64,000 nucleotides of DNA, taken from positions 32,001 to 96,000 of the forward strand of contig JAXGJB010000002.1 in the NCBI GenBank assembly GCA_040770465.1, in the 5' to 3' direction. Positions 1-64,000 of this stretch are shown in pieces. Source of the stretch: Methanothrix sp. (GTDB taxonomy: Archaea; Halobacteriota; Methanosarcinia; Methanotrichales; Methanotrichaceae). A program made the position numbers and the translations under genes. Positions within the stretch are counted from its first letter, which is position 1. The number at the start of each line of letters is the position of its first letter. The notes under the pieces are model-generated. The model was not told the DNA's origin. It did not search any database and was given only the letters and a program-made list of their open reading frames with translations.

Positions 1-101
1 GCGACGTCAAAGTCAAGGACATCCAGATCTCCACAGAGACCCTGAATACCGATCGTGGAGAGACGAACGTCTCGGCCATCGAGATCACCCTCTCGAAGTG
101 A
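1..101 (+). CDS. albA: DNA/RNA-binding protein Alba, 3' end only (truncated by window edge)
   Basis: Frame from nt 3 reads DVKVKDIQISTETLNTDRGETNVSAIEITLSK-TGA, matching the Alba C-terminal pattern (I.I.TE......NVS.IEI.L). Confidence 0.85.
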   Translation, partial: DVKVKDIQISTETLNTDRGETNVSAIEITLSK

Positions 102-142
102 AGTCGAGCCTTTCGAGCCTTATTTCTGGAGCGCATTTGGCA

Positions 143-772
143 TTGACCACCAGGATAGGGGTCATCTCCTCCGGTCGCGGGGAGAACGCGAGGTACATCA
201 TCGGAGCCTCTCGATCGGGGTATCTCCCCGCCGAGGTCGCAGTCGTCCTGGCAGACCAAAAGGAAGCGGGCGCCCTGAAGATCGCCCGCGAAGCCGGGAT
301 CGAGGCCCACTTCGTCGACCCTGCTGGTCTCAGCCGGGCTGAGCACGAAGCCCTTCTCATCGAATTTCTTGACCGGGCGGGGGTCGATCTCGTCGTCCTC
401 ACGGGGTACATGAGGATTCTCTCTCCCGAGTTCGTCCGCCACTTCAAGAACAGGACGATCAACATCCACCCCGCCCTCCTCCCCGCCTTCCGGGGGATGG
501 ACGCATTCCAGCAGGCCCTCGACTACGGTGTCAGGGTGACGGGGACGACGATCCATCTCGTCGACGAGGAGGTGGACCACGGCCCCATAATCCTCCAGGT
601 CCCCGTAGAGGTGAAGGAGGGCGACACCCACGAGAGCCTCAAGGCGAGGGTCCAGGAGGCGGAGTACAGGGCCTATCCAGAGGCCCTGAAGCTCTTCATC
701 GAAGGCAAACCGAAGGTGGCTGGAAGGAAGGTCGTCTTTGAGGTTGAGGAAAAGGAGGAGGATGGATCTTGA
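143..772 (+). CDS. purN: Phosphoribosylglycinamide formyltransferase
   Basis: IGVISSGRGEN, GYMRILS, INIHPALLPAFRG, VDHGPIILQ motifs; TTG start at 143 (or 137) chosen over 98. Confidence 0.95.
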   Translation: MTTRIGVISSGRGENARYIIGASRSGYLPAEVAVVLADQKEAGALKIAREAGIEAHFVDPAGLSRAEHEALLIEFLDRAGVDLVVLTGYMRILSPEFVRHFKNRTINIHPALLPAFRGMDAFQQALDYGVRVTGTTIHLVDEEVDHGPIILQVPVEVKEGDTHESLKARVQEAEYRAYPEALKLFIEGKPKVAGRKVVFEVEEKEEDGS

Positions 773-1257
773 GGACACTTTGGGCGCCCTGGAGGATGGA
801 CTACATCCTCTCCGACAAGTCGGAGGCTTGCATATTCTGCGAGAAGATCGCTGAGGACCGGGACTCGGAGAACCTGATCCTTCACCGGGGCGAGCATCAC
901 TTCATAATAATGAACGCCTACCCTTACAACAACGGCCATTTGATGGTCGTCCCCCGCCGCCACACCTCGACCCTGGCGGGCTGGAGCGCCGAGGAGAGGG
1001 CGGAGTTTCTCGAACTGGCCGACCTCGCCGTCGAGATCCTCAAGAGGACGATGAACCCCGACGGCTTCAACATCGGGATCAACATGGGCGAGTGCGCGGG
1101 GGCGGGGATCGCCGACCACATCCACCTCCACGTCGTTCCGCGGTGGTCCGGGGACTGCAACTTCATGCCGGTCTTCGCGGACACGAGGGTGATCCCCGAG
1201 CACATCCAGGCGACCCGCGAGAAGCTGCGGGCGGCGCTAAAAGAGGTCTTGAGATGA
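769..1257 (+). CDS. HIT family nucleotide hydrolase (Ap4A phosphorylase/FHIT-like)
   Basis: LWAPWR, CIFC, NAYPYNNGH, HIHLHVVPR histidine triad; overlaps purN stop. Confidence 0.93.
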   Translation: MRTLWAPWRMDYILSDKSEACIFCEKIAEDRDSENLILHRGEHHFIIMNAYPYNNGHLMVVPRRHTSTLAGWSAEERAEFLELADLAVEILKRTMNPDGFNIGINMGECAGAGIADHIHLHVVPRWSGDCNFMPVFADTRVIPEHIQATREKLRAALKEVLR

Positions 1258-1366
1258 CGGGGTTTGGCCAGATGGAAAAGCTGGCATCTATTTATCGAAG
1301 GGCGTCCAAAATAGCGTCATCGATACGAGAAAGTATTTTCATCAACCAGGTGGAAGACAGAACCAG

Positions 1367-1651
1367 GTGATATCTATGGTCGGGATAAACGGAAGGCTCG
1401 GCAGATCTAAGGGAAGCCCCACCGGCGGAGAGAAGTTTGAGCAGGAGTTCTACATGACCCCCGGCGATGTGGCTAGCACCCTTCGGAGCCTTGCCGACGA
1501 GATCGAGGGCCGGGGAAGGGTAGAGGCCTCATCCGAGGGCTGGACCCTGGCAGTGAGCCCGGCGGAGCCGATAAAGCTTGAGGTGCAGTATAAGCACGAT
1601 CCTGCGAGAAGGGAGCTTGAGTTCCAGCTGAAGCTAAAAGAGAACCCCTGA
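1367..1651 (+). CDS. Amphi-Trp domain-containing small protein
   Basis: FEQEFYMT..DVASTLRSLADEI and IKLEVQYK..ELEFQLKL pattern typical of amphi-Trp proteins. Confidence 0.7.
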   Translation: MISMVGINGRLGRSKGSPTGGEKFEQEFYMTPGDVASTLRSLADEIEGRGRVEASSEGWTLAVSPAEPIKLEVQYKHDPARRELEFQLKLKENP

Positions 1652-1706
1652 TAGTCCATCATATCTCTTTGATATCTCTTTGGTGAGGCTCATCGTGGGA
1701 CGATGG

Positions 1707-2168
1707 CTATGTCCCAGTATCTTCGTCTCTTCTTCCAGCCTCTCGGAGGCGGAAGGGGATGCCCCTCCTCTCCAGCTCTTCTGCCACGACTTCCATAAAG
1801 ACCCCCATCCCCGGAACATGGTCGTGGTCCTGGTGGCGGATCTTCCCCCCGGTGTAGCCCGACGTGGTGGAACTTATGCCGCAGCTGGGGCTTCCCTCGA
1901 CGCCGACGATCTCGATCTCGCGCCCCTTCTTCGCGAACTGCTCGATCAGGTCGGCATGATGGCCGAAGATCTCGCGGCAGTACCGTCTGTAGGATGGTAT
2001 GTCGATCTGGTTTTTGGTGACCGCCCACCGGTCGAGGCCGAGGCATCCGGCCTCGGGGCAGAGGAGCTGGATGATGGGCGGCTCGGCCGCGAACGCGACG
2101 GGTCGGAGCCCCGCGAGCCTCGTCTCGGGGTCGATGAGGCAGTGGGCGACCACCTGAATCTTCTTCAT
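1707..2168 (-). CDS. DUF523/TudS-related (2-thiouracil desulfidase-like) Fe-S protein
   Basis: VAHCL, QLLCPE, GVEGSPSCG and GMGVFME motifs. Confidence 0.75.
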   Translation of the reverse strand: MKKIQVVAHCLIDPETRLAGLRPVAFAAEPPIIQLLCPEAGCLGLDRWAVTKNQIDIPSYRRYCREIFGHHADLIEQFAKKGREIEIVGVEGSPSCGISSTTSGYTGGKIRHQDHDHVPGMGVFMEVVAEELERRGIPFRLREAGRRDEDTGT

Positions 2169-2614
2169 ACTTCCGGGCCCGTCTCTTTTGTCGCGTCCCG
2201 CTCTTCGAGGGCGGCTTTGACGTGCTGATAGAAGCTGATGCCGTCGGTCTCGTGGTAGAACCGAACGTCCTCGGCGGCACCGCCGATCCGGATCTTCAGG
2301 GTGTTGTCCTGAAACTCCTTGACGTACTCGATCCCCGTTACGCCCGAGAGGGGGAACCTGTCGATCCGATTTCGAAGAAGGCCGGAGCGGACGAAGACGA
2401 CCTCCCTCTCCGTGGCCACGATCCAGGAGGAGATCTTCGCCTCGTCGAAGGCCCCGATCCTCGCGAAGGCCTTCGCCTTCTCGTCCTGGTACCTCTGCGG
2501 GACCGCCGGGAAGACCATGAGGGGGACCTCGCCGGCCTGCTCAAGTTTCTCCAGCGCCTTTCCGATCCGCTTCGGCAGATTCTCGTGCGCGACGTCCTCG
2601 TACATTTCGGTCAT
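2165..2614 (-). CDS. Hypothetical protein, probable bacterial-type PH domain
   Basis: WIVATEREVVFVRSGLL..IDRFPLSGVTGIEY resembles bPH domains; 4-nt overlap with next gene. Confidence 0.6.
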   Translation of the reverse strand: MTEMYEDVAHENLPKRIGKALEKLEQAGEVPLMVFPAVPQRYQDEKAKAFARIGAFDEAKISSWIVATEREVVFVRSGLLRNRIDRFPLSGVTGIEYVKEFQDNTLKIRIGGAAEDVRFYHETDGISFYQHVKAALEERDATKETGPEV

Positions 2615-2671
2615 GATGGATCTGATTCTGATTGCCTTTCCGTTTCTTCTGGTCGAGCCGTGGTTTCAAAT

Positions 2672-3814
2672 TCAGGTGACGATCTTGTCCAGCTCGTCCT
2701 TCTCGAGGGCGATCTTGACCTCGCGCATCAGCCTTCTGCCGGTGCTCATGGAGGTTCTCCAGAAGGCGTTTCCGTAGGGGTGGCCGACGGCCATGTGGAC
2801 GTTCGTCCCGCCGCCGATCCGGGGGGCGACGTCGTAGATGGAGAAGTTCAGGTCTTTGTCGACGCAGGTCTGAAGACAGAACGGCCCTATGATCCCGGGG
2901 CTGTAGTGGACCTTCGTCGCCTCGACGTACTTCTCCGCCAGCTCGAAGGCCTTCTCCAGAAGGGATTCGCGGAGGGTCGCGGCGTTGTGGCCGCAGACGG
3001 TGTACTCGGGGCTGATCTGGGCCTCGTTGAGGGTGAGCTGCTGGGGGGCGGGAAGCCGGACGTGGCCGTCGAGGCTCGACTCAAACCGCCAGTCGATCCC
3101 GAGAAGCTCGATCTGGTCCAGGATCGGCGAGTAGAAGAAGTCGAGGTTGAAGACGGGCCCGATGACGTACCTCTCGATCCTCGCGAGGTCGAGGCCGTCC
3201 TGGTCGATCACCCCGTGCTTGAGAAGAAGATCCGACTTCTCGCGGTACTCGTCGTAGCTCGCGGCGGTGAAGAAACCCCGCTCCAGGGTCTTGACGGCGT
3301 GGGGCAGCTTCACCATCACCAGCTCGTCGATCTCGTCCGCCTCCACCGTCTCGGGGAAGGGGAGGCCCGCCTTCTCCAGGATCCAGTAGTAGTCCTGGTC
3401 TTCGCCCCTCTCCTCGGACCGGAGGAGGTTTCTGCTCCCCAGAAGCGGCACCTCGAACTCGTCCTCCACCGAGTCGATCCCGCAGTAGGACGTGAAGGAC
3501 CGGTTCGGTACGAAGAGGACGCTCTTCGATATCAGGGCGTCCTGCTGTTCACCCCTGATCAGGTCTGAGAACTTATTTAAGATCCTGACCTCGTCCACCA
3601 ATCCGCTTATGACCTTGCCGTTGGACCTGGTCGCCCTGAAGTACTTGGCGTAGGTCTTCTCCCTCCCCTTCTGACATATGGCGAGGGTTCGAAACCCCTC
3701 CTCGACGGCCCCGTCGCAGGTGTCCAGGGCCGAGTGGGAGGCGACGACGCCGATCATCGGGTCGTCGAGGTCGTACCCCTCCAAAACCTCAAAAATTTTG
3801 CTGCGGTCGATCAA
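2672..3814 (-). CDS. purP: PurP-family AICAR formate ligase (ATP-grasp, DUF1246/DUF1297)
   Basis: ASHSALD, FVPNRSF, ERGFF, IIGPFCLQ, DVAPRIGGGTN, MSTGRR motifs; TTG start at 3814 likely. Confidence 0.9.
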   Translation of the reverse strand: MIDRSKIFEVLEGYDLDDPMIGVVASHSALDTCDGAVEEGFRTLAICQKGREKTYAKYFRATRSNGKVISGLVDEVRILNKFSDLIRGEQQDALISKSVLFVPNRSFTSYCGIDSVEDEFEVPLLGSRNLLRSEERGEDQDYYWILEKAGLPFPETVEADEIDELVMVKLPHAVKTLERGFFTAASYDEYREKSDLLLKHGVIDQDGLDLARIERYVIGPVFNLDFFYSPILDQIELLGIDWRFESSLDGHVRLPAPQQLTLNEAQISPEYTVCGHNAATLRESLLEKAFELAEKYVEATKVHYSPGIIGPFCLQTCVDKDLNFSIYDVAPRIGGGTNVHMAVGHPYGNAFWRTSMSTGRRLMREVKIALEKDELDKIVT

Positions 3815-4179
3815 TTCGAAGCACCCCAAAATTATCCTGATCTGTGTACCGACCTAGAGAGGTACTCACTTATCAAGCTGACTGTCATGACCCGCCATCT
3901 TCTATGGATGCGGCGTCTTCCGCCGTCCACCAGATCTCCCAAAAACTTCTTGAGACGCTTCCCGCCGATCTACATCGGCGCCTGGTACTGATAATGTCTT
4001 CTCCAGGCGGCTTAGCTTCTGACCTGGGAGGATCTGCAGGTTTGAAGCCGGCCATCTTCGCGGACGAATCGGCCGGTCTCGCCCGGAAAGGGGCGTTGAA
4101 ATTTTGAGAGGCGGAACGGTCACTTTAATATACTACGTTGGCATTGCTAACTAGTCCAATTAGGCTTGGGGGATGGTTT

Positions 4180-4668
4180 TTGGCAGGCAGAGCTTGGAAG
4201 TTCAAAGATGATATCGACACCGACGCGATAATACCCGGACGCTACCTGGTGATCAACGACCCCGAGGGGCTCGCCGAACACGTTTTTGAGGGGGTGCGCC
4301 CCGAGTTCGCCGGGCAAGTCCGTGCCGGAGACTTCGTGGTGGCGGGATCGAACTTCGGCTGCGGCTCCTCGCGAGAGCACGCGCCCCTCGGCCTTAAAGG
4401 CGCGGGGGTCAAGGCCGTCGTCGCCAGCTCTTTCGCCCGGATATTCTTCCGAAACGCCATCAACATCGGCCTGCCCCTGTTCGTCTCTGCCGACGTCGAG
4501 AGGATACGCGATGGGGATTCCATCGATATCGACGCCGACGAGGGGATCATATTCAACCGGTCCCGCGGCGAGTCATATAGGACGACGCCCCTGCCGCCCT
4601 TCCTCCAGGAGATCGTGGAGGCGGGAGGGCTCGTCGAGTATACCAAGAGGAAGGTGAGGTCTCTTTGA
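4180..4668 (+). CDS. leuD: 3-isopropylmalate dehydratase small subunit (LeuD/HacB family)
   Basis: [37 protein letters not shown]. Confidence 0.93.
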
Positions 4669-5792
4669 AGTACAAAGTTCCCGTTATTCCCGGCGATGGG
4701 ATAGGTCCCGAGATCGTGGCCGAGGGCCAGAAGGTGGCGGAGGCCGCGGCGGAAAAGCACGGTTTTGATATCGAGTGGAGAACGTTCTCCCTCGGAGCAG
4801 ACCACTACCTGGAGACGGGAGAGCTCATTGGCGAGGAGACCCTCAAAGACCTCTCCAAATACAGGGCGATCTACCTCGGCTCCATCGGCGACCCGAGGGT
4901 GAAGCCCGGTGTCCTGGAGAAGGGCGTCCTCCTCGCCATGAGGTTCTACTTCGACCAGTACGTCAACCTCAGGCCGGTCAAGCTCCTGGAGGGTGTCTGG
5001 ACCCCTCTCAAGGACAAGGGCCCTGCGGATATCGACTTCACAGTCGTCCGGGAGAACACCGAGGACTTCTACATCGGGATCGGCAGCCGGGCGAGATCGG
5101 GGAGGAGCCGCGACGAGTTCGAGGTGGCGAGGACCCTCTACAACGTCAAGTTCGGCCTGGACGTGGAGTCGGACAGCGACGAGATCGCATACCAGATCGG
5201 GATGATCTCGAAAGAGGGGACCCGGCGGGTCATCAAGTACGCCTTCGACCTCGCCATGAAACGGAATAAGCACCTCTCCAGCGTCGACAAGGCGAACGTC
5301 CTCTCCGACATATACGGTTTCTGGAGAGAGGAGTTCGAGATGATGGCGGCAGAGTACCCTGAGGTCGAGACGGACTTCAACTTCGTAGACGCCATCACCA
5401 TGTGGTTTGTCAAAAACCCGGAGTGGTTTGACGTCGTCGTCGCACCCAACATGTTCGGCGACATCATCACCGACCTCGGCGCCATGATCCAGGGGGGTCT
5501 CGGCCTTGCGCCCGGAGCCAACATCAATCCCGAAGGGACGAGCATGTTCGAGCCGATCCACGGAAGCGCCCCCAAGTACAAGGGCCAAAACAAGGTCAAC
5601 CCCATCGCAACCATCTGGGCCGGAGCTATGCTCCTGGAGCACCTGGGCGAGGCGGCGGCCGCCGAGGACGTGATCAGGGCCATAGAGACGAACATCAAGA
5701 GGGGGAAGGTCAGGACCTACGACATGGGCGGAAGCTCGACGACCTCGGAGGTCGGCGACGATATCGCAGGCCTGGTCCTCGGCGGGATCTGA
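4665..5792 (+). CDS. leuB: 3-isopropylmalate (isocitrate/isopropylmalate family) dehydrogenase
   Basis: [39 protein letters not shown]. Confidence 0.9.
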
Positions 5793-5801
5793 TCGGAAGG
5801 C

Positions 5802-5815
5802 GAAAAGGTTTTATG
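5802..5815 (+). promoter_or_regulatory. BRE/TATA element upstream of tRNA-Lys and rpoH
   Basis: GAAAAGGTTTTATG about 50 nt before the tRNA. Confidence 0.6.
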
Positions 5816-5862
5816 TCGGATGACCATCTCCAAGACAGTGGTATGGGCTGATCTGCTCATGG

Positions 5863-5954
5863 GGGCTCGTAGCTCAGTTAGGCAGAGCGTCTGGCTTTTA
5901 AGTTTTTTGAACGAAGATACCAGGTGGTCGAGGGTTCAAATCCCTTCGAGCCCG
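5863..5954 (+). tRNA. tRNA-Lys(UUU) with 18-nt intron (5901-5918) at canonical position 37/38
   Basis: Acceptor GGGCTCG/CGAGCCC, D arm AGCTCAGTTAGGCAGAGC, anticodon arm TCTGG-CTTTTA|A-CCAGG, T arm GAGGGTTCAAATCCCTT; BHB motif (CTTT/GAAG central helix, bulges TAA and ATA). Confidence 0.95.
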
Positions 5955-5983
5955 CTTATCGCTCATTTCTGGGAAGTGGCTGT

Positions 5984-6220
5984 ATGAAGAAGTTTGCGTT
6001 GCAGGATCACGAGATAGTTCCGGTCCACATCCTTCTCTCGCCTGAAGAGGCGGAGGAGGTGTTCAAGGCTTACGGCGTGGATTCTGCTCAGCTCCCGAAG
6101 ATCCACGCCACCGATCCGGTGGTAAAGGAGATCGGAGGAAAGGTGGGTGACGTGGTGAGGATTATGAGGAAGAGTCCCACGTCAGGGGAATCGGTCTTTT
6201 ACAGGCTGGTAATCGACTAA
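5984..6220 (+). CDS. rpoH: RNA polymerase subunit H (Rpo5)
   Basis: HEIVPVH, QLPKI..DPVVK, GDVVRIMRKSPT..YRLV; ATG at 5984 (ORF-track start lies inside the tRNA). Confidence 0.97.
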   Translation: MKKFALQDHEIVPVHILLSPEEAEEVFKAYGVDSAQLPKIHATDPVVKEIGGKVGDVVRIMRKSPTSGESVFYRLVID

Positions 6221-6235
6221 GGGGTGTTTTAAAGT

Positions 6236-7726
6236 TTGCTGGACAGAGACGTTCTATATAAGGCCTATTTTACAAAAGACAAGCTGGTCCACCATCACAT
6301 AAACTCTTTCAACGATTTCATAGATCGGGGCCTTCAGAAGGTGATCGACGAGGTGGGGATCATCGAGACGAACATCGAGGAGACCTACGTCAAGCTGGGG
6401 ACGATCCGGGTTGAGAACCCCACCGTCACCGAGGCGGACGGCTCGGTGGAGAGGCTCCATCCCAACGACGCGCGGCTTCGAAACCTCACCTACGCGTCGC
6501 CCCTCCGGCTGGTGATGACGATAGTTGAGGGGGAGACAGAGAAGGAACCGGTGGAGGCGATGATCGGGATGCTGCCCATCATGATAATGTCCAAGATCTG
6601 CAACCTCTCAGGCCTATCTCGGGACGAGATGATCGAGTACGGCGAGGATCCCCTCGACCCCGGCGGGTACTTCGTGGTCAACGGCTCGGAGAGGGTGATC
6701 ATGACCCTGGAGGACCTCTCCCCCAACAAGATCCTGGTGGAGTACAACCAGAGGTACGACGACTACATCGAGGTGGCGAAGGTCTTCTCCCAGAGGCAGG
6801 GTTACAGGTCACTTGTGATCGTCGAGCGGGGTAGAAGGTCGATTTTGGAGGTATCCTTCCCCTCCGTCAGCGGAAGGCTGAACTTCGTCACCCTGGCGAG
6901 AGCCCTCGGCCTTGAGACGGATATGGAGATCGTCCAGGCCGTCTCCGACAACCCCGAGATCATCAAGTTCATGCTGGAGAACCTGGAGGAGGCGGAGGTT
7001 GCGACCAAAGAGGAGGCCCTGGAGAAGATCGGGGGTCGGGTCGCCGCAGGCCAGGCGAAGGAGTACCAGAAGAAGAGGGCCGCTTACGTCCTGGATCGGT
7101 ACCTACTGCCTCACATCGGGGTCGAGGAGGGCGACCGGTACGCCAAAGGCCTCTTCCTCGCCAGGATGGCCGAGGCCTGCTTCGAGCTGGCCCTGGGGAA
7201 GAGGGGCGAGGACGACAAGGACCATTACGCCAACAAGAGGCTCAAGCTATCCGGAGACCTGATGGAAGACCTATTCCGGGTAGCCTTCAGCAGGCTGACG
7301 AGGGACATCAAGTACCAGCTGGAGCGGGCCAGCATGAGAAACCGCGAGCTGAACGTCATCACCACCGTCCGGGCCGACGTCCTCACCGAGAGGATGATCC
7401 ACCCCCTCGCCACCGGAAACTGGGTCGGGGGGAGGACGGGCGTATCCCAGCTTCTGGACCGTACCGATTACATGGCGAGCTTAAGCCACCTCCGGAGGGT
7501 CATATCCCCCCTCTCCCGGTCCCAGCCCCACTTCGAGGCGAGGGACCTTCACCCCACCCAGTGGGGGAGGATCTGTCCCAGCGAGACCCCGGAGGGCCCC
7601 AACTGCGGCCTCGTCAAGAACTTCGCCCAGGGGGTGGAGCTCTCTACAGGGGTCGAGGATTACGAGGACGTGAAGAGGATGCTTCTGGATCTGGAAGTCG
7701 CTCCTGTAGGTGGTCGCTTTGAGTAG
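6236..7726 (+). CDS. rpoB2: RNA polymerase subunit B'' (Rpo2N)
   Basis: [44 protein letters not shown]. Confidence 0.97.
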
Positions 7727-9533
7727 CGCAAGGGTATTCGTCAACGGGGAGTTTGTGGGGACCCATTCCGACCCCATAAAGCTCGCAAAAGATATGAGAC
7801 GGCTCCGGCGGGGCGGCAAGATAAGCAACCAGATCAACGTCTCATACTTCGCGAGGACGAACGAGATCCTGATCAACACCGACTCCGGCAGGGCCCGGCG
7901 CCCTCTCGTCGTGGTGGAGGATGGGGCGTCCCTCATCACTGAAGAGCACACTGAGAAGCTCCGGCAGGGCGAGATCGGCTTCAACGATCTCGTCGGCCAG
8001 GGGCTCGTCGAGTATCTCGACGCCGAGGAGGAGGAGAACGCTCTCGTGGCCATGTGGGATGGGGATATCACTCCCGAGCACACCCATCTGGAGGTGGACC
8101 CTTCCATGGTCCTGGGGATCTGCACCGGCCTCGTCCCCTACCCCGAGCACAACGCCAGCCCTCGAAATACCATGGGCGCCGGGATGATCAAGCAGTGTCT
8201 GGGGACTCCTCTGGCCAACACAAAGCTCCGGCCCGATACCCGGGGCCACTACCTCCACTACCCCCAGAGGGCTCTTTGCAGGAGCAGAACCGCCGACGCC
8301 ATCGGCTTTGACGAGAGGCCGGCGGGCCAGAACTTCGTCGTCGCGGTCCTCGTCTACGAGGGGTACAACATCGAGGACGCCCTCATCCTCAACAAGGCCT
8401 CCATCGAGCGGGGGCTGGGCCGGAGCCACTTCTTCCGGGTCTCGGAGGCTGAGGAGCGGAAGTATCCCGGAGGCCAGGAGGACAAGTTCGAGATACCGGA
8501 CATGGAGGTCCGGGGCGCTCGGGGGACTGAGGCTTACTCGCAGCTTGACGACGACGGCCTCGTCAACCCCAACGCCGTGGTGGCTCCTAACGACGTCCTG
8601 ATAGGGAAGACCTCGCCGCCACGGTTCCTTGAGGAGCCGACGGAGTTCGGGATCACGCCCCAGCAGAGGCGGGAGACCTCGGTGACCATGAGGTCCAACG
8701 AGAAGGGGGTGGTGGACACGGTGATCCTCACAGAGTCGTCCAACGGCAACCGGCTCGCCAAGGTCAAGACGAGAGACCAGCGGGTACCGGAGCTGGGGGA
8801 CAAGTTCGCGTCGCGACACGGCCAGAAAGGGGTCGTCGGCCTCATAGTCCCACCGGCGGACATGCCCTTCACCGAGTCAGGCCAGGTTCCCGACCTGATC
8901 GTCAACCCCCACGCCATCCCCTCGAGGATGACCGTCGGCCACGTCCTGGAGATGATCGGGGGCAAGATGGGATCTCTCGAAGGGAGGTTCGCCGACGCCA
9001 CCGCCTTCCTCGGCGAGGAGGAGATGGACATGAGGTCTGCCCTCACCAAGTTCGGGTTCTCCCACACCGGCCGAGAGGTGATGTACAGCGGCACCAACGG
9101 CGAACAGATCATGGCAGACATCTTCGTCGGGGTGATCCTCTACCAGAAGCTCTACCACATGGTAGCAGGCAAGATGCACGCTCGGTCGCGGGGTCCAGTC
9201 CAGGTCCTCACAAGGCAGCCGACTGAGGGTCGGGCGAGGGAGGGTGGTCTGCGGTTCGGCGAGATGGAGCGCGACGTATTGATCGCCCACGGCGCGGCTC
9301 TCGCCCTCAAGGAGCGGCTCGTCGACGAGTCTGACAAAGTGACGGAGCTCGTCTGCAGCCGCTGCGGCATGATCGCCATCCACGATAGAAGGAGGAACGT
9401 CGACTACTGCTCGGTCTGCGGCTCGGACACCGAGATATACCCCGTAGAGATGAGCTACGCCTTCAAACTCCTGCTGGACGAGATAAAATCCCTCGGCGTC
9501 GCCCCCCGGCTGGTTTTGGAGGACGCAGTTTAG
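7719..9533 (+). CDS. rpoB1: RNA polymerase subunit B' (Rpo2C)
   Basis: [41 protein letters not shown]-terminal Zn ribbon. Confidence 0.97.
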
Positions 9534-9541
9534 GTGTGAAC

Positions 9542-13305
<3,764 letters not shown>

Positions 13306-13314
13306 GGTAAAAGG

Positions 13315-13626
13315 ATGATAAACATTGATAGAGCGCTCAGAAGTTCGATCAGAACCGGTAATGTTGTTCTTGGCTCAAATCTGGCCCTGGAGGCCGGGGT
13401 CAGCGGGAAGGCTAAGCTCGTCATCAGCGCCACCGACTGTCCCGAAGATGTGGCAGTCGAGCTGAAGAAGACCGACGTTCCCATCTACAACTATTCGGGC
13501 AGAGGAAAAGATCTGGGCTCTGCCTGCGGAAAACCTTTCTCGATAGCGGCTCTGGCGGTGATAGAGCCCGGCGAATCTGAGATAATGGCGCTCCTGAGGG
13601 AGATCAGGGGTATCGAGGATGAGTGA
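13315..13626 (+). CDS. rpl30e: 50S ribosomal protein L30e
   Basis: TGNVVLGS, LGSACGKPF, conserved synteny. Confidence 0.95.
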   Translation: MINIDRALRSSIRTGNVVLGSNLALEAGVSGKAKLVISATDCPEDVAVELKKTDVPIYNYSGRGKDLGSACGKPFSIAALAVIEPGESEIMALLREIRGIEDE

Positions 13627-14050
13627 GTTCAAGCTGACCACAGAAGGGATAAGGTACATCGCCCTCTTCGAAAGCTTGACCGGCGGCGTCGCCAGAGACT
13701 GCATCATCGACGACGATAATGACCGGATAATATTCGTCATCAAGAAGGGTGACATGGGTGCTGCCATCGGGAGGAAGGGCAGCAACATCAACAGGGTTAA
13801 GAAGTCGATAGGAAAGCAGATCGAGATCGTGGAGCACAGCGACGACGTCAAGGAGTTCCTGGAGAACGTCTTCCAGCCGGCCTCGATCAAGAATGTGACG
13901 ATCGTTTCGAAAAACAATAAGCGATTGGCTTATGTAGAAGTAGCAAATAGGGACAAGGGCATCGCCATAGGACGGGATGGGCGCAACATATTAAAAGCCA
14001 AGATGCTCTCTTCGAGGCATCACGGCGTTGACGACATCATCATCCAGTAA
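13619..14050 (+). CDS. nusA: Archaeal NusA (KH domains)
   Basis: GAAIGRKGSNI and GIAIGRDGRNI KH GxxG loops. Confidence 0.95.
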   Translation: MSEFKLTTEGIRYIALFESLTGGVARDCIIDDDNDRIIFVIKKGDMGAAIGRKGSNINRVKKSIGKQIEIVEHSDDVKEFLENVFQPASIKNVTIVSKNNKRLAYVEVANRDKGIAIGRDGRNILKAKMLSSRHHGVDDIIIQ

Positions 14051-14137
14051 AAATTTACCAACGCCCGGGCTCCAGCTGGCTTTGAGGTCGGGGGGCCGAC
14101 CGTTGGCGATGGATATAGCATTCAACTAGGTGAAATA

Positions 14138-14566
14138 ATGGGAAAGGGAATGTACGCGGCCAGGAAACTTGAGAGCGACCGCAAGAGCTTCCGGTGGAGC
14201 GATCTGAACTACAGCCGGAGGGCACTGAAGCTGAACGTCAAGGCAGACCCCCTGGGCGGCGCGCCGAGGGCTAGAGGCATAGTCCTGGAGAAGGTCGGCG
14301 TCGAGGCGAAACAGCCGAACTCCGCCATCAGAAAGTGCGTCAGAGTACAGCTGATCAAGAACGGTAGACAGGTCACCGCCTTCTGTCCGGGGGACGGTGC
14401 CATAGGGTTCATCGACGAGCACGACGAGGTCGTTGTGGAGAAGATAGGCGGCAGGATGGGCGGAGCCAAAGGAGATATCCCCGGCGTCCGGTTCCAGGTC
14501 ATCGCCGTAAACAATGTGGCCCTGAACGAGATGGTCTCAGGACGGAAGGAGAAGCCGGTGAGGTGA
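14138..14566 (+). CDS. rps12: 30S ribosomal protein S12 (uS12)
   Basis: [25 protein letters not shown]. Confidence 0.98.
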
Positions 14567-14570
14567 TACG

Positions 14571-15134
14571 ATGAATGCTAAAATCTTCAACAAGTGGGAC
14601 CCTGAGGAGATCGAGGTGGACGATCTCAGCATAAAGCGCTATTTTAACCTCCGTCCCATGGTCGTGATGCATTCTGGCGGCAGGCACGCAAGACAGCAGT
14701 TCAAAAAGTCCGAGCAGCATATAGTCGAGCGGCTGATAAACAAGATGATGCAGAAAGAGACCAACACCGGCAAGAAGATGAAGACCTACAAGATCGTGGA
14801 GGAGGCCTTCGACATAATCCATCAGAGGACCAAGGAGAACCCCCTCACGGTCTTTGCGAAGGCGGTCTCCAACGCCGGTCCTCGCGAAGAGGTCGTCCGT
14901 CTCAAGTACGGCGGCATAACCGTTCCCAAGGCCGTAGACACCGCCCCTCAGAGAAGGGTTGACGTGGCCTTGATGTTCATCACCACCGGTGCCCAGAGGT
15001 CGGCCTTCAAGTCCAAGCGGTCGGCGGCCAGCTGTCTCGCGGACGAGATCATCGCCGCATCCAAGGGCGACGTCCGAAGCTTCGCCATGAACAGAAAGGA
15101 CAGCGTCGAGCGGGTCGCGAAGGCGGCACGGTAA
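14571..15134 (+). CDS. rps7: 30S ribosomal protein S7 (uS7)
   Basis: [32 protein letters not shown]. Confidence 0.98.
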
Positions 15135-15153
15135 AGCACGATAAAGATCGACC

Positions 15154-15214
15154 GGGGATGAGGCGTTTCGCCATCAGGCGCTGACGCTTTAGCCCCAAAA
15201 CCTCTATTTTATTT
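15154..15214 (+). terminator. Hairpin plus T-rich tract closing the rpo/rps cluster
   Basis: GGGG..GGCG/CGCT..CCCC imperfect stem followed by CTCTATTTTATTT, between convergent genes. Confidence 0.5.
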
Positions 15215-15227
15215 GGGCCCATCTATT

Positions 15228-16346
15228 TTATTTGAACCGTTTGACGAAGGACTTGTCGATCCAGCTCTTGAAGGTGTAGATGATCCTCTTGGGGATGGGG
15301 ACGCAGAGGTCGCCGTAGATCCCGACGGCGCAGCCGCATCCCGTAGTGATCAGGGCAACGGGGCTATCGGTGGACGCCCTGATCGAGTACGGTTTCAGAT
15401 CCTCCCCCTTAGCGACCCTCGCCAGGTTCCTTGCGGTGTGCTTCGCCTGGATCTCCGCCTCCATCCCGGTCTTGGTGGCGAGCTTCCCGTCGATCTCTAT
15501 CCAGGCGCAGTCTCCGATGGCGAAGACGTTCTCGCAGCCCAGAACTCTGAGGTACTGGTCGCATAAGAGCCAGCCGCTTCTCTTCGGGAGGTCCATGCTC
15601 TCGATGATGGGGGCGGGCCTGATCCCCGCCGTCCAGATCGTCATCTCGCAGTCCAGGGCGGTGCCATCGGCGAAGGTGACGCCGTCGTCTCGGATCGATT
15701 CGACCCGTCTGTTCGTCAGGACCTCGACGCCCTTTCCCTTCAGGATCTCGTCCATCAGGATCGAGGCGTTCTTTGAGAGGGTTGGGAGGAGACGGTCCAT
15801 CATCTCGACGACGTATATCGTGCAGTCCGCGTTCTCCGCCAAAAAGCAGGCAGTCTCGATGCCGGTTGGGCCCGACCCGATGATAGCGATCTTCTTCGGG
15901 CGTTTCTTCTCGACGAACCGCCTCGCTTTGACCGTATCCTCCAGGGTGTTGATGGAGAAGGCCTTCTCTGCCCCCTCGACCCCGAAGTAGTTCTGGACCG
16001 CGCCGGGGGCGAGGACGAGGATGTCGTAATCGAGATCGTTCTCTTCGCAGACAACCCTTCTGTCGGCGAAGTCGATCCTGAGGGCCCGGTCCCTGACGTG
16101 GACAGCGTTCATCTTCATGCAAAAGGGTTCCAGGGGGGCGGTCATGTCCTTAATCTCGATTTTTCCTCCGAGGTAGTCGGGGTAGAGGGCCTGACACTCG
16201 ATCCTCTCCTTCGGCTCGACGAGGACCAGGTCCGTCCCCCACTTGGTGGCGGCATTTCTCACCAGCTCTGCGCCGCCTACGCCTCCGCCGATCACCACCA
16301 CTCGCAAGAGGTCGCTCTTCCGCAAATCCATCTGCCGCATCTCCAC
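15228..16346 (-). CDS. NAD(P)/FAD-dependent oxidoreductase (NDH-2/SQR-like)
   Basis: Two Rossmann motifs VVIGGGVGG and IIGSGPTGIE, YDILVLAPG, VFAIGDCA. Confidence 0.85.
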   Translation of the reverse strand: MEMRQMDLRKSDLLRVVVIGGGVGGAELVRNAATKWGTDLVLVEPKERIECQALYPDYLGGKIEIKDMTAPLEPFCMKMNAVHVRDRALRIDFADRRVVCEENDLDYDILVLAPGAVQNYFGVEGAEKAFSINTLEDTVKARRFVEKKRPKKIAIIGSGPTGIETACFLAENADCTIYVVEMMDRLLPTLSKNASILMDEILKGKGVEVLTNRRVESIRDDGVTFADGTALDCEMTIWTAGIRPAPIIESMDLPKRSGWLLCDQYLRVLGCENVFAIGDCAWIEIDGKLATKTGMEAEIQAKHTARNLARVAKGEDLKPYSIRASTDSPVALITTGCGCAVGIYGDLCVPIPKRIIYTFKSWIDKSFVKRFK

Positions 16347-16599
16347 CTCAAACCCGACTTTATCCTGCAGTCATCGGTCATAAGGTCTTCGATGAGCTGG
16401 TTGCGATCAAGGGACGATCCCTTTGCCGTCACCGTATCTTGCAGGGCTGGCGGCACAGCCCGCCCGAACACGAATCTATCTACGCATATTTTTCTTTTGT
16501 CATCTTTACTCTTTGACGCAACTCATAACATTATTCGAATCTATAACAGATAACTATTTAAGATAGCACCTCCAATTGGACCAAAGGAGGTGAGATTCC

Positions 16600-16692
16600 A
16601 TGAGCCTGAGAGTCAAGATCGCCTTGCTCAATGCATTGCTATATCTTATTATGGCTTCTCCTGCCCTTGCCATCGTTGTAGTTAAGAGATGA
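16600..16692 (+). CDS. 30-aa small hydrophobic protein MSLRVKIALLNALLYLIMASPALAIVVVKR (not in ORF track)
   Basis: Perfect GGAGGTGA RBS 6 nt before ATG, TATA-like TATTTAAG near 16555, T-rich tract downstream. Confidence 0.7.
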   Translation: MSLRVKIALLNALLYLIMASPALAIVVVKR

Positions 16693-16827
16693 GATGTACT
16701 GTGGGTTGCTCGCTAAACCACCAATTTCTCTATTTTATTCTAAAACTTTGTATCAACCACACAGACAAAAACTTGTATTTTATGGGGCAATGTCTGTTGT
16801 AAAAAAAATCCCCCCCACCCTTTCAAC

Positions 16828-17247
16828 TCATAATCTTCTGCGGATGATCGAGAAGGAAGCCGAGGTCTGAGAGAGGACCGGCCCGTCGGCCGAGTCCGCC
16901 GTCACCCTCCCTTCGGCGAAGGCGACCTGCCGTCCCACCTTTGCGACCCTCCCGCGGGCGACGACCTTTCCATCCCGGGCACCCTGGAAGAAGGTGGTGG
17001 TCTCCGATATCGTCGCGATCCTGTCCTCATCGTCGAGGGCGGTGAAGAGGGCGAGGGCCATCGCCTCGTCGGCGAGGGCGGTGTAGATCCCCCCTTGCAT
17101 CCACCCCGCGCCGTTTTGCATATCGGGCCTCACCACCATCTGAAGCTCAGCCTCTCCGTCGCCGAAACCGACGACCTCGATCTCCATCAGTTTGAAGAAG
17201 GGGTTCGCCTCCCTACCCCTCTTTCGAATCTCTCCGAGGTAGCTCAT
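16828..17247 (-). CDS. PaaI family thioesterase (hotdog fold)
   Basis: NGAGWMQGG..ALADEAM, VAKVGRQVAFAEG; ATG at 17247. Confidence 0.9.
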   Translation of the reverse strand: MSYLGEIRKRGREANPFFKLMEIEVVGFGDGEAELQMVVRPDMQNGAGWMQGGIYTALADEAMALALFTALDDEDRIATISETTTFFQGARDGKVVARGRVAKVGRQVAFAEGRVTADSADGPVLSQTSASFSIIRRRL

Positions 17248-17390
17248 CTTATCGTCTCCACCATCAAGACCGGTATGTAAAAGCCTTTTGGGGGGCGTCC
17301 GTTCGAGAACGTCTCCGAGACGAAAAGGGCCCATTCGATACCGTCTTCGATACCAAAAAGTGATATCCGTTCGGGTTGAAGGATCTCGTC

Positions 17391-18482
17391 ATGGCAGGGA
17401 ACACCTTTGGCACCATCTTCAGGATCACCACCTGGGGCGAGAGCCACGGCCGGGGGGTCGGGGTCGTCGTCGACGGCTGCCCTGCGGGGCTCGCCCTCTC
17501 TGAGGAAGTCGTCCAGGGAGAGCTGGACCGGAGGAGGCCGGGGCAGAGTTCGATCTCGACCCAGCGAAAGGAGGAGGATAGAGTCGAGATCCTCAGCGGC
17601 ACCTTCGAAGGGGTGACGACGGGAACTCCGATCTCGATGCTCGTCTGGAACAGGGACGCGAGATCGAGCGCCTACGACTCCTTCCGAGACCGGCCTCGTC
17701 CTGGCCACGCCGACCTGACCTACCTCTCCCGGTACGGGGTCCGGGACCACCGGGGCGGTGGAAGGGCTTCGGCGAGGGAGACCGTCGGGCGGGTTGCCGC
17801 TGGAGCCGTCGCCAAGAAGCTTCTGGCCGAGAGCGGGATTTTGGTCGTCGGCTACGTCCTTGAGCTCGGCGGCGTCCGGGCGGATCTTCCCGAGGACCTC
17901 GATTTATCAGCCCTGAGGGAGGCGGCCGAGAAGAACCCCGTCCGCTGCCCCGACCAGTCCGCTGCAGCGAAGATGGTCAGGGCCGCCGAGGCGGCCCGTG
18001 AGGCTGGAGACAGCCTCGGCGGGGTCGCCGAGATCGTGGCCGTGGGCGTCCCCGCGGGGCTGGGGGAGCCGGTCTTCGATAAGCTCGACGCGGACCTTGC
18101 CCGCGCCCTCATGGGGATCGGGGCGGTCAAGGCCGTCGAGATCGGGGCGGGGGTCGAGGCGGCCCGGATGCGCGGAAGCGAGATGAACGACCCCATCCTC
18201 CCGGGGCCGGAGGGTCCGAGGTTTGAGACCAACAACGCCGGCGGAATTCTCGGCGGGATATCGACGGGAGCGCCGATAATCTGCAGGATCTCGGTGAAGC
18301 CCACCCCCTCCATCTCGCGCCTCCAGAGGACGGTTGAGATCTCGACGGGCGAGGCCGCCGAGATCGAGATCACGGGGAGGCACGACCCCGTGATACCCCC
18401 ACGGATCGTCCCCGTGGCGGAGGCGATGGTGGCCCTCGTCCTCGCAGACCACCTTCTGAGGCTCCGGTCCGCCAGGATCTGA
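17391..18482 (+). CDS. aroC: Chorismate synthase
   Basis: [39 protein letters not shown]. Confidence 0.97.
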
Positions 18483-18520
18483 AATCCCTGCCAAATTTTA
18501 TATCGCCCGCCCAAAGATCG

Positions 18521-20305
18521 ATGGTCATGCAGAAGGAGTTTCACACCCTCCTCCCCCTCGACGAGGCGATAGAGATCGTCCTCGCCGCCGCGCCGAAGGC
18601 GGGGGTGGAGACTGTACCCCTGGAGAGGGCAGCGGGGCGGATCCTGGCCGAGCGGGTAGTCTCCAAAATCGACGTTCCCGGCTTCGACCGGGCGGCGATG
18701 GACGGCTACGCCCTGCGGTCCGCCGAGACCCTGGACGCGAGGGAGGACCGGGCCGTCGCCTTCGTCCTCGTCGGCCGGGTGCCCATGGGGAGGAGGCCCG
18801 AGGTCGTCGTGGGCGAGGGCGAGGCGGTCGAGGTCTCCACCGGCTCGATGATGCCCGAGGGGGCGGACGCCGTCGTCATGGTCGAGCACGCCGAGGTCGC
18901 GGGCTCGACCCTCTTCATCAGGCGGGCGGTCCACGTAGGCGAGAACGCTCACCGGGCCGGGGGGGACGTCGCCTTCGGCGAGACCGTCCTTCTTCCCGGA
19001 AGAAAGCTCTCGGCCCGGGAGGTCGGCCTTCTGGCGGCGGTTGGCAGAAGGGATGTGTCGGTCCGGTCCCTCCGGGTCGCCGTCGCCTCCACCGGAAACG
19101 AGCTAATCTCTCCTGGCGAGAGTCTCGCGCCGGGGCAGATCTACGACATAAACTCTTATTCGATAGCTACGGCCGTCGAGGAGTGCGGCGGGACTCCTCA
19201 GATTCGCGGGATCCTACCCGACGACCCCGACTCCATGGCCGAGGGGCTGTTGGCGATGGCCGAAGAGTCCGATCTCGTCCTCGTCAGCGGGTCCACCTCG
19301 GCGGGGATCGGGGACATGGTCTACCGGGTCGTCGAGGATCTCGGCGAGATCGTATTTCACGGGATCAACCTCAAGCCCGGAAAGCCCACCCTCTTCGGAA
19401 CCGTCGGGAAAAAACCCTTCATCGGCCTTCCTGGATACCCGACCAGCGCCCTGACGGTCTTCGGCCTTCTGGCGGCACCATTCATCAGGAGGGCGGTGGG
19501 GACCGAGCACCTGGCGCCCCGGGCCAGGGGGCGGCTCGCAAAGCCGGTCCGGTCCGAGGGCAGAAGGCAGATGCTGACGGTTGGGGTCGTCGGGGGCTGG
19601 GTGTACCCTGTGGACAAGGGGAGCGGCTCCATCACCACCCTCGCCCTGGCCGACGGCTTCATCGACATCCCCGATCGGGTCGAGCACCTGGACCGGGGCG
19701 AGGAGGTACAGGTCCAGCTCTTCGGGAACGCTCCGGAGGCTGCCCTTCTCGTCGAGGGGGAGGACTGCCCCCGGCTCGAATCCATCGCCTCTGCCCTGTC
19801 CTTCGATATGCGGGTCGTCTCCACCGGTAGCAGGCGCGGCGCCATCTCGGCGGAGGACGGCGTCGCGGATATAGCAGTCGTCTCGCGGTCTATTGGGCAG
19901 GAGCCCGTCTGGGACGAGATGGCGCTCGAACCCGTCGGCGGCTATCGCAGGGAGCTGGTGATGATGGCAAGAGACCCGGAAATTCTCGACCTCGCTGGGG
20001 CCGAGGATCGGAAGGTAGTCGGCTGGTCGAGGGATTCGGAGATGAGCCGGATCTTGAGACGGGTCCTGGAGGAGTCGGGCTCAGAAAAGGCGAAGCTCGT
20101 CGGCGCGGCCCGGACCCACGCCGCCGTCGCGGCCGCTGTCAAGGCAGGTCGCGCAGACCTGGGCTTCGGCGTCCGGGAGGTGGCCGAGGAGGCGGGGCTG
20201 GCTCTGAGGAAGGTGGCAGAGGATGAGATACTGTTTCTCGTCCGTCCCGATAAGAGGGATCGGGGAGCGGTTCGGGCATTTCTGGAGGCTTTAAAGTGGG
20301 AGTAG
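18521..20305 (+). CDS. moeA: Molybdopterin molybdenumtransferase MoeA fused to a C-terminal PBP/LysR-substrate-like domain
   Basis: FDRAAMDGYA, STGNEL, SGSTSAG, KPGKPT, GLPGYPTS; C-terminal THAAVAAAVKAGRADLGFG. Confidence 0.92.
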   Translation: MVMQKEFHTLLPLDEAIEIVLAAAPKAGVETVPLERAAGRILAERVVSKIDVPGFDRAAMDGYALRSAETLDAREDRAVAFVLVGRVPMGRRPEVVVGEGEAVEVSTGSMMPEGADAVVMVEHAEVAGSTLFIRRAVHVGENAHRAGGDVAFGETVLLPGRKLSAREVGLLAAVGRRDVSVRSLRVAVASTGNELISPGESLAPGQIYDINSYSIATAVEECGGTPQIRGILPDDPDSMAEGLLAMAEESDLVLVSGSTSAGIGDMVYRVVEDLGEIVFHGINLKPGKPTLFGTVGKKPFIGLPGYPTSALTVFGLLAAPFIRRAVGTEHLAPRARGRLAKPVRSEGRRQMLTVGVVGGWVYPVDKGSGSITTLALADGFIDIPDRVEHLDRGEEVQVQLFGNAPEAALLVEGEDCPRLESIASALSFDMRVVSTGSRRGAISAEDGVADIAVVSRSIGQEPVWDEMALEPVGGYRRELVMMARDPEILDLAGAEDRKVVGWSRDSEMSRILRRVLEESGSEKAKLVGAARTHAAVAAAVKAGRADLGFGVREVAEEAGLALRKVAEDEILFLVRPDKRDRGAVRAFLEALKWE

Positions 20306-20479
20306 TATCGTTTGGGGCGTATGTAGGTGGTAGAACTCTCATCTAAAAATGGGCGGAGGGGATTGATATTATCAGTTGGTTTCTCTTTCTCCCTTCTGAT
20401 ACAATCATTTTGGTTAACCGATCTTAATGGGCGCCAGCATCGAAACATTTTTCGTTTGGTTCCAACAACATCGTTTAGC

Positions 20480-22123
20480 ATGAGAGCAACTCATAAAAGA
20501 CACCTTTTGGCGCTGTTGATACTGACGATGCTGGCGATGCCCGTCTGTGGGCAGCAAACTGCAGAGGAGTGGTTAGAGAAAGGAAATGCTTACTATGAAC
20601 AGGGCAAGTACGACGAAGCCATCCAAGCTTACGACGAAGCTATTAGCATCGATCCTGAATATGCTGATGCCTGGTATAATAAAGGTCTTGCACTCTATGT
20701 CAAGGCCGAGTACAACGAAGCCGTCCAAGCTTACGACGAAGCTATCAGGCTTGATCCTGATGATGCCTATGTCTGGTATAACAAAGACGTTGCTCCGCAG
20801 CAAACTGCAGAGGAATGGTTAGAAGAAGGTAATGCTTTCTATCAACAGGGCGAGTACGACGAGGCCATCCAGGCTTACGACGAAGCTATCACGCTTGATC
20901 CTGAGGATGCCAGTGCCTGGTATAACAAAGGCGTTGCTCTCGATGACCTTGGCAGATACGACGAGGCCGTCCAAGCTTACGACGAGGCTATCAAGCTTGA
21001 TCCTGATGATGCCAGTACTTGGTATAACAAAGGCCTTGCTCTAGATGCTCAGGGCAAGTACGACGAGGCCATCCAAGCTTACGATGAAGCCATCAGGCTT
21101 GATCCTGAGGATGCAGATACATGGAATAACAAAGGCAATTCACTTTCTGATCAGGGCAAGTACGATGAAGCAATCATAGCTTACAACGAAGCCATCGGGC
21201 TTGATTCCGAGTATGCCGGTGCCTGTTATAATAAAGGTAATGCTTTCTATGCCCAGGGCAAGTACGACGAGGCGATCCAAGCTTACGACGAAGCTATCAA
21301 GCTTGATCCCGAGTTTGCCGAAGCATGGAATAACAAAGGCGTTGCTCTCGATGACCTCGGGCAGTATGGCGAAGCGATGCTGGCTTACGACGAAGCCCTC
21401 AGGCTCGATCCTGATGATGCAGATGCCTGGAATAACAAGGGCCTTGCTCTCTATAATCAGAGCAAGTACGATGAGGCAGTCCTGGCTTACGACGAAGCCC
21501 TCAGGCTCGATCCAGAAAATGCAGATTTTTGGTTGATGAAAAGTATCGTCCTCCTGCTTGCTGGCAATTACAGCGAATCTGCCGACGCCTTCAACGAAAC
21601 GATCAATCTGGGTCTGGAAGATGCCGATGTTTGGGGTCTTAAAGGTGCAGCACTCCTATTTGCGGGCAATTACAGTGCAGGTATAGAGGCTTTAGATGCT
21701 GCAATCGAGCTAGATCCAGAAGACAGCGTCCCTTGGAAAGATAAAGGTGACGCGTTCTATGCCATGGGCGATTATGATCATGCCCTTGAATCCTACAACA
21801 GATCAATCGAATTGAACCAGTCGGATGCGCAAGCGTGGCACAGTAAGTTTTTCGCTCTCCAGGCCCTTGGGCGCAATTCAGAGTCTATAGAAGCCCTCAA
21901 CAACTCCAAAGAGCTTGGATTAACAGATGCGGAAGCTTTGAATGACGAGGGGTGGGTGTTGTATTTATCAGGAAATTACAGCGAGTCTCTGGACGCTTAC
22001 GAACGGGCCCTGGAACTGGATCCAGAATTATCCGATACATGGTTCAACAAAGGAGTCACCCTAAGAGCTCTCGGGCGGGATGAAGAAGCAGATGATGCCT
22101 TCGCTATTGGTTTGAAATCTTGA
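20480..22123 (+). CDS. Secreted tetratricopeptide repeat protein (about 14 TPRs)
   Basis: Signal-like N-terminus then 34-aa repeats W.NKG.AL...GKYDEAIQAYDEAI.LDP; ATG at 20480. Confidence 0.9.
   Translation: MRATHKRHLLALLILTMLAMPVCGQQTAEEWLEKGNAYYEQGKYDEAIQAYDEAISIDPEYADAWYNKGLALYVKAEYNEAVQAYDEAIRLDPDDAYVWYNKDVAPQQTAEEWLEEGNAFYQQGEYDEAIQAYDEAITLDPEDASAWYNKGVALDDLGRYDEAVQAYDEAIKLDPDDASTWYNKGLALDAQGKYDEAIQAYDEAIRLDPEDADTWNNKGNSLSDQGKYDEAIIAYNEAIGLDSEYAGACYNKGNAFYAQGKYDEAIQAYDEAIKLDPEFAEAWNNKGVALDDLGQYGEAMLAYDEALRLDPDDADAWNNKGLALYNQSKYDEAVLAYDEALRLDPENADFWLMKSIVLLLAGNYSESADAFNETINLGLEDADVWGLKGAALLFAGNYSAGIEALDAAIELDPEDSVPWKDKGDAFYAMGDYDHALESYNRSIELNQSDAQAWHSKFFALQALGRNSESIEALNNSKELGLTDAEALNDEGWVLYLSGNYSESLDAYERALELDPELSDTWFNKGVTLRALGRDEEADDAFAIGLKS
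20552..21520 (+). repeat. 102-bp coding tandem repeats (TPR units) including a 246-bp N-terminal duplication
   Basis: Recurring AAGCTTACGACGAAGC..ATC..GCTTGATCC; GCAGCAAACTGCAGAGGA identical at 20551 and 20797. Confidence 0.85.
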
Positions 22124-22270
22124 GGCGCGGGGGGGGACGAGTTCCCCGCACCAACTTTCTCATTATTCCGAATCGAGGCCAACAAGAGATCTCGGAGAAG
22201 GAGAAATCCAATAAGAATAATCTTCGGCGTTAAAACCCACCATTAAAAACGCTGCAGGATGATCTCTTCT

Positions 22271-22732
22271 TCACCTAAGATCCCGTACCATCGGCACAGA
22301 CCGGATGTGATCCTCGGCCCGCTCAGCCCCAGCCTTCCGAAACCCGAGCTTCTCGTAGGTCGCGACGGCGTTCGGCGACGAGTTGACGGTGACTCGCGAG
22401 AGGTCCGGATTCCTCCTCTTAGAGATCGATAGACTCCGCCGCAACAGCTCGCTTCCTACCCCTTCGCCCTGGTGCTCGCCCTCCACGAAGAAGAGGGTGA
22501 CGTGGCCGTCCTCCCTCACTTCGATCATCCCCGCGATCTCGCCGTCGACGATGGCCAAGAGGACGAGATGGTTCCACCGCGATCGGAGCAGGAGGAGGTG
22601 GGGGTCGGCGTAGCTCTGAAACTCCCGACGCCCATCAGATGAGAACTGAGAGGCGACGAATCGGTCGAAGACCCGGAGGGCGAGGTCGCAGACCTTCGCC
22701 TCCTCGCCGACCCTCATCGGCCGAAACTCCAT
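22271..22732 (-). CDS. GNAT family N-acetyltransferase
   Basis: LFFVEGEHQGEGVGSEL, VNSSPNAVATYEKLGF. Confidence 0.9.
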   Translation of the reverse strand: MEFRPMRVGEEAKVCDLALRVFDRFVASQFSSDGRREFQSYADPHLLLLRSRWNHLVLLAIVDGEIAGMIEVREDGHVTLFFVEGEHQGEGVGSELLRRSLSISKRRNPDLSRVTVNSSPNAVATYEKLGFRKAGAERAEDHIRSVPMVRDLR

Positions 22733-23734
22733 TCATCCGCCCCTGGACCGCTTCACCTTCCTCTCGTAGTAGCTGAGGGGATGGTTCACCCACCGGCAGA
22801 GCCGGTCCTCGCCGGGGCAGTTCCCGTAGGTGGCCATGGTGGCGCAGGATGGCGGCTTGTAGGCGGTCCCGCCCTTCCCCGCGATGTGCTCGACCTGGTA
22901 GCGGGTCTTCTCCTCGTCGAAGTCGGGGCTGGTGTTAAAGACGCCGACCACCTCGTCGACGGTCATCCCCACCGCCAGGAGGAAGGTGGTGAGGGCGAAC
23001 CGTGCGGTGTGGGCGAGGTTTCCTCCCGCCGCCACCGCGGCGAGAAAACCGCGTATGCATGGTGGGAAGGCGTCCTCGGTCACCTCGCCTAAGTCGACCT
23101 TCTCCTCCGCCCTCTTCGCCGAGAGCTCCTCCTCGATCCTATCGAGGTCTGGCCGGAGCTTCTCGCATATCGCCGGGGGGACGGGGAGGGGAAGGCCCCG
23201 CCCGACCCGATCCTTCGCCCTCTCCTCCAGAAGCCGGGCCAGCTCGTGACCGGTGAGGGCGACCCACCCCGCCTCCAGAGAGCGGTTGACCAGCTTCCAG
23301 CCGGGGCTGTGGAGCCTCGCGGCCCCTTTGAGGTAGTCGGAGAAGTAGACCCGCAGGCCGGCCTGGTCGGATTGAGGAAAAACGTCCAGGTCGCGGGCGA
23401 GCAAAATTAGATCTTGAAGGCTTTCTGTGCCCATCTTCCGGCTCGCGAGCTTCGCCTCGGCGAGGGCGTACCTCCTCGTCAACAGATCGTCGTTGAGGCA
23501 GGATACCATCACCCTCGCCAGGGGGTAGGAGAGAAGCTCTGCCAGGGGGTGGGCCCTCTCGTCGGAGATCTCCCCCCGGACGGCGCCGAGCACCCGCTCT
23601 GTGGCTCTCCTCTTCACGAGGCGGGCAAGCCTCGGCTGGGGGTTCGGCTCTTCCAGGAGCCCCTCCAGGGAGTAGCCGGTCTCCTCCACCCTGGCCGCCG
23701 CCTCGCGGGAGAAGGGGTAGTCTGAGAGGCTCAT
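22733..23734 (-). CDS. priL: DNA primase large subunit
   Basis: FPPCI, HTARF, SPDFDEEKTRYQVEHI, YKPPSC..C..C, HPLSYY (Fe-S cysteines). Confidence 0.95.
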   Translation of the reverse strand: MSLSDYPFSREAAARVEETGYSLEGLLEEPNPQPRLARLVKRRATERVLGAVRGEISDERAHPLAELLSYPLARVMVSCLNDDLLTRRYALAEAKLASRKMGTESLQDLILLARDLDVFPQSDQAGLRVYFSDYLKGAARLHSPGWKLVNRSLEAGWVALTGHELARLLEERAKDRVGRGLPLPVPPAICEKLRPDLDRIEEELSAKRAEEKVDLGEVTEDAFPPCIRGFLAAVAAGGNLAHTARFALTTFLLAVGMTVDEVVGVFNTSPDFDEEKTRYQVEHIAGKGGTAYKPPSCATMATYGNCPGEDRLCRWVNHPLSYYERKVKRSRGG

Positions 23735-24474
23735 TCCTGCTCGATTCTCGGAGCGAGAAGGTAGTTTATCTCGACCCCCTGGCCGAGCTTGAAGCTGATC
23801 CTCAGGGGATAGTCGACCCCCATCTCCAGCTTCACCTCCTGGGCTTTGCCGATCGCCTTGCTCATGTCGGCCAGGTAATCCAGAGAGAATAGGGATCTCG
23901 CCTTTCCGGGCTTGAGGCCCAGAAGCTCCGTTCCCGGCATCTTCAGCTTGAGGGAGTCGATGTCCCCCTTCGCCTCCATGTAGAACTGGTCCTCAGGATC
24001 GTCGGTGACGCCGAGGACGACGTGATCGGAGACCTTCTCCGCGGCCCTCACCGCCTTTCGGAGTTGTGCTCCGGGAAGGATCACGTGGGCCGGGAGGTCC
24101 AGCTCCGGCACCCGGGGCTCTTTTCTTATGGCGCTGGGGTCGATGAGGCTGAGGGTGTAGGATAGGGAGTTCACCCCTATCTTCAGCTTGTGGTTCTCCT
24201 CGTCCAGCTCGAGGGTGACGTTCTCGCCCCGGTCTGCCATGGAGAGGACGTCGGTGAGCCTCACCAGGTCGACGCCGATCTCGCCAGCGGTCGCCTTGAA
24301 GTACTCGAAGGCCTCGGCATTCAGCCGGAAGGAGACCATGGCCACGTTGGCGGGGTCCACAGCCTTCAGCTCAACGCCGTTCTCTGACAGGGTGAACTTC
24401 ACCTCGTCGACAAGAGACGATACCGCCTCCACAGCATCCCGCAGGGTTTCTGCGCTTATCACTGCCTTGAACAT
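23731..24474 (-). CDS. pcn: PCNA sliding clamp
   Basis: AVDPANVAMV, SLFSLDYL, YLLAPRIE. Confidence 0.97.
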   Translation of the reverse strand: MFKAVISAETLRDAVEAVSSLVDEVKFTLSENGVELKAVDPANVAMVSFRLNAEAFEYFKATAGEIGVDLVRLTDVLSMADRGENVTLELDEENHKLKIGVNSLSYTLSLIDPSAIRKEPRVPELDLPAHVILPGAQLRKAVRAAEKVSDHVVLGVTDDPEDQFYMEAKGDIDSLKLKMPGTELLGLKPGKARSLFSLDYLADMSKAIGKAQEVKLEMGVDYPLRISFKLGQGVEINYLLAPRIEQE

Positions 24475-24528
24475 CCTAGAGCCCCTCCATCGGAGAGATC
24501 AATTTTATCTTAAATATAGATTATCCCA

Positions 24529-24840
24529 TCAGTCGTACTCTCTCCAGGTGAAATTGCATTTCGTGCATCTGAAGAAGCGGACTTCACTCTCGTCGGCGGA
24601 TCGCAGCTGCCGCAGCCACCAGTAAGCGGTATCGTTCCCGCACTCGGGGCACTTGGACTTGGTGGTGGGAAGCCCCGCAGCCTCCGAATCCTCGATCACC
24701 GTCATGGTGCGCTCTTTCTGCTCGGTCTTGCTGACGAGGTTGTCGCTCTTCTTCATCTCAACCTTCTTGCCGCACCTTCTGCAGACCAGCACGCCCTCCG
24801 ACGGCACCATAATGCTCTTACAATCGGGACAAAACTCCAT
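24529..24840 (-). CDS. tfs: Transcription factor S (TFS)
   Basis: FCPDC..CRRC and CPECGN..QLRSADESEVRFFRCTKC Zn ribbons with catalytic DE. Confidence 0.96.
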   Translation of the reverse strand: MEFCPDCKSIMVPSEGVLVCRRCGKKVEMKKSDNLVSKTEQKERTMTVIEDSEAAGLPTTKSKCPECGNDTAYWWLRQLRSADESEVRFFRCTKCNFTWREYD

Positions 24841-24941
24841 CAGATGACGAGTACTCACTCGTCATATTAAAGTTTACCAGTTGAGTAAAGGTGTATGATG
24901 ATGAGGAGAGCCACCCGAGCGGCTCCAACTCTGAGGTGATC

Positions 24942-25598
24942 ATGAGCACTGCATTGAACGTAATCTGTGAGAACAGGCCCGGGGTGCTGCGGGACATAGC
25001 CGGGGTCGTCGCCAGCCTCGGCGGGAACATCGAGTACACCCAGCAGTTCGTCCTGGAACGGGGCGTGAACATCGGGAAGGCCACCGTCTACATGGAGATC
25101 GACCAGCTGGCCGCTGGGATGGTGGAGGACCTGGAGTCGCTCCCCTCGGTGATGGAGGTCTCCGTCCACCAGTCCTTCGAGAAGATCTACGGCTCCAGGG
25201 TGATCATCATCGGGGGCGGCGCCCAGGTCGCCCAGGCGGCCGTCGGGGCCGTCAACGAGGCCGACCGCCACAACCTCCGGGGGGAGAGGATCAGCGTCGA
25301 CACCATCCCCCTGGTGGGGGAAGACCCCATCGCCGACGCCGTCAACGCCGTGGGCCGTCTCCACCGGGCCTCGGTACTGGTCCTGGCTGGAGCCCTGATG
25401 GGCGGCAGGATCTCCGAAGAGGTCCAGAGGCTCCAGGAAGAGGGGATCCCGGTGATCGCCCTCAAGATGGCGGGATCGGTACCCAGCTACGCAGACCTGG
25501 TGGTGACCGACCCCATCCAGGCCGGGACCTTCGCGGTGATGCACGTCGCCAAGACCGCGATCTTCGACATAAAAAGGGTCCAAGGGATGGAGTTCTGA
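24942..25598 (+). CDS. ACT-domain methanogen protein (DUF5612/EhbQ-like)
   Basis: ENRPGVLRDI ACT motif; IIIGGGAQVAQ, EADRHNLRGERISVDTIP, DPIQAG; GAGGTGA RBS. Confidence 0.85.
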   Translation: MSTALNVICENRPGVLRDIAGVVASLGGNIEYTQQFVLERGVNIGKATVYMEIDQLAAGMVEDLESLPSVMEVSVHQSFEKIYGSRVIIIGGGAQVAQAAVGAVNEADRHNLRGERISVDTIPLVGEDPIADAVNAVGRLHRASVLVLAGALMGGRISEEVQRLQEEGIPVIALKMAGSVPSYADLVVTDPIQAGTFAVMHVAKTAIFDIKRVQGMEF

Positions 25599-25699
25599 GA
25601 TCGCTTGGAAAGGACGGATCGTGAGCTCGGATCGGCAGAGGCCCGGATCGGCACGAAGATGACGGTGGCGTCCGACGGCCGGATTCGGAGGCGGCGGGC

Positions 25700-25951
25700 T
25701 TATCCCCGGAGCCCCATCGCCTCAAGATCCCTGACGGCATCGCCGTCGAATAGCTCGTCCACGGTGTAAAAGTCGTCCCCGACCATCAGGACGGGGGCGC
25801 TGAGGGTGAAGACCCCGTTGACCCGAAGCTCCGTCAGGGCCTCCGCGGTGGCCATATCCACCGTCTCGAACTCGACCCCCCAGCCGTTAAGAACCCTCTT
25901 CACCTGCTCGCACCGGGGACAGTCGGATGTGGTGTAAACGACGTACTTCAA
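25700..25951 (-). CDS. Glutaredoxin family protein
   Basis: YTTSDCPRC and cis-Pro motif SAPVL; TTG start after GAGGGTGA. Confidence 0.85.
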   Translation of the reverse strand: MKYVVYTTSDCPRCEQVKRVLNGWGVEFETVDMATAEALTELRVNGVFTLSAPVLMVGDDFYTVDELFDGDAVRDLEAMGLRG

Positions 25952-26026
25952 AGGCAGATCACCCCTCAATATTCTTCTTATTTCCTCGCCCCATCGATTT
26001 CTCATTTCCTCGCCGAAGGGCGCGTT

Positions 26027-26362
26027 TCACCTCAGCACCATCGGATAGCCCTTCTCCGAACGGACGGCGTACCCCTCTTCGACGGCCCTGTCCGCGCAAT
26101 CCCGGCAGCATGAGAAGTTGGTGAGGTAGGTCACCCCTGCCATCTCGTGCTCGAAGATGTTGTTGCAGCTGAGCCCCATGATCCGTCGGCAGTCGAGGCC
26201 TCTGCAGAACTCGTGGTCGTCTGCCACCATCGGAAACTCGTCCTCAAACCAGATCTTCGGCAAAAGGACCGGGAGTATCGCCATGTCCATGCCGCATCCA
26301 CAGGGCCCGTAGGTGTCCTCGGGCCCGTCGTAGACGATGGCCCTCTCGATCTTATATTCCAT
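26027..26362 (-). CDS. Hypothetical cysteine-rich protein (8 Cys)
   Basis: Clean ORF with native codon usage; CGC, CxxxxC, CCxxC. Confidence 0.7.
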   Translation of the reverse strand: MEYKIERAIVYDGPEDTYGPCGCGMDMAILPVLLPKIWFEDEFPMVADDHEFCRGLDCRRIMGLSCNNIFEHEMAGVTYLTNFSCCRDCADRAVEEGYAVRSEKGYPMVLR

Positions 26363-26765
26363 ATTCCGCCACCCCGAGCGGATCTCCCGCTCATCCGGAA
26401 AAGGGTCGCGAGACCTAAATAACCTTTCTCATCTTTAGGACGGATCGAGGATATCGTCAGCCCTAAAAAAGCCAGCCGGCACCGGAGGTCGGGCAGGACC
26501 TGACCGTCAACCCGTCAACCTACCATATCGGACGAGGTCTTCTCGCGATGAAAATAAAGTTTCATTGGTGGATTTTTGACATAAGATGCCTATATCTCCC
26601 TTTTTCTTCGATTATTCTGTATAATACTGCATTCGAGTTTACGAAAATTATATATAGTGACCTGTTGGACAACTCAGAGTCGATTAGGCTCTTTAGTCGG
26701 AGAATAAGCGGGTTAAATCCTTTTTCTGACTGTCAGAGCCGGATTTTGGGAGGAGAGGAGATCAA

Positions 26766-26999
26766 ATGGCGATACTTCCGGTGGCACCGGTCAGCAGGCT
26801 CATCCGCGAGGCGGGGGCGAAACGGGTAAGCGAGGGCGCGAGGGACGCCCTGGCAGAAATTTTGGAGAGCTACGGGATGGAGGTGGCCGAAGAGGCCGTC
26901 GAATGGGCAAACCACGCCAAGCGAAAGACGGTGAAGGCCGAGGACATCCGTGAGGCGGTCAAGAGGGTCCGGCCTCCTCGGGCGCCCGGAACCGACTGA
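26766..26999 (+). CDS. Archaeal histone (HMf family)
   Basis: LPVAPVSRLIR..GAKRVS, HAKRKTVKAEDI; strong purine-rich RBS; TATA near 26645-26657. Confidence 0.95.
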   Translation: MAILPVAPVSRLIREAGAKRVSEGARDALAEILESYGMEVAEEAVEWANHAKRKTVKAEDIREAVKRVRPPRAPGTD

Positions 27000-27039
27000 G
27001 GCAGATATTATTTAACCCTGGAGGTAAGGTCGTCTCTTC

Positions 27040-28932
27040 ATGCCTGAAAGCTTAGACTACGCCTCCCTGGGTCTGGTGTGCGGGATCGAGATCCATCAGC
27101 AGCTCGATACCGCAGCCAAGCTGTTTTGCGGCTGTCCTACGAGGATTAGAGACGCGGAGGAGTCGGACCATCAGTTCTTCAGGTACCTGCGACCGGCGCG
27201 AAGCGAGCTTGGCGAGATCGACAGGGCCGCCCTGGAAGAGGTTCTGGTCACCCGGAAGTTCATTTACAAATCGTATGATTCCACCTGCCTCGTTGAGGCG
27301 GACGAGGAGCCCCCTAGCGTTCTGAACCGCGAAGCTCTGGAGATCGGGCTGGTCGTCTCGCGGCTCCTCAATATGCAGATCGCAGACGAAGTTCACACCA
27401 TGAGGAAGATCGTCATCGACGGCTCCAACACCTCGGGGTTCCAGAGGACCGCCTACGTTGCCTCCCACGGCTCCATCGACACCTCCTGCGGCAAGGTGGG
27501 GATGGAGACGATCTGTCTTGAGGAGGAGGCGGCGAGGATCATCGACGACCGGGGCGATGAGGTCGTCTACTCCCTCGACCGGCTTGGGATACCCCTCGTC
27601 GAGATCTGTACGTCCCCCGACGTCGTCTCCCCCCATCACGCCCGGGAGGTGGCCCAGAGGCTCGGGATGATCCTCCGGTCCACCGGCAGGGTGAAGAGGG
27701 GCCTTGGGACGATCCGCCAGGACGTCAACGTCTCCATCAGAGACGGGGCGAGGGTCGAGATAAAGGGCGTCCAAGACCTGAACCTGATCGAGACGATCGT
27801 CGCGGTGGAGGCGAATAGGCAGCACCTCCTCCTGGAGATCAGAGATGAGCTTCTCGGTCGGAAAGCTCAGGTCTCGGACCGGGTGGCCGACGTCACCGAT
27901 ATCTTCGCTCCAACCGAGTCGAAGGTGATCAAGGCGGCTCTCAAGAGGGGTGGCGTCGTTCTGGCGGTGACCCTCGCGGGCTTTGCGGGGCTTGTGGGGA
28001 CGGAGATCCAGCCGGGACGGCGGCTCGGCTCTGAGATCTCAGACCGGGCCAAGAGGGCGGGGGTTGGCGGGATCTTCCACTCCGACGAGCTTCCCGCCTA
28101 CGGCATCACCCAGGAAGAGGTGGAGGCGGTTCGGGCCGAGCTTGGGGCCCGCGACGGTGACTGCGTGGCGATGGTGGCCGCCCCAAAGGATCGGGCCGAG
28201 GCGGCGATGAAGGCGGTCATCGATAGGGCGAAGGAGGCCCTGGTCGGGGTCCCCGAGGAGACGAGAAAGGCCCTACCCGAGGGGACGAGCGAGTACATGA
28301 GGCCCCTTCCGGGGTCCGCGCGGATGTACCCGGAGACGGACGTTCCGCCGGTGGTGGTGGCTCCAGAGTATGTTTCCTCCCTCGAACTGCCGGAGATCTT
28401 CGACGAGAGGGCGGCGCGGTTCGAGAAGGATTACGGGCTGAACCGCGAGTTTGCGGGGCTGATGGCCGCATCGCCAAACTACCAGCTCTTCGAGGATGCC
28501 GTGAGAGATCTCTCCCTTCCCCCGGCCCTGGTGGTGAGAACCATCGAGATGATACCCCGGGAGCTGGCTCGGGATGGGGTTGCGGTCTCGAACCTGACCG
28601 AAGATCGCTACCTGGGCGCCCTCTCCCTCCTCGCCGAGGAGGGTGTGGCCAAGGAGGGGATCCCTCAGCTCCTGGAGACGATGGCGATGAATCCGGGGCT
28701 CTCGGCATCGGAGGCCGCGAAGGCCGCGGGACTTTTGGGCGTCGACAAGACAGGCGTCGAAGAGGTAGTGGCCGGGATCGTCGCCGAGAAGGAGGCCTTC
28801 GTCAGAGAGAGGGGCGAGGCGGCCCTGGGACCCCTGATGGGCCTCGCCATGAAGGAGCTTCGGGGGAAGGCCGACGGAGCCCTGATCAGCGCGGTGCTGA
28901 AGCGAGAGATCGATCGGATTCTGGCGGATTAA
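27040..28932 (+). CDS. gatE: Glu-tRNA(Gln) amidotransferase subunit E
   Basis: GIEIHQQL..KLFC, MRKIVIDGSNTSGFQRT, LDRLGIPLVEI, GIFHSDELP, RPLPGSARMYPETD. Confidence 0.97.
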   Translation: MPESLDYASLGLVCGIEIHQQLDTAAKLFCGCPTRIRDAEESDHQFFRYLRPARSELGEIDRAALEEVLVTRKFIYKSYDSTCLVEADEEPPSVLNREALEIGLVVSRLLNMQIADEVHTMRKIVIDGSNTSGFQRTAYVASHGSIDTSCGKVGMETICLEEEAARIIDDRGDEVVYSLDRLGIPLVEICTSPDVVSPHHAREVAQRLGMILRSTGRVKRGLGTIRQDVNVSIRDGARVEIKGVQDLNLIETIVAVEANRQHLLLEIRDELLGRKAQVSDRVADVTDIFAPTESKVIKAALKRGGVVLAVTLAGFAGLVGTEIQPGRRLGSEISDRAKRAGVGGIFHSDELPAYGITQEEVEAVRAELGARDGDCVAMVAAPKDRAEAAMKAVIDRAKEALVGVPEETRKALPEGTSEYMRPLPGSARMYPETDVPPVVVAPEYVSSLELPEIFDERAARFEKDYGLNREFAGLMAASPNYQLFEDAVRDLSLPPALVVRTIEMIPRELARDGVAVSNLTEDRYLGALSLLAEEGVAKEGIPQLLETMAMNPGLSASEAAKAAGLLGVDKTGVEEVVAGIVAEKEAFVRERGEAALGPLMGLAMKELRGKADGALISAVLKREIDRILAD

Positions 28933-28990
28933 GTCCGCCAGAGTCTCCGAACTCGTCGTCGAGTTCGGGGCGGGGAACCTTATTTATTTC
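28922..28990 (+). terminator. Two tandem hairpins plus T tract after gatE
   Basis: TGGCGGA/TCCGCCA (28922-28940) and CCGAACTCG/CGAGTTCGG (28947-28968), then TTATTTATTT. Confidence 0.65.
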
Positions 28991-29049
28991 TGACCGGGCC
29001 AACTACTATTTTGTTTGAAGAGATCAGTAGGCCGTTGGAGGCTTGAGGT

Positions 29050-30177
29050 ATGAAACGGGAAATGCTTCTCTGGGACGAGACGATCTTCAAGGACCGGGAG
29101 GTCCTGGAGTTCGACCACCTGCCCGAGCACTTCTCTCACCGGGAGTCTCAGATGGAGTCCCTCAAGTTCTGCGTCCGCCCCGCCTTTGCGGGGGGCCGTC
29201 CCGTCAGCGCCCTCTGTCTCGGCCCCCCGGGGACCGGGAAGACGACGTCGATCTTCAAGCTCTTTTCCGAGATCGAGGCCCACTCCTCGAAGGTGGTCCC
29301 CGTCCACGTCAACTGCCAGATGGACCACACTCGACACGCCATATTCCTGCGGATCTACAGCAAGCTCCTCGGCCACTCGCCCCCGTCAAGCGGCGTCTCC
29401 TTCAAGAGGGTCCTGGAGAGGATCGCGAAGACCCTGGCCAAAGAGAACCGGGTCCTGGTGGTGGCCCTCGACGACGTCAACTACCTCTTCCCCGAGAAGG
29501 AGGTGGACCGGGTCCTCTACACCCTCCTCCGGGCTCACGAGACCTTCCCCGGTTTCCGGGCCGGGGTGATCGCCATCCTCAGCGAGCCGGCCTTAAACTA
29601 CGTCTTCGATCCGAGGGTGGGGTCGGTCTTCCAGGCCGAGGAGGTGAGCTTCCCCCTCTACTCGATCGGGGAGATACGAGACATCCTGAAACGACGGGCT
29701 GATCTGGGCTATTATCCCGGCGTCGTATCCGACGAGATCATCGATCTCGTCTCCGACCTCACCGAGCGGGCCGGGGACCTCCGGGTCGGGATCGACCTCT
29801 TAAAGAGGGCGGGGATGGAGGCGGAGAGGAGGGCCTCAAGGACGATATCAATAGAGGACGTCGAGAGGGCCTACGAGAGGTCGAGGCTCGTCCACCTCTC
29901 AAGCGCCCTCAAGCCCCTCCGGGATGACGAGCTTATCCTCCTCCGGCTCGCGGCGGAGATGGAGACCTCGAAGGCCGGAGATCTCTACGAGAAGTTCAAA
30001 GAAGCCACCGGCGCTGGCTACACCCGGTTTCACGAGATTCTGAACAAGCTGGACGCCGCAAGGCTCGTGGACACCGACTTCAGCGGACCGGGCCACCGGG
30101 GGAGGTCCAGGGTCGTCCGGATCAGGTACGACCCGAAAGAGGTGCTGGATAGGATAAAGCCGAAGGATAATCCATAG
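29050..30177 (+). CDS. cdc6: ORC1/Cdc6-type replication initiator protein
   Basis: Walker A GPPGTGKT, Walker B VVALDD, GDLRVGIDLL, C-terminal winged helix. Confidence 0.93.
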   Translation: MKREMLLWDETIFKDREVLEFDHLPEHFSHRESQMESLKFCVRPAFAGGRPVSALCLGPPGTGKTTSIFKLFSEIEAHSSKVVPVHVNCQMDHTRHAIFLRIYSKLLGHSPPSSGVSFKRVLERIAKTLAKENRVLVVALDDVNYLFPEKEVDRVLYTLLRAHETFPGFRAGVIAILSEPALNYVFDPRVGSVFQAEEVSFPLYSIGEIRDILKRRADLGYYPGVVSDEIIDLVSDLTERAGDLRVGIDLLKRAGMEAERRASRTISIEDVERAYERSRLVHLSSALKPLRDDELILLRLAAEMETSKAGDLYEKFKEATGAGYTRFHEILNKLDAARLVDTDFSGPGHRGRSRVVRIRYDPKEVLDRIKPKDNP

Positions 30178-30301
30178 ACGGCGCTCCAGACCGCTGGAGT
30201 ATATAGGGTATATATTGTACGATTTGTAATTCGGAGTAATACCTTCTATTTATCCTATTGTGATTAATTTTATAATTGATACATGTAAGCAGGGGTATCT
30301 G

Positions 30302-31165
30302 ATGAATAGACAGTTACTCGCCTTTTTAGTCGCCGTTCTGGCGATAGGATCGATCCTGGTATTCTCAGGATGCGTCGACCAGAAGGAAGAGGGCGCGCCC
30401 GCTGTGGAAGCGGCTGCCGTCACCGTCGCCGGGTCCACCACGGTGATGCCCCTTGCCGAGGCCTCTGCTGAGGAGTTCAACAAAGTTCAGTCGGACGTCC
30501 GCGTCTCCGTCACCGGCGGAGGTTCCGGGGTTGGGATCAAGAACGTCGCCGAGGGGCTTGCGGATATCGCCATGGCCTCGCGGCAGGTGAAGCCCGAGGA
30601 GATCGCCGCCTACGGCGACAGGTTCGAGGAGTATCTCGTCGCCTACGACGCCATCGCCGTCGTCGTCAGCCAGCCGATCTATGAGGCAGGCGTCACCGAG
30701 CTGTCTCAGGATCAGGTGAGGGCGATCTACAGCGGCGAGGTCTCCAACTGGAAGGATCTGGGCGGCCCCGACGAGCCGATCTACGTGGCCGCTCGGGAGG
30801 TCGGCTCCGGGACGAGAGACACCTTCAACGAGATGGTTATGGGAAGCGTTGAGGCCGAGACCCTGGGGGTCACAACGTACCACGGCAGCAACGCCGAGGT
30901 GAAGACCGCCGTCACCAGCAGCGATAAGGCCATCGGTTACGTCGGGATGAACTACATCGAGGGCGGGGCCCTCCGGGCGGTGGCCTACGATGGGGTCATG
31001 CCATCAGCAGAGACGATAAAGGACGGTTCATACCCGCTATCGAGGTCTCTCAACTTCTATACCTTCGGCGATCCGGGCCCTGACGCCGAAACGTTCATCG
31101 AGTTCGTCCTGAGCGACGAAGGGCAGAAGATCGTTGAAGAATCCGGATTCGTCCCGATCTGGTGA
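30302..31165 (+). CDS. pstS: Phosphate ABC transporter substrate-binding lipoprotein
   Basis: Lipobox FSGC, AGSTTVMP, GGGSGVG, REVGSGTR, YPLSR. Confidence 0.95.
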   Translation: MNRQLLAFLVAVLAIGSILVFSGCVDQKEEGAPAVEAAAVTVAGSTTVMPLAEASAEEFNKVQSDVRVSVTGGGSGVGIKNVAEGLADIAMASRQVKPEEIAAYGDRFEEYLVAYDAIAVVVSQPIYEAGVTELSQDQVRAIYSGEVSNWKDLGGPDEPIYVAAREVGSGTRDTFNEMVMGSVEAETLGVTTYHGSNAEVKTAVTSSDKAIGYVGMNYIEGGALRAVAYDGVMPSAETIKDGSYPLSRSLNFYTFGDPGPDAETFIEFVLSDEGQKIVEESGFVPIW

Positions 31166-31314
31166 AGCAGGAATAAGAAAGGATATCGAGTTGCTCCGGC
31201 ATTGAAGAGCCAGAGCAACTATTTTCTTCGAAATTCGGCGTGGTGGATATATAGCTGTACCTGCCCTATATAGAGAATATAGATAAGTGCTTTAAGCGAT
31301 GAAAGGACGGTCAG

Positions 31315-32241
31315 ATGAATAGCATGGCTCTTCCAGGGAAACGTGATCTTTGGCGGTCTCGGCGATACGGCGAAGGCGTTGTTGAATCCCTCCTCTTCTT
31401 CTCCGCCATCACCTCGATCTTGGCCATGGTCTTGATCTTTTACTTCCTCACCTTCGAGAGCTTCCTCGCCTTCAGGGAGGTGGGGATCTTCGATATGCTC
31501 CTGGGTCAGAAGTGGCACCCTGCTGGGGATATCTTCGGAATGGCTCCGATCATCGTCGGCTCGGTCCTCATCACCCTCGTCGCCCTCTTCATAAACATCC
31601 TGGTGGGCGTGCCCCTGGCGATCTACCTCTCGGAGCTGGCTGGTCCCTGGTCCCGGGAGCTTCTGAAGCCCTCCATCGAGCTTTTGGCCGGGGTTCCCTC
31701 CATCGTCTACGGATTTCTGGGGGTTCTGGTTCTGGTGGTCTACCTCGAGGGGAGCTTCGATATGTTGACGGGTCGGTCGATTCTGGCTGGAGCGATCCTC
31801 CTGGGGATCATGTTCATCCCGGCTCTGACGACTATATGTGAGGACGCCCTCAGGGCCGTCCCCAAGGAGTTCAAGGAGGGGTCTCTCGCCCTTGGAGCCA
31901 CCCACTGGCAGACGGTCCGGAATGTCACCCTCCCCGCCGCCTCCTCGGGGATCATCGCCGCCGTGATACTGAACGTGGGCAGGATCATCGGTGAGACGAT
32001 GGCCGCCCTCCTGGTGGTGGGAAACGTCGCCCGCCTCCCGTCGCCGGTCTTCGACGTCTTCGATCGGGGCGCCATCTTCACCTCGGTGATCGCCGGCGAG
32101 ATGGGGGAGGTGGCCCACGGATCGATGCACTATCACGCCCTCTTCGCGGTGGGTTTCGTCCTCCTGGTTATCGTCACCGTCATCAACATATCGGCGGACC
32201 TGGTCAGGGCTGCGATCCAGAAGAGGTTTGGGGGGTACTGA
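31315..32241 (+). CDS. pstC: Phosphate ABC transporter permease PstC
   Basis: ELLAGVPSIVYG, EAA loop EGSLALGATHWQT, GETMA. Confidence 0.95.
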   Translation: MNSMALPGKRDLWRSRRYGEGVVESLLFFSAITSILAMVLIFYFLTFESFLAFREVGIFDMLLGQKWHPAGDIFGMAPIIVGSVLITLVALFINILVGVPLAIYLSELAGPWSRELLKPSIELLAGVPSIVYGFLGVLVLVVYLEGSFDMLTGRSILAGAILLGIMFIPALTTICEDALRAVPKEFKEGSLALGATHWQTVRNVTLPAASSGIIAAVILNVGRIIGETMAALLVVGNVARLPSPVFDVFDRGAIFTSVIAGEMGEVAHGSMHYHALFAVGFVLLVIVTVINISADLVRAAIQKRFGGY

Positions 32242-32242
32242 G

Positions 32243-33517
32243 ATGAAGAAGATAAGGCCCGCACCTCTTTCTTCGCTCGTTGTGGCCCTATTTTTGCTGT
32301 CGTCTTCGCTTTACTACCTGGTTGTCCAGCCGGGAGATATCCCCCTGGTCCCCTTCTGGGAGGGGGGGCTTCTGGTCTGTCTCGTTCTTATAACCGCCTC
32401 TGCCCTCGCCCTCCGCAGGGAGGAGGCCGACGGGAAGGCCGTCGTCTGGCCCTTCGGCAGGCTTTTGCCTCTGGCGGCGGACCTCGCCTATTCTCTTGTG
32501 GTCTTCCTTCTGATCTATTCGGCTCGGGTCCGGCCGGGCCTGGAGATTGAGCTTCTGGATCTGAGCGCCGTATTCACCTACAAGATCGTGCTGCCTTTCC
32601 TCGTCTTTCTTGCGAGCTTCCTTGCGATAAAAGACTCCATCAACCTCCTTTACGGCTACAGCACCCGGGGTAGGGAGGTTTTAGTCTTCTCGATGGTCCG
32701 GCTCTCGGCGGTCTTCACCCTCCTCCTCTTGGGCGGGATCATCTCCGTCATACTGTTTCGGGGGATCGGGGCCATAAGCTGGGAGTTTCTAACCCAGCCC
32801 CACTATCGGCTCGGCACCGAGGGCGGGATCAGCACCTGTATCCAGGGGACCTTCTGGCTGGTGATGGGGGCGATGCTGATATCGGCTCCTCTGGGGATCG
32901 GGGCCGCCATCTACCTCAACGAGTACTCCAAGCACTCGGGGCTGAAGCGGGTCGTCACCATAGCCGTGGGCTGTCTCAACGGCGTCCCCTCGGTGGTCTA
33001 CGGCCTCTTCGGCCTCGCCTTTCTGGTGGCGACCTTCGGCCTCTCCCTTCTGGCGGGGTCGATCATCCTGGGGCTGATGAACCTGCCCACCATAATCCTC
33101 ACCAGCCAGGAGGCGCTGAAGAGCGTTCCAAACTCCCTGCGGGAGGGGAGCGTTGCCCTCGGCGCCACCCGGTGGCAGACGATAAAGAAGGTGGTGATCC
33201 CCTCGGCCATGCCCGGAGTTCTGACGGGCCTGATCATCGGGGTCGCTCGCGCCGCCGGGGAGACGGCTCCCATCATGTGGACCGCCGTCACCTTCTCTGC
33301 CACCCCCGTCCACATGTTCTACGGCGTCGTCCCCGACGTCACCCAGCCCGTCAACAACCTCTGCTACCACCTCCTCAACCTGATATACTTCCTGGGGGCC
33401 TGGGACGTCGAGGAGAAGGCCTGGGGGACGGCCCTGGTCCTTCTGGCCCTCGTCCTCTCCATCAACATGGTGGCGATCCTGGTGCGAAACCACTATCGAA
33501 AGAAAGTCGTATGGTGA
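32243..33517 (+). CDS. pstA: Phosphate ABC transporter permease PstA with extra N-terminal TM segments
   Basis: AIYLNEY, GVPSVVYGLFG, EGSVALGATRWQT, RAAGETAP. Confidence 0.93.
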   Translation: MKKIRPAPLSSLVVALFLLSSSLYYLVVQPGDIPLVPFWEGGLLVCLVLITASALALRREEADGKAVVWPFGRLLPLAADLAYSLVVFLLIYSARVRPGLEIELLDLSAVFTYKIVLPFLVFLASFLAIKDSINLLYGYSTRGREVLVFSMVRLSAVFTLLLLGGIISVILFRGIGAISWEFLTQPHYRLGTEGGISTCIQGTFWLVMGAMLISAPLGIGAAIYLNEYSKHSGLKRVVTIAVGCLNGVPSVVYGLFGLAFLVATFGLSLLAGSIILGLMNLPTIILTSQEALKSVPNSLREGSVALGATRWQTIKKVVIPSAMPGVLTGLIIGVARAAGETAPIMWTAVTFSATPVHMFYGVVPDVTQPVNNLCYHLLNLIYFLGAWDVEEKAWGTALVLLALVLSINMVAILVRNHYRKKVVW

Positions 33518-33564
33518 GCCGCCGCCCCACAACTTTTATCATTTGCGGGATCTAAAGGTCTCCC

Positions 33565-34959
33565 ATGAGACCGATCTCTCCCGAAGAGATGAGAGCCATC
33601 GATTCAAACTGCACCTACTTTGGGCTCATCCCGCTGCAGCTGATGGAGAACGCCGGGTCAGCCTTAGCCTCGGAGGCGAGAAAGAGGGCCCGGGGAAATA
33701 GAATCGCCGTCGTCGCCGGACGGGGGAACAACGGCGGGGATGCGTTCGTCGCCGCCCGGCACCTCGCCGAATTCGATGTCACCGTTTTTCTCCTCGGCAG
33801 ATCGAGAGATATCGCCACCGAAGAGGCGAGGCGGAACTGGGAGATTCTGGACCGGCTCGGCTTCGACCTCCGGGAGGTTCGGGATTCGAGGGAGCTGGAG
33901 GAGTTATCCAAATACGATCTGATCCTGGACGCGATCTTTGGGACCGGCGTCCGTGGTGCCGTCCGGGGTCTGGAGGCCGAGGCGATCGACGCCATCAACT
34001 CCGCGAGAAAGCAGGTCATATCGGTGGACGTCCCCAGCGGCATCGGCACCGAGAAGGTCGTCGAGCCCGAGGTGACCGTCACATTCCATCGGCCGAAAGA
34101 GGGCATCCCCGGCGAGGTGGTGGTGGCGGGGATCGGGATACCGCCGTCGGCCGAGTTTCTGGCGGGGCCCGGCGACCTCGCCCTCGTCGCCTCTCGGGCA
34201 CCAGCGAGCCACAAGGGGCAGAACGGCCGGGTTCTGGTGATCGGGGGAGGTCCTTATTCCGGGGCGCCGGCCCTATCGGCGATGGCCGCCCTCCGGGCCG
34301 GGGCGGACCTGGTCACCGTCGCCGTCCCCGAGAACGTCTCCGACGTCATCGCCGGCTTCTCCCCGAACCTGATCGTCCGGCCCCTATCCGATGACCACCT
34401 CTCCTCCGACGACCTGCCGGCCCTCCGGGAGCTGATACCCCGCCACGACGTCGTCGTCGTCGGGATGGGCCTTGGCCGCCACCCCGAGACGACCGAGGCA
34501 CTGACGAAGATCGTCCCCGAATGCGGCAAGATGGTGATGGACGCCGACGCCCTCCTCCCCGGCGTCCCCCTCAAGGGCATCATCACCCCTCATGAGAGCG
34601 AGTTTCGGCGGGTCAGCTCCATCGGGGTGCCGCCAGGCCGGGTCCAGAACGAGACGCTGATGACCTTCGCTCGGGACATGGGCCTCACAATCCTCCTGAA
34701 GGGGAAGGTCGATCTGATCACCGACGGCACCGTCATCCGAGGGAACGCCACCGGGAACGCCGGGATGACCGTCGGAGGGACCGGGGACGTCCTCGCCGGG
34801 GTCACCGGGGCCTTCTACGCCAATGCCCCGCCGCTCCGGGCCGCCGTCGCCGCAGCCTTCGTCAACGGGACCGCCGGCGACCTGGCCTTCGAGGAGAAGG
34901 GGTACTCGCTCCTGGCCACCGACGTCATCGAGAATATACCTCTGGCTATGTGGCAGTGA
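33565..34959 (+). CDS. nnr: Bifunctional NAD(P)HX epimerase/dehydratase
   Basis: LMENAG, GNNGGD, DAIFGTG, DVPSG; HKGQNGRV, ITPH..EF, GGTGDVLAG. Confidence 0.95.
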   Translation: MRPISPEEMRAIDSNCTYFGLIPLQLMENAGSALASEARKRARGNRIAVVAGRGNNGGDAFVAARHLAEFDVTVFLLGRSRDIATEEARRNWEILDRLGFDLREVRDSRELEELSKYDLILDAIFGTGVRGAVRGLEAEAIDAINSARKQVISVDVPSGIGTEKVVEPEVTVTFHRPKEGIPGEVVVAGIGIPPSAEFLAGPGDLALVASRAPASHKGQNGRVLVIGGGPYSGAPALSAMAALRAGADLVTVAVPENVSDVIAGFSPNLIVRPLSDDHLSSDDLPALRELIPRHDVVVVGMGLGRHPETTEALTKIVPECGKMVMDADALLPGVPLKGIITPHESEFRRVSSIGVPPGRVQNETLMTFARDMGLTILLKGKVDLITDGTVIRGNATGNAGMTVGGTGDVLAGVTGAFYANAPPLRAAVAAAFVNGTAGDLAFEEKGYSLLATDVIENIPLAMWQ

Positions 34960-35042
34960 GCCCTCAGGACAAGGCTGTGATAGTGATTATTGACAGTGAT
35001 ACCTTGAAGCGAGATCAGGATCATCGGGAGTATCGGGCGGGG

Positions 35043-35486
35043 ATGGTGGAGATCACCGAGAAGCCCGCCGTCGGGCGGAGGGCCGTCGCAGAGGGGCTCA
35101 TCCGCCTCAAAGAATCGACGGTGGATGCGATCAGAAACGGCGAGGTGGTGAAGGGGGATGTCCTCACCGTGGCGAGGGTGGCGGCGATCCAGGCGGTGAA
35201 GGAGACGCCGCGCCAGATCCCAATGTGCCACCCGATCCCGATCACCGGCGTCGAAGTGGCATTCGATCTCCTCCCAGACCGGGTCAGGGCGAGGGTCGTC
35301 GTCACCTCCGTCGGAAAGACAGGGGTCGAGATGGAGGCCCTGGCGGGGGTCTCGGCGGCGCTCCTCAACGTCTGGGACATGGTCAAGTCCCGGGAGAAGG
35401 ATGAGACCGGAAACTACCCCTCGACGGCGATCGAGGAGATCCGGGTGGTGGAGAAGAGGAAAGATGATAGTGGTATGGGGGGTTGA
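35043..35486 (+). CDS. moaC: Cyclic pyranopterin monophosphate synthase
   Basis: MVEITEK, KGDVL, IPMCHP, TGVEMEAL, WDMVK. Confidence 0.96.
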   Translation: MVEITEKPAVGRRAVAEGLIRLKESTVDAIRNGEVVKGDVLTVARVAAIQAVKETPRQIPMCHPIPITGVEVAFDLLPDRVRARVVVTSVGKTGVEMEALAGVSAALLNVWDMVKSREKDETGNYPSTAIEEIRVVEKRKDDSGMGG

Positions 35487-35645
35487 GATCCACGAAGTAG
35501 CATATACGTTGCGGAGCCTTTATGATTTATTAATACGAATTATATAAAATTCTGTCGTAAGTAGAATCCCTCAAAGCATCGTATTGCCGAGAGGTGAGAT
35601 TCCGATGCCGCTGAAAAATAGATCGGTGGCGAGATCGTCACCCTA

Positions 35646-36947
35646 TTAGAGCCCGTACTCCGGGAGCCGCTCCCGCGCGATCTCCCTCTCCCGCTGGTGC
35701 TCGGTCAAAAAAGCCTTGATCCTCTCGGCAGCCTCCTTCTTGCAGGTCCCGCAGACTCGCTCGCCGCTCTTGCACTCCTCGAAGACCTCCAAGAGCTCGG
35801 ACTCGTCCTCGGAGAGGTGGAATAGCATCAGCTCGTAGACTGTGCACTTGTCCGGCTCGCCCCCGAGCTTCTTCTGCTCGGCGAGGGACTGCCTCCCGCC
35901 GGTGACGGCCCTCATCACCTTCTTCGCCGCCTCCTCGGGGTCCTCGGTGAGGGCGATGTGGCTATCGGGCTTCGAGGAGGACATCTTGCCGCCGGTGAGG
36001 CCGGTCATGAACCGGTGGTAAAGAGACGCTGGCGGGACGAAGCCGTACCCCCCCTCCTCCACCTCAAGCTCCCTCATCGCCTCCTCGACCTTCCCCGCAT
36101 CCGTCGCCTTCGCGTCGAAGACGTCGATATGCTCCTCGTACCGCTTGACCTTCCTGTACCCCATCTCCTTAAGGCGGGAGGCCGCCGCCTCGATGAGGTC
36201 GGAGCCCGCAGCCTTCCCCCGGAGGCTGACGCGCCCCTCCCTCTCCTCCACCAGGAACTTTCTCATCCTGCCGGCGAGGTCGCGGGTCAGCCTGATGTGG
36301 GCGTCCTGGTCCGAGCCGACGGGGATGACCACCGGCTTCGGCCCGCCGTTCTCGGAGAGCTGGGGGTGGAGGATGTCGGCGCTCTGGACCATGACAGAGA
36401 CCATGTGGGCGACGTTCGTCTCCCCGGAGAAGCCATAGATGGCGGCAAGCTCCGAGAACCGTGCGGCGGAGGCGAGCTCGAACGCCAGGTCCCGGACGGC
36501 CTGGCTTTCGGACTGGAAGTAAATGTGCCCCGAAGGCTCAAAGCCGAGGGCGATGATGCTGAGGATGTACTCCTCGATCCCCATCTCCCGGCACCTCTGC
36601 CAGCTGATCCCCCGGACCGAGTGGGCCTCCATGTCGGCGATGGCGACGAAGGCGTCCCCCCCATGCTTCTGGTGCCAGATGATCTCCTCCATCACCATCT
36701 TGCCGCCGAGATGGACCCTCCCGCTGGGCATGAACCCGCTCATCACAGCGAAAGGTCTCCTGTCGTTCATCGCCTGAACGACCTTCTGATAATCACGATG
36801 GCCGAATATTATGTGCCTTTTCATATATGGATGGGGATCTTCGATCTGGGGCAGAATGTCCTCGAAGCTCGATATTCCAAACTCTTCGAAGAGCTTCGAG
36901 TAGTCATCTATCGAGACCGCGCCCCAGGGGTCCAGCTTCGTTGCCAT
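35646..36947 (-). CDS. trpS: Tryptophanyl-tRNA synthetase
   Basis: [39 protein letters not shown]. Confidence 0.96.
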
Positions 36948-37061
36948 AAGTCCAGGCGATGCAGAATATGGTATATTTAACTTCTCGTCACCATCGACCA
37001 TCTGGCTGGGCTGGCCGGTCAGCGCCGGTCGGCAGCTAAAATTATTTAAATTCGAACGTAG

Positions 37062-37739
37062 ATGATACCGCCGATGAACCGCGAATCCTTTCCCTGCGAT
37101 CTTGTGACCTGGAACGAGTTTTACGACCTCGCCAAGGCGCTATCCCGACAGATCAAGTCCTCGGGCTGGCGCCCCGACCTGGTGGTGGCCATCGGTCGGG
37201 GCGGCTACGTCCCGGCCCGGGTCGTCTGCGACTTCCTCGTCTTCGACCTTCTCACCAGCATGAAGGTCGAACACTGGGGGATCGCAGCCCAGAAGAGAGA
37301 TCAGGCAATGGTCCGCTTTCCCCTGGCCGTGGACGTCTCCGGCAAGAAGGTCCTGATCGTCGACGACGTCACCGACACCGGTGACACCCTCTCCACGGCG
37401 GTCGGCTACGTCGAGAGCCTGGGGCCTGCAGAGATGAGGACCGCCGTCCTCCAGCATAAGACGAGCTCGGCTTTTCTCCCGGACTACTACGCCGAGAAGA
37501 TCGTTTCATGGAGGTGGATCATCTACCCCTGGGCGGTCCACGAAGACCTGGTGGGTTTCTGCGAACGGGTCCTCTCCGGAATAGATCGTCCAATGTCGGC
37601 GGATGAGATCATCGCAGATTTGAAGAGGAGATTTGAGATCGAGGTGGACCTCGAGGAGATGGCAGGAGTTCTGGAGGATCTGGTGGCCATGGGAAAAGCC
37701 GTGCGGTCAGGATCGACATATCTGGTCGCAGACGGCTGA
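37062..37739 (+). CDS. Purine phosphoribosyltransferase family protein with C-terminal wHTH-like extension
   Basis: AIGRGG, PRPP motif [20 protein letters not shown]. Confidence 0.88.
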
Positions 37740-37820
37740 TTCGATAATCTTTTTGAATAAACAAAAATAAGCTATTTATATGAGAATGAATTTGTAACCG
37801 GAAATATAGATGTGATAATT

Positions 37821-38210
37821 ATGAGACAATTTTCGGTTAAAGTTCTGGACGACGGCGACCGGGAGTTCGTGGAGATTCTGCGAGACCTCGGCATCCCCCG
37901 AAACGTCGCCGCCATGATAACGTACCTCGCCAACGTCGGGGAGGCCACCTCTCGTGAGATCGAGATCGGGTCGAACCTCAGGCAGCCGGAGGTCAGCATC
38001 GCCATGAGATCCCTTAGAGAGAACGGCTGGGTGGAGGAGAGGGAGATGAAGAAGGACGGAAAGGGGAGGCCCATGAAGGTCTACAGGCTCGCTGTAACCC
38101 TTGAGGAGATCATAAGGCATTTTGAGGATGAGAAGAGGAGCGAGTCGGCGAGGGTGATGGAAAATATAGGTCGGCTGAAGGATCTGAGCGGAAAGCTCGC
38201 CAACGTCTGA
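37821..38210 (+). CDS. Methanogen wHTH transcriptional regulator (ArsR/TrmB-like)
   Basis: SREIEIGSNLRQPEVSIAM, GKGRPMKVYRL. Confidence 0.85.
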   Translation: MRQFSVKVLDDGDREFVEILRDLGIPRNVAAMITYLANVGEATSREIEIGSNLRQPEVSIAMRSLRENGWVEEREMKKDGKGRPMKVYRLAVTLEEIIRHFEDEKRSESARVMENIGRLKDLSGKLANV

Positions 38211-38219
38211 GGCGATCCT

Positions 38220-38432
38220 TCATCCGGAGGAGACGATCCGGACGATCTCCAGGTCGCCGGGTTCCACCACATCGTCCGAGGGAACGGGGCGCCCCTCCCA
38301 GAGCGCCACCACTGTCTCGGGTTTCAATCCCAGAAGCGAGACGAGTTCCTCATAGGTGACGCCCCTCTCAAAATCGATCACCCGTTCGGATACGCGGCCA
38401 TCAGCACGGATTTTAACCTCGAGAGCGGTCAC
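38220..38432 (-). CDS. MoaD/ThiS/SAMP-like ubiquitin-fold protein, C-terminus -VSSG
   Basis: 70 aa, TYEELVSLLGLKPETVVA..GRPVP.D..V..GDLEIVRIVSSG beta-grasp pattern. Confidence 0.85.
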   Translation of the reverse strand: MTALEVKIRADGRVSERVIDFERGVTYEELVSLLGLKPETVVALWEGRPVPSDDVVEPGDLEIVRIVSSG

Positions 38433-38560
38433 TCTTCTTCCTCACCGCCTGCGCCCACGAGATCCTCGAGGTTCTCTTCGATCAGCTTCTTCTCCAGGTT
38501 CTCAGTCTTCTTGTCGCCTTTCCTCTCAACGTCCCTTTTCTTGAACTTAGGCACAAGCAT
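38429..38560 (-). CDS. 41-43 aa charged peptide (ML)VPKFKKRDVERKGDKKTENLEKKLIEENLEDLVGAGGEEEE (not in ORF track)
   Basis: GGGGTGA RBS suits GTG at 38554; native AAG/GAG codon usage; TGA overlaps GTG of the ubiquitin-like gene. Confidence 0.75.
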   Translation of the reverse strand: MLVPKFKKRDVERKGDKKTENLEKKLIEENLEDLVGAGGEEEE

Positions 38561-38588
38561 CACCCCATCTTAATCCGATCTGCGGCGG

Positions 38589-38601
38589 TATTAACCTTTC
38601 G
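38589..38601 (-). promoter_or_regulatory. BRE/TATA-like element for the peptide-Ubl pair
   Basis: Minus strand CGAAAGGTTAATA about 30 nt upstream of the peptide start. Confidence 0.6.
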
Positions 38602-39528
38602 TTAGCCTGACCTTCGGCCTATGCAGGCCCACTGATCGTAGATCCCCAGGTCGTCGGGGCTCGCGACCACCTCTGCAGCCCATCCCTCAGACCTCAGGGC
38701 GGCGGCCACCATCCGGGCCTCTCTTTCGGTGTAGGTGGTGTAGATCACCATCTCTCCTGCGAGCTCCGACGAGCTGACCAGGATCTCCTTCCAGAGGGGC
38801 CAGTTGACGTCGTCGATCAGCCCCACCATGAACCCCACCACCGCCTCGAAGTGCTTAGGACGAAAGAACCGGTCCAGGAGCCGGGCGTCCAGGACCATCG
38901 ACCTTTCGGGTTCGAGGTGGCCATACTTCAACCCATTGCATACCTCACAGCTATCGATCTCACAGGTCCATGGACGAACGCCGAGCCTCCTCAGGGCCTG
39001 GGTGGCCATGCCGCTACCGCAGCATATCTCCAGCACCTCGCCCCCAGAGGGGATGAGGGGTCTGAGGAACCTCTCCAGGGTTCCCGTCCTCTCGGGGACG
39101 AAGAGGGGCGGGCTTGATACAGGGCAATTCTCGCAGAATAGCTCGTCTTTTAGGGCGACGGCCAGCCACTCCACTACTCCCTCAAAAAATCTCCTCTCAT
39201 CCACCACGACGGTCTTCGATCTCGGGATCTCGGGAAGCGCTTCCAGGGGGCTTGATTCGGAGTAGCGGTCCGTCAAAAGGAGCCAGACCTCGCCGGGCTC
39301 TGTGAGCTTCAGGGCGATCCCCAGACGGGATCTGCGTCCCGCATCTGACCCTGTATCATCCTCCTCTCCCTCCTCCTCGCCATCCAGAACTTCGATGGCC
39401 TCCACAACCACCGGTTCCGACCCGAGGATCTCTGAGGTGACCGGGAGGTCGATCAGATCGGCCAGGGACTCTTCGGCCAGGAATATCTCTTCACCGTCGT
39501 CGATCTTCAAGATCTTGTGAAGCAACAC
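38602..39528 (-). CDS. Class I SAM-dependent methyltransferase-like protein
   Basis: Motif I VLEICCGSGMAT, CEID, VLDAR; N-terminal domain with acidic loop and CxxC (FCENC). Confidence 0.75.
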   Translation of the reverse strand: MLLHKILKIDDGEEIFLAEESLADLIDLPVTSEILGSEPVVVEAIEVLDGEEEGEEDDTGSDAGRRSRLGIALKLTEPGEVWLLLTDRYSESSPLEALPEIPRSKTVVVDERRFFEGVVEWLAVALKDELFCENCPVSSPPLFVPERTGTLERFLRPLIPSGGEVLEICCGSGMATQALRRLGVRPWTCEIDSCEVCNGLKYGHLEPERSMVLDARLLDRFFRPKHFEAVVGFMVGLIDDVNWPLWKEILVSSSELAGEMVIYTTYTEREARMVAAALRSEGWAAEVVASPDDLGIYDQWACIGRRSG

Positions 39529-39610
39529 GATGGAAATAACCGATCCCGGCAGATATCAAGTTTTCTTTCGGGGAAACGGCTATATTGTCTCCTGTCGACT
39601 GGAGTAGGGT

Positions 39611-41629
39611 TTGAAGCTCAAAGACGTTCCAGGCATAGGGGCGAAGCTGAATGAACGGCTGATTGCCCACTATGGGGATGAGGGCGCCGCCATGGAGGCC
39701 TTGCTGAAGGGGGACGTGGCCGGCCTTCTGAAGATGAGGGGGCTGAGCGAGCGGCAGGCAACGGCCCTGGTCCAGCGGGCGAGAAGCACGAATTGGGGGG
39801 TCTCTCCTGCCGACTTTCTCGCCACCGACGAGGCGGTCCGGATATACCAGTCTCTGATGGAGCTTCTGTCCAGGTCGGCCCACACCGAATATGCCAGGCA
39901 GAAGCTGTCCTGCCTCTTCCCATCCTCCAGCCGGGAGATGGTCGAGGAGAACCGGAGATTTGCGGAATCGGCCATCAGCTCCTCCTCAAAGCTGATCGAC
40001 ACCGACCTAGCCCGCCACCTCTCGAATATCAAGCCGCTCCGAAAGGGCGCAGGTCCAAGGGTCAGGAACCGGGCTGTGGCGGCGGATTCTGTATCCGCTT
40101 TTCGGGCCCTGAAGGAGAGGGGGATGGAGCGGTCTGTCGATCTTCATCTCGTCGAGAGCCTGAGGGATCTGCGAGATCTGGCTCAGGGGTACGATCTTGT
40201 GACCTTCATCTCCAGAAACCTCGACAGCCTCTCCCTGGATGAGGTCGAGGAGGCGGAGAGCGACGAGGACTGGTACCTGGTCCCGGAGCTTCTGCTTCAT
40301 CGTTACCAGGAGAACGAGGCCACCATCGACGCCATCCTCGGAGCGGCCAGGATCTTGCAGGCCGCTGAGGTCGCCTCCTTCGAGGGGCTCGAAGAGCTGC
40401 TCTGCGGCCTTGAGAGGCTGAGAGCTGACGACGATCCCGAGGTTCGGCGGCTCGACCAGCTGATGGCGGAGCTTGAAGGCCGGGTGGATGAGGCGGTGGC
40501 CTGGGCCAACGCCGAGTTGAAACGGAGGATGGAGAGCTGTTCTGTAACCTTCGCCGGAGACGACCTCCTCCTCGCCCTGGGAAGAGGCGGTGACCTCCGG
40601 GACGTCTTCAAATCCCGGATGGGTGAGACCTTCACCGAAGTGATGAAAGCTGCGAGGGATCGGGCCTCCGCCGGCCTGGAGCTGAAAGGGGCCGAGGGGG
40701 CGCGGCTCGAGGAGATCATCTCCCCGGAGGTCCGCTACCCCATGGAAGAAGACCGGGAGGCTCTGGTTCGGTTCATTCGGGAGCTTCGGAAGAAGGCGGA
40801 GGCCAAGAGGCTGAAGTCCCGCCGGGATCGTGCAAGAGATCTCGCAGGAAGGTGGGACCTGGTGGAGACCCTAGAGAGACGTCTGCTGGAGTTCGACGTG
40901 GGATTCTCCCTGGCCACCTTCTCCCACCGGATGGGATTGACGATGCCAACCTTCGTCGAAGACCCCTGCATCGGCTTTTTGGATGGAATAAACCTGCTTC
41001 TCGATGATCCCGAGCCGGTCAGCTACTCTGTGGGTCCTTCGGGGCTCGCCGAGCCGGACGAGAGGACGGCGATCCTCAGCGGCGTCAACTCCGGCGGCAA
41101 GACAACCCTCATCGAGCTCGTGGCCACGATGGTGATCCTCGCCCAGATGGGGCTTCCGGTTCCAGCGGCCGCGTGCCGCCTCTGCATCTTCGATGCCCTC
41201 TACTACTTCGGCAAGAGCCGGGGCACCCTGGGGGCCGGGGCCTTCGAGGCGACTATTCGAAAGTTCTCCGTCCTCTCCGGAGAGGATAGGAAGCTCGTCC
41301 TGGCTGACGAGCTGGAGGCGATGACCGAGCCCGGAGCCTCGGCCAGGATCATAGCCTCCCTTCTGGACGAGCTCTCTCGAGGGGGGTCTGTCGCCATCTT
41401 CGTCAGCCATCTCGCAGAGGATGTGGCGAGGTTTGCAGAGACCTCTGTCAGGATCGACGGCATCGAGGCCCGGGGACTCGATGGGACCGGCCAGCTCATC
41501 GTCGATAGAAGCCCACTCTATCATCACCTGGCCAAAAGCACTCCGGAGCTGATAATCGAGAGGCTCGCCCGAACCGCCAGTGGCCCCGAGCGAGATTTCT
41601 ACGCGAGACTCCTCTCGAAATTCCGGTGA
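39611..41629 (+). CDS. Archaeal MutS-family ATPase with N-terminal helix-hairpin-helix (no Smr)
   Basis: VPGIGAKL HhH; SGVNSGGKTT, LAQMGLPVPA, GAFE, LADELEAMTEPG, VSHL. Confidence 0.9.
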   Translation: MKLKDVPGIGAKLNERLIAHYGDEGAAMEALLKGDVAGLLKMRGLSERQATALVQRARSTNWGVSPADFLATDEAVRIYQSLMELLSRSAHTEYARQKLSCLFPSSSREMVEENRRFAESAISSSSKLIDTDLARHLSNIKPLRKGAGPRVRNRAVAADSVSAFRALKERGMERSVDLHLVESLRDLRDLAQGYDLVTFISRNLDSLSLDEVEEAESDEDWYLVPELLLHRYQENEATIDAILGAARILQAAEVASFEGLEELLCGLERLRADDDPEVRRLDQLMAELEGRVDEAVAWANAELKRRMESCSVTFAGDDLLLALGRGGDLRDVFKSRMGETFTEVMKAARDRASAGLELKGAEGARLEEIISPEVRYPMEEDREALVRFIRELRKKAEAKRLKSRRDRARDLAGRWDLVETLERRLLEFDVGFSLATFSHRMGLTMPTFVEDPCIGFLDGINLLLDDPEPVSYSVGPSGLAEPDERTAILSGVNSGGKTTLIELVATMVILAQMGLPVPAAACRLCIFDALYYFGKSRGTLGAGAFEATIRKFSVLSGEDRKLVLADELEAMTEPGASARIIASLLDELSRGGSVAIFVSHLAEDVARFAETSVRIDGIEARGLDGTGQLIVDRSPLYHHLAKSTPELIIERLARTASGPERDFYARLLSKFR

Positions 41630-41660
41630 ATTTTTATACTAGCTGACCAATTTATATCAC

Positions 41661-41876
41661 ATGGACCCCTCATACCACCTTGAGATATGGCAGATAGCCG
41701 CCATATGCCTTCTTCTGCTGCCGGCATTCCTCATCGCCAACTACGTCATCGTGAAGAGGATGGTCCAGGAGAGAAAGGCCCGGGAGGACAGGGTGGAGAG
41801 GTTCATCGCTGCCAGCGTGGCGCGGGACATGAATCCCGATAACAGGTCGAAGAGGAGACCAAGAAGGAGGTTCTGA
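41661..41876 (+). CDS. Small single-TM membrane protein
   Basis: TATA-like TTTTATA/TTTATA just upstream; hydrophobic segment then basic tail. Confidence 0.65.
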   Translation: MDPSYHLEIWQIAAICLLLLPAFLIANYVIVKRMVQERKAREDRVERFIAASVARDMNPDNRSKRRPRRRF

Positions 41877-42206
41877 ACTTTCGCACCATATCCTGTTCCA
41901 TCGATGCCGGTCACCCCGGACCGAACCGTCGAGGGGTCGATGGTGGGGATACGCTCTCCCAGCTCTAAGACGGACGGAGAATGATTCGGAGATGGATCGT
42001 CTGGCCGTCATGGACAGGAAGCTGGTCGGGGCAGGCTGAGGATGAAATCCCATAAATCGTACCGAAATCTCGCCTAACAAGGGCGACACATCCCGAATTT
42101 CATAAAGAACATTATTACTATTTATTTTTCTTATGTTCATGGTCCAATATTATGGGAAACCTCTTTATAGTATAAACAAGGGAGTTATCGAGGGGTGTGT
42201 ACTCAG

Positions 42207-42803
42207 ATGAGCGATAAGACGGAGCAGTTGAAAGAGCTGTTCTTGAAGATCTCAAGCAGCACCAAAGTGGTCGAGAAGCAGGCCACGGTCCATGGCGATC
42301 TCAAGGGAAGTGAAGAGATCGAAAGCAGGCTTCGAGTGGTCGTATCTGACATGTGCAAGCAATACAACATCCAGACCAAACTCACCCCTGAGCAGCTGGC
42401 CGCCGTGGTGAGGTTATTTTATAAGGGGCTCAGCGACACCGAGATCGCCGAGCAGCTGGGAGATCGAGCGCTCAACAAGACAGTCAGTCGCGCCAGGATC
42501 AAGCTACACCTGTTCCGGGAATCCGACCTCAAGCCGCCCTTTAAAAAGGAGGAGTTCCTGAAGCTGGCCGAGGCCGGCCGTTCGGTGAAGGAGATGAGCG
42601 AGAGTCTGGGGGTGGCCCCCTCCACCATCAGCGAGTACAAGAACATCTTCGACTGTCAGGAGGCTGCCGAGAGGGACGGTTATACCAAGCGCTTCGAGGA
42701 GATAATCTCCGACCAGGACGTTTCAGAGAGGATGGTCACTCACATCTCCAAGGACGGGCTCCAGGACACCATGGACACCGACTACGAGACTGCAGAAGCT
42801 TGA
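42207..42803 (+). CDS. Double-HTH protein resembling haloarchaeal conditioned medium-induced protein 4 (Cmi4)
   Basis: KTEQLKELF..VVEKQ...GDL, VRLFYKGLSDTEIAEQLG, RARIKLHL, LGVAPSTISEY, DGLQDT pattern recalled from that family. Confidence 0.7.
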   Translation: MSDKTEQLKELFLKISSSTKVVEKQATVHGDLKGSEEIESRLRVVVSDMCKQYNIQTKLTPEQLAAVVRLFYKGLSDTEIAEQLGDRALNKTVSRARIKLHLFRESDLKPPFKKEEFLKLAEAGRSVKEMSESLGVAPSTISEYKNIFDCQEAAERDGYTKRFEEIISDQDVSERMVTHISKDGLQDTMDTDYETAEA

Positions 42804-42927
42804 AAAGGGGGAAGCTGCCCGGGGGCTATCTCGAGGAGCTCCCCTAAGACCTTTAAAGGTCGAGGATCCGCCAATTTCGCCAATTTCTATATTTGCTCAT
42901 ACCTCTTTCGACCCTTGGGGATCAATT

Positions 42928-43347
42928 TCAGATTCTCGTCGCCTCGAAGGGCCCTGATAGTTCCATCTGATCGCTGTCTCGGTAGTAGAACTCGCCCTGA
43001 ATGCTGTCGTCGTTTATCATCCGTCCGTCCACAAAGGATATCGTCGTCATGGGGTCTCCTCCATCCTCGCTCCGTATTGCCAGATAGAACGCCTCGATCT
43101 TTCCGCCGTCTATAGTCCCGAAGACGATCCCACTGTAGTCGTCTTCGGATGCGTTGACCTCCACTGAGTAGGATCCGATGATGTTGTTTCCCACCTGCTG
43201 GACGTTGGCTGTCATCACCTCTTCAACGTCGCCGAAGGTATAGCTGGACTGCCAGGTTCCTGTTGCGTCGACGTTGCTGAGGGAGGCGATGGGGTTGATG
43301 AGGGCCGTCAAAGAAAACAGAACGATACACCATCTGATCACTTTCAT
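42928..43347 (-). CDS. Secreted small beta-rich hypothetical protein
   Basis: Signal peptide, DATGTWQSSY (GxW) and C-terminal FEATR typical of lipocalin/avidin-like barrels. Confidence 0.75.
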   Translation of the reverse strand: MKVIRWCIVLFSLTALINPIASLSNVDATGTWQSSYTFGDVEEVMTANVQQVGNNIIGSYSVEVNASEDDYSGIVFGTIDGGKIEAFYLAIRSEDGGDPMTTISFVDGRMINDDSIQGEFYYRDSDQMELSGPFEATRI

Positions 43348-43501
43348 CTCGATCTCACCATATTTCTTTCATCGCAGTTTGTCTTGATCCGTATTAATAG
43401 TTGATCTCACCGGTATATGGCGATTATCTTCGTCGATCACCTTCCGGGTTGAACTTGTGTTCAGGAACTTGTACGACTTGTTTGCCGGTTGCCTCCTGAA
43501 G

Positions 43502-44422
43502 TTACTTGCACGAAGCTGTGACGTGCCAGTAAATGAGCAGGAGAAGTGTGACGAGCATCCATTCGCCATCGACAAAGAAATCCAGAATTAGCGGATCTTT
43601 TCGGGTGCTGAAGTACCAGATGCAAATATATCCGTAGACGGCAAACCCCTTTATCAGCAGTTTCGTCTCACCCGCTACAAAGGGCAGCAACGGCAGGAGC
43701 GTACTGTTTAATATAAACAATATCTTGGATGTATAGGATGGTCCGAGGATTACGGGCAAGGTCCTGACAGCAGATCTTCTGTCTCCCTCTACATCCCTTA
43801 TGTCGTATAGAACGGTGGCAGTGAAATCTCGAACCATCATGAAATACATGATGATAGCTATCAGACCAATTTTGGTCGGTTCCATCTGCATTCCGGGAAT
43901 CAGTGTGCATACCACCGCCCAGGAGACGGCTACAGTCACGTTCTTCATGACGGGAATGTCTTTGAGCCTCGGCAGTCCCGGGATCAGCCTGGTGCTATAG
44001 GCTGCATTTGCGACGATGGGTACAAAGACCAGGGGGACGACCGCCGGATTTCGGAGCAGGGCTATCGCCACACAGAGGACGTAAGCGGCGATCGAGTAGC
44101 AAAGGACCAGCCTCTTTCTTCTTGATATAAAGACGACCCGTTCGGGCATGTTGATGCCGTCTTCGTCCAGATCGGTGAGTTTGTTCAGGCTGTAAACGCT
44201 GAAGGTCATCAGAAATACACAGAAGCAGAGAGGGATGTCAGGTTGGGTCTGGAGGAGGATGAATCCGCCGAAGGTCTGGAAGAACCCTGTTATGCCGATG
44301 AATATCGAACTTACCGTCAGGAATATAAAAAAACGTCTCGTCAGACCGACTATACCGATCACTGCGTTTCCTATGCTATAATTAAAAATATTTTCTAATA
44401 AAATCTCCGGCGCGCCTGGCAT
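43502..44422 (-). CDS. UbiA family prenyltransferase
   Basis: Asp-rich motifs NKLTDLDED and YDIRDVEGD, multiple TM helices, RLKDIPVMKN. Confidence 0.9.
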   Translation of the reverse strand: MPGAPEILLENIFNYSIGNAVIGIVGLTRRFFIFLTVSSIFIGITGFFQTFGGFILLQTQPDIPLCFCVFLMTFSVYSLNKLTDLDEDGINMPERVVFISRRKRLVLCYSIAAYVLCVAIALLRNPAVVPLVFVPIVANAAYSTRLIPGLPRLKDIPVMKNVTVAVSWAVVCTLIPGMQMEPTKIGLIAIIMYFMMVRDFTATVLYDIRDVEGDRRSAVRTLPVILGPSYTSKILFILNSTLLPLLPFVAGETKLLIKGFAVYGYICIWYFSTRKDPLILDFFVDGEWMLVTLLLLIYWHVTASCK

Positions 44423-44518
44423 AATATAATTGATAGCCGTCCAACACTATATAACTTGCGAAAGATTTATTTATATTAAAATATGTTTAAGGGCGCTATT
44501 AAGCTTACTAGAAATAAG

Positions 44519-45349
44519 CTAAATTTTATATATAACCTCTGATTTCCGTTTAAAGTGGTCGAAAAGGCTCAATCCCCACTGGACTGCGCTATCGCTGACA
44601 CAGACCAGGTCCCTCCCGACATCATACGATCCGTCAAGTCTGTAAAGCCCCAGGTTTAATAACGATTCTGTGACTGTAAACGCCACTTTGACGGGCTCGC
44701 TGATTGAATAGAGATGGAAGTTGGGATGCTCCAACAGCTTTTTCAAAAGAACTTCGTGACTCTTAATTGTCGAATCGAGAACCTGCCGCGTGAGAATCAG
44801 CTCTATCGTTGCCCCTCTTTTGACGGGATCAGCTATTGCATCTGAAAATCCCGGAGCTATTATGGGAGATACGCCGCGAATCTCTTTGGACCGCATCATC
44901 TCCTCAACGAAGTACTCCAGCGATCTGAGGGGCGCCTCCAGGTCGTCTTTTATGACCTCCGACTGGGCCAGCATGCCGATATTCTTCAGAAGCTCAACGG
45001 GAATCCCGCTAATGTCGTGGCTCTGCCAGAAGTCCCGATGCTCTTCGAGGGCCAAGACGAAGTCGATCATCTCGGTCAGAATATGAGCCTGCATCATGCC
45101 CAGGTTGGTGAGTCCATACCCCTTGTCGACTTTGGTCACAAGGCCCGAACCGGTCAACTCCTTGATGGCGTGAAGGATCGTCGTATTTCTGATGCCCATC
45201 TCCTTCTCCAGGTCGCCGGTGTTCATGCTGCCGTTTTTCAGGCATAAAAGGACCTTGGTTCGCACTTTAGAGCGGGTGAAGGACTTCAGCGACTCCTCCG
45301 CAACGTCGTACCGTCGGCAGACCATATCGCATTTCAGCATATTTATCAC
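44519..45349 (-). CDS. wHTH + DUF1724 (FilR1 middle domain) transcriptional regulator
   Basis: N-terminal wHTH; FWQSHDISGIP, GVSPI, FTVTE..LGLY..DGSYD, AVQWG..LF. Confidence 0.85.
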   Translation of the reverse strand: MINMLKCDMVCRRYDVAEESLKSFTRSKVRTKVLLCLKNGSMNTGDLEKEMGIRNTTILHAIKELTGSGLVTKVDKGYGLTNLGMMQAHILTEMIDFVLALEEHRDFWQSHDISGIPVELLKNIGMLAQSEVIKDDLEAPLRSLEYFVEEMMRSKEIRGVSPIIAPGFSDAIADPVKRGATIELILTRQVLDSTIKSHEVLLKKLLEHPNFHLYSISEPVKVAFTVTESLLNLGLYRLDGSYDVGRDLVCVSDSAVQWGLSLFDHFKRKSEVIYKI

Positions 45350-45792
45350 CCTGGATCTTGGGGCTGAATTCGCTTTTTTATTCCTTCTTTCCTGATGCCA
45401 AGCAGATTAGAAGAGCCTCAAATGGATCTCGGTACTCCCTCTTTCCATTACGATCAGAATACACAATTTCACAAAGGACGCCGCTCTACGGCAAAGATAG
45501 CTAATATGATAAATATCTATCGATATGCAGAATTTTAAAATTCTCTTGTTATCTATTTAAAGCCGTTGTTCCATTCTATTTTTCAGGTCGTAGCACGTGA
45601 AATAAATGGTTTTTGTCCACCCGTCCCCCGCAATAATCGAATATCAACGGGTTCCTCCATCTCCGGCGAGAAAAGGCCGCCAAGTCGCGCCACTTCTTTG
45701 GATTGGCGCCGATTTTCTGGTGGTCGAACCGCAGAAGCCGCAACCCATAATGATATTGCGGAAGAATTGAAGACGAATTGCAGGAGAAAAGG

Positions 45793-45864
45793 TGCGGCTG
45801 CCGGGAATCGAACCCGGGCTACGAGCTTGGGAAGCTCATGTCCTAACCCCTGGACCACAGCCGC
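45793..45864 (-). tRNA. tRNA-Gly(CCC), no intron
   Basis: Reverse complement GCGGCTGTGGTCCAGGGGTTAGGACATGAGCTTCCCAAGCTCGTAGCCCGGGTTCGATTCCCGGCAGCCGCA folds as a cloverleaf. Confidence 0.96.
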
Positions 45865-45898
45865 TCAGCCACCTTAGGGAAGGCCTGGCTCATAAAGT

Positions 45899-48168
<2,270 letters not shown>

Positions 48169-48280
48169 AAACCGCCTCTCGCGTCTTGTTTTGAGGATTT
48201 CGCCCTTCTCAGCCGTTCCCTGCGGGATCGGCCCGATTGACGGAAAGATTTATGCACGACCGGCGTATAAGAGCCGGATT

Positions 48281-48808
48281 ATGAGAAGGAATCTAGCACT
48301 AATGGTCGCAGTTCTTGCCCTCTTACAGGCTTGGTCCGTCATGGGGCAGGATCTCACCCTCGATTCGCCTGTGGTGGCACCCGCTGCCCTCACCGATTTC
48401 CTGAACGAGAGCGATAATGTGACGGTCGACATCGCCGTCAACGACACGGTCAACGACACCGTCAATGACACAGTCAACGACACCGAGAATATGACCGCCG
48501 CCGACAACAACATGACCACCACGGCCAGCCAGCAGGAGTTCCTCGACCAGCCCGTCAGCGATATCGCGGTCGATGACAACATGACCACCACGGCCACCCA
48601 GGATGACTTCCTCGACCAACCCGTCAACCAGAGCCGGATCACAGGCTTGGAGCCGTCTTGGACGAGCAGCATATACGCGTTCCTGATGGATGAGCCGATG
48701 GAGCAGCCCGTCTCACCCTACGTCAAGGGCGAGATGAGCAGCAGCGAGGCCTCAACAGCGTCGTCGGATAATTTTTATAACAAGCACCAGATGATGGGGG
48801 ATGGATAA
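48281..48808 (+). CDS. Secreted low-complexity N-glycosylation-rich protein
   Basis: Signal peptide; 10 N-X-S/T sequons; internal repeats. Confidence 0.8.
   Translation: MRRNLALMVAVLALLQAWSVMGQDLTLDSPVVAPAALTDFLNESDNVTVDIAVNDTVNDTVNDTVNDTENMTAADNNMTTTASQQEFLDQPVSDIAVDDNMTTTATQDDFLDQPVNQSRITGLEPSWTSSIYAFLMDEPMEQPVSPYVKGEMSSSEASTASSDNFYNKHQMMGDG
48437..48484 (+). repeat. 4x 12-bp tandem repeat GTCAAYGACACN (VNDT)
   Basis: Directly visible; also a 69-bp-period direct repeat at 48509/48578. Confidence 0.9.
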
Positions 48809-48858
48809 CCTTCCTTTGAAATGTGATCGCGACGACTACGCCAAATAGTTCGCAAGCC

Positions 48859-49674
48859 TCAATCCCATATCGACTCCAGGTGGAGCCGCTCTCTTTTTAT
48901 AACCCGGACCTTGTCCTCCGTTGACAAGGTCTCGGGAAATTTCTTGTCGTCCAGCTCCAGGGTCAGGGGCCCTCTGTATCCAGCGTCCCGGAGAGCCGTC
49001 AGGACGTCGTCTGCAGATCCAGAGCTTGCGGGGAGGTGGCGAACCCCGTTGATAGTGGTGCTGACGTGGACGTTTTGGATCCGATCTCCCAGGGCCTCGA
49101 CGAAGGCCATCGCCCTGGACGAAGGGGGCGTAGCGTGGGAGATGTCGAGGGTCATACCGATGGGAAATTGGCCGAGAAATGAGGCCATCTCGTCGGGATC
49201 TGCGCAGAGGTTCCAGGGGGCTGGTTCCAGGTTCTCGATGGCCAGCAAAACTCCCCTCTCTTCGGCCCGGCCCAGGCAGGCGTCCAGATATCGGCGGAGC
49301 TTCTCTCGCTCCGCCTCACGCGCGGGCCGCTTCGCCGTCCTCTTGCCGGGATGGACGACCACCAGCTCCGCGCCCAGAAACTCCGCGAGGTCGATGGCCC
49401 GGAGAGACTCTGTGATCGTCGCCGTGCTGACGAGGTCGTTGTAGGATGAGGGGTTGAGGTCCATGACGGGGGCGTGGAGGGTCGTTATCCGCCCTCCAAG
49501 CTCTCTATTGATCAGCTTTGCCTGCTCTCTTCGCCTCCCCCCCTCCCAGTACCAGGGGGTCTCGGCCCAAAACTCCATCTCTTCGAGCCCCGCATCGCGG
49601 ATCACCACCGCCATCCTTCCGGGATCCAGATCCCAGAGGAACATTGAGGAGACGGAGACTCTCGCCACCCTCAT
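48859..49674 (-). CDS. Sugar phosphate isomerase/epimerase / AP endonuclease 2 TIM barrel
   Basis: TLHAP, VVHPG, AIENL, TLDISHA, NVHVS, HLP, LTLE. Confidence 0.85.
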   Translation of the reverse strand: MRVARVSVSSMFLWDLDPGRMAVVIRDAGLEEMEFWAETPWYWEGGRRREQAKLINRELGGRITTLHAPVMDLNPSSYNDLVSTATITESLRAIDLAEFLGAELVVVHPGKRTAKRPAREAEREKLRRYLDACLGRAEERGVLLAIENLEPAPWNLCADPDEMASFLGQFPIGMTLDISHATPPSSRAMAFVEALGDRIQNVHVSTTINGVRHLPASSGSADDVLTALRDAGYRGPLTLELDDKKFPETLSTEDKVRVIKRERLHLESIWD

Positions 49675-49949
49675 CGCCTCAGGTCTTCAATCAGCTTCTC
49701 GATCCTCGCGAGCCGCTCCATCTGAACCTGCATCCGGCGGAGGAGGATCGGGGGCGCCTCGGCGGCGGCGGTGCACTGGTCGGTCCAGCCGTCCACCTCT
49801 CGCGTGACCATCTCGACCATCCTCTCGACCTCTTCGGTGAGCCTCCCCTCCTCTCGGAGCCGCTCGACCCCGTCCCTCACCGCCTCCTGGGCCTGAGCCG
49901 TCTTCAGCAGCACGAGGTTCAGCTCCGCCTCTATCCGAGCCTGGTCCAC
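49671..49949 (-). CDS. Hypothetical helical protein
   Basis: 4-nt overlap with downstream gene, coiled-coil-like composition. Confidence 0.65.
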   Translation of the reverse strand: MDQARIEAELNLVLLKTAQAQEAVRDGVERLREEGRLTEEVERMVEMVTREVDGWTDQCTAAAEAPPILLRRMQVQMERLARIEKLIEDLRR

Positions 49950-50015
49950 CTTCCGCCCTCCACTCTTTGCATGAGATCCGAAGCCCTTCGGCCACGGGCG
50001 ACTCCAGTCCCGCCT

Positions 50016-50369
50016 TCAGCTCGACCCGAGCTTCACTATCGCCTCGGCCAGGTCCCCGGAAGCCTCTTTGAGGGCATCCCTTGCCTCCTGGGGGCTGCAT
50101 CCGGTCTGGGCCACCACCAGGTCTACGTCGGAGTCGGGGATCGAGACCTCGCGGAGCCTCTCCTCGGCGGTGCCCACCACCTGGTACGACCTGTTGCCCT
50201 GGGCGTCCATCACCGTGACCGACGCGTCCAAAAAGAAGATCTCCCGGTCCGGGGTCCTGATTATCACCTCTTCGACCCCCTCGATCTCCTCGATGCTGAT
50301 CCCCATCTGCTTCATCATCTGCTTCATCTTCTTGGGGCTTACCCCTTTGCCACCGATGCCTGGGAACAT
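50016..50369 (-). CDS. nac: Nascent polypeptide-associated complex protein
   Basis: PKKMKQMMKQMGI, EEVII, YQVVG, UBA-like DVDLVVAQTG..GDLAEAI. Confidence 0.95.
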   Translation of the reverse strand: MFPGIGGKGVSPKKMKQMMKQMGISIEEIEGVEEVIIRTPDREIFFLDASVTVMDAQGNRSYQVVGTAEERLREVSIPDSDVDLVVAQTGCSPQEARDALKEASGDLAEAIVKLGSS

Positions 50370-50700
50370 GATCAAACTTAAGCGGGCCATCTTTAGTAAA
50401 CCTATCTGTGGCCCCCCGATCGAGTCAAAAGCCCCCTCTTATTCCGCTAGCTCCGCAAAATTCCGGCCGTCTGGTGGGCCGTAGAGCGGCCTCTACTGAG
50501 AATAATTCTGGAATATGGGGGGGTTGGCTGGAAAAACTCGGCTGCAAAATCTGTCGACGGGAAAAATGTTGCCGTTGTGGGATTCTATCATGGTTAATCA
50601 TAAATATCATTATTTTAAATGGAAACGGATATATGCTATGCGGTTGTAGATGTTCCAGTCGAATCTTTTCGGCCTGTAAGGTAAATAGGAGGGAATTAAT

Positions 50701-51330
50701 ATGGCATCAGAAATGGGTGGAGGAAGGGCGAAGGACATAATGCATCTTGGCCCTCTGGACATAAGAGACACAACGTCAAACCCGGCGCCCCTTGGTCTGA
50801 TGGGCTTCGGCATGACGACGGTCCTCTTGAACATGCACAACGCTGGCTGGTTTGAGCTCGGCTCCATGATCCTGGCCATGGGACTGTTCTACGGCGGCAT
50901 CGCTCAGATCATCGCCGGGATTATGGAGTGGAAGAAGGGAAACACCTTCGGAACCACGGCTTTTACTTCTTATGGGCTATTCTGGCTCACCCTTGTAGCT
51001 CTTATCTTGATGCCCAACACCGGATGGGCGGCTGGGACGAAGACGTCGGAACCTGCATTGATTGCGTACTTCTTCATGTGGGGGCTATTCACCTTCTACA
51101 TGTTCATAGGCACCCTGAGGCTGAACAGGATCCTTCAGATCGTCTTCCTCACCCTGACGATCCTCTTCTGGCTCCTGGCCATCAGGGACTACACCGGCAG
51201 CGCCACCATAGCCACCATCACCGGCTACGAGGGGATATTCTGCGGCTTTACCGCCATATACGCCGCATGCGCCCAGGTCCTCAACGAGGTCTACGGCAGG
51301 ACGGTCCTGCCCATAGGGCCGATGAAATAG
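50701..51330 (+). CDS. Acetate uptake transporter (SatP/Ady2/GPR1-FUN34-YaaH family)
   Basis: Signature [33 protein letters not shown]. Confidence 0.95.
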
Positions 51331-51363
51331 CCGGATATAGCCTGAGATGAATTTGAGCCTAAG

Positions 51364-51654
51364 ATGAATCGAACAGCATCAAACCTGCTGGTCGACGTCA
51401 TCTCTTTTCTTGCTTTTTTGGCGTCGACCGTCTCAGGTCTTGTCCTCTGGTTGGCTCTCCCAGGCGGAGGATACGGGTTTCGCGGCGGCAGAGCCGCGGC
51501 GGTGGAGCATCTCTTTTTGGGCCTGTCCCACCAGGAATGGCTGACCATTCACCTTCTGACGAGCCTGATATTTGTTGTCCTCATCGTCATCCACATAGCC
51601 CTCCACCGGCGCTGGATCAGAAACCTGGGCAAGATGGTTGGAAGACGTCAGTAG
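51364..51654 (+). CDS. DUF4405-like small membrane protein
   Basis: SGLVLW ... WLTIH..S......IHIALH..WI (His pattern). Confidence 0.8.
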   Translation: MNRTASNLLVDVISFLAFLASTVSGLVLWLALPGGGYGFRGGRAAAVEHLFLGLSHQEWLTIHLLTSLIFVVLIVIHIALHRRWIRNLGKMVGRRQ

Positions 51655-51846
51655 ACCGCCTTCAATCATCGATCCTCTTTCTGCTGCCCTTCGGCTGGAG
51701 ATCGTCCTCTTTAAGGGACGATCACAGGCCACCCGAAGTCCACCGCCCCGAAATCCAACCCCAAAGAACCTTATATTCTGACGACCTTTAGAATATCTGG
51801 TGTATTGGTCATGATGCATTCTGGAGATAGAATCAAGGGCGGAGAT

Positions 51847-52707
51847 ATGCCGATCGACCTGATAGAGAAGGTCGACGTCATGTTGGATCAGTTCATGGGG
51901 ATCGTGGACAACCTGGTGGTGGAGCGGAAGATCCAGAGGGGTGTCGTCCGGAGCCAGAACCCCAGCAGCATCGTGGCGGTCTTGGACAAGGCCACTCTCT
52001 ACATCCTGGCCCAGAACCATGCCGGCGCCCTCTCCACCATGTACACATACCATCCCGATAAGCAGATCTCCGAGCAGAAGGCGATCAGCAGCGCGCGGTG
52101 GGAGTTCGGGTATGAAGACCCCCTGATGATCGTCTTCCCCAAAGTGGTCCTCGACCAGACCGACGGGGAGAGAAGGGACATCCTCCGGGTGATCGCCCTC
52201 TCCCACGTGGAGTCCGAGGTTCTGAGAGCCATAGACCTCATGAGCCTGATGCAGATCAGGCCTCTCTTCGGCCACGCCTCCTACATAGTGGACGATCGAA
52301 CGGCATCGGTCCTCGTCCCCCTCACCGACGAGGGGGACGACCTCTACGACGATGCGGTGAAACCGGCCCTGGAACGGGCGGGGCTCATCCCCCGGAGGGC
52401 CCTGGAGTTCGGCGACGATGAGGAGAAGCTGAAGGCCATCTGGAGGGACGTATGCAGGTCCAGGATGGTGGTGGTCGACCTGACGGGAGCTGACCCCATG
52501 GTGATGTACGAGCTTGGGATCGCCCATGCGGTCGGAAAAGAGTCGCTCGTCCTCTGCCGTCGGGGAAGCTGCCCCAAATTCCCGGAGAAGCTGATCCGGG
52601 CCAACTTACTGGAGTACGATGACGGCGAGGACGGTATGGTCAAGCTGAGGGCGGATATGGCCGAGGTCCTTTTCCAGATGATCAACCCGGTGATGGGCTC
52701 GGATTGA
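51847..52707 (+). CDS. Hypothetical protein with C-terminal nucleoside 2-deoxyribosyltransferase-like domain
   Basis: SRMVVVDLTGADPMVMYELGIAHAVGK; N-terminal ~150 aa unrecognised. Confidence 0.7.
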   Translation: MPIDLIEKVDVMLDQFMGIVDNLVVERKIQRGVVRSQNPSSIVAVLDKATLYILAQNHAGALSTMYTYHPDKQISEQKAISSARWEFGYEDPLMIVFPKVVLDQTDGERRDILRVIALSHVESEVLRAIDLMSLMQIRPLFGHASYIVDDRTASVLVPLTDEGDDLYDDAVKPALERAGLIPRRALEFGDDEEKLKAIWRDVCRSRMVVVDLTGADPMVMYELGIAHAVGKESLVLCRRGSCPKFPEKLIRANLLEYDDGEDGMVKLRADMAEVLFQMINPVMGSD

Positions 52708-52792
52708 TCGTCATAAAATTTGGGCGCTTGGAGATCATCTAGATCATCTCTTAGCGCCCTCCCATCTTTCTTCTCTTTTAATCCAACGGCGG

Positions 52793-53353
52793 CTAGCACG
52801 ACTTCTTCATCGACAGGTAGACTCTGGCGAACTCGGTGTTCACCCCGACCACCTCGTCGTTGAAGCCCAAGAGGTTCTCGGGGACGGGGCCCAGGCCGTC
52901 GGCCTTCTCCTGAGAGTCGACGACCGACCCAGGCGGGACGAACTTTCCGTCCGCGAGTTTTACTCCCACCACCAGAGAGAGATGGCCCACGAAGCACTTC
53001 TTGCCCAGGGTCGAGGCGTGAACTACGGCGTTGAAGCCGACGAAGCTCTCGTCTTTGATCTCCAGAGGCCCGTGGACCACCGCGCCGTGGGCGATGGATA
53101 CCCGTCGCCCAAGCCTTATGCTCGTCCCCTCGAGGCCGTGGAAGACCGCGCCGTCCTGGACGTTGCACTCGTCCCCGATGATTATCGGCGTCGCCTCGTC
53201 GGCCCGGACGGAGGCCCCGGGGGCGATGTAGACCCTCTCTCCGACCCGCACGTCTCCAATGACTGAAGCTGCCTCATCGACGTAAGCTGTTCTGGCGATG
53301 GTGGGCATCGATTCGGCATCGTTCCAGGAAGTTCTCGGATTGGCTCTGATCAT
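52793..53353 (-). CDS. Gamma-class carbonic anhydrase (Cam/CamH-like)
   Basis: Hexapeptide repeats, RADE, NVQDGAVFH, IAHGAVVHGP (three His ligands). Confidence 0.93.
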   Translation of the reverse strand: MIRANPRTSWNDAESMPTIARTAYVDEAASVIGDVRVGERVYIAPGASVRADEATPIIIGDECNVQDGAVFHGLEGTSIRLGRRVSIAHGAVVHGPLEIKDESFVGFNAVVHASTLGKKCFVGHLSLVVGVKLADGKFVPPGSVVDSQEKADGLGPVPENLLGFNDEVVGVNTEFARVYLSMKKSC

Positions 53354-53769
53354 CCAAATTCACCGACCTCTAACTTACCTTCTAAGATAAAAGGCATTAT
53401 CATCAAAGACCGTGGCCATTATCATGGGTCAGATCAGTATAAAAACGCCACCGCGAACTAAATAATATAAATCTCTGATAATCACCATCCTATTAGGGAT
53501 ACTTCCGGACCAATAATGCCAACTGAAGGCAGGATAGTCGTCTTTTGAGCGTCAGTCAATGGCCTGTATTTTATATAGGTAACGGATAATCGGGATAGTT
53601 AGCGGTAATTTTAAATAGATAGCACGCTCCTATAAAATAGCCCCACAAATCTTTGGTATGACGTCCTCTGGGAGGGAGGCGCCAATTGGGGAAGTATCTT
53701 TCAGCAGTTCGTATGTACGAATGATGTTATCTCGAAAATCTAGCTTTTGACATACGGGGTGTTAAATAG

Positions 53770-55032
53770 ATGGGAGAAAGTGGACACATACTGGGTATGG
53801 AGGCTGAAAAGGGCCGATGGCTATTTGTCATCATCGGCATGATAATCAACCTCTGTTTAGGTAGTATCTATTCGTGGAGCGTCTTTAAAGCGCCGCTTAA
53901 AGCCTTTCTTGAGACCATTGGTCCAGAGGTGAGCGCTTCAGAGCTGCAATTGCCGTTTATGATCTTTCTTGCGTTCTTCGCGGTGGCAATGGTCCTTTCT
54001 GGGGGCTTTATCGAGAAGTACGGTCCTCGCAAGGTCGTTATTGTCGGCGGGGTTCTGACGGGCCTTGGATGGCTCTTGGCATCCATGGCAAGTTCGATAA
54101 TGATAATGACCGTGACCTACGGGATAGTGGGCGGGATCGGCGTCGGGATAGCCTACGGCGTCCCCGTGGCCATGTCCGGCAGATGGTTCCCCGACAAGCG
54201 TGGGCTTGCGGTGGGGCTCACCGTTCTTGGCTTCGGCTTTTCGGCCTTCTTCACCGCGAATATAGCGAACGTCCTCATCGCCTCCAGCGGTGTGATGCAG
54301 ACATTCCGGATCTTTGGGATAGCCTTCATCATAATCATGGTGGTTCTGGCGACGCCCCTAGTCTTCCCGCCCGCTGGCTGGAAGCCCGCTGGCTGGACGC
54401 CGCCGGCGCCGAAGCCCGGTGCTGGAGCCTCTTGTGAATTAAAGCGGCAGCAGATGCTCAAAGAAAAGTCCTTCTACGGCCTATGGCTCTGCTACTTCAT
54501 AGGATGCCTGGCCGGTCTTATGGCCATCTCCATCTCCGCCGACGTGGCGGCAGAGGTGGGGACAGATGCAGTGGCGGCCCTGCTTTTGGGATTCTCTCCC
54601 GTCGGGTTCTTCGCCATATTCAACGGCGGCGGGCGGCCGGTCTTCGGAACCCTCACCGACAAGCTGACACCCAGAAACGCGGCGATCGTCTCCTTCGTGC
54701 TGATCATCTTTGCGTCGCTGATCATGAGGCAGATGCAGACCGCCCCGGTGTACATACTGGCATTCGCCATCCTTTGGGGATGTCTAGGCGGCTGGCTCGC
54801 CATAGCGCCCACCTCCACAGCATCCTTCTTTGGGACGGGCGATTATCCTCGGTGTTACGGCGTGGTTTTCCTGGCCTACGGTGCGGGGGCCCTGGTGGGT
54901 CCGATGATGGCGGGTTGGATCAAAGACGCAACTGGAAGCTTCATCGGAGTTTTCCCGTATATTATCCTCTTGGCGGCTGCTGGAATCGTCATAGCCTTCC
55001 TCATGATGAAGCCCCCCGTGGCGAAGGAGTGA
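53770..55032 (+). CDS. OFA family (oxalate:formate antiporter-like) MFS transporter
   Basis: LGSIYSWSVF, KYGPR, WFPDKRGLAVG, NGGGRPVFGTLTDK; about 12 TM. Confidence 0.92.
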   Translation: MGESGHILGMEAEKGRWLFVIIGMIINLCLGSIYSWSVFKAPLKAFLETIGPEVSASELQLPFMIFLAFFAVAMVLSGGFIEKYGPRKVVIVGGVLTGLGWLLASMASSIMIMTVTYGIVGGIGVGIAYGVPVAMSGRWFPDKRGLAVGLTVLGFGFSAFFTANIANVLIASSGVMQTFRIFGIAFIIIMVVLATPLVFPPAGWKPAGWTPPAPKPGAGASCELKRQQMLKEKSFYGLWLCYFIGCLAGLMAISISADVAAEVGTDAVAALLLGFSPVGFFAIFNGGGRPVFGTLTDKLTPRNAAIVSFVLIIFASLIMRQMQTAPVYILAFAILWGCLGGWLAIAPTSTASFFGTGDYPRCYGVVFLAYGAGALVGPMMAGWIKDATGSFIGVFPYIILLAAAGIVIAFLMMKPPVAKE

Positions 55033-55261
55033 TCTCGCCATCAAAGAGAATGGAGGTGATAGATACAGGCCGATGGCTGGAGCCCCGGGGAGGACGCGGC
55101 GATGGGCGCCGCATCACCCCGGCCCGTCCATGCCGAGCCGCGATCCGGTTCTGTTGATCTGATATTTTCCTGGTTTTCCTGGCCCGCTCCGGCGGTCCAT
55201 ATCTTCTCTTTTCAGGGTTTCGCGAAAGATATTAAATGAAATTCCGCCATAATATCTCGCC

Positions 55262-56137
55262 ATGTTCAAGCTCGGAGAATACGACGAGTTCGATGCTGCG
55301 GAGATCGCTGACTATCTCAAAGAGGCTGGGGTGAAGGTCGATCTGAGACCATCGATCTCCGCCGTCATGGATAGCGCCGTCTACTTGGAGGGGAGGAAAA
55401 GCCAGCTTGTGGAGAGGATCGAGGATTTTGAGGTCTACGATCGGTATATAGAAGCTCTGAAGACCGCCATAGCTGAGGGGCTCGAGGGGGAGGAGTTCAC
55501 GGATCGGTACCTCTGCCACCTGGACCCTTCCTGGAAGGGGAAGATGGACGAGATCGCCGAGTTCATGGGAGAGGGTTCCATTGCCCTGGAGGGGGAGCCC
55601 GGATCGCCCGATGAGATTATCGATCGAGCGGCCGAACTTTTTGAGATGCTCGAAGCCCTCCAATTTCTGGATGGGGCCATCGAGCTGAACGAGATCGAGA
55701 TCGGAAAAGGCGCCAATGTCGAGCTCGGCGACGACCCGCTATTGAGGATAGCCGTTGAATCCGACTCTTGCGACCCCGAAGACGAGCTGACGAAGGCAGT
55801 CCTCTCGGTCCACCTCGAAAAGACGGTCGAAGTCCGGCTGGACGAGCTGACGACCCCGCTCGCCAAAGATGTAGATGACGAATTCGCGGATGAGTACCCC
55901 GAGGAGTACTACAAGATCTGTTCGATCGGCATGACCGTCGAACGGCTCCTCGAGCCGCCGGGAGATTCGAACAAGATCGATATTGACGAGTTCAGTGCCC
56001 TCCTCGTCTTCGAAGAGGATATGGAAAATCTGGTCATGACGGTCGACGGGACGGCGGTGGCCGAAGATATCGCGAAGGCGTTGAAGAAGGAGGGGGTCAT
56101 CAAGATCAAGGGCGATAAGATCGTCTGGAAGAGATGA
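55262..56137 (+). CDS. Highly acidic hypothetical protein
   Basis: Long ORF with native codon usage, D/E rich, C-terminal wHTH-like LKKEGVIKIKG. Confidence 0.75.
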   Translation: MFKLGEYDEFDAAEIADYLKEAGVKVDLRPSISAVMDSAVYLEGRKSQLVERIEDFEVYDRYIEALKTAIAEGLEGEEFTDRYLCHLDPSWKGKMDEIAEFMGEGSIALEGEPGSPDEIIDRAAELFEMLEALQFLDGAIELNEIEIGKGANVELGDDPLLRIAVESDSCDPEDELTKAVLSVHLEKTVEVRLDELTTPLAKDVDDEFADEYPEEYYKICSIGMTVERLLEPPGDSNKIDIDEFSALLVFEEDMENLVMTVDGTAVAEDIAKALKKEGVIKIKGDKIVWKR

Positions 56138-56240
56138 GCCGAGCTACGAGCTTGGTCGGACCCTCCGGATTTCAGAAGACGATCGCCCAAAATCCCAGTA
56201 ACCGCCGAGACGATCCACGGACCAGAGGTGGCGATTGGCC

Positions 56241-56954
56241 ATGACCCGAAGACGGCTTCCAAAGCTATCACCTGAAGAGAAGCTGGCCGAGGCGAAGAGG
56301 CTCTGTCACGCATCTTGCGCCGAAGGCTGCGTCTTTCTGAAGAGGGAGGGCTTTCATCTAAAGCTCCTGGAGATGAGGCCCCACTGGTCGGTTCTGAAAA
56401 GAGACGAGCAGGAGAGGACCATCGACCGGGGCGAGACCGAGCCCTTCGATATCGCCATCCCCCTCCCGGCCAAAGACCGCGCCGATCCCGAGAAGACCTC
56501 GAAGGGAGTAGACCTGTTCTGGGAGCGGTTTCGATGCACCGGGTGCGGCAGGTGCTGCTATACCCCGGGGGCGGGGCTCTACCTCGAAAAAGAGGACATG
56601 GATCGGATCTGCCGCCACCTGGGCTGGTCGAGAAAGAGGCTTCTCAGCCTCTGCAGGCGCGACAGGGCGACGAAAACCTGGTCTCTCAAGCAGCCCTGCC
56701 CCTTCTACGACCCCGATAAAGGGTGCACCATCTATCCCGCAAGGCCCCTCACCTGCACCCGCTACCCCCTCCACCCGCCTCTGAAGGAGATGCCGTACAA
56801 CCTTGCCGTCGACGCCTTCTGCCCCGCGGCGAGGGAGTTTGTCAAAGAGACTCTGGGGTGGTGGATCGTCTGCGAGACGAATTGGGTCCGGATCCTCAAG
56901 GAGATGGATGAGGCGGAAGGAGCGGATGATATCAGCCGGAGTGAAGCGGAGTGA
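56241..56954 (+). CDS. YkgJ family cysteine-cluster protein
   Basis: CTGCGRCC, CPFY, CTIYPARPLTCTRYP. Confidence 0.88.
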   Translation: MTRRRLPKLSPEEKLAEAKRLCHASCAEGCVFLKREGFHLKLLEMRPHWSVLKRDEQERTIDRGETEPFDIAIPLPAKDRADPEKTSKGVDLFWERFRCTGCGRCCYTPGAGLYLEKEDMDRICRHLGWSRKRLLSLCRRDRATKTWSLKQPCPFYDPDKGCTIYPARPLTCTRYPLHPPLKEMPYNLAVDAFCPAAREFVKETLGWWIVCETNWVRILKEMDEAEGADDISRSEAE

Positions 56955-57015
56955 AGGATGATCAGCTCCGAAGGACGGGATGGCGAACCGGATCGATCAC
57001 TTTTTTGGGGGACGG

Positions 57016-57696
57016 TCAGAGAATCTTCTCGTCCACCATGTAATCCACGATATCGCAGAACCCCGGACCGAACTCGAGATCTGAGACGAAGTCCGACTCC
57101 GCCTTCAGCTCAGGGACACCGTTCGCGACGGCCGCCCGGAACCCCGCGACCCTGAACATGGGAAGGTCGCTGATGCTATCGCCCACCGCTGCCACCTCGT
57201 CCCGATGAAGGCCGAGCCGGTCCATCACCCTTTCGAGGGCCCGACCCTTGTTCACCTTTCTCTCTTTTATGTGGACCGCAAACCCGCTGTCGACGAGGTC
57301 GGCTTCGAGCCCCCAGGCCTCCAGAAGGGATGCGGCCTTTGCCACGTTGAAGTTCCCCTCGACGACGAGATCGGTGATCCGATACCGTGAGTCCATCTTC
57401 GATAAGGGGTAGACCTCATTGAGGCGGCGGTACGCCTCCTGGCAGACCGCGGGATCGGATAAGAGCTCCATCTCCCCCTCCCCCCAGGAGATGATGCCGC
57501 CGTTCTCGGCGATGAAGGTCCTGCTCGCCCCCAGCATGACCGCCGCGGCCCGGGTGAAGCAGTGGACGTTCCCCGTCGCCAGGATCACCTGGGCGCGGGA
57601 GTTGAGCCTTGATATCGCCTCCAACGCCTTCGGAAACAGATGCCTCTTGTCGTCGGTGATCGTCCCGTCGATGTCGAGGGCGACGGCCCGGATCAA
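57016..57696 (-). CDS. Phosphoglycolate phosphatase (archaeal HAD, Cof/SPP-like)
   Basis: DIDGTIT, ATGN, AENGG, NKG, GDSISD. Confidence 0.9.
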
Positions 57697-58673
57697 TCCA
57701 ATAGCCCCGCCGTGGTCACCGAGAAGACCGCCTCGCCGTCGGGGAGGTTCGGCGAGTCAACGAGCCTTGCGATCCTCTTCTCGCCCTTGGACTTTCGGAG
57801 GTAGATCCTGAATGTGGCGGTGTGGCCGACGATGTGACCTCCCACTGGCTTTGTGGGGTCGCCGAAGAAGGCGTCGGGCTTGGCCATCACCTGGTTTGTC
57901 ACCAGGACTACGGCGTTGTTCAGGTCGGCAAACCGCATCAGGGCGTGGAGGTGCTTGTTCAGCTTCTGCTGCCGGTCGGCCAGGGTCCCCCGGCCGACGT
58001 ACTCGGCCCGAAAGTGGGCGGTCAGGGAGTCGACGATCAGAAGCCTCACCGGCTTTCCCGATTTTCTGAGCTTCTCGGCGAGGTCGAGGGCGCTCTCGGC
58101 GAGGAGGATCTGGTGGTTGGAGTTGTAGGCCCTCGCCACGTGGATGTTCCTCAAGAACTCCTCCGGCTCCCAGGGTTGGTCCGGGTCCTCGGAGGGGGCG
58201 AGCCCTTCGACCATCTGGACGATCCTCTCGGGCCTGAAGGTGTTCTCGGTATCGATTATGATGACGGAGCCGTCGAGGCCGCCCAGATCCAGGGGGAGCT
58301 GGACGTTGATCGCCACCTGATGGGCGACCTGGGTCTTCCCCGAGCCGAACTCGCCGTAAAGCTCCACGATCGACTGGGTCTCAAACCCGCCGCCCATCAG
58401 GGCGTCGAAGGTCTCGCTCCCCGTCGTCACCTTCCCGACGAGCTTCCTCCTCTCCATCACCAGGTCGCCGGTCTCAAACCCACCGATGTCCGCAGCCTGC
58501 CTCGCGGAGGCGATGATCTTCGCGGCCGTCGACTCGCCCACGTCGGCGCAGGCCGCAAGCTCTGCGGGCGAGGCCACCGCCAGGGCCTCGACGCTGGCAA
58601 ACCCCGCCTCCCTCAGCTTCTCCGCCGTTGCCGGGCCCACCCCGGAGAGATCTTCCAGTAATACTTCAGCCAT
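57693..58673 (-). CDS. radA: DNA repair and recombination protein RadA
   Basis: [36 protein letters not shown]; no intein. Confidence 0.98.
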
Positions 58674-58714
58674 ATTTCACCAACCCCTAATGGAGCCCTT
58701 CGGCTTTAACCCCT

Positions 58715-59821
58715 TTACTCGGGCGGGGCGAAAGTAACCCTGGTGCTCCACCCGCAGCTGACCTCCACCTCGCCGTTCCACCCCTCCTTTGCCATGCCGT
58801 CGAATAGCTCGATCTTGGAGCCGAGGTCGAGGCTCTCGATCAGCCGGACGTGGTCGTTCCAGAGGGTGACCCTAACCCTTCCGGAGTCGTCTGAGACGTA
58901 GATGTTGGCGACCCGTCCGACGGTCCCGCCATCCCGCTCAAACTCCCGGATCTCGCCGAGGCCGGTGACAAAACCCGATATGCTGTAGATCGATCCGGGA
59001 GCGATCTCCGATATGGGTGTGATCTTCTCTTCGTAGGAGACGGCAACGTCGCTCTTTCTCACCGCCGAGTAGCCGCCGGCCTGGATCTCCACCTGACCGT
59101 ACCTCTCCCGGGATACGGCGTTTGTCACCTCCAGGGTATCTCCCTCTGCGATCTCCATCTCCGCCTTCTCGTTCCAGAGGGTGAGCCTGATCTTCCCCGA
59201 ACCGTCCCCCAGGACGACGGACCTGACGAGGCCTGAAGAGCCGTCTCGCCGGGAGAACTCCCTGACCGTTCCGGCGTCGACGACCTTTGCGAGGATGTTG
59301 ATCTCCCCCATGTCGGCCCTGACCTCCGAGATCTTGAAGGGCTCGATCCGGATCTTGATCTCGACCTCCACCTCCTCAAGGCCGCCCCGGTCCACCGTCA
59401 CCTCGGTCCCGAAGTAACCCTCCCGGGTGAAGCCACGGACTCTGAAGGTCTGACCGAGACGCAGCTCGCCCTGGGACACGGGCTCCGAGAGCTCGTCCCA
59501 GAGGACGATCCTGACGGTGCCGGTCTCATCGCCCATGGTGAGGTTTGCGACCCTCCCGGCGGAGCCGTCGCTTCGGGGAAACTCGTGGACCTCTGAGATG
59601 GAAATTATCTTGCCGACGAAGGTGACCTTTCCGGTCTCGGGCCTGACCCGTTCGATCTTCAGCTCCACCTCGCCGAACTCCCGGGCGACGAGCATCGCCG
59701 CCGTCCTCCGGTCGCAGAGCTCGCCCATCAGCTGGACCTTCTCTTCGACCTTCAGCTCGAACTCCTCGGCCGAGATCTGACCGGATATCGAGTCGTAGAT
59801 CTCTCCGATCTCCCGGTCCAC
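58715..59821 (-). CDS. rpa: Replication protein A (three OB folds)
   Basis: Three repeats of EF.R.DG..G.V....D.(T/S)G..R..LW; GTG start at 59821 likely. Confidence 0.92.
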   Translation of the reverse strand: MDREIGEIYDSISGQISAEEFELKVEEKVQLMGELCDRRTAAMLVAREFGEVELKIERVRPETGKVTFVGKIISISEVHEFPRSDGSAGRVANLTMGDETGTVRIVLWDELSEPVSQGELRLGQTFRVRGFTREGYFGTEVTVDRGGLEEVEVEIKIRIEPFKISEVRADMGEINILAKVVDAGTVREFSRRDGSSGLVRSVVLGDGSGKIRLTLWNEKAEMEIAEGDTLEVTNAVSRERYGQVEIQAGGYSAVRKSDVAVSYEEKITPISEIAPGSIYSISGFVTGLGEIREFERDGGTVGRVANIYVSDDSGRVRVTLWNDHVRLIESLDLGSKIELFDGMAKEGWNGEVEVSCGWSTRVTFAPPE

Positions 59822-59832
59822 GATATCCACCT

Positions 59833-61563
59833 TCAGGCTTTCCCAGCAGGGGCCGACGTCCCGGTTGGCGGCCGGAGGTAGCTGGCGTCGCACCGGGTGA
59901 CGAAGATGTCGCAGACCTCGTTCGGGTCGCCGTCCGACGCTATCTTTCCGTTCTCGATGAGTATCGCCCTGTGTGATATCTCCCGGACGAAGTCGACGTG
60001 GTGGCTGACTATGAGGATGGTGGTCCCGTACTCGGCGTTGATCTTCTTCATGGCGTTTGAGACTCCTCTGAGGGTTATGGGGTCGATGTCCCCGAAGGGC
60101 TCGTCGAGGATGAGGATCTTGGGGTTTGAGGCCATGAGGAGGGCGATGGAGACCCTCACCTTCTCCCCGCCGCTGAGCTGGTGGGGGTACTTGTCCAGGA
60201 CCGAAAGGTCGAGGTCCAGAACCCTGAAGACCGGCTCTGCGTACTTCTTCGCCTCCGTCGCCGGAAACCGGGGGAAGAGCTCGCCGAATACCTCTTTGGT
60301 GAGGCCGAGCTTGTCCAGAACCGCTTTCGCCTCCTCCTCCATCATGTCGGTGAGGGTGTAGATGACGTCCAGGACCTTGTCGCTGATCTCGAGTTCCTCG
60401 GCCTTCTTCCTGGCGTGATCGACGACGTCCTGACCCTTCACCCCCAGCTTGTAGCCGATCTGCTCCAGGACCGTCTCATTGGGGTAGAGGGCGAACTCCT
60501 GGTACATTATGCCAATATTCCTCCGGACCGCCATCCTCTCCCGCGAGTACTCCACCATGTCCACCCAGCCGTCGCCGAGCCGGTAGAAGACTGAGCCCTC
60601 GTCGGGTTTTGCTATCCCCTGAACGATCTTGAGAAGGGTGGTCTTTCCGGCGCCGCTGGCCCCGATGAGGGATGTTATCTCTCCCTCCCGGATCTCCAGG
60701 TTCAGGTCCTCGATCCTGAGAACCTCACCGGTGCCGACGATGTAGTTTCTCTTGTAGAGGTCCACGATCCTGATGGCGGGGGGTGCGTCGTGCCTCGGCG
60801 CCAGGGGTTCAGCCTCGCCGAGGAGGGACAGGAATCGCGATAAGATCTCATCGGGCTTCCCCTCCTCCCGGATCTTTCCTCCGTCAAGCCAGATCAGCCT
60901 GTCAGCCAGGTACCTGTGAACCTCGGGGAGGTGGGATACGACGACGGTGGTGATCCCAAGCTCCCGGTTTACGTTCTTGATGGCGTCGAGAACCTCCTGC
61001 TTTGTAGCCGGACATGCCATGGTGGCGGGCTCGTCCAGGAGGAGAAGCTTCGGCTTTTTGGCGAGCTGCCTTGCGATAAGAAGCCTCTGCTTCTCTCCGC
61101 CGCTGAGGATGGTGGCGAGATGCTTCGCCTTCCTCTCCAGGCCCACGAGCTTCAGGTACCCCATCGCCTCGGCCATCACCTCTTCATACTCGGGATTGTA
61201 CTCCGTTGGGATCGTCTCGTAACCGGTCTTCCGGGAGTAGATCCGCTTGGCCACGTTGTTGAGGGCCGACTCCGTCCAGAGGCCGAAGTCCCTCTGGAGG
61301 TGGATCGCGGTGATCTGCCTCTGTTTCTGCACCAGTTCCGGCCCCGCATCGGGCGATATATCGAGGCCGTCGATCTCGATCCTGCCGGAGTCGAAGGTCT
61401 CGATGCCCCGTAGGATCTTCATCAGAGTGCTCTTGCCGCTGCCGCTCTTCCCCACGATCCCCAGGATCTCTCCTTCTTTTGCGGTGAAGCTCACGCCTTT
61501 GAGGGCTTTTACCTCGCGATCTTTCAGCTGGTAGACTTTGGATAGGTTCTCAACCTGGAGCAA
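59833..61563 (-). CDS. Tandem ABC-ATPase without TM domains, AtwA (MCR component A2)-like
   Basis: Two Walker A (GKSGSGKS, GASGAGKT), two LSGGEK signatures, IHLQRDFGLW; no permease nearby. Confidence 0.8.
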   Translation of the reverse strand: MLQVENLSKVYQLKDREVKALKGVSFTAKEGEILGIVGKSGSGKSTLMKILRGIETFDSGRIEIDGLDISPDAGPELVQKQRQITAIHLQRDFGLWTESALNNVAKRIYSRKTGYETIPTEYNPEYEEVMAEAMGYLKLVGLERKAKHLATILSGGEKQRLLIARQLAKKPKLLLLDEPATMACPATKQEVLDAIKNVNRELGITTVVVSHLPEVHRYLADRLIWLDGGKIREEGKPDEILSRFLSLLGEAEPLAPRHDAPPAIRIVDLYKRNYIVGTGEVLRIEDLNLEIREGEITSLIGASGAGKTTLLKIVQGIAKPDEGSVFYRLGDGWVDMVEYSRERMAVRRNIGIMYQEFALYPNETVLEQIGYKLGVKGQDVVDHARKKAEELEISDKVLDVIYTLTDMMEEEAKAVLDKLGLTKEVFGELFPRFPATEAKKYAEPVFRVLDLDLSVLDKYPHQLSGGEKVRVSIALLMASNPKILILDEPFGDIDPITLRGVSNAMKKINAEYGTTILIVSHHVDFVREISHRAILIENGKIASDGDPNEVCDIFVTRCDASYLRPPTGTSAPAGKA

Positions 61564-61663
61564 TATCAGGACCTCCTATTATTTTTCATTTCATCATATA
61601 TAATCATATACATACACACAATCTCTCGCCGCAAGTTTTGCGCCGTCGGACATTTCCGAGCCT

Positions 61664-61707
61664 GTTACGTTGCCTGGTTACGTGCCCGGTTACGTGGCTG
61701 GCTATGT
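61664..61707. repeat. Four direct repeats of GTTACGT (last degenerate) at 12-13 bp spacing
   Basis: Copies at 61664, 61677, 61689 and GCTATGT at 61701. Confidence 0.75.
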
Positions 61708-61821
61708 GTCCATCCTCCCTCGCAGAAGCTTCAGACGTTATCGGCGCTCTGCATGGGGCCCAAAGGAGCAAACGCCCCGGATCGGCGGTGGACCCCGCCG
61801 AGGGCCATCCGTCCGGAGGGC

Positions 61822-63846
61822 TCACCGGATCTTCGTTCCCGGCGGGACGTCCTTCTCCGGGCCGAGGATGACGGCGGCGTCCTTCAGGTCTGCGGCCAGG
61901 AGCATCCCCTGAGACTCGACCCCGAATAGCTTTGCAGGCTCGAGGTTTGCGAGGACGACGATCCGTCGGCCCACCAGATCTTCGGGACGGTGGGTTTTTG
62001 CGATCCCGGCAACGATCTGCCTATTCTCTGAGCCGATGTCGACCTTCAGGCGGAGGAGCTTATCAGACCCCTTGATCCCCTCGGCCTCCAGCACCACCCC
62101 GACTCTGATGTCGAGGCGCTTGAACTCTTCGAACTTTATGACTTCCATCTTCTCTTCACCCGTCTTTCCGCCCTTCTTCGCCTCGATGGCGGCTATCCTC
62201 TCCCTGAATACGTCGTCTAGGCCGGATACGAGGGAGTCGTCCATCTTGTTGAAGATGTGCTCTGGAGCCCCAAGTCGCCTTCCCGCCTCGATAGGGGCGA
62301 GGGCGTCGTCGAAGGAGGCTTCTGCGGCGGTTCCATCAAGCCCCAGCTGTCTCCAGGCCGACTCCATCTTCGCCGGCATAACCGGCTGAAGGATGATCGA
62401 GAGGGCTTTGGCGATCAAAAGGCAGTTTCTCAATACGGCGCCGCAGCGGGCCCGATCGGTTTTGGCGAGCTTCCAGGGCTCGTTCGCCTGGAAGTAGGTG
62501 TTCCCATAGTCGGCTAGGGCCATCGCCCCGTCGGCCATCTTCTTGAACTCGTACTCTGCGATGGCGGCCTTCACCTCGTTGAGGGTCGCTTCGATCTTCG
62601 CCGTCACCTCGGGGTCGATCTCGCCTTCTGGAACCGACCTGTCGAAGTTCTTGGAGGTGAAGGTGACGGCCCGGTTGACGAAGTTGCCGAGGGCCCCCAC
62701 CAGCTCGCCGTTGACCTTCTCTCCGAAGACCTTCCAGGAGAAGTTCAGCTCCTTGGTGTGGGAGGTGTAGGATGCGAGGTAGTACCGGAGGAGGTCGGGG
62801 TGGAGCCCTTTGTCCAGATAATCGTCGATCACCCAGACGACGTACCCTCTGCTCTTGGAGAATGTCTTGTTGTCGATCTTGAGCATGCCGCTGGCGACGA
62901 CGGCGCTGGGTAGGGTGTAGCCCGCCCCCAACAGCATCGCCGGCCAGAAGATGCAGTGGTGGTAGACTATGTCGCCTCCGATGAAGTGGACGATTCGAGA
63001 GGGGCGTCTCCAGTAGCTCTCCCAATCGCCCCCCGCCCGCTTCGCCCACTCCTCGGTGAAGGAGATGTAGCCGATGGGCGCGTCCACCCAGACGTAGACG
63101 ACCAGGCCCTCAGAGCCTGGGAACTTGACCCCCCAGTCGAGGTTTCGGGTGATGCACCAGTCCTTCAGCTCCTGCTTGACCCACTCGAGGGCGTAGTTTC
63201 TGGCGTTCTGGGTACCTCCAAGCCCTTCGAGGTACTCGATGAGAAAGTCGCTGAAGGACGAGAGCCGGAAGAAGTAGTGTTTCTGGGTCCGGTACTCGGC
63301 TCCGCTGCCGCAGACCTTGCAGACCGGCTCCTCGATCTCGCCGGGCTCCAGGTGGCGGCCGCATCCCTGGTCGCACTCGTCGCCCCGAGCGGGCGAGCCG
63401 CAGTAGGGGCAGGTCCCCTCGACGTATCTGTCGGGGAGGAAACGATCGCAGGATGGGCAGTAGGCGAGCTGAATATCCTGGGGGTAGACGTACCCCTCTT
63501 TCATCAGGGCTTCGACGATCGATTGTGTCCGGTGGTGGTTTGAGGGGTCGTCGGTGTTTCCGAAGTAGTCGAACTCCACCTCCATCCGCCGGAAGACGTC
63601 GTCGAAGTGGTCGTGGTATCGGGTGACAAGCTCCGTGGGGGTCGTCCCCCTCTCCTCGGCATTGACGACGATCGGCGTCCCGTGGGAGTCGGAGCCGCAG
63701 ATGAAGATGGGCTTTTTTCCCATCTTCTTCAGCCCCCGGACGTAGATGTCGGCGGGGACGTAGGTTCTAAGGTGGCCGATGTGACAGGGGCCGTTGGCGT
63801 AGGGCAGTCCGCAGGTTACGAGTATGGGAAGTTCGGATGGAGCCAA
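61822..63846 (-). CDS. metG: Methionyl-tRNA synthetase with C-terminal tRNA-binding domain
   Basis: [18 protein letters not shown], Zn knuckles, [15 protein letters not shown]-terminal SQGMLLA; start 63846 or 63876. Confidence 0.97.
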
Positions 63847-64000
63847 ATCAGAACACCTAGCGAGGGCTATGCCCAAACCTCCTGATATACGTTTCCCATC
63901 TTGAAAATTGAGAGATCCGAATCGAGGACGGAAGGCTTGGAGGGACGATCACCTCGTCGAAAAACCCCCGCCTTCCAGTGCCCCTCCGAGAGGACCTTTA

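What the first reader, a model, noticed from the sequence alone, without database searches (positions are those of the whole stretch)
16545..16745. Stand-alone 30-aa gene that reads as signal peptide + hexapeptide (candidate secreted peptide signal or type I toxin)
Seen: within an AT-rich pocket (about 16480-16810) there is a TATA-like TATTTAAG, a palindrome TCCAATTGGA (16571-16580), a perfect GGAGGTGA RBS and ORF 16600-16692 MSLRVKIALLNALLYLIMASPALAIVVVKR, then a weak hairpin and T tract. Established: basic n-region, hydrophobic h-region and A-x-A (ASPALA) make a textbook signal peptidase I substrate. Inference: cleavage would release only IVVVKR, the architecture of Phr-type/short hydrophobic peptide pheromones, which I do not know to be described in methanogens. 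Alternatively it is a single-TM protein with a basic tail, like type I toxins or small regulatory membrane proteins.
Basis: partly seen in the sequence, partly recalled or inferred. Interest (0 to 1): 0.7.

Follow-up and report, generated by a model that had tools for sequence, protein, structure and literature searches.

The report
Conserved 30-residue signal-peptide-like archaeal mini-gene
A tiny but genuinely conserved gene in a methane-producing archaeon encodes what looks like an export signal followed by only six more residues, so it is either the precursor of a very short secreted peptide or a miniature membrane protein, of a family nobody has described.

Summary
The ORF at 16600-16692 (+), its GGAGGTGA ribosome-binding site, its TATA-like box and the AT-rich pocket are all there. 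It is a real protein-coding gene. Full-length homologues occur in 9 of 105 genomes of the order (Methanotrichaceae), with dN/dS 0.05-0.37 at saturated dS and variable columns 15/11/27 by codon position. They end after 30 or 33 codons, so the gene is not a stub.

A profile of the first 24 residues also finds mini-ORFs in 7 genomes of one genus of a second family. These keep the leader, ending in a small-x-Ala motif, but carry unrelated tails of 3-12 residues such as SYKIYW, GGDNWGG and MFLKLEYS. Similarity between paralogue DNAs ends at that junction. The profile's weak hits are true signal peptides of 150-240-residue secreted proteins.

No neighbour is conserved, and the promoter-to-terminator unit sits at different loci. 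There is no Pfam, NCBIfam, Rfam, plasmid or virus match.

- **Best reading (0.4):** an exported pre-peptide cleaved after Ala24.
- **Main rival (0.3):** an uncleaved single-pass micro-protein.
- **Type I-toxin-like (0.12):** not excluded.

Expression, export and cleavage are all untested.

The parts
16519..16562 (+). Conserved upstream block ending in the TATA-like box TATTTAAG (16555-16562); putative archaeal promoter of the mini-gene
   Evidence: sequence. AACTATTTA[AG]GAT is shared by G000, G005, G007 and metagenome contigs L078-L083; the 80 nt upstream are 0.58-0.80 identical between species, against 0.46-0.53 for the 120 nt downstream. Promoter function is inferred, not shown.
16571..16580 (.). 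10-nt palindrome TCCAATTGGA between the TATA-like box and the ribosome-binding site
   Evidence: Present in the window. Not conserved in G005 or G007. It shrinks to CCAATTGG in the near-identical contig L078. Probably not an essential element.
16586..16593 (+). Shine-Dalgarno sequence GGAGGTGA, 6 nt before the ATG
   Evidence: GGAGG(T/C)GA is conserved 6-7 nt upstream of the start in all 9 genomic homologues and in the divergent paralogues. In the own genome, 86 of 350 GGAGGTGA sites have a start codon 3-9 nt downstream. 16 of those 86 head ORFs of 21-50 codons, and this one is the most hydrophobic of the 16.
16600..16671 (+). Codons 1-24: leader MSLRVKIALLNALLYLIMASPALA. It has a basic n-region, a hydrophobic h-region, and a c-region with Pro at -4 and Ala at -3 and -1.
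   Evidence: alignments: K6, Y15 and A24 invariant in 16 of 16 leaders; weak hits of an early full-length profile (A2, 3 sequences) are N-terminal signal peptides of real 150-240-residue secreted proteins, aligned through their cleavage regions. Cleavage itself is inferred.
16672..16692 (+). Codons 25-30 (IVVVKR) plus the TGA stop: the short tail, candidate released peptide
   Evidence: The tail is [IV]V[VI]VKR in all 9 genomes, with synonymous codon changes. It is followed by a stop or by 3 more residues (ITF, FTL, LTF, FVF). In paralogues of a second family it is replaced by unrelated tails.
16725..16741 (+). T-rich tract TTTCTCTATTTTATTCT, a possible archaeal oligo-T termination signal for the mini-gene
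   Evidence: Not conserved in sequence between species. In the Methanothrix-type copies a 5-bp hairpin plus a T-run marks the 3' end of the shared unit. Function is inferred.

Best explanation
The locus is an autonomous mini transcription unit, running from a TATA-like box through a perfect Shine-Dalgarno site, 30 codons and a T-rich tract. It encodes a pre-peptide.

Residues 1-24 form a Sec-type signal or leader peptide: n-region MSLRVK, h-region IALLNALLYLIM, c-region ASPALA. Residues 25-30 (IVVVKR) are the cargo.

Proposed mechanism:
1. The 30-mer is finished before it leaves the ribosome tunnel, so it must reach the membrane after translation.
2. The leader inserts with its N-terminus in the cytoplasm.
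3. The type I signal peptidase encoded in the genome cuts after Ala24.
4. The hexapeptide is released, or at least exposed, on the outside of the cell.
5. There it acts as an extracellular factor, either a signal or an antagonist.

Shown here: the gene is under purifying selection as a protein. The leader is conserved across two archaeal families. The sequence after the small-x-Ala site is interchangeable between paralogues. The unit sits at different loci.

Inferred only: transcription, translation, membrane insertion, cleavage, release and any extracellular activity.
For: 1. **It is a real coding gene.** Pairwise dN/dS is 0.05-0.37 among the 9 Methanotrichaceae copies, and up to 0.74 with the copy from the second family, with dS mostly saturated. 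Variable columns by codon position are 15/11/27. The stop falls after codon 30 or 33 in 9 of 9 genomes and 10 of 10 metagenome contigs.

2. **The leader has signal-peptide features and they are conserved.** It has K/R at positions 4 and 6, a 12-residue h-region, Pro, Ser or Gly at -4/-5, and Ala at -1 in 16 of 16 aligned leaders. My reading gives a small residue at -3 in all but one member (G363, Asp).

3. **The mini-protein profile picks up genuine signal peptides.** Its weak hits in the same order are N-terminal signal peptides of longer proteins, for example ...LIAATPAIA|IASGET and ...VFAMPALA|ENANQ.

4. **Leader conserved, tail variable.** A profile of the 24-residue leader finds mini-ORFs at E <= 1e-4 in 18 of 392 genomes of the class. 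All have open frames of 25-93 codons (25-55 for the divergent members). Their tails are VVVVKR, SYKIYW, MFLKLEYS, RSGNVLK, GFFSIYYR, GGDNWGG, VNWGT, MYLHKY, HRA and YGNTFWGPNWGG. DNA similarity between paralogues runs from the ribosome-binding site to within about 15 nt of codon 24 and then stops.

5. **The junction tolerates an insertion.** One representative has KAYG inserted exactly between ...ALA and VVVVKR (P0007).

6. **A signal peptidase is present.** A 258-residue ORF in the own genome matches the archaeal signal peptidase I model, though below its cut-off (30 bits), and carries a ...ESGSMYP... stretch. That this stretch is the catalytic-serine motif is recalled, not tested.
Against: 1. 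No run, tool or paper here shows transcription, translation, export or cleavage. RNA contigs covered only the two neighbouring genes.

2. In the canonical form, I7-V28 is an unbroken 22-residue hydrophobic stretch with basic residues at both ends. That equally fits an uncleaved transmembrane helix.

3. The tail is the most conserved part within Methanotrichaceae. That is unlike most pheromone families. The leader (K6, Y15 invariant) is far more conserved than ordinary signal peptides, so the leader itself may be the functional part.

4. No receptor, transporter or protease gene is linked in any of the 14 loci looked at (50 neighbouring ORFs scanned against Pfam).

5. A 30-residue chain cannot be targeted co-translationally, and moving a Lys-Arg tail outward costs energy. 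Post-translational export of such short chains is not documented in archaea, to my knowledge.

6. SignalP could not be run, and the complex predictor was unavailable.
Confidence: 0.4

Rival explanations
1. It is an uncleaved single-pass membrane micro-protein. Residues 7-28 form one transmembrane helix held by K/R at both ends. The conserved face (K6, Y15, M18, P21) binds and modulates a membrane protein or complex, or membrane properties. This would resemble bacterial small membrane proteins and the M. mazei small protein sP24.
For: - The hydrophobic span is 22 residues, flanked by basic residues.
- Leader and tail are both strongly conserved within Methanotrichaceae, with invariant K6, Y15, P21, L23, A24, V26, V28, K29 and R30 in 9 of 9. 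That is more than a disposable signal peptide would need.
- The nearest Pfam-bearing clusters in the ESM Atlas are N-terminal transmembrane segments of sensor kinases (scores 0.82-0.87, a lead only).
- An archaeal precedent exists: passages of bioRxiv 10.1101/2025.10.28.685009 describe sP24, with one predicted transmembrane domain and membrane integration in a cell-free system.
Against: - In the divergent paralogues the hydrophobic stretch ends at the small-x-Ala motif after about 18 residues that include Pro or Gly. It is followed by polar or aromatic tails of very different length.
- Similarity breaks exactly at that motif, and an insertion is tolerated there (P0007). Neither is expected inside a functional helix.
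- The gene occurs in only 9 of 105 genomes of the order and has no conserved neighbour. That argues against a subunit of a core complex.
Confidence: 0.3
2. It is a type I-toxin-like selfish module. A small hydrophobic peptide damages the membrane when made, and an RNA that has not been seen keeps it in check. That would explain the patchy distribution, the different loci and the tandem or multiple copies.
For: - It is a small hydrophobic protein with charged ends.
- It is patchy: 3 of 16 genomes of the genus (own included), 9 of 105 in the order.
- The whole promoter-to-terminator unit (about 225 nt) sits at different loci in close relatives.
- One genome has 5 copies, two of them in tandem.
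- Some copies lie beside an integrase or transposases.
- These traits match the search criteria described in the abstract of PMC2887945 (search listing).
Against: - The gene is single-copy in the window's genome.
- Nothing conserved lies outside the promoter and ORF. The 120 nt downstream are at shuffle-level identity, 0.46-0.53 against 0.48.
- The mRNA shows no stable or conserved fold that would hide the ribosome-binding site (z = +0.32).
- The gene has an optimal, exposed Shine-Dalgarno site.
- There are no matches in plasmids or viral contigs.
- Type I systems are not established in archaea. No archaeal type I system stood out in the listing; that they are not established is otherwise recalled.
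Confidence: 0.12
3. It is a decaying 5' stub of a secreted-protein gene, or a chance ORF with no function.
For: The leader resembles ordinary signal peptides of the same organisms. One cluster representative reads through to 75 residues (P0003).
Against: There is purifying selection at saturated dS. The stop falls at codon 30 or 33 in 19 of 19 genomic and metagenomic copies. The ribosome-binding site is conserved. The family spans four genera of one family and one genus of another.
Confidence: 0.03
4. It is a regulatory leader peptide or upstream ORF whose translation (a run of Val codons) controls a downstream gene, like the bacterial ilv attenuators.
For: A run of Val codons at the end of a tiny ORF is reminiscent of the ilv leader peptides. 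This resemblance is recalled, not tested.
Against: No gene follows on the same strand: the next gene (16828-17334) is convergent. Downstream genes differ in every lineage. The whole peptide is conserved, not only the Val codons, and the divergent paralogues lack the Val run.
Confidence: 0.02

Closest known systems
Tiny signal-like pheromone precursors of Firmicutes: enterococcal PrgQ/iCF10 and iAD1 (22-23 residues), streptococcal SHP and ComS/XIP (17-24 residues)
   Same: These are stand-alone ORFs of about 20-35 codons with a basic N-terminus and a hydrophobic body. The active part is the last 6-9, mostly hydrophobic or aromatic, residues, and it differs between paralogues while the front part is kept. 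These details are recalled. For PMC7564271 only the search listing and the start of the abstract were seen; it states that SHP and ComS peptides are secreted, matured and re-imported, and bind Rgg or ComR.
   Different: There is no sequence similarity. Those genes sit next to their RRNPP receptor gene; no such neighbour is present here. As recalled, they are processed by Eep and exported by PptAB rather than cut at a small-x-Ala site. They are bacterial, whereas this family is archaeal and its canonical tail ends in Lys-Arg.
Bacillus Phr-type peptides (Sec signal peptide, signal peptidase I cleavage, short C-terminal active peptide)
   Same: An N-terminal Sec-type signal with an Ala-x-Ala site, and an active peptide of 5-6 residues from the extreme C-terminus (recalled).
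   Different: Phr precursors are about 40-57 residues with a pro-region and a second cleavage. They are encoded next to Rap genes (recalled). Here nothing lies between the signal and the hexapeptide, and no partner gene was found.
Bacterial type I toxins (Fst/Ldr, TisB, Ibs, DinQ and others)
   Same: Length of 19-50 residues, one hydrophobic helix with charged ends, patchy distribution and sometimes tandem copies (abstracts listed).
   Different: No antisense or partner RNA is evident. There is no conserved flank and no occluding mRNA fold. The break in conservation at a signal-peptidase-type motif is not a toxin feature.
Small membrane protein sP24 of Methanosarcina mazei (bioRxiv 10.1101/2025.10.28.685009; passages read)
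   Same: A small archaeal protein from a methanogen with one predicted transmembrane segment, encoded by its own short transcript.
   Different: Its sequence was not compared. The paper describes sP24 as specific to M. mazei strains and paired with an antisense RNA. A motif search for this family in the supplements of the M. mazei Ribo-seq study found nothing (3 of the supplementary files were not searched).
Ordinary Sec signal peptides of secreted Methanotrichaceae proteins
   Same: The same n/h/c layout and the same kind of c-region ([AT]P[AS]xA). They are found directly by the mini-protein profile.
   Different: Those are followed by 130-220 residues of mature protein. Here 6 residues follow. 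The leader is also conserved in sequence across two families, which ordinary signal peptides are not.

Membership tests
Sec-type (class 1) signal peptide / signal peptidase I substrate | Basic n-region, hydrophobic h-region of about 7-15 residues, and a c-region with a helix breaker | tested here: met
   K/R at positions 4 and 6. A 12-residue h-region. Pro, Ser or Gly at -4/-5 in the aligned leaders.
Sec-type (class 1) signal peptide / signal peptidase I substrate | Small uncharged residues at -3 and -1 of the cleavage site | tested here: met
   Ala at -1 in 16 of 16 aligned leaders. The -3 residue is A, G, S or T in all members read except G363, which has Asp.
Sec-type (class 1) signal peptide / signal peptidase I substrate | Resemblance to authentic signal peptides of the same organisms | tested here: met
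   Six of the 8 weak profile hits inspected are N-termini of longer secreted-looking ORFs, aligned through their AxA regions. The other two (G101, G014) are not.
Sec-type (class 1) signal peptide / signal peptidase I substrate | Signal peptidase I encoded in the genome | tested here: inconclusive
   One hit to TIGR02228 at 30.3 bits, below the 51.85-bit cut-off. The 258-residue ORF has a transmembrane start and an ...ESGSMYP... stretch. Reading that stretch as the catalytic motif is recalled, not tested.
Sec-type (class 1) signal peptide / signal peptidase I substrate | Actual export and cleavage | not testable with these tools
   No proteomic data. SignalP is not available. The complex predictor was unavailable.
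RRNPP-type peptide pheromone systems (Phr, SHP, PrgQ, ComS) | The precursor gene lies next to a cytoplasmic TPR-type receptor or regulator gene | tested here: not met
   50 neighbouring ORFs from 13 of the 14 loci examined were scanned against Pfam. None is a TPR, Rgg, Rap or HTH receptor, and no family recurs across lineages.
RRNPP-type peptide pheromone systems (Phr, SHP, PrgQ, ComS) | The mature peptide varies between paralogues or strains while the leader is kept | tested here: inconclusive
   Met among the paralogues of the second family. Not met within Methanotrichaceae, where the tail is invariant.
Type I toxin-antitoxin | Small hydrophobic membrane peptide | tested here: met
   30 residues with a mean Kyte-Doolittle hydropathy of 1.50.
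Type I toxin-antitoxin | Antisense or partner RNA that represses the toxin mRNA | tested here: inconclusive
   No conserved flank. No significant mRNA structure. No Rfam match. No strand-specific RNA data cover the gene.
Type I toxin-antitoxin | Toxicity on overexpression | not testable with these tools
   Needs an experiment.
Archaeosortase sorting signals (PGF-CTERM and relatives) | A signature motif, then a full transmembrane helix, then a basic cluster at the C-terminus of a larger protein | tested here: not met
   No NCBIfam hit at E <= 10. Only 5-6 hydrophobic residues follow the P-G/A-L motif. The protein has no body upstream of it.
Other signal classes (Tat, lipobox, type IV pilin-like class III) | Twin-arginine motif; lipobox Cys; [KR]-[GA] cleavage before the h-region | tested here: not met
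   By inspection of the sequence: no RR, no Cys, and K6 is followed by Ile or Ala-Leu. The motifs themselves are recalled.

The most novel reading that the evidence does not exclude
This is the first family of ribosomally made, exported short peptides in methanogenic archaea. A conserved leader directs export and cleavage. The released 3-12-residue peptides (VVVVKR in Methanotrichaceae; W/Y/G-rich variants elsewhere) act between cells as signals or antagonists in Methanothrix-dominated granules and digesters. The leader is shared between two acetate-using lineages, possibly through gene transfer.
Probability: 0.2. Interest if true: 0.85.

Novelty: new variant of a known kind. Interest (0 to 1): 0.62.

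Why it matters
Methanothrix carries out much of the acetate-to-methane conversion in digesters, sediments and rice soils, and it grows as filaments and granules. According to the introduction of PMC12642392 (passages read), quorum sensing in archaea 'remains largely unexplored'. The one methanogen case it cites is the proposed carboxy-AHLs of Methanosaeta harundinacea, and secreted peptide signals are attributed there to Gram-positive bacteria.

This family is a conserved, relocatable 30-codon gene with a leader shared across two families and interchangeable tails. It offers a concrete, synthesisable candidate (a hexapeptide) for testing whether archaea use exported peptides at all. If it turns out to be a membrane micro-protein or a toxin instead, it is still an undescribed family of archaeal small proteins. 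Routine annotation largely misses it: it matches no Pfam or NCBIfam model, and the nearest ESM Atlas clusters are unnamed.

Tried and rejected
- **Non-coding RNA.** Rfam at E <= 10 over 16000-17200 gave only a chance snoRNA-like hit at 17013-17037. There are no tRNA or tmRNA genes.
- **Promoter and terminator scan.** The sigma-70 and intrinsic-terminator scan found nothing. These are bacterial models and have little bearing on an archaeon.
- **Paralogues.** None in the own genome.
- **Protein family libraries.** No Pfam or NCBIfam family at E <= 10 for 4 family members.
- **Large word-indexed protein search.** It refuses queries under 40 residues. I used the 1.84-billion-representative search instead.
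- **Earlier findings of this scan.** None for this genome.
- **RNA evidence.** Six metatranscriptome runs hold small shares of 16000-17400. The contigs of the 4 runs I laid cover only 16000-16341 and 16948-17172, and none covers the mini-gene. This says nothing either way about expression.
- **Metagenome scan.** A 7-row alignment worked but returned only canonical members.
- **Anaerolineaceae hit.** The hit from the genome-contig scan (L047) lies inside a long frame without a start and is chance.
- **Mobile elements.** No relatives in viral contigs or plasmids.
- **M. mazei Ribo-seq supplements.** Six family motifs found only unrelated long proteins. 3 files were not searched.
- **Weak leader-profile hits.** Seven of the 9 genomes whose best hit had E 0.008-0.04 were inspected. 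The hits lack a start or ribosome-binding site, or lie inside longer frames, and were dropped as chance.
- **Flanking direct repeat.** CAACTCATAA at 16519 and 16824 is about what chance gives in 500 AT-rich bases. I do not take it as a target-site duplication.
- **Reverse-strand ORF.** The ORF at 16554-16673 is rejected because the third positions of the + frame carry the variation.
Full report
**1. What is at the site**

- TATTTAAG at 16555-16562
- the palindrome TCCAATTGGA at 16571-16580
- GGAGGTGA at 16586-16593
- ATG at 16600
- a 30-codon ORF ending with TGA at 16690-16692, encoding MSLRVKIALLNALLYLIMASPALAIVVVKR

The ORF lies in a 481-nt spacer (16347-16827) between two minus-strand genes. 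One is a pyridine-nucleotide-disulphide oxidoreductase (15228-16346). The other is a 4HBT-type thioesterase (16828-17334). A chorismate synthase gene follows at 17376.

The spacer has GC 0.36-0.44, against 0.55-0.70 around it. Nothing in Rfam matches it and it holds no tRNA. A T-rich tract at 16725-16741 could serve as an archaeal terminator; that is inference.

**2. It is a real protein-coding gene**

A DNA search of 40 relatives found the ORF in two same-genus genomes, G005 and G007, at 76-77% identity.

A protein profile then found full-length matches in 9 of 105 genomes of the order, at E 2e-20 to 1e-10. The next best hit was 4e-4. The 9 genomes fall in four genera:

| Genus | Genomes with the gene |
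|---|---|
| g1 (own genus) | G000, G005, G007 |
| g2 | G071, G072, G095, G102 |
| g23 | G051 |
| g4 | G018 |

Record titles of the matching public contigs name Methanothrix sp. and Methanotrichaceae archaeon.

The same profile found 9 cluster representatives among 1.84 billion proteins, 5 of them at E <= 1e-10. A metagenome scan found 10 contigs.

Among the 9 Methanotrichaceae coding sequences, pairwise dN/dS is 0.05-0.37 wherever dS could be computed, and dS is mostly saturated. With the one copy from the second family it reaches 0.74. Variable alignment columns number 15, 11 and 27 at codon positions 1, 2 and 3.

All 9 have GGAGG(T/C)GA 6-7 nt before the ATG. The stop comes after codon 30 or after three further residues (ITF, FTL, LTF, FVF, FTF) in 19 of 19 genomic and metagenomic copies. 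The 'stub of a longer gene' refutation therefore fails.

Of the nine library representatives:
- one reads through to 75 residues (P0003);
- one is an upstream-extended gene call (P0002);
- one joins two tandem units into a single 67-residue frame (P0009).

In the own genome the gene is single-copy. Of 350 GGAGGTGA sites, 86 have a start codon 3-9 nt downstream. 16 of those 86 head ORFs of 21-50 codons, and this ORF is the most hydrophobic of the 16.

**3. Leader conserved, tail interchangeable**

Within Methanotrichaceae the consensus is MSLKVKIALxTALLYLxMAAPGLAVVVVKR. The last eight residues are the most conserved part.

I then built a profile of residues 1-24 only, from 16 leaders. K6, Y15 and A24 are invariant in it. 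I searched 392 genomes of the class with it.

At E <= 1e-4 it hit 18 genomes. Eleven are Methanotrichaceae. Seven belong to one genus (g15) of a second family, which I infer, but did not show, to be Methanosarcinaceae. Every such hit is a mini-ORF with a ribosome-binding site, in an open frame of 25-93 codons (25-55 for the divergent members).

The leaders all end in a small-x-Ala motif. What follows is unrelated between copies:

- **G374 (five copies):** VVVVKR, SYKIYW, MFLKLEYS, RSGNVLK and GFFSIYYR. The first two are in tandem, 182 nt apart start to start. The second of them starts with CTG.
- **G372 and G366:** GGDNWGG.
- **G345:** VNWGT, with a GTG start.
- **G365:** MYLHKY. No standard start codon is apparent.
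- **G363:** HRA.
- **G043:** YGNTFWGPNWGG.

From the protein library, P0007 has KAYG inserted exactly between ...ALA and VVVVKR. P0009 is two tandem units read through as one, with tails SVPWILKRWIS and YWGKGRWL.

BLASTN between the paralogue loci aligns from about 20 nt before the start to within about 15 nt of codon 24, and no further.

Seven of the 9 genomes whose best hit had E 0.008-0.04 were inspected and dropped as chance. Outside the class, nothing was found at E <= 1e-3 in the roughly 330 genomes of other families in an evenly drawn sample of 401 from the phylum.

**4. The leader looks like the organisms' own signal peptides**

The weak hits of the first profile (E 0.003-0.14) are mostly the N-termini of 150-240-residue ORFs. 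Examples are MKIANFLVMLFLIAATPAIA|IASGET......LAFLVFAMPALA|ENANQ... and ...LLISLATPASA|IAIGK....

These are ordinary secretory signal peptides, and the mini-protein's ...APALA aligns with their cleavage regions. This is my substitute for SignalP, which I could not run.

The genome encodes a candidate enzyme. One hit to the archaeal signal peptidase I model scores 30 bits, below its cut-off. It lies in a 258-residue ORF with an N-terminal hydrophobic segment and an ...ESGSMYP... stretch. Reading that stretch as the catalytic-serine motif is recalled, not tested.

**5. Context and mobility**

No neighbour is shared between lineages. I scanned 50 flanking ORFs, from 13 of the 14 loci examined, against Pfam. 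Next to the mini-gene they include:

- chorismate synthase
- Mch cyclohydrolase
- PcrB
- malic enzyme
- a family-B DNA polymerase
- peptidase M3
- acylphosphatase-domain proteins
- a pentapeptide-repeat protein
- a phage-type integrase

One Rce1-like protease lies 2 kb away in a single locus. Some g15 copies lie by transposase-like ORFs and secreted repeat proteins (those labels are my reading of the translations, not a scan).

In a same-genus genome (G011) the oxidoreductase and thioesterase genes are adjacent, with only about 125 nt between them and no mini-gene. G007 carries the gene at a different locus.

Among the Methanothrix-type copies, G095 and G072 share flanks. G071's similarity begins at the TATA-like box and ends at a short hairpin plus T-run about 65 nt after the stop, a unit of roughly 225 nt.

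Between species of the own genus, identity falls away outside the promoter and ORF:

| Segment | Identity between species |
|---|---|
| ORF | 0.79-0.84 |
| 80 nt upstream | 0.58-0.80 |
| 120 nt downstream | 0.46-0.53 (shuffled: 0.48) |

So what is conserved, and what differs in location between genomes, is a minimal promoter-to-terminator gene and nothing else. It was not found in plasmids or viral contigs.

**6. How it most likely works**

The pattern is a conserved leader, an invariant Ala at the junction, an abrupt loss of similarity there, tolerance of an insertion there, and tails of 3-12 residues. This is what secreted-peptide precursors look like. I cannot easily explain it for a helix that must stay intact in the membrane.

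I therefore put the pre-peptide reading first, at 0.4. In that reading the chain inserts into the membrane after translation, is cut after Ala24, and releases IVVVKR outside the cell. What the peptide then does is open; a signal or an antagonist is equally possible.

Against it:
- nothing shows export or cleavage;
- the canonical form is also a textbook 22-residue span with basic ends;
- the tail is invariant within Methanotrichaceae;
- the leader is much better conserved than a disposable signal;
- no receptor or transporter gene is linked;
- post-translational export of a 30-mer is not documented in archaea, to my knowledge.

An uncleaved membrane micro-protein (0.3) explains the conservation of the canonical form. 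It does not explain the paralogue pattern.

A type I-toxin-like module (0.12) explains the patchiness, the different loci and the tandem copies. It lacks any sign of a partner RNA, of an occluded ribosome-binding site or of conserved flanks.

A stub or chance ORF (0.03) and a regulatory leader peptide (0.02) are contradicted by the data above.

**7. Comparison with what is known**

Functionally the closest things are the tiny signal-like pheromone precursors of Firmicutes (PrgQ/iCF10, iAD1, SHP, ComS) and the Phr peptides. These comparisons are recalled. For PMC7564271 only the listing and the start of the abstract were seen.

This family is not a member of any of them. There is no sequence similarity and no adjacent receptor gene, and it lies in a different domain of life.

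It also fails the tests for archaeosortase C-terminal signals, and for Tat, lipobox and pilin-type signals.

Among archaeal small proteins, M. mazei sP24 is a described small membrane protein (passages read). I did not compare sequences. A motif search in the M. mazei Ribo-seq supplements found no family member (3 files were not searched).

**8. Novelty**

- No Pfam or NCBIfam family matches.
- The ESM Atlas holds the sequence only among unnamed 30-33-residue clusters.
- Four full-text searches returned no paper describing such a gene. [quoted passage not shown]
- PMC12642392 (passages read) says quorum sensing in archaea remains largely unexplored and cites only carboxy-AHLs for Methanosaeta harundinacea.

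I class it as a new variant of a known kind (short exported-peptide precursors, or small membrane proteins) in a domain where that kind has not been described.

**9. Limits**

- Expression is not shown. The RNA contigs laid did not cover the gene.
- SignalP and transmembrane predictors were not available.
- The large word-indexed protein search does not accept 30-residue queries.
The 9-of-105 figure is therefore a lower bound.
- The genomes of the order in 1-2 contigs (G001, G006, G054, G075, G093) gave no real match (weak hits at E >= 0.05 only; none at E <= 0.001). Cultured strains may therefore lack the gene; that these genomes are cultured strains is my inference.

Noticed in passing
window 16347-16397 (just upstream of the oxidoreductase gene, minus strand): About 50 nt, including the invariant GTCATCGGTCATAAGGTCTTCGAT, are conserved in several same-genus genomes, including ones that lack the mini-gene. 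This is probably the promoter, 5' leader or a regulator site of the oxidoreductase gene. The listed GTG start at 16346 is probably too far upstream; an ATG preceded by GAGGTGGAG fits better.
   Followed up: partly
window 16016-16341: Metatranscriptome contigs from three runs of one study cover the 5' part of the oxidoreductase gene. Two of them end at 16337-16341, close to its start codon. This hints at a very short 5' UTR. Depth is low and these are contigs only.
   Followed up: no
window 16519-16528 and 16824-16833: A perfect 10-nt direct repeat, CAACTCATAA, brackets the mini-gene cassette. The second copy overlaps the thioesterase stop codon. It is about what chance allows. The left copy coincides with the point where similarity to G007 begins.
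   Followed up: partly
L076, L077, L063 (other genomes: G374 and G363), about 110-190 nt downstream of the mini-genes, and also upstream in two of them: A repeat of about 70 nt flanks mini-gene copies in the second family, in the same orientation on both sides in G363 and in G374 contig 108. It may be a repeated intergenic element or the remains of tandem units.
   Followed up: no
L039 1053-1295 (-), genome G374: Directly after the tandem pair of mini-genes lies an 81-residue ORF with its own signal-peptide-like start (MESIKIKKVLAILLVVLFLVTVTAGAVNA...), so this is a small cluster of secretory-looking small genes.
   Followed up: no
own genome, contig C13 around 25396 (+), outside the window: A 41-codon ORF behind a perfect GGAGGTGA encodes a His/Cys-rich peptide (MCCHTGDKHIHSHEHEGKVHTHEHVHDAEHHKHTHKCCHSH). 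It is a candidate small metal-binding protein.
   Followed up: no
many genomes of genus g2, e.g. G071:C23:23597-23638 and G093:C1:1902940-1902975: The first profile gave a recurrent weak hit (profile positions 12-23, E about 0.2-0.3) with one in-frame TAG or TAA in dozens of genomes. This is probably a conserved non-coding or other-frame sequence unrelated to the family. I did not look at it.
   Followed up: no
L018 (G044) 1495-1608: A family-like frame (..KKVKIALSAALLILMMAAPGLVAAGAKRIKPENKIW) has no start codon and begins right after the TAA stop of a 102-residue ORF. It may be a decayed copy or a coupled or read-through arrangement.
   Followed up: no

Follow-up and report, generated by a model that had tools for sequence, protein, structure and literature searches.

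The window analysed here, a stretch of 64,000 nucleotides from Methanothrix sp., carries on its reverse strand a gene for a 43-aa small protein (38429..38560, stop included) and, immediately after it, a gene for a 70-aa ubiquitin-like protein (Ubl) of the SAMP2/TtuB type (38220..38432). The small gene was recognised from its open reading frame (ORF) on the window, its conservation and its pN/pS; it runs from an ATG at 38560 to a TGA stop at 38431-38429, and an alternative GTG start at 38563 would yield a peptide of 44 aa. Its translation, MLVPKFKKRDVERKGDKKTENLEKKLIEENLEDLVGAGGEEEE, is basic in the N-terminal half and ends in an acidic and variable C-terminal tail. No family match for the peptide was found in Pfam (E <= 1) or in NCBIfam, its profile reached only chance-level matches in the PDB (E 0.83 and 1.3), a search of the ESM Atlas returned no usable hit, and the copies in public databases are each unnamed or labelled 'hypothetical protein'.

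Both genes are preceded by signals that can be read on the window. A BRE/TATA-like element, CGAAAGGTTAATA, lies at 38589..38601 on the reverse strand, overlapping the end of the upstream gene, and its TATA end falls 28 nt before the ATG of the peptide. The element is identical or near-identical, and at the same distance, in all loci of the genus, and near-identical promoter-like forms (cgaaaggattaata and cgaaaaggttaata) occur in a second family of the class, so that both the consensus and the conservation point to it as the probable promoter of a peptide–Ubl transcription unit. The sequence GGGGTGA stands immediately before the peptide ATG. At the other end of the ORF, the stop codon overlaps the GTG start of the Ubl gene (38432-38430) as GTGA, and a 4-nt overlap of this kind (NTGA) was found in 23/29 loci. 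The Shine–Dalgarno motif of the Ubl gene, GGTGA (38442..38446, reverse strand), lies within the Gly-Glu codons GGT GAG of the peptide; in 20 of 26 distinct loci a spacer of exactly 9 nt separates it from the Ubl start, and it is complementary to the 16S rRNA 3' end ...GGATCACCTCCT, taken from a genome of the same genus as no 16S rRNA was found in the assembly itself. With the overlap and the embedded ribosome-binding site, the peptide and the Ubl should be made together: the peptide would be the first and the Ubl the second gene of an operon with its own BRE/TATA promoter, and translation of the Ubl would be coupled to that of the peptide. Metatranscriptome contigs from four runs of one study, which begin at 37991, 38036, 38058 and 38134 and all end at 38457, cover the Ubl gene together with the final 29 nt of the ORF for the peptide. 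Others cover parts of the upstream gene and none spans the remainder of the peptide ORF; these contigs say little, since they cannot show strand, starts or absence.

The upstream gene (38602..39528, reverse strand) ends 41 nt before the peptide ORF and encodes a 308-aa protein predicted to have the Rossmann-like fold of class I SAM-methyltransferases. Its match to Pfam Methyltransf_23 is weak and under the cut-off (20.9 bits), but the top Foldseek matches of its AF2 model (pLDDT 71.5) are class I methyltransferases, the best being Bud23 (E 4.5e-08, TM 0.63 on the target), and a glycine-rich motif I (...LEICCGSG...) is present. CxxC occurs twice, at C132/C135 and C194/C197, and is invariant in 9/9 orthologs. 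Downstream, an MreA-family winged-helix regulator (37812..38210, forward strand; NCBIfam NF053756, 159.7 bits against a cut-off of 100) is convergent to the Ubl gene. In the second-family loci L020 and L028, and also in L021, the Ubl again faces a convergent gene for a similar wHTH protein; the MreA-family regulator is a conserved neighbour of the pair. The first-pass annotation, made from the letters of the window, had described the 43-aa ORF, the BRE/TATA-like element, the GGGGTGA, the GTGA overlap and a co-oriented methyltransferase with a CxxC 41 nt upstream, and all of these were confirmed on the window. It had also joined the methyltransferase to the pair as a three-gene module, which did not hold: the methyltransferase lies outside the conserved pair, accompanying it in 18 of 30 loci, all from one family, and is linked only within part of Methanotrichaceae.

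Conservation and spread of the small protein

The peptide gene is genuine and under selection. A homologous, open ORF stands beside the Ubl in 30/30 loci of relatives (in one case a contig end truncates the locus), and within the genus the peptide is considerably better conserved than its neighbour, with identities of 84-98% against 53-77% for the Ubl and a pN/pS of 0.148 against 0.416. Purifying selection at the amino-acid level is strongest over residues 2-34 (pN/pS 0.122), far from the junction of the two genes, and a core of K8 R9 E12 R13 K14 G15 K18 L22 K25 L26 is invariant across the class (alignment A1). The product is a strongly constrained cytoplasmic protein of 43 aa, of which the conserved first 34 or so residues probably form an amphipathic helix bearing the basic patch KRxxERKGxKK. 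Such conservation, higher than that of the Ubl, suggests an additional, more conserved partner.

Across the phylum, at least 104 of 301 genomes were positive with the peptide profile; divergent forms of the type MRxFDW... also exist. In loci beyond the class the Ubl follows the peptide directly in 18/20 cases, so that the linkage to the Ubl proposed earlier is largely kept in relatives, and in two profile-negative genera a divergent small ORF precedes the Ubl in 7/7 loci. The Ubl family itself is far more widely distributed (266/301 genomes), and in 17 inspected loci from six other families no small ORF was found before it, which indicates that the Ubl works without the peptide in many lineages. 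The reverse also occurs. In one genus with genomes of about 1 Mb, all four genomes with the peptide gave no match to the Ubl profile (completeness 63-94%); these carry a PP-loop ATPase in 4/4 and ThiF in 2/4. In another genus, three loci have an intact peptide gene followed only by a Ubl remnant with stop codons. The persistence of the peptide in these two lineages argues against a strict dependence on this Ubl. A second, stand-alone copy of the peptide was found in one genome (L080).

The two proteins are also found naturally fused, with the peptide at the N-terminus of the Ubl, in one genus and in two metagenome proteins (G045 and G100; P0058 and P0060). A word-index search with P0060 retrieved P0060 and P0058 only, and among 35 representative clusters (E <= 0.001) no fusion of the peptide to any other domain was detected. 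As the peptide C-terminus is joined to the Ubl in the fusions, a free C-terminus is not required there. An AF2 model of P0060, built on a 4-row alignment (A4), shows a helix at residues 5-30 followed by beta-grasp-like strands, at a confidence (pLDDT 55.9) too low for reading contacts. Prediction of a complex between the separate peptide (A1) and Ubl (A2) gave a score of 0.00 and no verdict, and speaks neither for nor against binding. Two MAFFT alignments that combined fusions with separate peptides and Ubls (A3 and A6) were discarded as they placed Ubl N-termini on the peptide helix. One further protein, P0046, is an odd case in which the peptide carries an unrelated C-terminal stretch.

An ortholog has been observed as a protein in Methanosarcina mazei, where sORF_14 (MM_RS19375) differs at 2 residues from the peptide of locus L029, a row of alignment A1. 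According to the available portion of PMC11456600, sORF_14 is translated, as judged by Ribo-seq, Western blot and both top-down and bottom-up MS, and is an abundant and stable protein. Its main proteoform is full length minus Met, unmodified and of theoretical mass (728 + 938 PrSMs), accompanied by minor, ragged C-terminal truncations that include a form ending ...SGG with 2 PrSMs. The gene shares an operon with MM_0137, a 70-aa MoaD/ThiS-family gene with the same stop/start overlap, and responds to nitrogen limitation with up-regulation (PMC11456600, supplement files 8-10). According to the text of that paper, overexpression gave no growth phenotype in most of the M. mazei strains, which may count against the accessory role favoured below. 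The portion of that paper available documents translation, MS proteoforms, nitrogen regulation and conservation within Methanosarcinaceae, and gives no function, SAMP2 link, phylum-wide spread or fusions for sORF_14. We found no literature on the function of the peptide beyond PMC11456600, and the main text of PMC12704099 does not mention it. The conservation and translation expected from the initial reading are both seen, in the 30/30 loci and in this ortholog.

The ubiquitin-like protein and its candidate pathway

The Ubl matches the Pfam SAMP2 family PF21965 with 55.3 bits (cut-off 27), the single match in this genome, and its profile matches the SAMP2 chains 4hrs (E 1.1e-11) and 2l32, the Pyrococcus furiosus SAMP2 chain 5lda, and the TtuB chains 5ztb and 5gha. 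It scores under the cut-off of the NCBIfam SAMP2 equivalog (44.3 against 70). Its C-terminus reads ...IVSSG rather than a di-glycine, in agreement with the earlier description of a Ubl-fold partner that lacks a terminal GG, and the last Gly is invariant in 19/19 aligned sequences. Among the Ubls beside 67 distinct peptides, tails of SGG (20), TGG (4), LGG (1) and AGG (1) occur along with SSG (15), SQG (10), SAG (5) and SMG (1), one Ubl has a tail extension, and nine of the peptides are without a Ubl; the xG tails seen in relatives are SAG, SMG, SQG, SVG, SRG and PWG. The non-GG form is specific to certain lineages, with a GG tail in many relatives, which speaks against the tag or precursor reading discussed below.

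Candidates for the remaining steps of such a pathway are encoded elsewhere in the genome, where the search for an E1 and a JAMM protease proposed in the first-pass annotation found one of each: a ThiF-type E1 (PF00899, 255 bits) and a Prok-JAB protein (PF14464, 40.7 bits), alongside an NcsA-like PP-loop ATPase (PF01171, 47.8 bits). In other genomes the genes directly after the pair encode cysteine desulfurase (L066 and L067), JAMM (L070) or MoaA (L065). In some lineages a tRNA gene lies upstream of the Ubl; it was considered as a thiolation substrate and rejected, since ARAGORN calls it as tRNA-Ser(CGA) (3/9 scanned loci), not one of the s2U34 tRNAs.

The closest known systems are those of SAMP2 (Haloferax volcanii HVO_0202), TtuB and Urm1. 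The likeness lies in the family match, the matches to solved chains, the invariant C-terminal Gly and the presence in the genome of a ThiF-type E1, a JAMM homolog and an NcsA-like PP-loop ATPase. The locus differs in the SSG tail and the sub-threshold equivalog score of its Ubl and, above all, in the conserved mini-protein gene that precedes the Ubl and is translationally coupled to it, an arrangement of which we found no description for SAMP2, TtuB or Urm1 in the literature, including the available portion of PMC2948915.

Another parallel comes from gene arrangement. The locus resembles in this a eukaryotic case: one gene or operon yields a small basic protein along with a Ubl, implying a fixed ratio, and fused as well as split forms exist. 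In eukaryotes, ubiquitin is fused to the small basic ribosomal proteins eL40 and eS31. The order differs, however: here the peptide is N-terminal and leaves the Ubl C-terminus free. It has no zinc ribbon, and nothing in the evidence points to a ribosomal protein.

The role of the small protein

The first-pass annotation had suggested a Pup-like tag or a double-glycine RiPP precursor, cut at its GG and conjugated or exported, perhaps with modification by the methyltransferase. The tail ...EENLEDLVGAGGE bears a superficial likeness to those of Pup and to leaders of the double-glycine kind: like Pup, the peptide is small and probably helical or disordered over most of its length, and its acidic C-terminal part includes GG; as in RiPP or bacteriocin leaders, an acidic helix is followed by GG; and the minor M. 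mazei truncations, among them the ...SGG form, would fit such a cut (PMC11456600). The GG varies among orthologs, however: of 65 distinct unfused peptides, 34 have it after residue 28 and 31 lack it, and VTEE, GEED, EGE and DGE are among the variants seen. Conservation at this site belongs to the nucleotide motif GGTGA, the ribosome-binding site of the Ubl, which explains the GG. Nor is the GG terminal as in Pup, and only four residues follow it here, leaving almost no 'core' of the RiPP type. The peptide matches no Pfam or NCBIfam family, Pup included, at E <= 1, and the ligase and peptidase that the reading calls for were sought in the genome (94.85% complete) with 0 matches both for the Pup ligase family of PafA/Dop (PF03136; control positive in Corynebacterium) and for C39 (PF03412). 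The dominant M. mazei proteoform is free, intact and without detected modification (PMC11456600), in the fusions the C-terminus of the peptide is joined to the Ubl, and the methyltransferase family differs in its distribution and in most lineages lies apart from the pair. This reading is largely refuted and we grant it very little probability; what stands of the module first proposed is a conserved, co-translated pair unnamed in family libraries, and what falls is the Pup/RiPP reading and the methyltransferase part. That the ORF is no gene, only a chance open frame over the Ubl 5' leader, might be suspected from its shortness and its absence from some annotations, and is refuted, with next to no probability left, by the conservation, the selection, the phylum-wide spread and the detection of an ortholog as protein.

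Two other explanations accept the gene and dispute its role. A regulatory upstream ORF, delivering ribosomes to a weak Ubl start and making a peptide of secondary importance, would account for the GTG or TTG start that overlaps the stop in the 23/29 loci, for the Ubl ribosome-binding site embedded in the ORF and for the joint response of the M. mazei pair to nitrogen limitation (PMC11456600). It is nonetheless a poor candidate and improbable, given purifying selection that peaks far from the junction, ten residues invariant across the class, an abundant and stable product in M. mazei (PMC11456600), and a peptide that persists without the Ubl and also as a fusion. An independent small protein, for example one binding nucleic acid, the ribosome or an enzyme, which shares the operon or acts on NcsA or E1 and does not bind the Ubl, deserves more weight, although we consider it rather unlikely. 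In its favour are the two lineages in which the peptide is kept without a detectable or intact Ubl (with the PP-loop ATPase in all four Ubl-negative genomes and ThiF in two), the stand-alone second copy, a conservation exceeding that of the Ubl and the invariant basic patch; adjacency and stop/start overlap maintained across several families, the natural peptide–Ubl fusions and the absence of other-domain fusions among the 35 clusters speak against it.

We lean, with modest confidence, towards the peptide as an accessory small protein of a SAMP2-type sulfur-carrier/modifier pathway, made together with the Ubl and most likely binding it. Its conserved 34 or so residues would act as an accessory module, most likely binding near the Ubl N-terminus as the natural fusions suggest, which would leave the C-terminal Gly free for the candidate ThiF-type E1. 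That Gly would then serve sulfur transfer (a putative NcsA-type tRNA thiolation), or conjugation reversed by JAMM, or both, and the acidic 'GG' tail would be a linker of variable sequence, in which the ribosome-binding site of the next gene imposes Gly-Glu. A bolder form of this accessory reading, which we put forward as a speculative and unlikely one, would make the peptide a dedicated subunit of SAMP2, an N-terminal 'adaptor helix' able to detach, which is part of one chain with the Ubl in some lineages and a separate protein in most. Its invariant basic patch would direct sulfur transfer, or conjugation, towards a conserved target (NcsA/tRNA or E1), and its survival without the Ubl would point to an additional control of that target by the peptide alone.

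The pair carries a caution: a 'GG motif' read in an upstream ORF may be no more than a footprint of the ribosome-binding site of the next gene. Archaeal SAMP2/TtuB/Urm1-type proteins stand at the junction of tRNA sulfur transfer and ubiquitin-like tagging, and are used in reasoning on the origin of ubiquitin signalling. A peptide better conserved than the Ubl, translated together with it in most of the phylum's methanogens and now and then joined to it in one chain, would fill a gap among the components of this pathway, and with Methanosarcina genetically tractable and the peptide abundant there, direct testing is feasible.

The peptide gene and its locus

The peptide is encoded on the minus strand by a 43-aa ORF that runs from an ATG at 38560 to a stop codon at 38431-38429, and this stop overlaps (GTGA) the start of a 70-aa ORF (38432-38220, minus) for a ubiquitin-like protein (Ubl) with the C-terminus SSG. 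A 41-nt spacer containing a promoter-like element, CGAAAGGTTAATA (38589-38601, minus), separates it from a 308-aa methyltransferase-fold ORF (38602-39528, minus), and a 132-aa ORF convergent to the Ubl ORF (37812-38210, plus) encodes an MreA-family regulator (NCBIfam, 159.7 bits against a cut-off of 100). What the first-pass annotation had stated about the sequence of this locus proved correct throughout when the window was read. The promoter-like element is conserved at a constant distance across the genus and can still be made out in a second family, and because its TATA end lies only 28 nt ahead of the peptide ATG, the peptide-Ubl mRNA is probably near-leaderless. Winged-helix genes resembling the MreA-family regulator occupy the same convergent place in other loci (L020:1091-1468 and L028:1085-1468, both of a second family; L021:1660-2058), and since such a gene fills that place in a second family, peptide, Ubl and convergent regulator form a conserved block.

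The peptide ORF is a genuine gene. Its product has no match in Pfam or NCBIfam at E <= 1, none in the ESM Atlas and no meaningful match among PDB sequences, and its database entries are unnamed or termed ‘hypothetical protein’. A search of 41 related genomes with the Ubl gave matches in 32, from which 30 loci were retrieved; tblastn places the peptide beside the Ubl in all 30, one of which is truncated by a contig end. Across 14 loci of the genus, identity to the window is 84-98 % for the peptide, 53-77 % for the Ubl and 65-76 % for the methyltransferase. Pairwise comparisons of 12 genus loci, pooled, give the peptide a pN/pS of 0.148, or 0.122 over codons 2-34, and the Ubl one of 0.416. Ten positions (K8, R9, E12, R13, K14, G15, K18, L22, K25 and L26) are invariant among 19 diverse orthologs. 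In one family (L068, L070, L072, L074, L075, L102, L119) the peptides are longer and have in common a further conserved motif, approximately I(K/H)E(V/I)(A/S)KE(V/L)L(P/A)EE, in their C-terminal part.

The ortholog in Methanosarcina mazei is sORF_14/sORF_014 (MM_RS19375; PMC11456600), which differs by two residues from the L029 peptide, one row of our ortholog alignment. Curation of the Ribo-seq data placed it ‘in operon’ and marked it ‘upregulated in N-’, and Western blot, top-down MS and bottom-up MS confirmed it (PMC11456600). In the top-down data the full-length chain minus Met appears at its theoretical mass (728 + 938 PrSMs), alongside forms that retain Met (34 + 110) or are N-acetylated (54) and a small number of ragged truncations (2-12 PrSMs each) (PMC11456600). 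The available portion of that paper notes lower-confidence homologs in Methanosarcinaceae and no growth phenotype in most M. mazei overexpression strains, and gives no function for sORF_14 (PMC11456600); our literature search found no further paper on it. RNA-library contigs, all from one study, span the Ubl and reach just 29 nt into the 3' end of the peptide ORF, and this contig support says little.

The internal GG and the neighbouring methyltransferase

The first-pass annotation had likened the peptide, with its internal GG, to Pup and to double-glycine RiPP leaders. Of 29 loci, 23 show a 4-nt overlap (NTGA) between the peptide stop codon and the GTG or TTG start of the Ubl, and the remaining six have small gaps or overlaps; GGTGA stands exactly 9 nt ahead of the Ubl start in 20 of 26 distinct sequences. 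Given that the 16S rRNA of a same-genus genome has the 3' end ...GGATCACCTCCT, GGTGA is a Shine–Dalgarno site for the Ubl gene. In the peptide frame it reads GGT-GAR, or Gly-Glu, and peptides with EGE or DGE in place of GGE still carry it, so that the GG is largely a footprint of the Ubl ribosome-binding site; consistent with this, only 34 of 65 distinct unfused peptides have GG after residue 28. A conserved GG as a Pup or RiPP signature is thus not upheld, and neither the Pup-ligase family nor the C39 peptidase family has a match in the organism's own genome (94.85 % complete).

The methyltransferase had likewise been listed as a candidate third member of a module, and we leave it out. Its adjacency to the pair is confined to one family (18 of 30 loci), and in other genera it lies far from the pair; its family occurs in 145 of 301 phylum genomes in a pattern unlike that of the peptide (0/46 where the peptide is common, 24/24 and 38/38 where it is not found), and the pair has its own promoter. 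The protein has a class I SAM-methyltransferase fold (AF2 model, pLDDT 71.5), with Bud23 and other RNA or small-molecule methyltransferases as best Foldseek matches, and no match for its N-terminal ~140 residues. Its four invariant cysteines form two CxxC pairs (C132/C135 and C194/C197), which suggests a metal site.

Distribution, fusions and losses

The profile of our peptide alignment matched 104 of 301 sampled phylum genomes, including every one sampled in some families (8/8, 37/37, 15/15, 4/4, 4/4, 4/4), 23 of 46 in another and none or nearly none elsewhere (0/24, 0/17, 1/38, 1/19). This is a lower bound, because in two profile-negative genera a divergent small ORF (MR[T/R]FDW..KG..) lies directly ahead of the Ubl in 7/7 loci; in six other families, where 17 loci were inspected, no such ORF was visible, and a contig end truncated one further locus. 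With its own profile the Ubl is found in 266 of 301 genomes, and it therefore often occurs where the peptide does not. A search of 1.84 billion representative proteins with the peptide profile gave only 35 clusters at E <= 0.001.

The Ubl directly follows the peptide in 18 of 20 distant loci. In one genus (2/3 genomes) an in-frame fusion places the peptide core at the N-terminus of a Ubl that ends in GG, and two metagenome proteins of 99 and 125 aa are of the same type; the shortest fusion lacks the acidic tail, and the predicted fold of one fusion is of low confidence. The peptide is also present in four genomes of ~1 Mb from a single genus (63-94 % complete) that have no match to the Ubl profile; they keep a PP-loop ATPase (4/4) and ThiF (2/4). 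In three species of another genus (L044, L050, L052) the peptide gene is intact and only a Ubl-like remnant, interrupted by stop codons, comes after it; a fourth (L059) has an intact Ubl ending LGG. Peptide and Ubl are linked, yet the peptide is not strictly dependent on this Ubl, since it persists where the Ubl has no match or has decayed.

Several single loci may be added. The lone peptide genes of the ~1-Mb genomes (L076, L095, L097, L098) are convergent to KaiC/small-GTPase and Roadblock/LC7 genes, and the remnant in L044, L050 and L052, which occupies roughly 1626-1950 when numbered in the orientation of the peptide, looks like a decayed Ubl (e.g. ...LNILD.YQETLLI...). Genome G241 has a second, stand-alone paralog next to an Hsp20 gene, without a Ubl (L080). 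In database protein P0046 (97 aa) the peptide core is joined to an unrelated C-terminal stretch, perhaps through a chimeric or frameshifted gene prediction.

The Ubl pathway and the place of the peptide

The Ubl matches Pfam SAMP2 (PF21965; 55.3 bits, cut-off 27) and, weakly, ThiS; with a score of 44.3 it falls short of the cut-off of 70 for the NCBIfam SAMP2 equivalog. Among solved structures, a profile built from 19 orthologs picks up chains of SAMP2 (4hrs, E 1.1e-11; 2l32; 5lda) and of TtuB (5ztb, 5gha). The Ubl is the sole PF21965 protein in its genome (94.85 % complete), and its SSG is one among several xG tails of the family. Relatives in other families end in SVG, SRG or PWG (L105, L113, L091-L094), and L091 and L077 (…SGGRLEVHTKIKN in the latter) carry a C-terminal extension that would need processing. 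The same genome has one Prok-JAB, an NcsA-like PP-loop ATPase and one ThiF-type E1, the last in a cluster (contig C18, L081 1-3681) ordered YcaO-TfuA-ThiS-like-ThiF-DUF1890-DUF1894-ThiS/MoaD-like-MoaE, both Ubls of which end in GG. Directly downstream of the pair in other loci are a class-V aminotransferase of cysteine-desulfurase type (L066:2923-4116, L067:975-2153), a Prok-JAB (JAMM) protease (L070:2945-3397) and a MoaA-type radical SAM enzyme (L065:1379-2263), which fits a sulfur-carrier/modifier Ubl. Three distant lineages (L064:2675-2764, L069:2720-2803, L090:1758-1842) have a tRNA-Ser(CGA) gene in divergent orientation immediately upstream of the pair, or of a Ubl that stands alone; ARAGORN made no tRNA call in six other loci with tRNA-like upstream translations.

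The best-supported reading makes the peptide a conserved accessory of the SAMP2-type Ubl pathway, a mini-protein produced in step with the Ubl; its binding and its function are both inferred. The natural fusions suggest that it would act on the N-terminal side of the Ubl, leaving the C-terminal Gly free, and its basic invariant KRxxERKGxKK patch, together with conservation above that of the Ubl, points to an additional conserved partner. The peptide was already on record as an expressed M. mazei sORF, and the accessible part of a 2010 comparative analysis of archaeal Ubls mentions no such partner (PMC2948915). New, as far as our searches show, are the explanation of its ‘GG’ by a ribosome-binding site, its stronger conservation than the Ubl, the natural peptide-Ubl fusions and its phylum-wide link with SAMP2-type Ubls.
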